In this document: in pieces, positions 1 through 40,152 of the stretch
How the letters are laid out: every line of letters starts with the position of its first letter
Position numbering within the stretch: the first letter of the stretch is position 1
Origin: an uncultured Candidatus Bathyarchaeia archaeon
Lineage (GTDB): Archaea > Thermoproteota > Bathyarchaeia > TCS64
Assembly (NCBI GenBank): GCA_964559155.1
Contig: CAZLHA010000004.1
Coordinates: forward strand, 1-40,152
Direction: 5' to 3'
DNA: 40,152 bases
Position numbers and translations under genes: made by a program
The notes under the pieces: model-generated
Told to the model about the DNA's origin: nothing
Seen by the model: the letters and a program-made list of their open reading frames with translations, nothing else
Database searches by the model: none

Positions 1-16
1 TACAGGACATGAATTT

Positions 17-355
17 TTATTGTGTTTTGATTCGCTGGGCTGATGTTTGTTTGAAGAGGCTTTTTCTGTATTTGTTTCTTCTTTGGTGGAGTTCTTTGAA
101 TAGTACATCGTACTCCTGTTTGAGTAGCAGGTAGGTTTTCAGGTATTCTTGGGCCTGGGGGCTGTTTTTGCGTATTTTTTCTATACGTCCCATGTTTTCG
201 GGGTCTTCAACTTCTATAAGGCTTCTTCCTGGGCTGTCCTGGAGGTCTTTGGTGTATTGCTGTACTTTTCTGTACCGTGGGCTGTTGCTGACTGTTTTTA
301 TCTGGTCTTCGATCTGCATGATCTGGGATAAGGCGTATGCCCTTGTAGAAGCCAT
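17..355 (-). CDS. Hypothetical protein, basic and helical (112 aa)
   Basis: ATG-started ORF, protein-like composition, tandem with the upstream minus-strand gene; no recognisable motif. Confidence 0.65.
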   Translation of the reverse strand: MASTRAYALSQIMQIEDQIKTVSNSPRYRKVQQYTKDLQDSPGRSLIEVEDPENMGRIEKIRKNSPQAQEYLKTYLLLKQEYDVLFKELHQRRNKYRKSLFKQTSAQRIKTQ

Positions 356-385
356 AATATTAGTATGGAGTTTGGGTTAATGAAT

Positions 386-745
386 CTATGTTATTTTTTC
401 CTTGTTTTTTCGGTGTTCTTGTATTATTTCTTGTATTATCTCGGCGTCTTTGGGGTCTTCTATGAGGTTCTCGAATTCTCTTATCTCGCCGAGTTTGAAG
501 CCCGAGTAGGCTCCAAGGATCCATCCTATGATCATTATCATGTACCATATGTCGCGGGCGACCCAGAGGTTTGTTGTCCAGAGGAAGAATGGGAACTCGA
601 AGGTTAGTCTTTTCTGTATCCCCCAGATGAATATGATCTCAAGCTGATACAGGCTTGCTAGGATTAGTATTCCGCTGAGTATTATTCCGATTATGGATTT
701 CGCGTAGTATTTGCGTATTATCTCTTGTCCCCGGTTTATTTCCAT
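386..745 (-). CDS. Hypothetical membrane protein (about 2 TM helices)
   Basis: Hydrophobic segments SIIGIILSGILILASLY and IWYMIMIIGWILGAY; AT-rich TATA-like palindrome at 766-782 about 25 nt upstream. Confidence 0.7.
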   Translation of the reverse strand: MEINRGQEIIRKYYAKSIIGIILSGILILASLYQLEIIFIWGIQKRLTFEFPFFLWTTNLWVARDIWYMIMIIGWILGAYSGFKLGEIREFENLIEDPKDAEIIQEIIQEHRKNKEKIT

Positions 746-976
746 CTGTCTCTTGTTTGTATAGTGTTTATAATTAATAAACGATGGTGACGCGGCATGT
801 TCTGGGCTTTAGCATTGTTGGTTTCAGGTTTGTTTTCTCGCCATTTCTTGTATCTTCTGGTTCATTTTTAGATGGGTCTCGGGGTGAGTTCCTTGGGGGG
901 TCTCTCTTGGGTCTTATACTTTGTCTTGAATTCTTGTCTAATATTATGTCTTAATCGGGGATAAATCTATAAATTT

Positions 977-3900
977 ATGCTTAAATTTAAGACTATGATA
1001 AGGGGTTTCAAAGGTAGCTTATTCTTAGTGGTATTTCTTGCGTTAATGGTGCCATTGGTACATGGTGGTACTCTTGAGGTGGGAAGTGGCTACGATTATT
1101 TGACGATTCAGTCAGCTATTGATGCTGCATCGGACGGGGATACTGTAATCGTTTACTCGGGAGTGTATCCCGAAAACGTTGTTATCGATAAGCCTTTGAC
1201 CCTTACTGGTGACGGTGAGCCTGTTATAGAGAGCCAGGGTGGCTTGAATGCGGTCTCTATTACGGTTGATGGGGTGGTTTTTCGTGGTTTTATCGTTACT
1301 GATGCTTTTTCTGGTGCAGGGGTCTCAGTTGAGTCCAGTGGTAATGTTGTGTCCGATAATAAGATCGAGAATAGTACCTACGGTATATACTTGGTTTCGG
1401 GTTCATCTGAGAACGAGATTCATAACAACAACATCACAGATCATACACCCAAAGAGTTTGGTTACGGAATATACCTAGACTCCGGGGTGGTTAATAACCT
1501 GATTCACCATAACATCCTAGATTATGATATCGGGTATTCTGTGAACAATGCATTTGATATGAATGACCCCAGTACAAATACTTGGTATGACGATACCGTA
1601 AACGAGGGTAACACGTATAGCGATTACTCGGGGGTGGATGCTGATGAGGATGGTATTGGTGATACACCGTATACTATTGATGGCCCCGGTGGTGCTCAGG
1701 ATCCCTACCCGTTGATGCCGCCTCCACCAGCCTCCGCTCCAACTATTACGTCGGGTAGTTTAACTCACACTGATATTACGTACCAATCCGCTGTTATCCA
1801 GTGGACTACTGATCAGGCTTCAAGTGATCACAGGGTGCTTTATGGTTATCAGTCAAACTTGTCGGATGGTGTTTGGAGTGACTACCTTAATGGTACGGAC
1901 TCTGTCTCAATACAATTAACAGGTTTAACCCCTAACTCAACAGTGTACTATCAGGCATACTCGTATAATAGAGATGATCATGGGCTCTTCTCATCGAGCA
2001 ATATAACCAGTTTTGATACCCCTAGGGCGCCAATTGTTTGGCACGTAGATGATGACTTGGCTGAGTACCCTGAAGCTGATTATCAGACGATAATGGAGGC
2101 GGTTAATGCCTCCATCTCTGATGACGCCATTGTGATTCATGAGGGGTACTATGTTGAGGATGTGGTTCTTGAGAAAAAACTCAACTTAACCGGAATAAAT
2201 TATCCAAAGATAGAGGCTAACCTCTCTCACGGAGTACACGTGAAATCACAGGGCTGTGTCCTCGAGAACCTGAATATCACCGCTGGGAATAGTTATGATG
2301 CTGTTCACATCGGTTATCCGATCGGTTTTTTCTGGAGTAATTGTGGTCAGACGCTTGTTACTGATTGTGAGCTTTTAGATAGCCAGTCCGGGGTCTATGT
2401 TAACCCGGGTAGCAATGACTGCAACATAACCCAGTGTAATATTAAGGGAAACGGTGTGGGGGTTCACCTCTATAGGTCAGATAATAACCTTGTCAATGGA
2501 TCTGATGTTTACTATAACGGGAAGGGTGTGGTTATTCAAGGTGGGAACCAGAACACTGTCTCTAATTCTCGGTTGGTGAATAACTCTGGAGCCTACGGGT
2601 TGCAGATTTACGAGTATCCCTGCCAAGATAACCGAGTAGAGTACAACCATTTTGTGAATAATGAGCTCTCCATCAAGGAAAACGTAGTGGGATCAGTGAT
2701 AACCAGGAACGGATTTAGTGTTGAGAGCAGCCCATCTACGCCTTTTCCATCTAACTACGATGCCATCTCATTGCATCTTGACTCAAGCGGTAGCGAGGTG
2801 AGTCATAATACTATCAATGGCAAGCTGTTGGCGGATATGGGGGATCACTCAGGGATTCTTCTGGACTCTGTCAGTAATTGTACCTTGCTTAATAACACTG
2901 TCAGGATGATGTACAAGGGAGTCTCTCTAATCAGCGCGGAAAATGTGACCATGAGGGAGAACACGCTCTACCATAATAACTATAATTTTCACATCGAGAT
3001 GCACTCAAGCTACGCTGGCCCGATTGATCCATCCTTGTTTGTTCATGATATTGATACAAGTAATACGGTTGAGGGAAAGGAGATTCATTACTACGTGGAT
3101 CAGGATGACTTGGTTCTGAGTAGTGTTACTCTTCCTGATGTGGGTTATCTTGCCGTTGTGAATGGAAGGAATATCCGTGTAAGTGAATTGGTGTTAACTG
3201 AGAACAGTCAGGGGATCCTGTTATTCAACGTTGAGAATACCACTGTCGAGAACGTGTATACTTGGGGTAACCACTTGGCTGGAGTTATGGTCTATGAGTC
3301 TTCAGGAGTTACCATCGTTGATTCGCGTCTGAAGAACAATGGTGATGATGAATCCATAGGGGATGACTATAGCAGCGTCGGTCTCCTTGGAATACGCAGT
3401 GACTCCATCATAGCCAGTGGTTGTGAATTCAGTAATAATGAGCGAATAGGAGTAGAGCTCATTTACTCCACGGACTGTGAGGTAACCGACTCAGAGATAA
3501 TAGATAATGGAAGAGATACGTTGAGCTCTGGGCACCGTGGGATGGGGATCCGGGTTGACGGTGACTCGCATAGTAACCTGTTTAAAACAAACATCATTAA
3601 GGGGGAGACCATTGACCGGCAATACTATGGTATATGGCTAGGATCATCCACAACGGGAAACACCATCTATGATAATGTTTTTGACAACGATCTAAACGCG
3701 AGAGACCTGGATGGCGCTGAGAACTGGAACCTCACCAAGACACCGGGTATTAACATTCTCGGCGGAAACTATCTGGGGGGTAACAGGTGGAGCGACTACT
3801 CCGGTGGAGACACGGATTATGATGGCTTAGGGGACACGGATCTACCGTATACTGCAGGTGGAGAGATCGGGTCTGGTGGAGATTTTCTGCCCCTTACCAC

Positions 3901-6900
3901 GAGTGACGACTGGGTGAATGACGGTGTTCCACCGACTATTTTCTTGGTTAACCCTGTGGAGGGGATGACTTTATCTGGTGACTCATTGACGATTAATGTT
4001 TCTTCCCCTGATCTCGATGTGGATAGATGGTGGTATGTGCTGGATAATGGCCCTGATACTGGGTTCACCCCCGGCGGAGTGGAGTCAACTATCAATGGGT
4101 TATCCGAGGGAGATCACACAATAGAGATACACGTAGCGGATGTGTTCGATAACCAAGACCATGAGACAGTAAATTTTGATGTTGATATACCGGAGCCAAG
4201 CTCATACCTCCCCCTTATTCGTCCCCCCATGCCCGAAGTACCGCCTGAGGAGGCTGAGTTCCAGATCGCGATAACGCCCCTTCAGTCTATGCCCAGCAGT
4301 AGCAGAGCCTTGAGTTTCGAGATATTTGACTCGGATGATTTGCTCAGGAAGAGCTATAGTCTAGATGGTGGTGTGACTGAAAACCTTAACCGGAATATGA
4401 TATCTCTAGAAAGGCTTACCGTGGGGGAACACTCACTAGAAGTCTACGGTGAATCCTATGATAATAAAATAGGGTATGGTGTGTACAATTTCACGGTTAT
4501 TCCAGTTAACCTGGATATGTTTGAGACCTATGGACCAGAGTATGTTGATGATATCGCTCTGAGTTTTATCTCACGGGATATGGATTGTATTCTCCAATTT
4601 GAGGGATGGGCTGATGAAACAAGTGATGTAGACCTGTACGTTAACAACCTTCTACGGGGTACACCTGGGTCTAGTACCGAGATAGATGATGTGGGTGACG
4701 GCGAATATCTTGGCTCCTTTGAATTAGGCGCAGGTTGGAGAGAGTATACTCTTCCCCTTAACCGGAGTTCTCTTGGCTCAGGTGGTGAGAACATATTGTC
4801 CTTTATTCATTCAAGTAACCCTGGTGCCTCCACTGGTCTCATTGACTGGAGTATAAGGAATGTAGTCATCCGTTATGATGATCCAATAAACCTCCCCGAG
4901 ATCCAGGTATCATTCACGGATAGAGCAATAACTATTGGAGACCATGTTGAGGCATCTATCAGTATATCAGGAGTAACCAATCACACCCAGTATGATTCTT
5001 ATCTGTATTTGATTACTCCTGAGGGGGGTAAATACTATTATCCAGATTTTTCACCGGAGCCGCACCCCCTTGATGATTTATACTTGATGAGTAATTATAA
5101 TGGAATCGTCCCAGGGCAATTTGAATCGAGTAGATTTAATGAGACAGGTCTCCTGAGACTGGTGGGGAAGGTCACTCTGAAAGGTGATACTACACCGCTC
5201 TCGCTCAGTAATGATAACGCGTATTTTCACGGTAATAGTAGTGTTAGGCTTTTCCTGAGCCGTGACCTGTTGACTGATGGGGCTCCATTATCGATTGGGT
5301 ACGCGTATACGAACCCAGATCGCCTGATGAATAACAGTATCCAGTTCTCCGTGGAGGATCCCAACGAGAACCGGGTCTACTACCCGGAGGGCTCAAGCTA
5401 TGCTTCAAGCACCAAGCTTACCGCTAGCGACTCTGGTTACGTAGATTTAGTTGAGACTATTATTACCCCGGACTGGGTGAATGGTACGTATATTATACGT
5501 GCGTCTCTTTTCGACCAGAACGATACGTTGCTGGATGATGATCTGGCGTTCTTTGATGTGGCGAGAAACCCTGTCGAGTTAAGAGGTCGCCTGATCCACT
5601 CCGAGATAGACGGGGATATTGTCTACTCTGAGGTCAGGGTACGTGATGCTTACACGCTTGAATCCGTGTATACGAAGATCACTGATGAGGAGCATGAGAC
5701 TTACTCTATTGTGTTGGCTCCTGGTTTGTACGTATTATCTATGGAGGTGTATTCTAATACGAATCATTACTATGTGTCTCATCCAAGTGTGGTTAGGGTT
5801 GGGGCTGAACCTGTGGTGTATCATGATATTGATCTAGGGTACAGTAACAAAGTGATCGATGTAATGCCCTCTACCCAGATTGGTGTTAATTGGTGGGAGA
5901 CAGATGAAACTCAGAAAAACCTGTTGTATAGTGATGAACTTGACACCATTTTAAACCCATTCTCGTATAATCCAAGATATGTTCCCGTACAGGATGCGGG
6001 TTCTCCCTGTTCCAAACCCATAGTGTATGTGACCGTAGATTTCGGGGATACTGTGCTCTCCGACCTATTAGACGAGTACCCGGGCGATACGCAGGGTACC
6101 TTGAATCGGTTCTTCTCTGCGAAGCTAGCTAACATGGTTAAGCGGTTCTCTCCGGGGGTTAAGGTGAATAGTTTCGCTGGTCTCTATGATGGCCTGGAGG
6201 AGTTAGAATCCAATATTGAGGAACAGGGAAACGCGGGTGAGTATCTTTCCTCAAAGGTCGGTTTCGAGTATCTGCTAAGCTTAAAACTGGATTCTCTGGG
6301 AAACACCTCGATCGTGTCCGGTACCCTGTATGATCTTGATAACGCATTGGTTGTTGGCAGGCAGCACGTCACTGAGTCCATTGATATGGGGATATTCAGT
6401 GTAGCAACAGGTTTCGGTGACCTAGGGCAGGTTATTAACAGCTGGGAGATATCTCATTCCCTACCACCAAGGGACCCTAGACTGGTAATAGATTTATCAA
6501 AGGATAGTGTGACTGCTGAGCAGGGACAGAATCAATTAACCATAACTGTTACTGCGACTAATTGTAAGGGTGAACCAGTTGAGGATATGAATATTTATTT
6601 CTCCCCGGCTGGTAAGGCTATCTCAGGCTCGGTTCCTAGGGGTAGGGTTGAGGCGGATGGGGAGACTGGGGGCTATGTTTACGCCAAAACTAACGGAGAT
6701 GGGGTGGCTCAGGCGACTTATACCCTGTACCGGGGGATTAACTCTGATACCGAAGAGATCGATGTTCACGCTGTCGGCAGGGGTAATAAGAGGGTTAAAC
6801 GAACGGCACGGTTTGATATCAATGGGGTGACGCTGCAGGCTTGGGCCGAGGAAAGCAACCTTGGTCCCTTGGAGGAGACAACTATTCATGTGAAACTCTT

Positions 6901-7996
6901 CTCAAAGCAGGATGGCGAGGAGGTTCCACTGGCTGGGAGAAAGATATACTATGATGACTCTGATATCAGGGACAGTAAGCTTCTCCCTTTGGGTGAGACT
7001 GAGGGTGGGCTACTGGTTACTGATGCGAATGGTGAGGCGAGGCTACGTTTCATCGCTGGTGAAAAGGAGGGCCAGATCGGTGTCCTGTTCAGATATAACC
7101 TCGAGTTGAATGATCCCCAGTTCCCCGGTTTCGCGATGGGGGATCACGTGGTGGATAAGGCTATACTGGAGGTCAAGGCTGACGAGTTCCTCGTTTATAT
7201 TACCTGGGGTGAGGATGTCAGTTGGAGCTATAACTGGTATCGGGAGCATCATTATGATGGATGGAAGAAAGGCGAGTACCATTACTCGATGAAATCAAAG
7301 ACGATCTGGGATAGACAAGGGGGTAAAGAGGATAGTGACTCATCCTTCATTTTTGATATCAGTAATGATTTTTATGAACATGAGAATCATGCGTGGACTA
7401 CTTGTGATGGTCACTGGTTTGAGGGGGATTACTACTGTGATGATTACAGGTTGTTGTCTGAGGATGAGTACACGTCAGTAAGTGATAGTGGTAGAGTGGT
7501 TGGTGAGTTCGACGAGACCACCATCAATATGGTGTTGAAGAAGGATGCTCAGGATAACCTCTATGTTAGAATTAACCCGGTAAATATTCCGTTCAGGTTA
7601 TCTGGTCAATATATGCTTGACTCTGTGTACTCGTGGATTGACTATGAGCATTTCGAGGACGAGCGAACGGGTGATTATTATAAGGTTCAGATAGGTAGCG
7701 GCTCGGTTCCAAGACACTATGATTATGATTACTCTGGTAAGAGTATGCGTCCATACACGGAGCTTACGAGTCTAGATGTTCTGTACCGGCACCCCGCCTT
7801 GAGGGGATACCCTTCATACTGGTATGGCCCGGGTTTCAGGAGGGGGGTTATCAAGATTGAGAAAACTGGTGAGTCTACCTACAAGCCGTATAGGTATAAG
7901 TGGGGGACCTCTACGAATTTTGAGGACTCATTTTATGGCTCATACGGGGCTCGGAGTGTTTCAAGGATTTTTACTATTAGGGTGATTAAGCGATGA
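977..7996 (+). CDS. Giant secreted cell-surface protein: signal peptide, NosD/CASH parallel beta-helix repeats, FN3 domain, Ig-like domains, CsgG/TolB-N-like domain, two invasin-type Big_1 domains, aromatic-rich C-terminal domain
   Basis: Hydrophobic N-terminal signal; TIQSAIDAASDGDTVIVYSGVYPENVVIDKPLTL and GNxWSDYxGxDxDxDGxGDTPY motifs; many N-rich beta-helix rungs; AVIQWTTD...LTGLTPNSTVYYQA (FN3); TNGDGVAQATYT and TDANGEARLRF (Big_1). Confidence 0.9.
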   Translation: MLKFKTMIRGFKGSLFLVVFLALMVPLVHGGTLEVGSGYDYLTIQSAIDAASDGDTVIVYSGVYPENVVIDKPLTLTGDGEPVIESQGGLNAVSITVDGVVFRGFIVTDAFSGAGVSVESSGNVVSDNKIENSTYGIYLVSGSSENEIHNNNITDHTPKEFGYGIYLDSGVVNNLIHHNILDYDIGYSVNNAFDMNDPSTNTWYDDTVNEGNTYSDYSGVDADEDGIGDTPYTIDGPGGAQDPYPLMPPPPASAPTITSGSLTHTDITYQSAVIQWTTDQASSDHRVLYGYQSNLSDGVWSDYLNGTDSVSIQLTGLTPNSTVYYQAYSYNRDDHGLFSSSNITSFDTPRAPIVWHVDDDLAEYPEADYQTIMEAVNASISDDAIVIHEGYYVEDVVLEKKLNLTGINYPKIEANLSHGVHVKSQGCVLENLNITAGNSYDAVHIGYPIGFFWSNCGQTLVTDCELLDSQSGVYVNPGSNDCNITQCNIKGNGVGVHLYRSDNNLVNGSDVYYNGKGVVIQGGNQNTVSNSRLVNNSGAYGLQIYEYPCQDNRVEYNHFVNNELSIKENVVGSVITRNGFSVESSPSTPFPSNYDAISLHLDSSGSEVSHNTINGKLLADMGDHSGILLDSVSNCTLLNNTVRMMYKGVSLISAENVTMRENTLYHNNYNFHIEMHSSYAGPIDPSLFVHDIDTSNTVEGKEIHYYVDQDDLVLSSVTLPDVGYLAVVNGRNIRVSELVLTENSQGILLFNVENTTVENVYTWGNHLAGVMVYESSGVTIVDSRLKNNGDDESIGDDYSSVGLLGIRSDSIIASGCEFSNNERIGVELIYSTDCEVTDSEIIDNGRDTLSSGHRGMGIRVDGDSHSNLFKTNIIKGETIDRQYYGIWLGSSTTGNTIYDNVFDNDLNARDLDGAENWNLTKTPGINILGGNYLGGNRWSDYSGGDTDYDGLGDTDLPYTAGGEIGSGGDFLPLTTSDDWVNDGVPPTIFLVNPVEGMTLSGDSLTINVSSPDLDVDRWWYVLDNGPDTGFTPGGVESTINGLSEGDHTIEIHVADVFDNQDHETVNFDVDIPEPSSYLPLIRPPMPEVPPEEAEFQIAITPLQSMPSSSRALSFEIFDSDDLLRKSYSLDGGVTENLNRNMISLERLTVGEHSLEVYGESYDNKIGYGVYNFTVIPVNLDMFETYGPEYVDDIALSFISRDMDCILQFEGWADETSDVDLYVNNLLRGTPGSSTEIDDVGDGEYLGSFELGAGWREYTLPLNRSSLGSGGENILSFIHSSNPGASTGLIDWSIRNVVIRYDDPINLPEIQVSFTDRAITIGDHVEASISISGVTNHTQYDSYLYLITPEGGKYYYPDFSPEPHPLDDLYLMSNYNGIVPGQFESSRFNETGLLRLVGKVTLKGDTTPLSLSNDNAYFHGNSSVRLFLSRDLLTDGAPLSIGYAYTNPDRLMNNSIQFSVEDPNENRVYYPEGSSYASSTKLTASDSGYVDLVETIITPDWVNGTYIIRASLFDQNDTLLDDDLAFFDVARNPVELRGRLIHSEIDGDIVYSEVRVRDAYTLESVYTKITDEEHETYSIVLAPGLYVLSMEVYSNTNHYYVSHPSVVRVGAEPVVYHDIDLGYSNKVIDVMPSTQIGVNWWETDETQKNLLYSDELDTILNPFSYNPRYVPVQDAGSPCSKPIVYVTVDFGDTVLSDLLDEYPGDTQGTLNRFFSAKLANMVKRFSPGVKVNSFAGLYDGLEELESNIEEQGNAGEYLSSKVGFEYLLSLKLDSLGNTSIVSGTLYDLDNALVVGRQHVTESIDMGIFSVATGFGDLGQVINSWEISHSLPPRDPRLVIDLSKDSVTAEQGQNQLTITVTATNCKGEPVEDMNIYFSPAGKAISGSVPRGRVEADGETGGYVYAKTNGDGVAQATYTLYRGINSDTEEIDVHAVGRGNKRVKRTARFDINGVTLQAWAEESNLGPLEETTIHVKLFSKQDGEEVPLAGRKIYYDDSDIRDSKLLPLGETEGGLLVTDANGEARLRFIAGEKEGQIGVLFRYNLELNDPQFPGFAMGDHVVDKAILEVKADEFLVYITWGEDVSWSYNWYREHHYDGWKKGEYHYSMKSKTIWDRQGGKEDSDSSFIFDISNDFYEHENHAWTTCDGHWFEGDYYCDDYRLLSEDEYTSVSDSGRVVGEFDETTINMVLKKDAQDNLYVRINPVNIPFRLSGQYMLDSVYSWIDYEHFEDERTGDYYKVQIGSGSVPRHYDYDYSGKSMRPYTELTSLDVLYRHPALRGYPSYWYGPGFRRGVIKIEKTGESTYKPYRYKWGTSTNFEDSFYGSYGARSVSRIFTIRVIKR

Positions 7997-9474
7997 GAAG
8001 AATATTATTATTGGTATTATTGTTGACGCCGACCTCAATTATCGAAGCCGAGGTGCTATCCACGTGTCCAGAACAGTGCGGAGGGTACTCGAATATTCAA
8101 GCAGTGATTAACGAGGCTGAAGATGGGGATACTGTGTTGCTGGAGGAGGGGGCTTATACTGAAAACATAGTGATTAACAAGTCCATCGCCCTAATGGGCT
8201 CTGGATCCGGTGCTTTTCTCGTCTCATCTGGTAGGGGTCCGGTGATCTCTGTTGTTGTGGATAATGTGACTGTCTCATCTTTGTCTGTAGGGTACGCAGT
8301 GAAGGGTGTGGAGGCGGTGGGTTGCCGGGGGTTGCGGGTTGAGGACTGTGTCTTCGTGAATAACAGCGTTGGTGTTTCTTGTGTTGAGACAGTAGCTGCC
8401 GAGGTTCGTGGGTGTTCTTTCTCCAGTAATAGTTATGGATGCGTCACGGTGATGGACTCTGTGAATACCTCGATTAGTTCATGTGGTTTCAGTGACTGTG
8501 AGCTGGGTGTGGGGTTGATGCGCTCCGGTGGCAACAAGGTGACTGGAAACATGTTTAACGGGGTTTCTGTGGCCTTGAGGATGGATGGCTCTCATGAGAA
8601 CAGGGTGGAGATGAACCGGTTCATCGGTGTTGAGAAGGCGGTTCTACTGGTTGATTCATCTGGTAATAATGTCTCGGGTAATGTATGCGTTAATACCTCT
8701 ACTTTTATTGGGGCTTATCTCTCGTCGAAGAATCTCTTCCAGGATAACAATGCTACTGGTGAGGTTTTTGCCAGAGATAGTTACTCGTATGATAATTCTT
8801 ACTTGTTCGGGGAGGCGTTGGTGTCTGGCAGCTTTTTTAATCTAGGGTTGCTGGGAGGCGAGGCTCCGTCTGGTTACCGTGGTAGAAGCCCTGTTTTTAA
8901 CCTCACGTTTACTGGGGATGTAAGGGAGGGGGAAGCCGTGGTGGTTTACCCTGTGGAAGAGGAGGAGAGACTGGGTTTGTACCGTTTAACGGGGGGTACC
9001 ATGGATCTGGTGTCTGCTCCAGAGGTGTTTAATGGCTCCCTGGAGCTACGGGGGATATTGAGTGACTCTGGACTCTACCGGGTGCTTGAAGAGTATGATA
9101 CTGTTGCACCGGTGGCACGGTTTGAATGTAACTCCTCTGTGACGCAGAACTCTACAATGGTTTTTGATGCCTCTGCTTCCACGGATAATGTCGTTGTGGT
9201 TGAATATCGCTGGGATTTCGGTGATGGGGTAGTCGGTGTGGGGGAGAAGGCTTATCACAGGTATGATGAGGTTGGTGAGTTTAATGTCTCTTTGAGGGTA
9301 CTGGATGGGATGGGGAACGTGGATACCGTTAGTAGGGTGGTTTCTGTGGTGGGATTGGAGACAGTGGATGAGGGTGGGGGCTCTAGGTGGCTGTATGTTG
9401 GATTGATCGTGATCTTGGCCGGTATAGTCGGTTTGGTGTATATTCGTATGAAGTCCAATGAGGGTTATATGTAA
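7993..9474 (+). CDS. NosD/beta-helix plus PKD domain surface protein with C-terminal TM anchor
   Basis: Signal peptide; NIQAVINEAEDGDTVLLEEGAYTENIVINK; PKD motif FDASASTD...YRWDFGDG; C-terminal hydrophobic helix then basic residues; ATGA overlap with the upstream gene. Confidence 0.9.
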   Translation: MRRILLLVLLLTPTSIIEAEVLSTCPEQCGGYSNIQAVINEAEDGDTVLLEEGAYTENIVINKSIALMGSGSGAFLVSSGRGPVISVVVDNVTVSSLSVGYAVKGVEAVGCRGLRVEDCVFVNNSVGVSCVETVAAEVRGCSFSSNSYGCVTVMDSVNTSISSCGFSDCELGVGLMRSGGNKVTGNMFNGVSVALRMDGSHENRVEMNRFIGVEKAVLLVDSSGNNVSGNVCVNTSTFIGAYLSSKNLFQDNNATGEVFARDSYSYDNSYLFGEALVSGSFFNLGLLGGEAPSGYRGRSPVFNLTFTGDVREGEAVVVYPVEEEERLGLYRLTGGTMDLVSAPEVFNGSLELRGILSDSGLYRVLEEYDTVAPVARFECNSSVTQNSTMVFDASASTDNVVVVEYRWDFGDGVVGVGEKAYHRYDEVGEFNVSLRVLDGMGNVDTVSRVVSVVGLETVDEGGGSRWLYVGLIVILAGIVGLVYIRMKSNEGYM

Positions 9475-9522
9475 TAAAGCTGGTTGTTTGATTCATAGTC
9501 GAGTGTCATAAAGAGAATGAGA

Positions 9523-9984
9523 TTATTTTATTTCGCAGTATTCCTGGTGTTTTACTACGAGTACCGGGGCTGTACAACTATTGACTACTTGTTGACTCAC
9601 TGAGCCTAGCATCCATGTGAGTAAGCCACCTGTTCCCCTGTTGCCGACCACTATGAGGTCGCTGCCTCTGGCTTTAGTTGCCTCTGTGATGGTCTTGGCT
9701 GGTTTACCTTCCATGACAATGGGCACTGTTTTGAGGTCTGGGTGCCTGTGTTTGATGTCTTGGTCTGTTTTTTTGAGCATTTGTTTGTAGCTGGTTCGTA
9801 GGTCGTCTTGGTACTTGGGTAGGTAGGCTGGTAGGGCGTCTTCTGTTAACATGGGTGGCGGGTAGGGGGCTACTGTCAGGATGGTGAGCTCTGCTCCGTC
9901 ATCTACGGCTATCTGGGACGCTACTTCAAGAGCGTGGAGACTGGGATCAGATCCATCAATAGCCACTAAGATGTTCTTAAACAT
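9523..9984 (-). CDS. uspA: Universal stress protein (UspA family)
   Basis: MFKNILVAIDGS...DLIVVGNRG...LGSVSQQVV...PVLVVK. Confidence 0.95.
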   Translation of the reverse strand: MFKNILVAIDGSDPSLHALEVASQIAVDDGAELTILTVAPYPPPMLTEDALPAYLPKYQDDLRTSYKQMLKKTDQDIKHRHPDLKTVPIVMEGKPAKTITEATKARGSDLIVVGNRGTGGLLTWMLGSVSQQVVNSCTAPVLVVKHQEYCEIK

Positions 9985-10472
9985 ACAAACACAATAGACA
10001 TGGTAGTATATAATTATGAATTAGATTTAATCTTCGAATACTTCCGCTACTTTTTCTTGTATGTTGGGCATCATAATCCAAAAAGTATTCCAGTTCTTTT
10101 TCATTTAGTCTTCTATTACGAACAACGTCATATCTCTAATCCAAATTATTGACTCTAGCATAAAAATAACCTCAGCATCCAGATTCACCACAGACATGGT
10201 ACAGGCTCATATTCATAAGCTGCTTTCATCGACCCTGATAAAGACCAGCTACCTCGGGGAACCTGATTTACTCTGCATCCTCCACAGGTACAATAAACGA
10301 CCTAAAAACCACCACACCACCAAAAAGTTCACTCACACAACTGGAAAACACCAAAAATGCTACCAAAAGCATGAAAAAACAACACTCAAACAAAATATAT
10401 ACATCACCCAAGAACACGACAAGCATTAACCAACTCAAGAAAAAACCAGAAAAGTATACACCAGCCCCGGGG

Positions 10473-10532
10473 TTTAAAAACAGCCCCCCGCATATACCCC
10501 CACTCTAACACAGAGCTCTACAGACGGAGGTG
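10473..10532 (+). promoter_or_regulatory. TATA box and Shine-Dalgarno of the cold-shock gene
   Basis: TTTAAAAA at 10473-10480; GGAGGTG at 10526-10532, 5 nt before the ATG at 10538. Confidence 0.6.
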
Positions 10533-10537
10533 CAAAA

Positions 10538-10735
10538 ATGAAAGGAACAGTAAAAAAATGGCTTGACTTCAAAGGCTTCGGATTTATAAAAGTAGAAGAC
10601 CAGGACGACGATGTATTCGTACATCACAGTAGCTTGGCGAACACTTCATATCTAAAGAAAGGCCAAGAAGTTGAGTTTGAGATCGAGGAATCCCACAAGG
10701 GGCCTCGCGCAGTAGACGTAAAGATACTCTACTAA
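10538..10735 (+). CDS. cspA: Cold-shock domain protein
   Basis: MKGTVKKW, RNP-1 KGFGFI, RNP-2 DVFVH, KGPRAVDV. Confidence 0.95.
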   Translation: MKGTVKKWLDFKGFGFIKVEDQDDDVFVHHSSLANTSYLKKGQEVEFEIEESHKGPRAVDVKILY

Positions 10736-10870
10736 ACTCACCCACATAATTATAATAACAATAAACTAATTATCATAAATTATCTATCACAAATTATACA
10801 TAGAAACAATACCCTTTATTAGTCATCAAAGCATTATATATAGTGCTCTTACCTGAGAGCGTTATTAAAA

Positions 10871-11503
10871 ATGGAAACTGAATACGGATCAGAGTGGCAA
10901 TCATACACTGTAGAAATAATGAAGACACTCCACGGATACGAGAACCCCAGCTACAACCCAGAAACAGAGAGCTTGGACCTAGAAACAATGGAAAACGACC
11001 AGAAAAAAGTACTACGAGTAATGATGGACGAGGATGAGGAATCAAGCCCCATCTACATCAAGACACTGGAAGCCACCCTCGAAGAAATCGAGGAAACCGA
11101 CATAGACCAGTGCCTACTACTGGGAAAACGAATCACCAGCGCAAGCAGAAGACTGGTAAAAGAAACCCCAACATTAGACTACCTAACACCCGATGTTTCA
11201 CCCCACTACAGAGTCAGCGAACTCGTATACACGATACAGAGCAAGACCCTGGATCTATGTAAACAAAAATGCGGAAAAATCCCCCAGGGAAAAGACGACT
11301 GCAAAGGGATAGTAAACGGGGAATACCGGTGCCAGGTAAGAAAACTCAGCGATGACGCAACCTTCCACGCAGAGATGAAATGGGGCAGCGTACTCAAAGA
11401 AGACGTTAAAGCCCTCATAGAGCTAGAGGAACAAATACAAGAAGAACTGGAAGCCGAAAAAGCCCTGGAAGGCAAGGAAACACCTGAACTCACACCTCAA
11501 TAA
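10871..11503 (+). CDS. Hypothetical acidic protein; possible degenerate restriction-endonuclease-like fold plus C-terminal Cys cluster
   Basis: Long ORF; alpha/beta pattern IKTLEATLEEIEETDIDQCLLLGKRITSASRRLV; CKQKC...DC...YRC possible Zn site; fold call is weak. Confidence 0.7.
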   Translation: METEYGSEWQSYTVEIMKTLHGYENPSYNPETESLDLETMENDQKKVLRVMMDEDEESSPIYIKTLEATLEEIEETDIDQCLLLGKRITSASRRLVKETPTLDYLTPDVSPHYRVSELVYTIQSKTLDLCKQKCGKIPQGKDDCKGIVNGEYRCQVRKLSDDATFHAEMKWGSVLKEDVKALIELEEQIQEELEAEKALEGKETPELTPQ

Positions 11504-11587
11504 AACACCCCATCCATATCATAGAACCCTTTCTAACTCTACACTTCTTGAAACCGGTTTAATAACAGTAAACCCTAACATAGAACC

Positions 11588-11938
11588 ATGACAATCGTAC
11601 CAGAAGGAGAATTCAAGGTAACCACAACCCCTACCATACCCGGATACCGCGTCACCCACGTATACGGTATAGTAAGTGGGCTCAGCCCAAGAACCAGAGG
11701 CGTAGGCGGAGTACTAAAAGGAGCCCTCCAGAGCATAGGAGGCGGCGAAATAACCGCATTCACAACCGAGATAGAGAAAGCAAGAACCGACGCAGTAGCC
11801 CGAGCAATACAAAAAGCACGCAACATGGGCGCCAACGCCCTCATAGGACTAGACCTAGAGACCAGCGACCTGGGAGAAAGTTACATAACCCTAGTATCAG
11901 CAACAGGCACAGCTGTAAAAATAGAAAAAGAAGAATAA
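11588..11938 (+). CDS. ybjQ: YbjQ/UPF0145 family protein
   Basis: VTTTPTIPGYRV...GIVSG...IGGGEI...ARNMGANALIG...SATGTAV. Confidence 0.93.
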   Translation: MTIVPEGEFKVTTTPTIPGYRVTHVYGIVSGLSPRTRGVGGVLKGALQSIGGGEITAFTTEIEKARTDAVARAIQKARNMGANALIGLDLETSDLGESYITLVSATGTAVKIEKEE

Positions 11939-11940
11939 AA

Positions 11941-12075
11941 CTACCAGTCATCACGTCGGTTTTTATCATCTCGATCCTCGAGATCAACGTTCACAAAAAG
12001 ATTCACTGTCCCACGAAGACCCTTTTTCTCATCCCGTGTAATACGTTCACCCTTCAAGACCCTACTGGCACCCAT
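11941..12075 (-). CDS. Small hypothetical protein, 44 aa (MGASRVLKGERITRDEKKGLRGTVNLFVNVDLEDRDDKNRRDDW)
   Basis: Hand-translated, below the ORF-track cutoff; SD-like GGAGTGAGG and a TTAAAT box upstream; stop abuts the convergent ybjQ stop. Confidence 0.5.
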   Translation of the reverse strand: MGASRVLKGERITRDEKKGLRGTVNLFVNVDLEDRDDKNRRDDW

Positions 12076-12525
12076 AAACAATCCTCACTCCGGTTACAGA
12101 TTTAAGAAATATGAACCCAGAATACATATCAACCCTAAACGTAGCAATCAAGCTCAGCGATAAACTCGGGAACCCACATACTCCACATCTCCTCAAAACC
12201 ACAGCACTCGATCTCCCCGTCAATCTCATGCATTATACGATCCAATGTCCTAAGACAGACAAAAACATCCTCCCCTGGATTAGGCTGATAAAGAAACTGA
12301 CATTCAAGACAACACCCAGGAGCCTCATAGGGGAAAACATTTGAAAATACTCTATTAACCATGAATCAATACTCGGCTAAAAACGATAAAGAGATGCGTG
12401 TGCGTCAAGAGCACAAAAACAAGGTGACAATGAAAACCTACACACAAGCAACTTAAACACGGGAAAGAGAATAAAGAAAACACTAACTCCTAGCCCTCTG
12501 TTTAAACCAAAAACAAGAAAACGAT

Positions 12526-12542
12526 TTAAGAACAATTCTCAA
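12526..12542. promoter_or_regulatory. Fur/PerR-box-like palindrome overlapping the TATA box of the fur-family gene
   Basis: TTAAGAACAATTCTCAA differs at 2 positions from the palindrome TTGAGAAT-N-ATTCTCAA. Confidence 0.45.
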
Positions 12543-12560
12543 TTACGAGCTGGAAAAGAG

Positions 12561-12989
12561 ATGTATCAGAGAAAACAGATCGTGGCAGTCCTGAGAAGCA
12601 ACGGCTACAAGGCAACATCCCAGCGAATAGCCATCGCTCAAACAGTCCTGAGAAGCCATGAACACCCATCAGCGGAAGACATCCACGAAGAAGTACTAAG
12701 AATACATCCCACAGTCAGTCTCTCCACCGTATACAATACTCTCCACCTATTGAAAGACATAAAATTTCTACGTGAACTAACCTACAAAGGAACCACCAGA
12801 TACGATCCAAACCTAGAACTACACATCAACTTAATATGCGAAGGCTATGGAACAATCCAGGACATCGAAGCCAACCAGATAAAAGACTTCATCGACGAGA
12901 TATCCCGGAGACAGGGCTTCGATGTGACCGGTCAACACATCGACATCTACGGAACCTGTAAAAAGTGCAGAATAAACACGAATACCTGA
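12561..12989 (+). CDS. perR: Fur-family regulator, PerR-like
   Basis: GYKATSQR, HPSAEDI, SLSTVYNTL, RYD...H, C-terminal GTCKKC; directly upstream of a peroxiredoxin. Confidence 0.88.
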   Translation: MYQRKQIVAVLRSNGYKATSQRIAIAQTVLRSHEHPSAEDIHEEVLRIHPTVSLSTVYNTLHLLKDIKFLRELTYKGTTRYDPNLELHINLICEGYGTIQDIEANQIKDFIDEISRRQGFDVTGQHIDIYGTCKKCRINTNT

Positions 12990-12991
12990 AT

Positions 12992-13008
12992 TGATTAATT
13001 ATTAATTA
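12992..13008. promoter_or_regulatory. AT-rich 8-1-8 palindrome (PerR-box-like) upstream of the peroxiredoxin
   Basis: TGATTAAT-T-ATTAATTA (1 mismatch), next to a TTTATC TATA-like box. Confidence 0.35.
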
Positions 13009-13059
13009 CCTTTATCAACCACCAACCCGGATTTTAACCTAGCCAAAAAGGTGAATTTA

Positions 13060-13704
13060 ATGGAAGAAACAATAACACCAAAACTACCCCTAATCGGGGA
13101 GAAAGCACCAGAATTTGAAGCACCCACCACACAGGGAACAATAAGATTAAGCGACTATGAAGGCTCATGGTTAGTACTATTCAGTCACCCAGCAGACTTT
13201 ACACCCGTCTGCACAACAGAGTTCATGGCATTCGCGGAGATATACCCAGATCTACAGGAGAGAAACACAGAATTACTGGGGCTCAGTGTGGACAGCACAA
13301 GCAGCCACATCGCCTGGGTACGTAACATCGAGGAGAAGATGGGAGTAAAAATACCGTTCCCCATCATAGCGGACCTCAACAAAGACGTAAGCAGCCTATA
13401 CGGCATGATCCACCCAGAGCAGAGCAAGACCGAGACCGTAAGAACAGTATTCGTCATAGATCCAGAAGCCACACTACGACTAATACTATACTACCCACTA
13501 ACCACAGGACGAAACATGAAGGAGATCCTAAGGATCATAGACGCCTTACAGACAACAGATGAACACGGAGTAGCCACACCAGCAAACTGGGAGAAAGGAA
13601 ACCCCGTAGTAGTACCACCACCCCACACAGCAGAAGACGCTGAGAAACGGGTCAAGGAAGGCTACGACTGTAAAGACTGGTACCTCTGCTTCAAGGACCT
13701 GTGA
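13060..13704 (+). CDS. Peroxiredoxin (Prx6/archaeal type)
   Basis: LFSHPADFTPVCTTEF peroxidatic motif, GRN, TPANW, C-terminal CKDWYLC; AGGTGA SD places the start at 13060. Confidence 0.96.
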   Translation: MEETITPKLPLIGEKAPEFEAPTTQGTIRLSDYEGSWLVLFSHPADFTPVCTTEFMAFAEIYPDLQERNTELLGLSVDSTSSHIAWVRNIEEKMGVKIPFPIIADLNKDVSSLYGMIHPEQSKTETVRTVFVIDPEATLRLILYYPLTTGRNMKEILRIIDALQTTDEHGVATPANWEKGNPVVVPPPHTAEDAEKRVKEGYDCKDWYLCFKDL

Positions 13705-13710
13705 TAACGT

Positions 13711-13929
13711 ATGCCATGCGTGTCTCCTGACGGCAAACCCACTACAAGCGGGTTGAAAACCCTAAACGCAGTTAAAGACGGGGCAAAGACCCCCAAGGAG
13801 ATATCAGAAGCAACAGGTCAAGCCATGTACAGGGTAAGAAGCGGGTTACGGGAGCTGGTGAAAGCCGAGTTCCTCACCGAGACGAGTGGCGACTACGATC
13901 TGACTGATAAAGCCAAAGAAGTGCTATAA
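13711..13929 (+). CDS. Small winged-HTH protein
   Basis: TPKEISEATGQAMYRVRSGLRELVKAEFL...YDLTDKAKEVL wHTH pattern; starts 6 nt after the prx stop. Confidence 0.75.
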   Translation: MPCVSPDGKPTTSGLKTLNAVKDGAKTPKEISEATGQAMYRVRSGLRELVKAEFLTETSGDYDLTDKAKEVL

Positions 13930-13947
13930 TACACTCCCTTTTTTCTA

Positions 13948-14699
13948 TCAAGTTTTTTTCATCTGGATTATATGGAAATATCTGCCTATTATTAGGAACA
14001 CAATAGACCAGACAAAAAGCAACATAATATTAATCTGCCAACCAAAATATGAGAACTCTCCCATCCCTAATCTAAAGAGATCTAGTGTATGGGTTAGCGG
14101 AGAAAGTAATGCCGCGTAGATAGCAATATCAGGCAACTCACTCAACGGAATAAACATACCGCTCACAAACATCAAAGGGATCCTCACAAGGTTAAACGGC
14201 ATCATTATCTCACCTGGACTCTCAGTGGGTATGGAAGCGAATAATATTCCAAGAGATGAGAAAACCAGTGATGATAAAATTATTCCTGAGATAAATGCTC
14301 CTAGGTTAAACAATGATTGACCAGTAATAACTATCCCCAAACTCGCTGATAGAAGAGTAACGAATACGCCAAATATCATAACTCCCATGGCTTTTCCCCA
14401 AAGTACAGATGATAGGCTAATAGGCGCGGAGAGAAATCTATCGAAGGTTCTCATACGCCCCTCCATGGGGATAGATGATGGTCCTATGCTGCTACTGGCC
14501 CAGAATACTGTCTGTGCAGAAAGTACAGGAATAAGCCTCTCCACAGGCATTCCACGACCTACACTGAGCTAAAAAACAAGGCCAACGGGAAGAGTATACC
14601 AAACATTAGACTAGGAGGTCGCAGATAGTAGACCCTCATATCATTTAACGTGATGGCCCAGCTCCTCTTAAATTCATCAAATAATGTTACTTTACTCAT
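13948..14699 (-). pseudogene. ABC-2 type permease, frameshifted by a 1-nt deletion near 14560-14570
   Basis: ATG at 14699 (ATGA overlap with the ATPase stop) reads MSKVTLFDEFKRSWAITLNDMRVYYLRPPSLMFGILFPLALFFSSV*, homologous to the paralog N-terminus; the rest (to 13948) is in another frame; span 752 nt = 3n-1. Confidence 0.8.
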
Positions 14700-15667
14700 C
14701 TTCGACCCTTTTTTCCTTTGATTATCTCCTTCTTCATCTCTTTTCCAGTAAGATCCAAAAACACATCCTCTAAGCTAGCCCCACGTGTGTTCAATGATAA
14801 AATATCTATGCTATTTTCCTCTATTAACTTGCATAATCCTCTCAGAGTTTCTTTCGGGTTGCTTGTGACTAATCGAAGCTTATCTCCCCTCTTCTCGTTA
14901 TCTATGACCCCGGGCAGTTCATCCAATGTTGTTGTATCGCTGTGGTTTTCGAATGATATCTCAATCGATTGACTTCGCTGCATAGCCCATTTCAGTCGCT
15001 CAGGTGTGTCTATTGCCGCTATCTTTCCTCTGTTAATTACTGCGATTCTATCACACATCTGATTTGCTTCTTTCAGATTATGTGTTGTTAGAAACACTGT
15101 TAATCCCTCCTCGTTCAGGCTTCTGATCAGATCTCTTATCCCTCTAACGCTCTTGACATCCAGCCCCGATGTGGGCTCATCAAGATACAATATCTTAGAG
15201 TCATTCACTAAAGCCATGGCTATGCAGACTTTTCGCCTCATACCCCTGCTATAGCCCTCAACTTTCTCATTCTTTCTATCATATAACTCAAATCGGTCAA
15301 GAAGTTCTCTATTCTTTTTATCCCGTTTCTCCTTTGGGATGCCATATAATTTACCGGTGAAATCTAGATTCTGCCAAGCAGTTAACTCCGTATAAATATT
15401 ACTTATATCCGGTACGATTCCCATTAAGGTTTGAGCGGCCACTGATTGTTTCATTATATCATATCCCATTATCTCCGCTGAACCAGAACTCGGCAATGAG
15501 ATCCCTGTTAACATCCTAATAGTGGTTGTTTTTCCTGCTCCGTTTGGCCCTAGAAAACCAAAGATCTCTCCCCGATCCACACTGAAACTAATGTGGTCAA
15601 CTGCGAGAAAGTCTCCGTAATATTTTGTTAATTCTTTTGCCTCAATTGCATAACTCATGATATTCAT
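14696..15667 (-). CDS. ABC exporter ATP-binding protein (DrrA/CcmA-like)
   Basis: Walker A GPNGAGKTT, signature YSRGMRRK, Walker B ILYLDEPT, H-loop TTH; start 15667 (or 15658) right after the regulator stop. Confidence 0.95.
   Translation of the reverse strand: MNIMSYAIEAKELTKYYGDFLAVDHISFSVDRGEIFGFLGPNGAGKTTTIRMLTGISLPSSGSAEIMGYDIMKQSVAAQTLMGIVPDISNIYTELTAWQNLDFTGKLYGIPKEKRDKKNRELLDRFELYDRKNEKVEGYSRGMRRKVCIAMALVNDSKILYLDEPTSGLDVKSVRGIRDLIRSLNEEGLTVFLTTHNLKEANQMCDRIAVINRGKIAAIDTPERLKWAMQRSQSIEISFENHSDTTTLDELPGVIDNEKRGDKLRLVTSNPKETLRGLCKLIEENSIDILSLNTRGASLEDVFLDLTGKEMKKEIIKGKKGRR
15522..15604 (-). repeat. 83-bp perfect inverted repeat, left copy (inside ATPase 1)
   Basis: Reverse complement is base-for-base identical to 16425-16507 (GCAGTTGACCACATT...GGAAAAACAACCAC). 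Confidence 0.95.
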
Positions 15668-15668
15668 T

Positions 15669-15998
15669 TTATTTGAGATCCTCAATCAGGTTGATCTTGA
15701 TCTCCTTTGTCTTCAATCGCCATAGTTTCTCGGGGGCTCCTCCGCCCTCCTCAAGATATCCTGATACCTCGATTATTTCCCCGTTTCTCAACTCTCCAAG
15801 GTGGTAGTAGAGGCTGGATTTTGCTAGTGTCTCACCTCTGTCAACTATTTCTTGGTATATCTCCTTTGTTCCCTTTTCTTCGTGTCCTATGATGGCTATA
15901 ATATCCCATCTAATTGGACAGTGGAGGGCCTTGAAATATTGTTGAAGTTGTTGAATCTTGTTTGTTTTCGGGTTGCAGTGGCCACCATTACAGCACAT
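15669..15998 (-). CDS. ArsR-like winged-HTH regulator with N-terminal Cys/His motif
   Basis: FKALHCPIRWDII...SSLYYHLGELRNGEII; N-terminus MCCNGGHC; ATG at 15998 lies about 27 nt from the TATA box. Confidence 0.85.
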   Translation of the reverse strand: MCCNGGHCNPKTNKIQQLQQYFKALHCPIRWDIIAIIGHEEKGTKEIYQEIVDRGETLAKSSLYYHLGELRNGEIIEVSGYLEEGGGAPEKLWRLKTKEIKINLIEDLK

Positions 15999-15999
15999 G

Positions 16000-16060
16000 A
16001 TACATTGTAATATTATCAAAAAACTTATAAAATTATTGCATGGTATGTAATATGATTGAA
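16000..16060. promoter_or_regulatory. Divergent promoter with a central bidirectional TATA box and symmetric putative operators
   Basis: TTATAAAA at 16025-16032, about 27-29 nt from both ATGs (15998 minus, 16061 plus); flanking imperfect inverted pair ATACATTGTAATA / TATTGCATGGTAT (10/13). Confidence 0.5.
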
Positions 16061-16216
16061 ATGTCTGATCATGAATGCAAAGGCTGCGAACACTCTAATA
16101 ACCTGAAAGGCTGTGCACAACACCACGTTGAAACCGCTAGAAAACTAATCAAGGAAGGAAAACTAGAGGAAGCAGATAAGAACCTCAAAGGCATACAAGA
16201 ACACCTTAAGGAATAA
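16061..16216 (+). CDS. Small Cys/His-rich putative metal-binding protein, 51 aa
   Basis: Hand translation MSDHECKGCEHSNNLKGCAQHHVETARKLIKEGKLEEADKNLKGIQEHLKE; leaderless spacing to the TATA box; T-run after the stop. Confidence 0.7.
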   Translation: MSDHECKGCEHSNNLKGCAQHHVETARKLIKEGKLEEADKNLKGIQEHLKE

Positions 16217-16256
16217 CCGCTTTTTCAACCACTAAATATTTTTATGGCGAACTTTT

Positions 16257-16364
16257 ATGAAAATCAAGGATTTCGAGTTTAGCCTCAGGGAATTCGGGGG
16301 AAGCCTTGGAGACTTCGGTACACTTACCTGTATAATGCCGTTAAGAGAAAGATTGTATCTTTAG
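16257..16364 (+). pseudogene. 5' remnant of a MOT1-family molybdate/sulfate transporter gene
   Basis: MKIKDFEFSLREFGGSLGDFGTL resembles the conserved MOT1 N-terminal motif (E..GSLGD.GT); reading then drifts and stops after 35 codons. Confidence 0.6.
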
Positions 16365-17321
16365 GTGAATAGATTGAGTTCGATACGTGTTAATGACTTA
16401 ACCAAGATTTGGGGTGAGGTCAAAGCAGTTGACCACATTAGTTTCAGTGTGGATCGGGGAGAGATCTTTGGTTTTCTAGGGCCAAACGGAGCAGGAAAAA
16501 CAACCACCATCAAGATGTTGGTGGGTTTAACCAAGCCCACCCGTGGTAGTGCATATGTTGCGGGCTACAATGTCACGGATAGTATCAGGATGGTAAAACA
16601 GCGTATAGGCGTTGTTCCAGAGCGATCAAATCTATACAATGAACTCACTGTAACTGAGAACCTCAGATTCGTATCAAAATTATACCATGTACCCTCTGAG
16701 GAACGAGAGACTAGAATAACGGAACTCCTCGACCTCTTTCAATTAACAGAATACAGGGATAGAGACTTCGCTAAGCTCTCAAAGGGATTAAAAAGGCGAG
16801 TCGTTATCGCCGCAGCCCTGATTCACAATCCTGAAATTATCTTCCTAGACGAACCAACATCCGGTCTCGACATAATGAGCGCTAAGAGATTAAGAGAAAT
16901 AATATCAGACCTAAGTGAACAGGGTGTAACAATATTTCTTACAACACACTATATTGAAGAAGCAGGGGTTCTCTGTGATCGTATCGCCTTACTTGTGAAA
17001 GGTAAAATAGTTGAGATTGATACGCCTGAAGGTTTGAGGAGCATTGTGCAGGATACACCAATCCTCCGCATTAATTATCAAGGAAAACTAGACCAGAGTT
17101 CCCTCAATGAAATACATGGTGAACAAGTCTCCTCCCTAGATGGTGAATTATCAATCCTAACAAAAAACATACACGCGACACTAGAATCCCTGTTCACCAC
17201 AAAACAGGATATAACAATACAGAACATTGAGACTATAAAACCAAAACTTGAGGACGCATTCATACAATTAACAGGGATCTCCCTTGAATCCATGCGTGTC
17301 GAGAAGGAGGGAAAACCATGA
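16365..17321 (+). CDS. ABC exporter ATP-binding protein (DrrA/CcmA-like)
   Basis: GPNGAGKTT, LSKGLKRR, IIFLDEPT, TTH; start GTG 16365 or TTG 16374. Confidence 0.95.
   Translation: MNRLSSIRVNDLTKIWGEVKAVDHISFSVDRGEIFGFLGPNGAGKTTTIKMLVGLTKPTRGSAYVAGYNVTDSIRMVKQRIGVVPERSNLYNELTVTENLRFVSKLYHVPSEERETRITELLDLFQLTEYRDRDFAKLSKGLKRRVVIAAALIHNPEIIFLDEPTSGLDIMSAKRLREIISDLSEQGVTIFLTTHYIEEAGVLCDRIALLVKGKIVEIDTPEGLRSIVQDTPILRINYQGKLDQSSLNEIHGEQVSSLDGELSILTKNIHATLESLFTTKQDITIQNIETIKPKLEDAFIQLTGISLESMRVEKEGKP
16425..16507 (+). repeat. 83-bp perfect inverted repeat, right copy (inside ATPase 2)
   Basis: Identical to the reverse complement of 15522-15604; flanks diverge immediately on both sides. Confidence 0.95.
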
Positions 17322-18046
17322 ACCTATTCGAGGAGCTAGAAGGAATCATGGCCATACTTGAGAAAGACCTACGGGCATACTACTTCAAGCCACCAAACAT
17401 CAGTTGGGGAATACTCTTCCCAGTAGTATTAGCTCTTAGCTTCACCCTTAGAAACCCCGAGGGGCTCACTGATCTTGCGCCAGGATTGATTGCAATGGCT
17501 GCTCTTTTCGGGACCACCAGCATGGAGGCTATAGTTATTACTTTTGAGAAACGGGTTGGCGCTCTTGAACGGCTTCAACTCGCGCCACTGAACTCCGCCT
17601 CGATTATAGTGGGAAAGCTACTAGGGGGTACTGTTTTCGGGTTAATTATATCATCCGTGATGACTGGTATAACCATAGTATTTCTAGGTGCAGAGATCTC
17701 CAACCCCTTCCTGTTTATAGTGGTGCTCCTTTTGACTAATCTTGTGCATTCATCATTGGGGGCATTAGTTGCTGTCTCCGTTAAGGAGGTTTTTGAGGCG
17801 CAGACTTTGAGTAATTACTTCAGATTCCCCATGATTTTCCTCTGCGGCGTATTCTTACCCTTGGATGAGATGCCATTTATTCTGGGGATTATCGGGAGGT
17901 TTCTGCCTTTAACTTACTCCGTTGAGGTTCTTCGTGGGTTAATGCTAGAGAAAGGAATTATTATCCTTGATGTAATTATACTGATAGGGTTTAGCTTAAT
18001 TTTACCATACCTTTCTATAATTCAATTTAGGAGAAATCAAGAATAG
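17318..18046 (+). CDS. ABC-2 type permease
   Basis: About 6 TM helices; EKRVGALERLQLAP, PMIFLCGVFLP, PLTYSVE; ATGA overlap with the ATPase. Confidence 0.93.
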   Translation: MNLFEELEGIMAILEKDLRAYYFKPPNISWGILFPVVLALSFTLRNPEGLTDLAPGLIAMAALFGTTSMEAIVITFEKRVGALERLQLAPLNSASIIVGKLLGGTVFGLIISSVMTGITIVFLGAEISNPFLFIVVLLLTNLVHSSLGALVAVSVKEVFEAQTLSNYFRFPMIFLCGVFLPLDEMPFILGIIGRFLPLTYSVEVLRGLMLEKGIIILDVIILIGFSLILPYLSIIQFRRNQE

Positions 18047-18140
18047 TTTTTTAAAAAAATACTTTTTAAACCCAATTTTCATCTTAGAAAATGTTAAACC
18101 AGCTTAAACACTCATCTATTCAAACTTAGGAGAGACTAAA

Positions 18141-19709
18141 TTGAATATTACACCCGAAGAGGTCCATAAAGAAGCATGGAGCAAAGGAGTAGAAGCCTCA
18201 AAACAGAACAAATATGATAAATACGCTATCTACGCGACGAGAATACTTGCAGTACGACACCCAGAAACATATCTAAAAGCAGATACTCGATTCATAAACC
18301 ATATCACTACTAATCGCGGATACAGCAACAGCTACCGGGTAAAAGATGTACACAGCAAAGAATTCTTAACTGATATGCAGTTCCGAAAGTATCCTTCATT
18401 CAGTTTTGATCAAGTAGATTTCAATGAATTAGATACCGTGAAATTCAGTGAACTCTATCCGGAGGATTATCCCGTATTATCTTATCTGGATAGGCGTATG
18501 CTTCCCGTTGCCACCACTTTGAAGACTAGAAACAACAAGTTAACTGAGCTTGAAAAAGTGGCGTTACTATACCAGAAACATCGCGTTCAGAGACAGGGAT
18601 ATGATGATTTATACATAATTCACTGTGATAATGAGCAAACCTACCTCTCAAATAACGAGAAAATCTTATCCTCCTCCAGTGAAAAAGTTGACAGCATTGA
18701 CGGGGATCCGGTACTGATCTTCAATCAGGATAATGTCTGGTATCCCCTGATGCGGAGAGATGACTCAGCCCAACACCCAAAACTGCTTCGCATAGTCCAA
18801 AAATATGCCTTGGATAACGTAACACCCAAACTGACCGATTTTGAGGAAAAAATGATAAACATCCTCCAGGAGACCACGAAACTTGATAATAAGCAACAAT
18901 TGTTCATGGCAGAGATATGCAGCCTCCGAAGCACAGGACGACAAACATGCACCACTCCCTTATCCGAATGGTTCCCCTTACACAGTTTATGGGATACCGC
19001 ACTACCCGCATCAAAAGCAAGAGCATGGCAATATTATGGATACTTGGAACAGATACTCATAAGATCAAACAAATTGAGCCCCATAGCCGCCTACCTAGCT
19101 GCCCTAAGTCTAAACTCTGAGGGGTACGATAAACTGGTCACCATAAACAAGGAATGGGTAGGAAGAGTCGCGTTACCAAACTATGGATACGTCTGGGGGC
19201 ACCTCTGGGACGAGTGCCTAGTAGAATACAGTATAGATGAGTCCTTCAGGACAAGCGCAGGTCACTGCATGGTACAGGCAATGATAGACAGCGCGGTACT
19301 GGAGATGGTTGACATAGACAACTATATGATGGAGGGCGAGGTACCCGGCAGTCACCACTATGTATGGATACCTGAATACGAAGCCACTTTTGATAATAAC
19401 CGCCTCAAGATATCAATGAACAACGTGATACTGGACTGGCCGCGGGGAAACAAGGTGCTGGCTAGGTTCCACCATGATGGGAAATTCTGTTCCCCCATAG
19501 CCGGGGGAGAGTACAGCGGAAGCTTCAGCCCCGAGGAGTGTGTCGCTGAGATAGATAAACTAGCCTCCACATATGGAAACACGATCCCCATCTACGCTAA
19601 CGGCGAACACGAGACCAAACCCACTGTAAAAAACCGTAACGATCGCGCAATAACAGAGGATTATCATAAACTGCTGGATGAGGAATGGGAGAATCTACAG
19701 CTTCCATAA
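18141..19709 (+). CDS. Hypothetical protein with C-terminal transglutaminase-like (Cys-His-Asp) domain
   Basis: 522-aa ORF with AGGAG SD; GHCMVQA...GSHHYVW...FDN spacing resembles the TGc triad. Confidence 0.75.
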   Translation: MNITPEEVHKEAWSKGVEASKQNKYDKYAIYATRILAVRHPETYLKADTRFINHITTNRGYSNSYRVKDVHSKEFLTDMQFRKYPSFSFDQVDFNELDTVKFSELYPEDYPVLSYLDRRMLPVATTLKTRNNKLTELEKVALLYQKHRVQRQGYDDLYIIHCDNEQTYLSNNEKILSSSSEKVDSIDGDPVLIFNQDNVWYPLMRRDDSAQHPKLLRIVQKYALDNVTPKLTDFEEKMINILQETTKLDNKQQLFMAEICSLRSTGRQTCTTPLSEWFPLHSLWDTALPASKARAWQYYGYLEQILIRSNKLSPIAAYLAALSLNSEGYDKLVTINKEWVGRVALPNYGYVWGHLWDECLVEYSIDESFRTSAGHCMVQAMIDSAVLEMVDIDNYMMEGEVPGSHHYVWIPEYEATFDNNRLKISMNNVILDWPRGNKVLARFHHDGKFCSPIAGGEYSGSFSPEECVAEIDKLASTYGNTIPIYANGEHETKPTVKNRNDRAITEDYHKLLDEEWENLQLP

Positions 19710-19723
19710 AGGAGAAAAAATAC

Positions 19724-20596
19724 ATGATGAATCTAGGGGAAGCTGAACACGTCAAGATAACAGCCGTCGTTGTGGATGATGCGGGCTATGATACCGAGTT
19801 ATGGGGAGAATTCGGATTATCCCTTCTTGTAGATGTAGAGAACCAAGAAGAGAAACTAAGAATACTTGTAGACACTGGGTTAACTTCAATGCCGCTAATT
19901 CACAATATGCAGAAACTAGGAGTAGACCCCGAGAGTATAGACCAGATATTCCTCACCCATTGCCACTATGATCACACAGGTGGCTTAGGCGGCTTAACAG
20001 AGGAAACCAGAGACGGAGTAGAGATCATAGCCCATCCAGAGATATTCAGGAAATGCTACGTTCTCCACCAGGATAATAGATACATTGGAATACCAGACCG
20101 AAGCAACAGGAAAAAAGTAGAGAAAAACGGTGCAAACTGGGTACTAGTAGAAGAACCATACAAATTCATGGACGGAGTAGCCACAACAGGCCAAGTACCC
20201 CGACTAACCAGCTATGAGCCCCTAGAAAATGTGCACATAGAAGTAGATGGGGAATTTGTGCAGGACCCTGAACTAGACGATATAAGCCTAGTAATAAATA
20301 TCAAGAACCGTGGACTGGTCATCGTAGCCGGTTGCAGCCACGCGGGAATAGTCAATATAATGAAACAGGCCAGAAAAATCACTGGAGTTGATGAAATAGT
20401 CGGTGTTATTGGTGGATTCCATCTCAGAGTAGCCGATGAGGAGCAGTTAACGAAAACCATCACGGAGCTGGATAAAACAGAAACGGTCTGCGCTGGTCAC
20501 TGCACGGGGTTTGACGCCATGAAACGTATATCAGATAAAATGGGAGAACGCTTCTCCTTACTACAGTGTGGTAAAACCCTAGAATTCAATCAATAA
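19724..20596 (+). CDS. MBL-fold metallo-hydrolase (MJ0301/dihydropteroate-synthase-like family)
   Basis: LVDTG, THCHYDHTGG, GCSHAG, GGFHL, GHCTG; AGGAG SD before 19724. Confidence 0.9.
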   Translation: MMNLGEAEHVKITAVVVDDAGYDTELWGEFGLSLLVDVENQEEKLRILVDTGLTSMPLIHNMQKLGVDPESIDQIFLTHCHYDHTGGLGGLTEETRDGVEIIAHPEIFRKCYVLHQDNRYIGIPDRSNRKKVEKNGANWVLVEEPYKFMDGVATTGQVPRLTSYEPLENVHIEVDGEFVQDPELDDISLVINIKNRGLVIVAGCSHAGIVNIMKQARKITGVDEIVGVIGGFHLRVADEEQLTKTITELDKTETVCAGHCTGFDAMKRISDKMGERFSLLQCGKTLEFNQ

Positions 20597-20601
20597 AGTA
20601 G

Positions 20602-21828
20602 CTATTTTTCTACACAGATATCCATAATCATCAAGGAATAGATCTTGGCGAAATCAAGATGAGTCTTAATATCTGCCCACTCATCGGGTGCATGAGCATT
20701 TCCTCCACCTGGACCAAACGCCATAGAAGGAATACTAGCTATATTAGTGAGGTAACTGGTATCATTACTGCCACTGGCCCCCAGTGGTTTAAGCTCATAA
20801 CCCATTACCGTGTTTGTAGCCTTCTCGGCTGACTTGAAAAGAGGATGCGTTACAGGGATCTCACTGGGCGGTTTGGATAACGGACTAGTGATGAGTGCCT
20901 CAAGTTCCTCATCTTTACTCCCAAGTTTTCTCACAATGTTTTCAACATCGCTTACGACTTTCTCCGGCTTCATACCGGGTATGGTTCTGACATCACATAT
21001 CGCTTCACAGGTTTCTGGGATTATGTTATCTTTGGTTCCACCCTTGATTATGGTTCCAGGCGCTATCGTTGGATCAGGTAATATACTGTGCTTAGGAAAA
21101 CTGAATTTTGTCTCATTAATAGCTAGTAATAGTTTGCTCATCTTTAGAACCGCGTTTACACCGAGGTGGGGTCTGCTGCTATGGGCTGCTCTCCCCTTTA
21201 CCTTAATGTTAAGCAGGGTTCTTCCACGTACTGCTGGTCTGGCCATTATTTTTCTGTCTCTGGTAGAGGCTTCTCCAACTATCGCCATATCAACATCCTT
21301 CACGTAGCCTTTCTCGCATAGATACTTGGTTCCATAACGACCGAAATACTCTTCATCCGCGACCGCGTGAAAATGAAAATCCCCTAACAGCTCTAGCCCT
21401 GTATCCCGTATAGCCTTAACGGCTATCATTGCTGAGGCTAACGCTCCTTTCATATCCCCACTACCCCGGCCATATACCCGGCCATCTTTTACCTCGCCGC
21501 TGAAGGGATCCACGGACCAATTATCCCTATCCCCCACAGGTACAGTGTCCATGTGACCATTCCACAGCAAGTTACCTCCTTGTTCCTTGCCCTCCAGCAC
21601 ACCGAGAACATTCAATCTATTCTTACCTGACTCCACCAACTCTGTCTTGAAACCAAGACCTTCAAGCTTATCAACAACATATCCTGAGATCCCCTTTTCA
21701 TTTCCCGGTGGATTCTCGCTGGGGATTCTCACCAATTCTTGAATTAACTTAACGAGACTAGACTCTAACCCCGTTACTTTTTCCAATACTCTTTTCTCAA
21801 TAGACGAGTCAACCAAGGTAGCCGCCAA
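20602..21828 (-). CDS. M20 metallopeptidase (ArgE/DapE-like deacylase)
   Basis: NGHMDTVP, GRGSGDMKG, ADEE, VGE, HSS, AHAPDEW. Confidence 0.93.
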   Translation of the reverse strand: MAATLVDSSIEKRVLEKVTGLESSLVKLIQELVRIPSENPPGNEKGISGYVVDKLEGLGFKTELVESGKNRLNVLGVLEGKEQGGNLLWNGHMDTVPVGDRDNWSVDPFSGEVKDGRVYGRGSGDMKGALASAMIAVKAIRDTGLELLGDFHFHAVADEEYFGRYGTKYLCEKGYVKDVDMAIVGEASTRDRKIMARPAVRGRTLLNIKVKGRAAHSSRPHLGVNAVLKMSKLLLAINETKFSFPKHSILPDPTIAPGTIIKGGTKDNIIPETCEAICDVRTIPGMKPEKVVSDVENIVRKLGSKDEELEALITSPLSKPPSEIPVTHPLFKSAEKATNTVMGYELKPLGASGSNDTSYLTNIASIPSMAFGPGGGNAHAPDEWADIKTHLDFAKIYSLMIMDICVEK

Positions 21829-21918
21829 TTAAAGATTACAAAGTATATATTTTACTGCTTGCTCATGAAGAGTATATCTGCCGTCACCATAAATACCCCA
21901 AACACCAAATATTACTCG

Positions 21919-23061
21919 ATGAGGATAGCAGTAATCGCTGATGACTTAACAGGTGCACTAGACACTGGTGTACAGTTCAAACAATGGGGCTATGAAGCTA
22001 AAATAGTAGAAAACCCTGATAACCCCAAGGCACAGGCAGTTATTATCAATACAGACACACGAAACAAGACCCGGGATGAAGCATATCAAATCGTATACAA
22101 TATAGCTGAACAACTAAGAGAATATGATATAATCTATAAGAAAATAGATAGCACCCTCCGAGGAAACCCCGGTGCTGAGATGGAAGCCATTCTCGACGCA
22201 ACAGGCGAAAAACAAGCCATACTCACACCAGCTTATCCCCCTACCATGAGAAGCGTAAAACAAGGTCACCTGTACATAGGGGAAGATGCATTAACCGAGA
22301 CCGAGTATATCCAGGAACACCGGGAGAAAACCAGTTACATACCGGAAATACTAGACATCGATACAGAGACACATATCCTTGCCACTCCAAACAACATCAC
22401 GGAGAATGGTATAATCATCATTGACTCAGACACAGAAAAAGACCTCCAGAAAATAGCCGCCAAGCACACACGCATACTAGCAGGCTCCGCAGGACTAGCC
22501 GACGCTCTCTGTCACACCTTACGCGACCCTCCCCCCGTCATGACAGTGATTGGTAGCACTCGAAGCGAGACAAGGAACCAGGCAGAGCAACTTCATAGAA
22601 GATTGGACGTAGCCATCATCCCCCTCAACACACTAAAAGCCCTAGGCCAGACCCCTCAATACGAGACCATACAGAGAGCACGGAGAGCGTTAAAACAAAG
22701 ACGAGACCTAATCATAACCTCAGCCCCCTCTAGACTAGTAGTTGAACAGACATGGGACGAAGCAAAACGTCTAGACTTATCCCAAAAAGAAATAGAGACT
22801 AGAATAACCATGGCCTTAGCCCAGATAACAGAGGAACTACTCAAAAATGAATTATCCGGGATAATTATTACAGGTGGAGCAACCGCTCAAGCAATAACAA
22901 GACAACTCAAGACCAAAGAGATCACGATACTGGACGAAGTGCAGCCCGGTGTACCAGTAATTAGACTGGACGAGACCCTCGCAGTCACCAAAGCAGGGGG
23001 CTTCGGCCAACCAGACACACTAATCCAAGCAACCAAGTATCTTAGGAGGAAACATAAATGA
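21919..23061 (+). CDS. Four-carbon acid sugar kinase (DUF1537; DtnK/DenK-like)
   Basis: IADDLTGALD, YKKIDSTLRGN, GSAGLA, TGGATA, TKAGGFG. Confidence 0.92.
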   Translation: MRIAVIADDLTGALDTGVQFKQWGYEAKIVENPDNPKAQAVIINTDTRNKTRDEAYQIVYNIAEQLREYDIIYKKIDSTLRGNPGAEMEAILDATGEKQAILTPAYPPTMRSVKQGHLYIGEDALTETEYIQEHREKTSYIPEILDIDTETHILATPNNITENGIIIIDSDTEKDLQKIAAKHTRILAGSAGLADALCHTLRDPPPVMTVIGSTRSETRNQAEQLHRRLDVAIIPLNTLKALGQTPQYETIQRARRALKQRRDLIITSAPSRLVVEQTWDEAKRLDLSQKEIETRITMALAQITEELLKNELSGIIITGGATAQAITRQLKTKEITILDEVQPGVPVIRLDETLAVTKAGGFGQPDTLIQATKYLRRKHK

Positions 23062-24095
23062 AGCCAGTTATAGCCATAACCCTCGGAGACCCAGCAGGAA
23101 TAGGACCAGAGATCATAGTAAAAACTCTCTCCGACCCAGAGACATACAGAATATGCAACCCCTTGGTGGTAGGGGATAGCGACGCCATGAAGATGGGTTT
23201 AGAGGTGGCTGGAGAAAACTTGGAGCTTTATATTATAGAGAAACCAGCCGAAGCAGAATATAGCCACGGCACCATAGACCTCATAGACTTGAGGAACATA
23301 GACCCCGGGAAACTGAAAATGGGTAAACCAGCAGCCATGACCGGAGCAGCCAGCGCAGAATATGTGATCCACGCAGCTGATTTGGCCCTGAATAATGAGG
23401 TAGACGCCATGGTAACCGCTCCATTGAACAAGGAAGCCCTCCATATGGGTGGATACAACTACCCAGGCCACACTGAGCTGCTGGCTGAGAGATCAGGAAC
23501 CAAGCACTACGCTATGATGCTAGCCACCGGTAACCTACGAGTAGTCCATGCAACCACTCACATCCCCTTCAAAGACATAACCGAGCACCTTACCAAAAAG
23601 CGAATCCACACCACAATCCACATCGCTCAACGAGCCTGCCTGAGCCTAGGCATAGATAAGCCCAGAATAGCCATAGCCGGATTAAATCCCCACAGTGGAG
23701 ACGGGGGCTTATTCGGAGACGAGGAAGCAGGAATCATAACCCCCGCTATACTGGAAGCTGTGAATGAGGGCTTAGACGTAGAGGGTCCTGTGCCAGCGGA
23801 CACGGTTTTCGGTAAAGCCGCTGGAGGCCAGTACGATATAGTGGTTGCACTTTACCATGATCAGGGGCATATCCCCGTTAAACTTCTGGGGATGGAATAC
23901 GATGAAGCCACCGGTAAATGGCTCAACGTGGGCGGAGTCAACGTTACACTGGGTCTACGATTCATAAGAACCTCTGTCGACCATGGAACAGCCTATGGTA
24001 AAGCAGGTAGAAAAGAAGGCACAGCGAACCCCGCGAGCCTTAAAGAGGCAGTCAGTTACGCTGTCCAGATGGCTCATGCACGAAAAAACCAATAA
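23058..24095 (+). CDS. pdxA: PdxA-family 4-phospho-threonate/erythronate dehydrogenase (PdxA2)
   Basis: GDPAGIGPE, TAPLNKE, GHTE, LNPHSGD, YHDQG, RTSVDHGTA; overlaps the kinase stop. Confidence 0.95.
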   Translation: MKPVIAITLGDPAGIGPEIIVKTLSDPETYRICNPLVVGDSDAMKMGLEVAGENLELYIIEKPAEAEYSHGTIDLIDLRNIDPGKLKMGKPAAMTGAASAEYVIHAADLALNNEVDAMVTAPLNKEALHMGGYNYPGHTELLAERSGTKHYAMMLATGNLRVVHATTHIPFKDITEHLTKKRIHTTIHIAQRACLSLGIDKPRIAIAGLNPHSGDGGLFGDEEAGIITPAILEAVNEGLDVEGPVPADTVFGKAAGGQYDIVVALYHDQGHIPVKLLGMEYDEATGKWLNVGGVNVTLGLRFIRTSVDHGTAYGKAGRKEGTANPASLKEAVSYAVQMAHARKNQ

Positions 24096-24117
24096 ACCCC
24101 TGGGGCTAAGACAAACC

Positions 24118-25377
24118 ATGCAGCTCCCAAAGATGGCAAAAGCTCAACAATTTTTCGATCAACCAGAAATCAAAGACATTGAATCCAGTATCAGGGAAGA
24201 ACTGGAGAATAAAGAGCTAAAAAAACGGGTAAAACCCGGTCAGAGAATCGCTGTAACCGCTGGAAGCCGGGGGATCGCGAACATACCTTTGATCCTTCGA
24301 ATTATAGTGGATGTGCTTCGAGAAGCCGAGACTGAGCCCTTCCTTCTAGCCGCGATGGGCAGTCACGGAGGAGCTACTCCCGAAGGCCAGATCGAGGTAC
24401 TTCATAGTCTTGGCGTGACTGAGGAAACCGTGGGTGCTCCCATCGAAGCCGGGATGGAAGTAGAAACAGTAGGAACCCTGCCAGACGGTGTGGAGATTTA
24501 TCTCAACCGCATAGCTCTACAGGCTGATGGGGTATTCGTCGCCGGGCGGGTAAAGCCTCACACCGACTTTAAGGGGGAGATAGAGTCCGGGTTACTCAAG
24601 ATGATGGCGATCGGTCTCGGTAACCAGAAGGGAGCGGAGATGATTCACTGGCACCGCTATGATGGTTACCATAGGATACTGCCTGAGGCCGGGAAATTGA
24701 TCGCGGAAAAGACAAACATCGTAATGGGGTTAGCCCTACTGGAGAACGCATACCATAAGACCGCCGAGGTACACGCATTATACCCCGAGGAATTCTACAC
24801 CCGGGAAAAGGAGCTTCTCAGAAAAGCCAAAGACCTGTTACCCAGACTTCCCTTCAAGGATATCGATGTACTGGTAGTGGAGGAGCTAGGTAAGAACATC
24901 AGCGGCGTCGGCATGGACACAAACGTGACAGGCAGATTCTGGATGCCCAACGAACATGACCCACAGGCTCCAAACATCAAAAAGATAGCTGTACTCGACC
25001 TAACCGAGGAAACCCACGGTAACGCTATAGGAATCGGTTTAGCCGATGTAACCACTCGACGCGCCTATGAGAAGATAGATTACCATCAGACCTACGTGAA
25101 CTGTCTAACACAGGGAAGCGGAGAAACCGGAAAGATACCCCCCTTCTTACCCAGTGATAAAGACTCCATCTCTACAGCCATCCGAATCAGTGGACCCGTG
25201 CAACCGGAAAACGCGAAAGTCATCAGGATAAAAAACACTCAGGAACTGGAGACTCTCTACATAAGCGAGGCACTGGTCAAAGAACTACAAAACAATAAAG
25301 ATCTACAGAAAAGACTCAAACTAGTTGAAGAGTTAAAAGAAATGCAGTTCGACGTAATGGGTTACCTAGCGAGATAA
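24118..25377 (+). CDS. LarA-superfamily (DUF2088, lactate racemase domain) protein
   Basis: GSRGIAN, AMGSHGGAT, RVKPHTDF, ESGLLKMMAIGLG...IH. Confidence 0.82.
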   Translation: MQLPKMAKAQQFFDQPEIKDIESSIREELENKELKKRVKPGQRIAVTAGSRGIANIPLILRIIVDVLREAETEPFLLAAMGSHGGATPEGQIEVLHSLGVTEETVGAPIEAGMEVETVGTLPDGVEIYLNRIALQADGVFVAGRVKPHTDFKGEIESGLLKMMAIGLGNQKGAEMIHWHRYDGYHRILPEAGKLIAEKTNIVMGLALLENAYHKTAEVHALYPEEFYTREKELLRKAKDLLPRLPFKDIDVLVVEELGKNISGVGMDTNVTGRFWMPNEHDPQAPNIKKIAVLDLTEETHGNAIGIGLADVTTRRAYEKIDYHQTYVNCLTQGSGETGKIPPFLPSDKDSISTAIRISGPVQPENAKVIRIKNTQELETLYISEALVKELQNNKDLQKRLKLVEELKEMQFDVMGYLAR

Positions 25378-25385
25378 TTGAGAGC

Positions 25386-25958
25386 CTAATAGTTCTCAGG
25401 CATTATCTCATAATACGCCTGCGCATGCTTACACGCCGGGCATAACTCAGGTGCCTCTTTGCCGTGGTGAATGTATCCACAGTTCAGGCAATGCCACTTA
25501 ACTTCCTCGTCACGCTTAAAGACTGTCCCGTTTTTCACGTTCTCAAGCAGCTTTCTGTATCTTTTCTCATGCTCTTCCTCTACTTCAGCTATCTCTGTGA
25601 AGCTCTCAGCTATCTCATCAAATCCCTCCTCCTTCGCGGTCTCCGCGAAGTCAGGGTACAGGGTGCCCCACTCTAGTTTCTCTCCCTCTGCTGCCTCCAG
25701 AAGGTTCTCAGCGGTGGTACCTATCTTGCCAGCAGGATACTCTGCTGTGATCTCCACCATGCCCCCTTCAAGGTACTTGAAGAAGACCTCTGCGTGTTCT
25801 TTCTCGTTAGCGGCTGTCTCCTCAAAGATCCTCTGGATCTGCACGTATCCCTCTTTACGGGCCTTGCTCGCGAAGAAGGTGTACCTGTTTCTAGCTTGGC
25901 TCTCCCCAGCGAAAGACTTGAGGAGATTTTTCTCTGTCTCGCTTCCTTTAATATTCAT
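25386..25958 (-). CDS. rbr: Rubrerythrin
   Basis: AGESQARNRY, EKEHA, EEEHEKRY, C-terminal rubredoxin CLNCGY...CPAC. Confidence 0.97.
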   Translation of the reverse strand: MNIKGSETEKNLLKSFAGESQARNRYTFFASKARKEGYVQIQRIFEETAANEKEHAEVFFKYLEGGMVEITAEYPAGKIGTTAENLLEAAEGEKLEWGTLYPDFAETAKEEGFDEIAESFTEIAEVEEEHEKRYRKLLENVKNGTVFKRDEEVKWHCLNCGYIHHGKEAPELCPACKHAQAYYEIMPENY

Positions 25959-26004
25959 TTTAGGACAGACAAAATTAAGTTGGGTGAGTTAAAAAGGGTG
26001 AGGT

Positions 26005-26853
26005 TTACTCTCTGAACGCGGGTGGTGTGGGTATCTTCTTCCAGCGCCTGATGAACTCGGCGATGAACTCAACCCGCTCCTCAAGTCGAGCCTTATACTC
26101 CTCCGGGTCAGCGTCCAACGGGCTATTCCAGCCATAGATACCATCACTGCTGAAATCATCAGTATCAGGCTCCGAACATGCACCGAACACCTGGGATACC
26201 AGCTCCCAGTCCTCCCTTTCTGGGTTCCGCATCTCTTTGAGTTTCTTGCTCATGTTATTACTGGGTTCCCAGTCCTCTGGCAGACGCCACATCTCCACCA
26301 GCTCCGGGAACAGGGCTAGGGCGGCGCTGGTCTCGTTCTGGCCACTGTGAACATCCCAGTACCGCTGGCTCCGGTCAGTGTACTTCTTGGCTAACTCGGT
26401 GTCACCGGGCCCACTTGGAACTGCCACCATAACCCCGAACTCGCGTTTAGCCACCTGAGCCACCAAGTTCATGGTGTTCGTGTTACCCCCATGACCATTC
26501 ATCAAGACGAATCGGTTAACCCCATGATAAGCCAACGAACCAATAGTATCCATCAAGACCCCCATCAAGGTCTCCCAGCTAAACGTAATAGACCCAGCGA
26601 ACCCCATATGATGAGGACTATACCCCGGCCAACACGGGTGAACACACACGCTGTTAGTACGCGAAGCAACCTTATGTACAATGGCCTTCACAGCCAATGA
26701 ATCCATACCCAAGGGCAGATGAGGCCCATGCTGCTCAATACTCCCAATACCGATCACAACCACAGGCACCTCCTCGTTCTCCAACCAGTCCTCAAACGCG
26801 GGACGAGTCAACTCCGTAATCCAAAACTTGCTAAGCTTTCCATTCTCAGACAT
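26005..26853 (-). CDS. Creatininase/creatinine amidohydrolase family protein (copy A)
   Basis: GSIEQHGPHLPLGMD, NGHGGN, HSGQNETS. Confidence 0.92.
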   Translation of the reverse strand: MSENGKLSKFWITELTRPAFEDWLENEEVPVVVIGIGSIEQHGPHLPLGMDSLAVKAIVHKVASRTNSVCVHPCWPGYSPHHMGFAGSITFSWETLMGVLMDTIGSLAYHGVNRFVLMNGHGGNTNTMNLVAQVAKREFGVMVAVPSGPGDTELAKKYTDRSQRYWDVHSGQNETSAALALFPELVEMWRLPEDWEPSNNMSKKLKEMRNPEREDWELVSQVFGACSEPDTDDFSSDGIYGWNSPLDADPEEYKARLEERVEFIAEFIRRWKKIPTPPAFRE

Positions 26854-26953
26854 ACAAAATAATCACACAAACAAGAATAAAACACCACCCACAAAGAACA
26901 AACCCCATCCCCGCCCCACAAGACACAAAAACACCGAACACTAAACACACACT

Positions 26954-27598
26954 ATGCTACTGGTACGGTGGCACGGACACAGCTGTTTTGAGTTAACCGA
27001 TAGCCAAACCACCGTAATCACGGATCCTCATGACGGAGACTCCCTGAACCTTCCACCTCCACCCAAAACCGCAGACGCAGTAACCATAAGCCATGATCAC
27101 CAGGACCACATCAGCGACGCAAACAAATACACCTGCCCAATACTCAAAGAACCCATCCAGGAAACAATAGGAACCGCATATCTCAAGGGAGTCGAATGCT
27201 GGCACGACGACCAACGAGGAAAACGCCTAGGACCAAACATTGCCTGGAACATAATCCTCAACGGAATCCAGATAACCCACCTAGGTGACCTGGGTCACTT
27301 CTTGAAGACGACTCAGATGTCCCAGATCGGATCCCCCGAGATCTTAATCGTGAACACCGGGACCGACACAGTACTTGCAGACAACAACATCGCCTTACTG
27401 AGCCCCCGGGTAATCATCCCCATGCATTACCATACACCAGGCATCGATTTCCCCTTCTACCCCCTGAAAACCTTACAGGATTTCATGGAGGGAAAAGATA
27501 ACGTGGAACACATCGGCACCATACATACCTATACACGTGAAGAGATCCCCCACCGCCCAGTAATACACGTCTACGATGCCCTTAGAAAACAGAAATAA
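26954..27598 (+). CDS. MBL-fold metallo-hydrolase (Lactamase_B_3-like)
   Basis: WHGHSCF, TDP, SHDHQDH, HLGDLG, IPMHY. Confidence 0.9.
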   Translation: MLLVRWHGHSCFELTDSQTTVITDPHDGDSLNLPPPPKTADAVTISHDHQDHISDANKYTCPILKEPIQETIGTAYLKGVECWHDDQRGKRLGPNIAWNIILNGIQITHLGDLGHFLKTTQMSQIGSPEILIVNTGTDTVLADNNIALLSPRVIIPMHYHTPGIDFPFYPLKTLQDFMEGKDNVEHIGTIHTYTREEIPHRPVIHVYDALRKQK

Positions 27599-27621
27599 AC
27601 CCAGCCCCCCACTACTTAACC

Positions 27622-28584
27622 ATGAACCCCCCCACATTACTCGATATCATGCAAGCCGCTGAGAGAATCAAACCATACCTCAACCCCTCACCCTTATACA
27701 CCTACCCCACCCTCAACGAGCACCTGGGTTTCACAGCCTACATCAAACACGAGAACTATAACCCCACAGGAGCCTTCAAGATCAGGGGCGGCATAAACCT
27801 CATCAGCCAGCTAACACCAGAGGAGAAGAATCGTGGCGTTATAACCGCCAGTACTGGAAACCATGGTCAGAGCATAGCCCTCGCCTCCAAGATATTCAAC
27901 GTGGATGCCCATATCTGTGTACCCGAAGAAGCTAACCCAATAAAGGTCTCGGCCATACGAATGCACGGAGCGGAGATCCATGAGAAGGGCAAAGACTTTG
28001 ATGAAGCAGTAGAGAACGGGAAAAAAATAGCCGAGGAACACGGATACAGGTTCATAAACAGCGGCAACGAGCCGCTCCTAATCGCCGGGGTGGGAACCAT
28101 AGGCCTCGAGATAATGCAACAGCAACCAGATATAGACACCGTGATAAGCCCCGTGGGAAGCGGAACGGGAGCCGGTGGGGCAGCTACCGCTATAAAAGCC
28201 TTGAATCCCAACGTCAAAGTCATCTCTGTACAAGCCGAGAAGGCACCCAGCATCTACATGAGTTACAGGAGCGGTGAACTAGAGTCCACATCCACCGCTG
28301 AGACCTTCGCCGATGGGTTAGCCACGAGAAACGCATTCAAACTACCTCTCGGCATTCTTAGGAGCCATGTCGATGACTTCATACTAGTATCCGAGGACGA
28401 GATGCGAGAAGCCATCAAGCTCTACCTTATGCACTGTCACACGGTGGCCGAAGGCGCCGGAGCAGCTAGCCTCGCAGCAGCTCTTAAGCTGAGAGACGAG
28501 TTGAAGAACAAGAAAGTGGCACTAGTACTCAGCGGCGGTAACATTACCTATGAGGAATTACTGCGTTGCATATATAATTCATAG
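27622..28584 (+). CDS. PLP-dependent threonine/serine dehydratase (no ACT domain)
   Basis: KHENYNPTGAFKIRG, STGNHG, PVGSG, EGAGA, LSGGN. Confidence 0.93.
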   Translation: MNPPTLLDIMQAAERIKPYLNPSPLYTYPTLNEHLGFTAYIKHENYNPTGAFKIRGGINLISQLTPEEKNRGVITASTGNHGQSIALASKIFNVDAHICVPEEANPIKVSAIRMHGAEIHEKGKDFDEAVENGKKIAEEHGYRFINSGNEPLLIAGVGTIGLEIMQQQPDIDTVISPVGSGTGAGGAATAIKALNPNVKVISVQAEKAPSIYMSYRSGELESTSTAETFADGLATRNAFKLPLGILRSHVDDFILVSEDEMREAIKLYLMHCHTVAEGAGAASLAAALKLRDELKNKKVALVLSGGNITYEELLRCIYNS

Positions 28585-28615
28585 GATTAAATTCCCCCCT
28601 GACCTAGTCTATTAT

Positions 28616-29239
28616 ATGTTAGATGATATTCTAGAAGCAGCAACCAGCGAACTATTATCAAGAGAAGAGGCACGGGATGAGGCATACAGCCGGGCCCGCA
28701 GAGCCAGGACACTAAGTAAACAAGCCATCCTCTATCTACACAGCGGTAATGAGAACCAGGCTTTATCTAACCTAGAAGAAGCAAGACAGCTACTATCCGA
28801 GATCGAGCACTATGCTGAAAATCACCCGGAGATCGCTCACTATAACGCCGTAACATCCGCAAAGGAGGAACACTCTGAGGCCAGCATCCTCTATGGATTG
28901 AACACAGGGGAAGGGTACCCCTTACCTGAGAAACTAGGTGTCTCGGCTACCGATTACCTCCTAGGATTAGCCGATGTACCCGGGGAGCTACGTCGACAAT
29001 CACTGGATCACCTAAGATCGGGTAATCTAAGTGCAGCCGAGGATAACCTAGAGGTGATGGAGGAGATCTATATGAATCTAGTATCCATTGAGGAGGTCTC
29101 TCTCTTTCTCAAGGGGCTTAGACGGAAGCTGGATATAATGCGTAACGTGAATGAGCGTACAAGGGCTGAGATAACGACAGAGACCAGCCGAAAACGTTTG
29201 ACTAGAAAACTCTCCAAACTCAGTGAGAAGCTAGACTAG
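28616..29239 (+). CDS. Archaeal translin/C3PO-family protein
   Basis: EEHSEA and DYLLGLADVPGELRR motifs, LRRKLD. Confidence 0.9.
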   Translation: MLDDILEAATSELLSREEARDEAYSRARRARTLSKQAILYLHSGNENQALSNLEEARQLLSEIEHYAENHPEIAHYNAVTSAKEEHSEASILYGLNTGEGYPLPEKLGVSATDYLLGLADVPGELRRQSLDHLRSGNLSAAEDNLEVMEEIYMNLVSIEEVSLFLKGLRRKLDIMRNVNERTRAEITTETSRKRLTRKLSKLSEKLD

Positions 29240-29286
29240 CTCCTATCCTGTATACGATTTATACCAAAAACATTTACTGCTTTTTT

Positions 29287-29317
29287 CCTAGATCTGGATC
29301 AGATCTGGGGCTTTTTT
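29287..29317 (+). terminator. Hairpin plus T-tract between the convergent translin and Cas2-like genes
   Basis: CCTAGATCTG-gat-CAGATCTGGG 10-bp stem (1 G-U pair), with T6 runs on both sides. Confidence 0.5.
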
Positions 29318-29423
29318 ACTGAATGGAATTGTTTCCATGCTTTATTGTACCTACCCTAATCCTGTGTTTTGTTGTTCTCATAGATTAGATCATGAAATAG
29401 TGTTGGGTTTGTGGGAAAAATTA

Positions 29424-29717
29424 TTAATTTCGGGTATAGGTACCACCGAAATTCCTCAACACGGTAAACCTTAATGCCTCTCCTCCATAACCTTCAACAA
29501 GATCACAGACCGCTAATGCACCTTGAATGGGCCCATAATATACACTATACTGAAGCATTTCCCCGCCCTTTGCCCCGATTATCTCTTTCAGGTTTGTCCA
29601 GAATCTATTGGTAGCCTCTTTTTCCCTGAAATCATAGACAACGAGGTTTTGGTACTCTGATTCTAGGTTTTCGTCAATACTGTCGAGTATTTTCTTGGCT
29701 CTGCTTCTTCTTCCCAC
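29424..29717 (-). CDS. Stand-alone Cas2/VapD-like ferredoxin-fold protein
   Basis: LVVYDF...RFWTNL...GGEMLQYSVY matches the Cas2 signatures (hhYD; G..hQ.SV); GTG start; no cas1 or array in the window. Confidence 0.72.
   Translation of the reverse strand: MGRRSRAKKILDSIDENLESEYQNLVVYDFREKEATNRFWTNLKEIIGAKGGEMLQYSVYYGPIQGALAVCDLVEGYGGEALRFTVLRNFGGTYTRN
29428..29452 (+). repeat. 25-bp inverted repeat, left copy (3' end of the Cas2-like gene)
   Basis: TTTCGGGTATAGGTACCACCGAAAT; 22/25 to the reverse complement of 29721-29745; perfect 17-bp core at 29436-29452. Confidence 0.9.
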
Positions 29718-29720
29718 ATC

Positions 29721-29745
29721 ATTTCGGTGGTACCTATGTACGAAA
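29721..29745 (-). repeat. 25-bp inverted repeat, right copy (3 nt upstream of the Cas2-like start codon)
   Basis: ATTTCGGTGGTACCTATGTACGAAA; perfect 17-bp core at 29721-29737. Confidence 0.9.
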
Positions 29746-29918
29746 AACCGTGTTGCGACCAGCCTGCACCCAAAAAAGCTACAAACGAATCACACATATC
29801 ATTTATATCTGATAAAAACCCATCAATCACATCTAGAAGGGAAGACTGAGACTATTGTGTCAAAACTCTTAATCAAGGATGAATACACCTGTCTAGTCGA
29901 TTCTACGGAAGTGAAACA

Positions 29919-31358
29919 ATGACAAAGCCAGATATTCATATCTATGACACCATGACGCGTCGGAAACGCCCATTCAAGCCAATAAACCCACCAAAAGTAA
30001 CCATGTACGTTTGTGGACCAACCGTCTATGGAGATCCCCATATCGGTAATTTACGCAGCTTCACAAGCGGAGACCTCATCAGACGCTACCTAGAGTACAG
30101 AGGATACCAAGTCAAATACGTAATGAATATCACCGATATAGACGACAAGACCATCAGAGACAGCGGCGAATCAGGTAAAACCCTCAAAGAATTCACAGAA
30201 CACTACACAGGAGTCTTCTTCCGGGGCCTTGACTTGCTTAATATCAAACGGGCAACAGCACATCCAAGAGCTACTGTATATGTGCCAGAGATGATCGAGT
30301 TCATTGAATCCTTGGAGGAAATGGGATACGCCTACGAGACTGAGGACGGGGTCTACTTTGATATAGACAAGTTTGAGGACTATGGAAAGCTAAGCGGCAT
30401 GGATATCACACGCACAGAGCAGACAACCCGTGTAGCCTCAGACGAGTACGATAAAGAGAATGCACAGGACTTTGCGCTATGGAAAAAATCAACACAAGAA
30501 GAACTTGATCGAGACATCTACTTTGAGTCACCGTGGGGCCCTGGAAGACCTGGTTGGCATATCGAATGCAGCGTAATGAGTAAAGAACTACTTGGAGACA
30601 CAATAGACATCCACGCAGGTGGAGAAGACCTAGCCTTCCCACACCACGAGAACGAGGTAGCCCAGAGTGAAGCATTAACAGGTAAAACCTTCGTCCATTA
30701 CTGGGTGCATATGAGACACCTGATGATTAACGGGGGTAAGATGAGCAAGAGCCTGGGCAACTATGTGAGCTTCGATGATGTACTGGCCAAGCATAGCCCT
30801 GATGCCTTCAGATACTTTTACATTAGTACCCATTACAGGCGACCATTGAACTTCACCTGGAGCGCAATGGAGTCTGCTGAAAACACGGTCAACCGCCTAG
30901 AAAACACCCTTGATCTCATCGATAATGCCCTAAATGGACCGGATAACAATCTAGATTACGGCGAAAGAGAGAAAAAACTAATCAATACAATCAGAGATGA
31001 GAAGCAGAACTTTATAGAGGCTATGGACGATGACTTCAACACACCGGTAGCCCTGGGGCATCTTCACGCAGTAGCTGGAGCAATAAACGAATACTTACAG
31101 GAACCAGCCAACAAAGGGGTCCTAGCAGAGGCAGCCGAGAACTATCGAGAACTATTACATGTACTTGGATTATTTGAGAAACGAAGCACCGATAGCGATG
31201 AACTAACTGAGAAACTCCTACGGTTCATAACTGATCTACGAAACCAGCAGAGAGAGAAGAAGAACTATGAACTCGCTGACAAGATCAGGGATGGGCTTAA
31301 GGATATAGATATAGAAATTCAGGACACCTCAGACGGAACCACCTGGAAAATCAAGTAA
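29919..31358 (+). CDS. cysS: Cysteine--tRNA ligase
   Basis: [47 protein letters not shown]. Confidence 0.98.
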
Positions 31359-31401
31359 CCCTTTTTGAAGACTTTTATCCATTAACCCCCTGTTTCAATT
31401 T

Positions 31402-32853
31402 ATGAGCTCAAATAAGAAACAAGCATTGTTTTGGCTAGAAACTCATAGTAGTGAAATGTATGATATGAGCGATCAGCTCTTCAAATGGGCTGAGCCAGGG
31501 CTACGAGAATACAAATCCAGTAAACACTTGGCAGATTATATGAAAAAACAGGGATTCAACATAGAGATGGATATAGCGGATATGCCTACAGCCTTCAACT
31601 CGACTTGGGGAGATAACGGACCGGTGATTGGCTTCTTCGCGGAATATGATGCAACCCCAGGTCACAGTCAGAAACCCGTACCCTATGAAGAACCCGATGT
31701 CTCTTACGCCCCCGGGTTCACTGACGCCCACAACATGCTGGGAGTAGCCGGATGTTTCGCCGCCGCAGCCTTCAAACATGTCCTAGAGGAGAATAACCTA
31801 GATGCCCAGATCAGGCTTCTAGGAACCCCTGCTGAGAAACTATGCGTTGGAAAACCATACATGGCAAGGGATGGCTGGTTCGATGGTATGGATTGCCTAC
31901 TTGCATGGCACCCCGGTGGCCCAACAACAGTACTGGGTGAGGTTTGGCCACGTACCTATAAATCCAAAGTATATACTTTCAAAGTCAAGGATGCTGCTGA
32001 GGGCCAGAGCGGAGCAGTAACTTATCCAGGAACTCTGGACGCCGCTGTATTAATGTATAATAACGTGAACATGATGAAGGAACATATGCCCGCCCTTATG
32101 CGGCGTGGAGGCAGCATCAACGAGTTTATGATGACCGGCGGCCAATGTACCGTTGCCAATCCAGTACTTAGTCAGGTGGTTTATGCTTGGAGAAACAGCA
32201 ATATAGATGATCAGAAAGCCGTGGAGAAGGTTATTGACCGATGCGCTGAGGGAGCAGCACTAGTAGCAGACTGCAAAGTTGAGCCAAGAGTGCTTACTGC
32301 AGTACGAACCGGTTTACCTAACACAGTATTGAAAGACGTAGTATGGAAGAACCTCATGGAGATAGGGTCACCAGCTTATACCGAGGAGGATAAAGAGTTC
32401 GCTAGAGAGATACAGCGAAACATGGGACTAGATCCCCTTGATGAACCCATGTACACTGAGATTGTGCCACCGGAGAAAGCATATGGGGATTTCCACCCCG
32501 CTGACGATGTGAATGAGTTCACATGGCACTGTCCAACAGCACGTCTCTACGTAAGCAAAGCCATGCAACCCATACCCGGTGTTAATTACCCACGATGGGC
32601 GAGCAGCGCCTTATGCGGATCAGGTGTAACCCATAGAATGGGTATGTGTGCAGCACAGATACTTGCATTAAGCGCCATAGATCTGGTGGAAACCCCTGAC
32701 CATCTAGCAGACGCATGGTCAGAGTTCCGGGAACGCAAGAAAAAACGATACGAGGAACCCTTGTTAGCAGAGGGATTGAAGCCCCCTGTTGAGCTACGTT
32801 GGCCTGAGTGGGTTGACCGCCCAGGATACGAGTGGTGGATTCCACCCCAGTAG
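31402..32853 (+). CDS. M20 amidohydrolase, AbgB-like
   Basis: EPGLREYKSS, AEYDATPG, GTPAEK, AWHP, DDVNEFTWHCPT. Confidence 0.85.
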   Translation: MSSNKKQALFWLETHSSEMYDMSDQLFKWAEPGLREYKSSKHLADYMKKQGFNIEMDIADMPTAFNSTWGDNGPVIGFFAEYDATPGHSQKPVPYEEPDVSYAPGFTDAHNMLGVAGCFAAAAFKHVLEENNLDAQIRLLGTPAEKLCVGKPYMARDGWFDGMDCLLAWHPGGPTTVLGEVWPRTYKSKVYTFKVKDAAEGQSGAVTYPGTLDAAVLMYNNVNMMKEHMPALMRRGGSINEFMMTGGQCTVANPVLSQVVYAWRNSNIDDQKAVEKVIDRCAEGAALVADCKVEPRVLTAVRTGLPNTVLKDVVWKNLMEIGSPAYTEEDKEFAREIQRNMGLDPLDEPMYTEIVPPEKAYGDFHPADDVNEFTWHCPTARLYVSKAMQPIPGVNYPRWASSALCGSGVTHRMGMCAAQILALSAIDLVETPDHLADAWSEFRERKKKRYEEPLLAEGLKPPVELRWPEWVDRPGYEWWIPPQ

Positions 32854-32854
32854 C

Positions 32855-34723
32855 TTACTTGAAATAACTAGGTGGGAGGACATCTCCCTCTTTCTCTAGT
32901 GCTTTTAGACTCTTCTTAATCCTATTGTGAACCACCCAGAAGGCCTCAGGTATGCCCTCTTCATCCCCGTACAAATCCTCCATGCGAGCCTGTTTCTCTA
33001 GATACTTCTTGACGCGTATGCTGAACTGCTCAACGTATTCTTTCTCGGTGTATTCTCTCTTGAATACTTTCTTGAATAGACTCCGTAGATCCTCATACTT
33101 GGGGATATACCCTACAGGGGTCTTGATGGCATCGTATTCTCCATGTACTCGTCCCTCTGCCCAGATTACCCAGACTCTCTTATCTACTTTCTCGTTCAGG
33201 TACTCTCCATTCTCGTCCTTGATGAAGTAGTTAGTGCTGAATACTCTGGGTGTGTTCTTTAGTCTGTTCCCGAAGTCAATGTGGTTATTAAGATACAATC
33301 CGAAGGGCACCACCATAAAGTCCATTATAGCCATGGGGCTGCTCTTCCGTACACCCGCTTTTCCAATGGTTGCGCTGGTAGTCTCGCTCTCTATTGTTGC
33401 TCCCATGTATACCCCGTGTTCCCATGTGAGAGCCTCACTGATGGGTACGTTGGTGTCGCTATCTCGACCCCCATAGAAGACTCCATGTACAATGTGTCCC
33501 TCTGGGTCATCCCAGTTAGGATCAACGTTATCCAGTTCCTTGAGCCTAATAGTGTACCGTGCGTTTGGATGAGCTAATGGTATCAAGTTTCCATCCTCAT
33601 CTTTCTTCCCGTTATACCATTCACCGCTATGATTGATACCTGTTTCAGGGTACTCATCCCCTTCTAAACCCATACTCAGCCAGTAGGGAACCCCCTCATG
33701 AATCAAGACATTGCTGAAGATCATCTCCCTTGGCGTGGTCAATGTCTTGTAGATAACGGGGTCATCTACAGGGTTAACATCTCTAATAATGCCAAAGACC
33801 CCAGCCTCTATGTTGACAGCCCTGCAATTGCCTTCGTCATCTTCTCGTAAGTATGCTATATCATCCCCCACGATGGTCATACCTGGGATCATAGCTGTGC
33901 TGGTCTTACCACACGCTGATGGGTATGCTCCCGTGAAATATGTTACTCTATTGCTTTCTGGTGCTTTTACACCCATGATCAACATGTGTTCTGTTAGCCA
34001 GTCACTATTGTTTGCCTTGTAAATAGCTAGCCTTAACGCCAGTTTCTTTAACCCCAAGCTGTTACCCGCGTACTGGTTATTAACGGAATAAACTTTTCCG
34101 TCTATGAGGTCCACATAGATGCGACGCTTATCTATATCCACTGTGGTGTTCCTCTCATCAAGTCTACCCGCACTGTGTACAAAGGTGAAGAAATCATCTC
34201 CCCCCTCTAGTCTCTTGAACTCCTCGTATCCGTTCCTGTATAGGATGTCCTCGCTATGTGCGACGTATGCACTATCCGTTATCTGTAGTGCTCGCTGGGT
34301 GAATCTACTGTTGGTTGGGCCTAGACTGAAGAACCGTATCATACAGACCTTTCCCTCCATTACGCCATCCATAATGCCTAGTACTTCCTCAAGACCCTCT
34401 GTTCTATTGATGGTGTTGATACCCTTGCTCATATCCATATCAGCCGGTTTGAGCACCCTAGTGTTCTCCTTGTCTCTAGCCTGATCATAGTAGCTATCAT
34501 AGTGGACTGTATGGCCCTCCATCTCAAGCCTCATCTCCTCACCGAGATCAATGGCTAGTTGTCTAACCCTCGCGACATCCTCTTCGGTATCATCAAAGAC
34601 TATGGCTTTTTCTGGTTTACATAATTCAAGGAATCTTTTCACCTGTTCCATCACATGGACGTTGTTAAGCGCCTTCAGCTTACTCAGACTCTCTTCATTC
34701 ATGTAGTTTAATAATGAACTCAA
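32855..34723 (-). CDS. pckG: GTP-dependent phosphoenolpyruvate carboxykinase
   Basis: YAGNSLGLKKLALR, EHM, PSACGKTS, VGDDIA, HPNARY, YGGRD. Confidence 0.97.
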   Translation of the reverse strand: MSSLLNYMNEESLSKLKALNNVHVMEQVKRFLELCKPEKAIVFDDTEEDVARVRQLAIDLGEEMRLEMEGHTVHYDSYYDQARDKENTRVLKPADMDMSKGINTINRTEGLEEVLGIMDGVMEGKVCMIRFFSLGPTNSRFTQRALQITDSAYVAHSEDILYRNGYEEFKRLEGGDDFFTFVHSAGRLDERNTTVDIDKRRIYVDLIDGKVYSVNNQYAGNSLGLKKLALRLAIYKANNSDWLTEHMLIMGVKAPESNRVTYFTGAYPSACGKTSTAMIPGMTIVGDDIAYLREDDEGNCRAVNIEAGVFGIIRDVNPVDDPVIYKTLTTPREMIFSNVLIHEGVPYWLSMGLEGDEYPETGINHSGEWYNGKKDEDGNLIPLAHPNARYTIRLKELDNVDPNWDDPEGHIVHGVFYGGRDSDTNVPISEALTWEHGVYMGATIESETTSATIGKAGVRKSSPMAIMDFMVVPFGLYLNNHIDFGNRLKNTPRVFSTNYFIKDENGEYLNEKVDKRVWVIWAEGRVHGEYDAIKTPVGYIPKYEDLRSLFKKVFKREYTEKEYVEQFSIRVKKYLEKQARMEDLYGDEEGIPEAFWVVHNRIKKSLKALEKEGDVLPPSYFK

Positions 34724-34837
34724 TATCTATCTGATTTCATAATCAATAGAACATATTAGATTTATCGGTCAAAAAAAGGGTAAACTGTAATATTTTTAAA
34801 GACAATCGTTAAAACCCATTAAATCCCCTTTATTTTC

Positions 34838-35683
34838 ATGTCTGAAAACGGTAAACTTAGCAAATTCTGGGTGCAGGAACTAACACGACCAGCCTTTGAG
34901 GACTGGATGGAGAATGAGCCAGACCCATTGGTAATAATAGGGATCGGAGCCATTGAGCAGCACGGTATCCATCTTCCATTAGGTACTGACAGTCTGGGTG
35001 TTAGAGCTTTCATCCATGAGATAGCCAGCCGCACAAACAGTGTGTGTATCCACCCATGCTGGGCAGGATACAGCCCTCACCATATGGCTTTCCCCGGATC
35101 AGTAACTTTCTCAGCAGAGACCCTGCTAAATATATTACTGGAGACTATCGAGAGCTTTGCAGCCCATGGAGTCAAACGATTTGTCTTGATAAACCACCAT
35201 GGTGGGAACACAAATACCATGAACCTAGCAGTCCAGATAGCCAGAAGAGAGTATAAGGTTATGATATCCACTCCAAGCGGCCCCAAAGACACTGAGACTG
35301 CCAAAAAGATTCAGGACAGAATGGCAAGATACTTTGAGGTCCACAGCGGGCCAAGGGAAACAGCTTATGCCCTTCACTATTTCCCCGAATTAGTAGAGAT
35401 GTGGAGACTGGACAACTGGGAGAACGGTGTGATATTACCCGAAGAAATACAGGAGTTCATGGATCCCGATAGAGAGGACTATGAACTGGTGAAACAGGTA
35501 TTCAACGCTTCACTACCACCAAACACAGAGGACATCACAAGAAATGGGCAGTATGCGACCAGCGACCCAAGGAAGGCTGACGTGGAGGAAGCCGAGGTTA
35601 GCATGGAGGAGTCTATACAGTTTATAGTTGACTTCATTAAACTATGGAAATCTATCCCCATCCCAAAAGGATACAGGGATTAA
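34838..35683 (+). CDS. Creatininase/creatinine amidohydrolase family protein (copy B)
   Basis: GAIEQHGIHLPLGTD, NHHGGN, HSGPRETA; same MSENGKLSKFW start as copy A. Confidence 0.92.
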   Translation: MSENGKLSKFWVQELTRPAFEDWMENEPDPLVIIGIGAIEQHGIHLPLGTDSLGVRAFIHEIASRTNSVCIHPCWAGYSPHHMAFPGSVTFSAETLLNILLETIESFAAHGVKRFVLINHHGGNTNTMNLAVQIARREYKVMISTPSGPKDTETAKKIQDRMARYFEVHSGPRETAYALHYFPELVEMWRLDNWENGVILPEEIQEFMDPDREDYELVKQVFNASLPPNTEDITRNGQYATSDPRKADVEEAEVSMEESIQFIVDFIKLWKSIPIPKGYRD

Positions 35684-35745
35684 TTCACCCCTTTTATTAA
35701 ACTAGGTGTTTTTAAGTAATAATAACTATAACACACTGATATTAA

Positions 35746-36459
35746 ATGCCGTATTGTCCTGAATGTGGAACAGAGATAGATGAAAATGACGAGGTTTGCA
35801 GTAACTGTGGTAGCAGAATAAGCAGCTCATCCCCAGCACCAGCTGGTGACGTGGATGCTGTTGGACACCTTACAAGCGCCTTCAACATCGCCATGGCTCA
35901 ACCCATGGTATTCATACCCACTATACTTGGAGGTGTAATCAGTAGCGTACTAAGCTGGATAGCCACCCGACTGGGCTTCTTAGCAGCTGGATTTGGGTTC
36001 TTCAGAGGATTCGCCATATTTACAGCAATCTTTGGAATAATCGGCGCGTTCTTCGTATACCTCCTAGGCTTCGCTACCATCGATATGGGGAGGGATGCCT
36101 ACTTTAGTAGACCTCTCAGCCTAGGTGAGAGTATAGGATATGTTACAGGTCGGTTAGTGGATTTCATCATAGCAAGTATAGTTGGTGCAATCCTTGGTAT
36201 CACTGTGATCTTGATCCCAGTGGTATCATTGATGTTCGTAGTCATGGTAATGGATGAAGTTGGGGTTGGAACCGCGTTAAGCAAATCATTTGACGTGATC
36301 ACAGCAGACTTGGGCGACATCGTAATAGTGATATTGGTAAGCATCATTGGATCAGCCCTCTTAGGTTATGTACCTGTTATTTCTGGTCTGCTCAAATCCG
36401 CCTTAACCGTGGTAATAAACCTAGCCTTCATAGACATCTATCATCATTACAGAAGCTAA
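35746..36459 (+). CDS. Zinc-ribbon-containing membrane protein
   Basis: YCPECG...CSNCG followed by several hydrophobic helices. Confidence 0.85.
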   Translation: MPYCPECGTEIDENDEVCSNCGSRISSSSPAPAGDVDAVGHLTSAFNIAMAQPMVFIPTILGGVISSVLSWIATRLGFLAAGFGFFRGFAIFTAIFGIIGAFFVYLLGFATIDMGRDAYFSRPLSLGESIGYVTGRLVDFIIASIVGAILGITVILIPVVSLMFVVMVMDEVGVGTALSKSFDVITADLGDIVIVILVSIIGSALLGYVPVISGLLKSALTVVINLAFIDIYHHYRS

Positions 36460-36465
36460 AACTTA

Positions 36466-37293
36466 TTATCTCAACTTTTTCTCTTCTTTTTTATCCATAT
36501 GAACAGAATGTTCTTCTCCCGGATACTTTGAGCTTCGCACATCATCTCTGAATAGTTTAAATGCCTCCGTAATATTCTCGTTGAGGTTCGCGTAGAGTTT
36601 CACAAAGGGTGGCTGCCTCTCATAGAAGCCTAACAGGTCGTGGCTGAGAACCACCTGACCATCACAATAAGGACCAGCACCGATACCAATTGTGGGTATC
36701 TCAAGCTCCTCTGTGATTATCTTTGCCGCCTCAACTGTCACAAACTCGATAACCACGCTAAAGGCGCCAGCCTTTTCCAATGCCTTCGCGTCCTCCAATA
36801 TCGCATTAGCTGTTTCAGCGTCTTTCCCCTGTACCTTGAAAGCTCCACCTACTGAAGCCCGCTGAGGCATCAAACCGATATGAGCCTGAACAGGGATTCC
36901 TGTCTCAACTAGTGCCTGAACTATGGGGGCAACCTCTTTACCCCCTTCAAGCTTGACGGCGTCAGCTCCCCCCTCTTTTATGAGTTGTGCAGCGTTTCGC
37001 TTTGTCTCCACCTTGCTAACATGATAGCTCATGAAGGGCATATCTGCTACGATCAACGGTGTTTTTGCTCCCCGTACTACCGCCTTCGTATGATGGATAA
37101 TATCCTCCACTGTTACAGGCACAGGGTTCTCATAGCCGAGAACCACCATACCGAGACTATCACCTATCAGTATCACATCTAACCCAGATTTCTCCACAAG
37201 TAAAGCAGTAGGGTAATCATAAGCTGTTGTCATGGTGATCTTCTCACCTTTCTCTTTCATCTCACAGAGCTTGGAGATTGTTATCTTAGACAA
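36466..37293 (-). CDS. panB: 3-methyl-2-oxobutanoate hydroxymethyltransferase
   Basis: TAYD, IGDSLGMV, ADMPFMSY, VKLEGG, HIGLMPQ, IGIGAG; AGGTG SD before the TTG start. Confidence 0.97.
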   Translation of the reverse strand: MSKITISKLCEMKEKGEKITMTTAYDYPTALLVEKSGLDVILIGDSLGMVVLGYENPVPVTVEDIIHHTKAVVRGAKTPLIVADMPFMSYHVSKVETKRNAAQLIKEGGADAVKLEGGKEVAPIVQALVETGIPVQAHIGLMPQRASVGGAFKVQGKDAETANAILEDAKALEKAGAFSVVIEFVTVEAAKIITEELEIPTIGIGAGPYCDGQVVLSHDLLGFYERQPPFVKLYANLNENITEAFKLFRDDVRSSKYPGEEHSVHMDKKEEKKLR

Positions 37294-37485
37294 TTGAACA
37301 CCTAATTGAGAGGTGTTTTATGGAAATAAAAAATGACTTGCTGCATCATTTCTGAGAGAAAGATCCTCTCTACAAATATTCTGACATCCACTTCCCTAGC
37401 GAAGACTAGAAAAATCAAGGATCTGTAACTTTTCCAGAAAGATATAATCTATGTATTTGGATAATTCAAGGCTAAAAAAGGAAAA

Positions 37486-40152
37486 TTATCTTATTTTCCC
37501 GTTATCTACCTTCTCTAACCTGATCTTCTCTGCATCGGTTTTCAGCTGCTTGCCTTGGAGATAAGCTTTACCCCCCCGGGCTTCCAATGTATACTTTAGG
37601 AACTCCTCAAATGAGATCTTCTCGGATTTGTACTCCTCTACTCCATCAACATACACCTGGTCTCCAGGTTTGCTCTTCTCAGGGTTCAGTATTCCAACGT
37701 TCTTACCATCGTCTCCAGCTAGTAGCATTCCTTCACTTAGCTCGCCTCTTAGCTTCGCTGGCTCAAGGTTAGTAACTACTACTAAGTTCTTACCTAGCAG
37801 ATCATTCGGATCAGGATAGTGTGGTTTCAGTCCAGCGCATAGCTGTCTTTCTTCGTCACCGAGATCAATCTTCAACAAGTATAGCTTATCCGCGTTAGGA
37901 TGATCCTTTATCTCGGTTACCTTGGCTACTTTGAGGTTTAGCGCTGAGACATCGATGGGATTAATAAGCCTGTATTCTCCACCACAGTACTCCGTGATGA
38001 GTTCACACATCTCGACCAACGCATCTTCCAAGTATAGACCCGTGGTTTTCTTGTTACCCTGCACGTAGAGTAAGAGATTCTCTGTATCAAAACCGATCTT
38101 GGTGTGTTGCCCCTGCTTTACATCAAGCCAGCATAGGACCTTCTCCTCGTCCATCATAGCGAATTTACCGGGCTGAAGCTTCTCCTGCTCCGTCTCACCC
38201 AATGGTACATACAGTTCGTTACCTCTTGTTACCCCTAGTTCTAGGTCTCCTTTGATTTTATCCAAGTCGTGGAGTCCAGCGCTTACGAGTTTCTCTGCTG
38301 ACACTAGGTTATAGCTGTCGACAGCCGTGTTAATGGTTGGGAAGTTTCCCTTTTCTTTAACCAGTTTAACCAGATATACCGCAGAGTTCTCTACATCAAC
38401 CTTGGATTTCTTATAGATCTTGTTGTAAGCCTCAACAATGGGGTTATGTTCCAAGTCAATATCCTTGACAATGTCTGCTACCTGTTTTTTGAGCTTCTCC
38501 AAATCACTGTGAGATTTCTCAATATCGACGCCCTCAATGATGGCTAGTTTAACCTCTACACCAAGCTTGGCTATCCGTGGGTCCATCTCAAAGTTGATCT
38601 CCCTCTTCTCCGGCTCTGGTTCAGGGGTCTTGATCTCGATTGGGTCAATCTTTCTCAGTATTATCTCGGCCTCGCCAAGTTGATGATCTTCTACTCTTTT
38701 ATCAATGTCATCCCATGTGAGGTTCTCCAAGTTCATCTGCTTCTCGATCTTCTCAGCGAAAAGGGGCATGATAGGTTTAATCATTATAGCTATGTTTTTC
38801 ACGATGTATACACAGTCGGTTAATAGTCTCTGCGTTTTCTCTGGGTCTGTTTTACGATGCTCCCATGGGGCATTATCCTGGAAATACTTGTTACCTGTGC
38901 TACTTATTTCCAATATCCTGTTTACAGCTTCTCTGAATTCGTAGTTATCATAAGCCTCATAGACCTTCATGGATTTCTCGTGGATATCCTCAAGTAGTTT
39001 CTCGTTATCGCTCTTCGTTGTCTTGCCGTCAAAGTATTTCCCTGTAAAACTCATAACCCTATAGACGAGGTTAGCTAGGTTTGACACCAGTTCGTTGTTG
39101 ATCCTGTTCTCAAGATTCTTCAGATCCAGATCTATGTCTGTCATGGTGTGACTCAGGTTAGCCGCGTAGAAGAACCTCAACAATTCTGGGTCAAGATACT
39201 TCTGGAACTCCTCGGCTGTTAGGAATGTACCCCTGCTCTTGCTCATCTTCTCCCCGTTAACGGTCAGGAAACCATGTACAACTATATTGTCAGGTACATG
39301 GAACCCTGCTCCGTGGAGAACCGCGGGCCAGAAAAGTAGATGAAAATAGATTATATCCTTACCTATGAAGTGAATTATCTCATGTTCGTCTGTCTGCCAT
39401 ATGTCATCAGCGCTGAATTCCTTATCCTTGCAGTAATTAGCTGTAGAGGCTATGTAGCCAATAGGTGCGTCTAACCATACATAGAAGTATTTATCCTCCT
39501 CGCCAGGTATTTTGAAGCCAAAATATGGGCCATCTCTGCTAATACACCAGTCCTCTAGGCCATCGTTTACCCATGTTAATACCTGATTCCTTATCTCCGG
39601 CTGAAGCCTCTTGTTATTATTCAACCAGTCTCTAAGCCAGTCACTGAACTCGCTCAGTTTAAAGAAGTAGTGACGGCTCTTTCTCCTTATCGGCGTGGAG
39701 CCGCATATGCTACAGTACGGGTTTAGCAAGTCAATGGTACTGTAAGCAGTGTTACATTTCTCACAGACATCCCCATACTGGTCCTGAGCTCCACAATTCG
39801 GGCACATACCTTTAACGAATCTATCCGGGAGGTATCTTACACAGTTCTCACAGTAGGTTAACTCGATCTCCTTGGTGTATATGTGTCCTTTCTCTTTGAG
39901 ACGATTGAAGATCAACTCCGTGTAATGCTTGTTCTCTGGGCTATTGGTGCTGTAATAACTATCAAAGTCCACAAGATAGTTATCATAATCCCTTTTGTGC
40001 TCCTTCCACCAGCGATCGATAAAATCCTCAGGTGAGACGCCTTCCTTGGCGGCGTTAATCTCGATGGGGGTACCATGAGTATCCTCCGCGCCACAATAAA
40101 TAGCGTCTCTACCGCTCATCTTGAGGAATCTAACATAGATGTCTGTCTGAAT
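37486..40152 (-). CDS. metG: Methionine--tRNA ligase (5' end outside the window) with an inserted B3/B4 domain and a C-terminal OB/Trbp111-like domain
   Basis: Frame open to the window edge (IQTDIYVRFLKMSGRD); DTHGTPI, four CxxC knuckles, YVWLDAPIGY, IGKDI, KMSKS; C-terminal HPNADKL...NLEPAKLRGELSEGMLLA. Confidence 0.97.
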   Translation of the reverse strand: MQTDIYVRFLKMSGRDAIYCGAEDTHGTPIEINAAKEGVSPEDFIDRWWKEHKRDYDNYLVDFDSYYSTNSPENKHYTELIFNRLKEKGHIYTKEIELTYCENCVRYLPDRFVKGMCPNCGAQDQYGDVCEKCNTAYSTIDLLNPYCSICGSTPIRRKSRHYFFKLSEFSDWLRDWLNNNKRLQPEIRNQVLTWVNDGLEDWCISRDGPYFGFKIPGEEDKYFYVWLDAPIGYIASTANYCKDKEFSADDIWQTDEHEIIHFIGKDIIYFHLLFWPAVLHGAGFHVPDNIVVHGFLTVNGEKMSKSRGTFLTAEEFQKYLDPELLRFFYAANLSHTMTDIDLDLKNLENRINNELVSNLANLVYRVMSFTGKYFDGKTTKSDNEKLLEDIHEKSMKVYEAYDNYEFREAVNRILEISSTGNKYFQDNAPWEHRKTDPEKTQRLLTDCVYIVKNIAIMIKPIMPLFAEKIEKQMNLENLTWDDIDKRVEDHQLGEAEIILRKIDPIEIKTPEPEPEKREINFEMDPRIAKLGVEVKLAIIEGVDIEKSHSDLEKLKKQVADIVKDIDLEHNPIVEAYNKIYKKSKVDVENSAVYLVKLVKEKGNFPTINTAVDSYNLVSAEKLVSAGLHDLDKIKGDLELGVTRGNELYVPLGETEQEKLQPGKFAMMDEEKVLCWLDVKQGQHTKIGFDTENLLLYVQGNKKTTGLYLEDALVEMCELITEYCGGEYRLINPIDVSALNLKVAKVTEIKDHPNADKLYLLKIDLGDEERQLCAGLKPHYPDPNDLLGKNLVVVTNLEPAKLRGELSEGMLLAGDDGKNVGILNPEKSKPGDQVYVDGVEEYKSEKISFEEFLKYTLEARGGKAYLQGKQLKTDAEKIRLEKVDNGKIR

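Follow-up and report, generated by a model that had tools for sequence, protein, structure and literature searches.

A mosaic 83-bp inverted identity between two divergent ABC ATPase genes of a Bathyarchaeia archaeon, probably a product of recurrent gene conversion

The window, a 40,152 nucleotide stretch of DNA from an uncultured Candidatus Bathyarchaeia archaeon (contig CAZLHA010000004.1), contains two ABC-2 type exporter operons transcribed away from each other. The reverse strand encodes a winged-helix regulator (15669..16001; ArsR/HTH_20-like, 110 aa) with a Cys/His-rich N-terminus and weak HTH matches only, followed by the ABC-2 type ATPase A (14696..15667; 323 aa, PF00005 and DrrA1-3_C) and the ABC-2 permease A (13948..14699). 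Permease A has a frameshift, caused by the loss of 1 nt near 14566, and is intact (250 aa) in seven other members of its cluster. The lost base lies in an AA pair beside an A6 run and not within it, and slipped-strand phase variation of this gene was rejected on that ground. The forward strand encodes a small Cys/His protein (16061..16216; 51 aa) that is conserved beside the regulator and matches no family above the cut-off, a remnant of the MFS molybdate transporter MOT1 (16257..16372), the ABC-2 type ATPase B (16374..17321; 315 aa) and an intact ABC-2 permease B (17318..18046; 242 aa). In the MOT1 remnant the first 23 codons are fused to the last 15 or so, with about 1 kb deleted near 16325. 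An AT-rich intergenic region of 59 bp (16002..16060), conserved in relatives, separates the divergent genes and likely holds both promoters. The winged-helix gene (on weak HTH matches only), the 51-aa Cys/His protein, the MOT1 remnant and the broken permease had been proposed in an earlier note on this DNA, and all four identifications stand.

Both operons are ordinary members of the ABC-2 (DrrA/NodI-like) exporter operons (PF00005, PF13732, PF01061), and they differ from the usual ones in the frameshift of permease A and in the deletion of the MOT1 gene in this strain. ATPases A and B fall into two separate subfamilies and are old paralogs. Each half of the locus also occurs alone in relatives, as regulator-A-permease in some cases and as the divergent small protein-MOT1-B-permease in others. 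Many relatives have the regulator conserved ahead of an A-type ATPase, and the regulator-to-A order, present in dozens of them, is the ancestral one. Among 32 genomes of the genus the complete divergent A/B pair was seen only in the window and in G006, a relative that is 96% identical (background divergence 3.65%) and has the pair in the same orientation. Three further contigs, with lengths of 7,761, 20,661 and 35,249, also seem to contain both genes.

The longest exact run shared by the two ATPase genes is 83 nt. As the earlier note had described, two genes with many differences have these 83 bases in common in inverted orientation and in the same codon phase, at 15522-15604 (-) in ATPase A and 16425-16507 (+) in ATPase B. 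The arms encode the peptide AVDHISFSVDRGEIFGFLGPNGAGKTT(T), codons A22-T49 of ATPase A counted from the ATG at 15667. Outside the tract the genes are 47% identical in nucleotides and have the same residue at 110 of 287 aligned codons. The codon itself is identical at 34 of the 109 degenerate same-residue codons (31%), so that 27 identical codons would arise by chance with a probability of about 2e-14 with the peptide held fixed. Identity within the tract, synonymous sites included, is thus far above the background (83/83 nt versus 47%). A Walker-A control of 448 A-type x B-type pairs, drawn from 49 fetched regions, gave a longest exact run of at most 17 nt in 444; the four exceptions (83, 53, 41 and 38 nt) are all pairings that involve the window or G006. 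These two results rule out chance or amino-acid constraint alone: the inverted identity is genuine and far outside what chance would give. It is also the longest internal exact repeat of at least 30 nt with flanks less than 75% identical in this genome, in which 108 internal repeats were found in total. The abrupt divergence that had been claimed for both sides holds at the 5' edge; at the 3' end, by contrast, divergence tapers, with 97% identity over 95 nt. The creatininase paralogs provide the contrast that had been drawn with them, since this inverted pair has a longest exact run of 12 nt. The N-terminal peptide in which they agree covers no more than about 11 residues.

Comparison with G006 reveals that the tract is a mosaic of two donors. 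The A and B genes of G006 have only a 38-bp core in common (16440..16477 (+), corresponding to 15552-15589 in A), which sequence comparison marks as the oldest homogenised part. The earlier note had suggested a comparison of orientation and repeat identity with related genomes; orientation is the same in G006, and the identity there is 38 bp versus 83 bp. An exact search for the core in metagenome contigs gave 0 matches, a result that carries no weight as evidence since closely similar records may be missing from the searched set. On the 5' side of the core the B arm has A-derived sites at 16433..16439 (+), where four diagnostic bases give DHI in place of the DNI of the G006 B protein (four A-type sites within 7 nt, P ~6e-5 at 3.65% background divergence). 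On the 3' side the A arm has B-derived sites at 15529..15551 (-). Here six differences from G006 A fall within 23 nt (P ~1e-4), four of the six are identical to G006 B, and the Walker A motif changes from GKS to GKT. Both residues are characteristic of the subfamilies: His occupies the DHI site in 15/19 A-family and 0/22 B-family homologs, and the Walker A site is Ser in 19/19 A homologs and Thr in 22/22 B homologs. GKT occurs in one of nine close A alleles, that of the window strain alone (GKS in the other 8/8), and DHI in four of five close B alleles. At these 4 + 4 sites, judged against G006, a donor can be named, and within the tract each ATPase gene resembles its paralog more than its ortholog.

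Tract states also vary by strain (38 bp, DHI only, 83 bp), as expected of recurrent events, and a dimorphism in both arms points the same way (see below). The donor history can be only partly read, since two sites in the 3' part of the tract differ from both G006 genes and a third agrees with G006 A. The MOT1 deletion is common to the window and to G006 with its 38-bp tract, whereas the X5 population has an intact MOT1 yet shares the window's 5' tract boundary. The steps are therefore not strictly nested, and exchange between strains is needed. These comparisons rest on the DNA of two genomes only, the remaining alleles being compared as proteins.

Public k=31 contigs, the form in which all 21 runs listed are available and one that does not phase across 83 bp, were examined from four runs (X1-X3 and X5), of which X1-X3 belong to one study. 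The X2 and X3 contigs end at 15551 and 16478, as expected for a true repeat, and list no alternative letters within the arms; the contigs of X1, a run that may itself be a source of the DNA, end at the same two positions. The X2 repeat piece has a depth of 30.3 compared with 12-14 for its flanks. The X3 contigs end additionally at 15575 and 16454 and fit a single haplotype in which both arms have the same letter as the window. The X2 pattern consists of contigs of 1441, 53 (half depth), 864 and 60 (double depth). Graph simulation recovered it in two of six cases, and in both of these position 16447 (+), which is 15582 in the A arm, was dimorphic in both arms. From the breakpoints and the simulation we infer a second letter at this site in the X2 population, and probably in X1 too. 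The window's letter accounts for 15.7 of 30.3 in X2, and sequencing error is an unlikely source since the other letter has about half the depth. One site that varies in both arms suggests that exchange between A and B is probably still under way.

We consider it likely that the 83-bp identity is a gene-conversion tract between old inverted paralogs, produced by recurrent ectopic copying at the conserved Walker A region. The earlier note had offered recent gene conversion as the alternative to inversion, and the two-donor mosaic, the strain-dependent tract length and the apparent dimorphism in both arms all favour it. Homologous-recombination repair would have transferred short patches repeatedly, from A to B as well as from B to A, between ATPase genes that are inverted relative to each other with 820 bp between them; the genome encodes RadA-family genes and NucS. 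Proximity and the peptide that leads into and spans Walker A, which hardly varies, may have provided the seed of identity. Each event would extend the seed and ease the next, from 38 to about 53 to 83 bp, and the tract probably ends at residues where the A and B subfamilies differ. In A the change from GKS to GKT would have come last and been tolerated, perhaps helped by the broken permease A. Some events may resolve as crossovers that flip the 820 bp as a rare, unselected by-product. The locus is likely an ordinary by-product of repair and not a purpose-built switch.

The closest known parallel is tufA/tufB of Salmonella enterica, inverted paralogs whose concerted evolution is attributed to gene conversion by homologous recombination, a process that also yields inversions as a by-product (PMC5485169, PMC8262849). 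Inversion is reported in 5/59 selected recombinants of inverted Salmonella cassettes and in up to a quarter for tuf (PMC8262849). Both systems have inverted paralogs homogenised in tracts, intermediates able to flip the intervening DNA, and, as described for tuf, large regions of difference that block conversion. The tuf genes are reported to be separated by 762 kb and to be nearly identical along 1185 nt, whereas the archaeal pair is 47% identical outside one 83-bp two-donor mosaic island and 820 bp apart. Hughes 2000 is said to be a further reference on tufA/tufB. Homologous recombination between archaeal paralogs is described for sod1/sod2 of Haloferax volcanii (PMC6063281), where near-identical sequence with unique flanks likewise serves as a substrate for intrachromosomal recombination. 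The sod genes are reported to be identical over about 600 bp, to lie in direct orientation and to rearrange observably. Here, by contrast, the identity is 83 bp and inverted, and no rearrangement was seen. Literature searches on gene conversion of archaeal paralogs or ABC transporters and on Bathyarchaeia gene conversion yielded no paper on this locus among the matches listed. On this reading the locus is a neat natural instance of gene conversion in short tracts and in both directions, between paralogs that are 47% identical; the host is an uncultured archaeon, and its strains show several stages of the process.

The geometry proposed in the earlier note is correct, in that a crossover between the arms would flip 820 bp and keep both ATPases in frame. 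It is nevertheless unlikely that RadA-type crossovers, with no dedicated recombinase, flip the segment back and forth often enough to maintain the two orientations side by side, the mosaic being a scar left by one flip and its reversal. The tract is A-type at its 5' end and B-type at its 3' end, exactly the make-up of a crossover junction, and inversion, then re-inversion with conversion, accounts for it equally well. The chimeric genes would both be in frame, conversion between inverted repeats is reported to come with inversions in Salmonella (PMC8262849), and paralog crossovers are known in Haloferax (PMC6063281). The dimorphism in both arms is compatible with reciprocal haplotypes too, which recovered the X2 pattern in the graph simulation as well as the both-arm variant did. 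Against this, the 5' flank of A is joined to the A body in 9/9 close A alleles and that of B to the B body in 5/5 (consensus sequences), a non-reciprocal outcome. No chimeric ATPase occurs among these 14, so the alternative orientation is not fixed in any, nor among the 120 A matches listed and 64 B matches. In one locus, L109, the regulator immediately precedes an ATPase and a permease of B-like type; this locus was rejected as a fixed flipped form because the N-terminus of its ATPase belongs to another subfamily and is no A/B chimera. G006 is oriented like the window, the X3 contigs fit one haplotype, and the reciprocal state requires a crossover within the first 22 bp and not in the other 60. 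The contig of the window crosses both 83-bp arms in an assembly apparently made with k=55, which suggests one dominant orientation.

We regard as similarly improbable a reading in which the conversion island, lengthening itself, is now long enough to flip without a recombinase. Orientations would then co-exist, the regulator would lead either the broken A or the intact B operon, and a switch would be in the course of being born from repair. The both-arm dimorphic site would then mark a reciprocal exchange. Were both orientations present in reads, the locus would be a rare chance to watch an archaeal invertible element emerge with no invertase involved.

A programmed phase-variation switch, in which inversion of the regulator and promoters by a site-specific invertase would decide which exporter is co-transcribed with the regulator, is not supported and is very improbable. 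The idea has some appeal in that perfect in-frame inverted repeats flank the promoter and regulator. Known invertons, including partial-intergenic types and those that exchange gene ends, such as pneumococcal hsdS (PMC4948785) and Ureaplasma UU172 (PMC3047005), likewise have intragenic inverted repeats whose flip would exchange 5' ends and promoters in frame. Chromosomal invertons are described as little studied in archaea, with 12 putative cases from PhaVa (PMC10028968), and searches on Bathyarchaeota phase variation and inversion gave none mentioning Bathyarchaeota among the matches listed. Unlike invertase-driven invertons, the locus has no invertase nearby and no second orientation was seen. 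The repeat length and borders drift by strain instead of forming a fixed conserved site, being 38 bp in G006 versus 83 bp and missing from the A/B genes of other genus members. A scan of 34 ORFs of the 40-kb window found no recombinase family. In the genome as a whole, which is 88% complete, the one tyrosine-recombinase match (PF00589) is on contig C35 and not on the contig of the window, and there is no resolvase match (PF00239); the C35 recombinase may act in trans at the arms. The restriction of the full pair, among the 32 genus genomes, to the window and G006 also speaks against a switch. Either state leaves both exporters downstream of a promoter, and the regulator already stands divergent beside the B operon in relatives that lack A, so a flip would probably change little. 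The phase-variable exporter switch of the earlier note is thus not supported, given the non-chimeric alleles, the ancestral regulator-to-A order, the orientation of G006 and the lack of a recombinase match in the window. As a caution, perfect in-frame inverted repeats in assemblies do not, alone, make switches.

It is most improbable that the assembler made a single consensus out of a pair of similar Walker-A regions: the genome is fragmented (245 contigs with 55-bp contig overlaps), the source population is multi-strain and a difference of one base at 16447 could have been collapsed, but independent k=31 contigs link each unique flank to 22-30 nt of arm, with the repeat at double depth, models of a single haplotype with differing arms fail to recover the X2 pattern, and the A-type His in B is present in three further assemblies. 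The k=31 contigs and the graph simulation rule out wholesale collapse, and at most one base is in doubt. That base, at 16447/15582, sits at the foot of a small hairpin with a 5-bp stem, and an error tied to the hairpin, or a hot spot of template switching there, may have produced the dimorphism in each arm separately.

The ABC-2 ATPase genes A (14696-15667, minus strand) and B (16374-17321, plus strand) are divergently oriented and each is followed by an ABC-2 permease gene. As the earlier note had claimed, they share 83 consecutive identical bases, inverted and in the same codon register (15522-15604 in A and 16425-16507 in B). Elsewhere the two genes are 47% identical in nucleotides and use the same codon at 34 of 109 degenerate same-residue positions, which puts the chance of 27 identical codons at ~2e-14. 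The longest shared run was at most 17 consecutive bases in 444 of 448 A-type by B-type Walker-A pairs from the loci compared (four duplicate loci excluded); the other four, with longer runs, are all window/G006 pairings, G006 being a close relative with both genes. The contrast drawn with the inverted creatininase paralogs of the window also holds: these are 61% identical in amino acids with differing codons, and their longest common run is 12 bases.

G006 has the same orientation as the window (96% identity over 4.1 kb), and its A and B have just a 38-bp core in common. Relative to G006, the B arm of the window carries 4 A-type bases in 7 nt at its 5' end (P ~6e-5), and the A arm has 6 differences in 23 nt at its 3' end, of which 4 are B-type (P ~1e-4; background divergence 3.65% in both cases). 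At two of the 3' sites the base is that of neither G006 gene, and at one it is that of G006 A. At the variable position of Walker A, 19/19 A homologs have Ser and 22/22 B homologs have Thr, and the His of 'DHI' occurs in 15/19 and 0/22, respectively; these family residues give the direction of transfer. GKT is unique to the window among 9 close A alleles (95-100% identical) and recurs in 14 of 111 more distant A matches. DHI is present in 4 of 5 close B alleles, and G006 retains DNI. Since alleles differ between strains, at least three tract states are recognized (38 bp, about 53 bp and 83 bp), the second from proteins and the breakpoints of sequencing run X5 at 15575 and 16454. X5 has the 5' border of the window together with an additional ~1 kb at 16325, the first bases of which continue the MOT1 frame, and G006 combines the MOT1 deletion with the short core. 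The order of states is thus not strictly nested, which implies exchange between strains as well.

Recurrent gene conversion between A and B by homologous recombination probably made the tract. Conversion would have been seeded by the nearly unvarying peptide that precedes and spans Walker A, the 820-bp spacing would favour it, and the perfect match would grow with each event. The latest step into A may be GKS to GKT, in a strain with a broken permease A. The features of ectopic conversion that were tested were found. The tract resembles the case of Salmonella tufA/tufB, whose inverted copies undergo conversion that sometimes brings an inversion with it. In Salmonella, inversions went along with conversion in 5/59 cases for cassettes and in as many as a quarter for tuf (PMC8262849), and large differences block tuf conversion tracts (PMC5485169). 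Short intramolecular tracts are presented as a general trait of concerted evolution (PMC11276520), and crossovers between paralogs occur in Haloferax (PMC6063281).

The 820-bp interval contains what had been proposed from the sequence: a 110-aa winged-helix protein (HTH_20/HTH_12 matches weak, below cut-off), a conserved 59-bp AT-rich gap, a 51-aa Cys/His protein and a MOT1 molybdate-transporter remnant (16257-16372; first 23 and last ~15 codons). Whole MOT1 is found in the relative G002 (378 aa, PF16983) and on contig C9 of the window's genome (19829-20947), there with its own small Cys/His gene and then apparently only an ATPase gene fragment. The deletion is shared by the window and G006, with junctions 1 nt apart, and MOT1 appears intact in the X5 population. 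The usual order in 75 loci of relatives is regulator-ATPase-permease in one direction. The small protein, a MOT1-sized gap, B and permease stand divergent from the regulator, without A, in G002, G005 (twice), G017 and several metagenome loci. The full pair was seen in the window's genome and G006 only, among 32 genus genomes of which many are fragmented, so that not found does not mean absent. Because relatives carry the two half-arrangements separately, the window orientation is taken as ancestral. The unannotated pair of Cys/His-rich winged-helix regulator and 51-aa protein (15669-16216) shows wide conservation, in Bathyarchaeia and Hadarchaeota and at one Heimdallarchaeota locus, adjoins ABC-2 exporters or MOT1, and is possibly a metal- or redox-sensing module. 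Another inverted ABC-2 operon pair, convergent, lies beside the same regulator family in two loci of relatives (L077:3260-7555 and L078), the 5' end of its second ATPase being beyond the DNA examined.

The 5'-A/3'-B make-up is also the expected residue of a flip of the interval and a flip back with conversion, and frequent recombinase-free flipping is an unlikely explanation. A flip would put ~20 N-terminal residues of one gene on the body of the other. No such chimera was present among 120 A matches listed of 995 (8000 candidates scored) or 64 B matches, which include the 9 close A and 5 close B alleles; as consensus sequences they would hide a minority orientation, and phasing across 83 bp is beyond k=31 contigs. 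A switch would seem to bring little advantage, since both exporters would stay behind a promoter even when flipped and the regulator already adjoins the B operon in relatives without A; a switch arising without an invertase is improbable. Of the two readings in the earlier note, conversion is supported by the mosaic tract, and the phase-variable switch is not supported, with no chimera among the close alleles and no recombinase gene found in the window. A programmed invertase switch is very unlikely: none of the 34 window ORFs scanned matched a recombinase family, the genome (88% complete) has one PF00589 match (contig C35) and none to PF00239, and two of the inverton features tested (PMC10028968) were lacking. 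The genome encodes NucS and RadA-family genes. Three of the latter are strong full-length matches (C126:6-704, C95:2156-2869 and C29:16309-17013; frames of 322, 355 and 334 aa), either true paralogs or bin contamination (4%).

Collapse of differing copies needed consideration because the metagenome assembly (2.45 Mb, 245 contigs, with the window making up the whole of contig C4; close homologs labelled Candidatus Bathyarchaeota/Bathyarchaeia by their sources) appears to be k=55, many contig overlaps being 55 bp, and such an artefact is scarcely credible given the X2 and X3 breakpoints and doubled X2 depth. Four of 21 listed runs were compared as contigs: X1, possibly the source of the window DNA, X2 and X3, these three being from a single study, and X5. 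Breaks fall at 15551 and 16478 in X2 and X3, with two more in X3 at 15575 and 16454; a simulated k=31 graph of a true 83-bp repeat breaks in the same way. No alternative letters were listed within the arms. Depth in X2 is 30.3 on the repeat piece and 12-14 in the flanks. The repeat is real, judged from breaks and depth. The frameshift in permease A is likewise genuine, being the major form in X1 (depth 17.2 vs 5.1 for the minority intact allele) and the sole form in X2 and X3 contigs. Permease A (13948-14699) has a 1-nt deletion and several private substitutions relative to proteins of 4 relatives (among them A to S, R to G, E to D and G to V), consistent with decay.

X2 has extra breaks that define an 864-bp piece (15583-16446) ending 22 nt into each arm, with further pieces of 53 bp (depth 15.7) and 60 bp (depth 30.3). 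This pattern was reproduced in 2 of 6 simulated cases, both with two letters at 16447 (15582 in the A arm) in both arms: either a strain whose two arms each carry the other letter, or reciprocal haplotypes. Identity-band counts agree (9 X2 pieces at 99+ and 3 at 95-99; 11 and 4 in X1), one X1 piece also terminates at 16446, and X3 is consistent with the window's letter in each arm. Judged from the breakpoints, the most economical explanation is that a new mutation was copied from one arm to the other within the population, so that exchange is probably still going on; by the tallies the other letter may be A or C. The site sits at the base of a small hairpin, so a hot spot might instead be acting on each arm.

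Elsewhere in the window, a 522-aa ORF (18141-19709) matches no Pfam family and lacks a paralog in the genome, and a 25-nt inverted repeat (29428-29452 and 29721-29745; 88%, 268 nt apart) lies upstream of the cysteinyl-tRNA synthetase gene. Methionyl-tRNA synthetase (37486-40119) has an extra B3/4 domain preceding the tRNA-binding domain. CRISPR-like arrays with 32-40-nt direct repeats, unlike spacers and a ~66-74-nt period occur on other contigs of the genome (C237:1-686 and C3:39555-39725).
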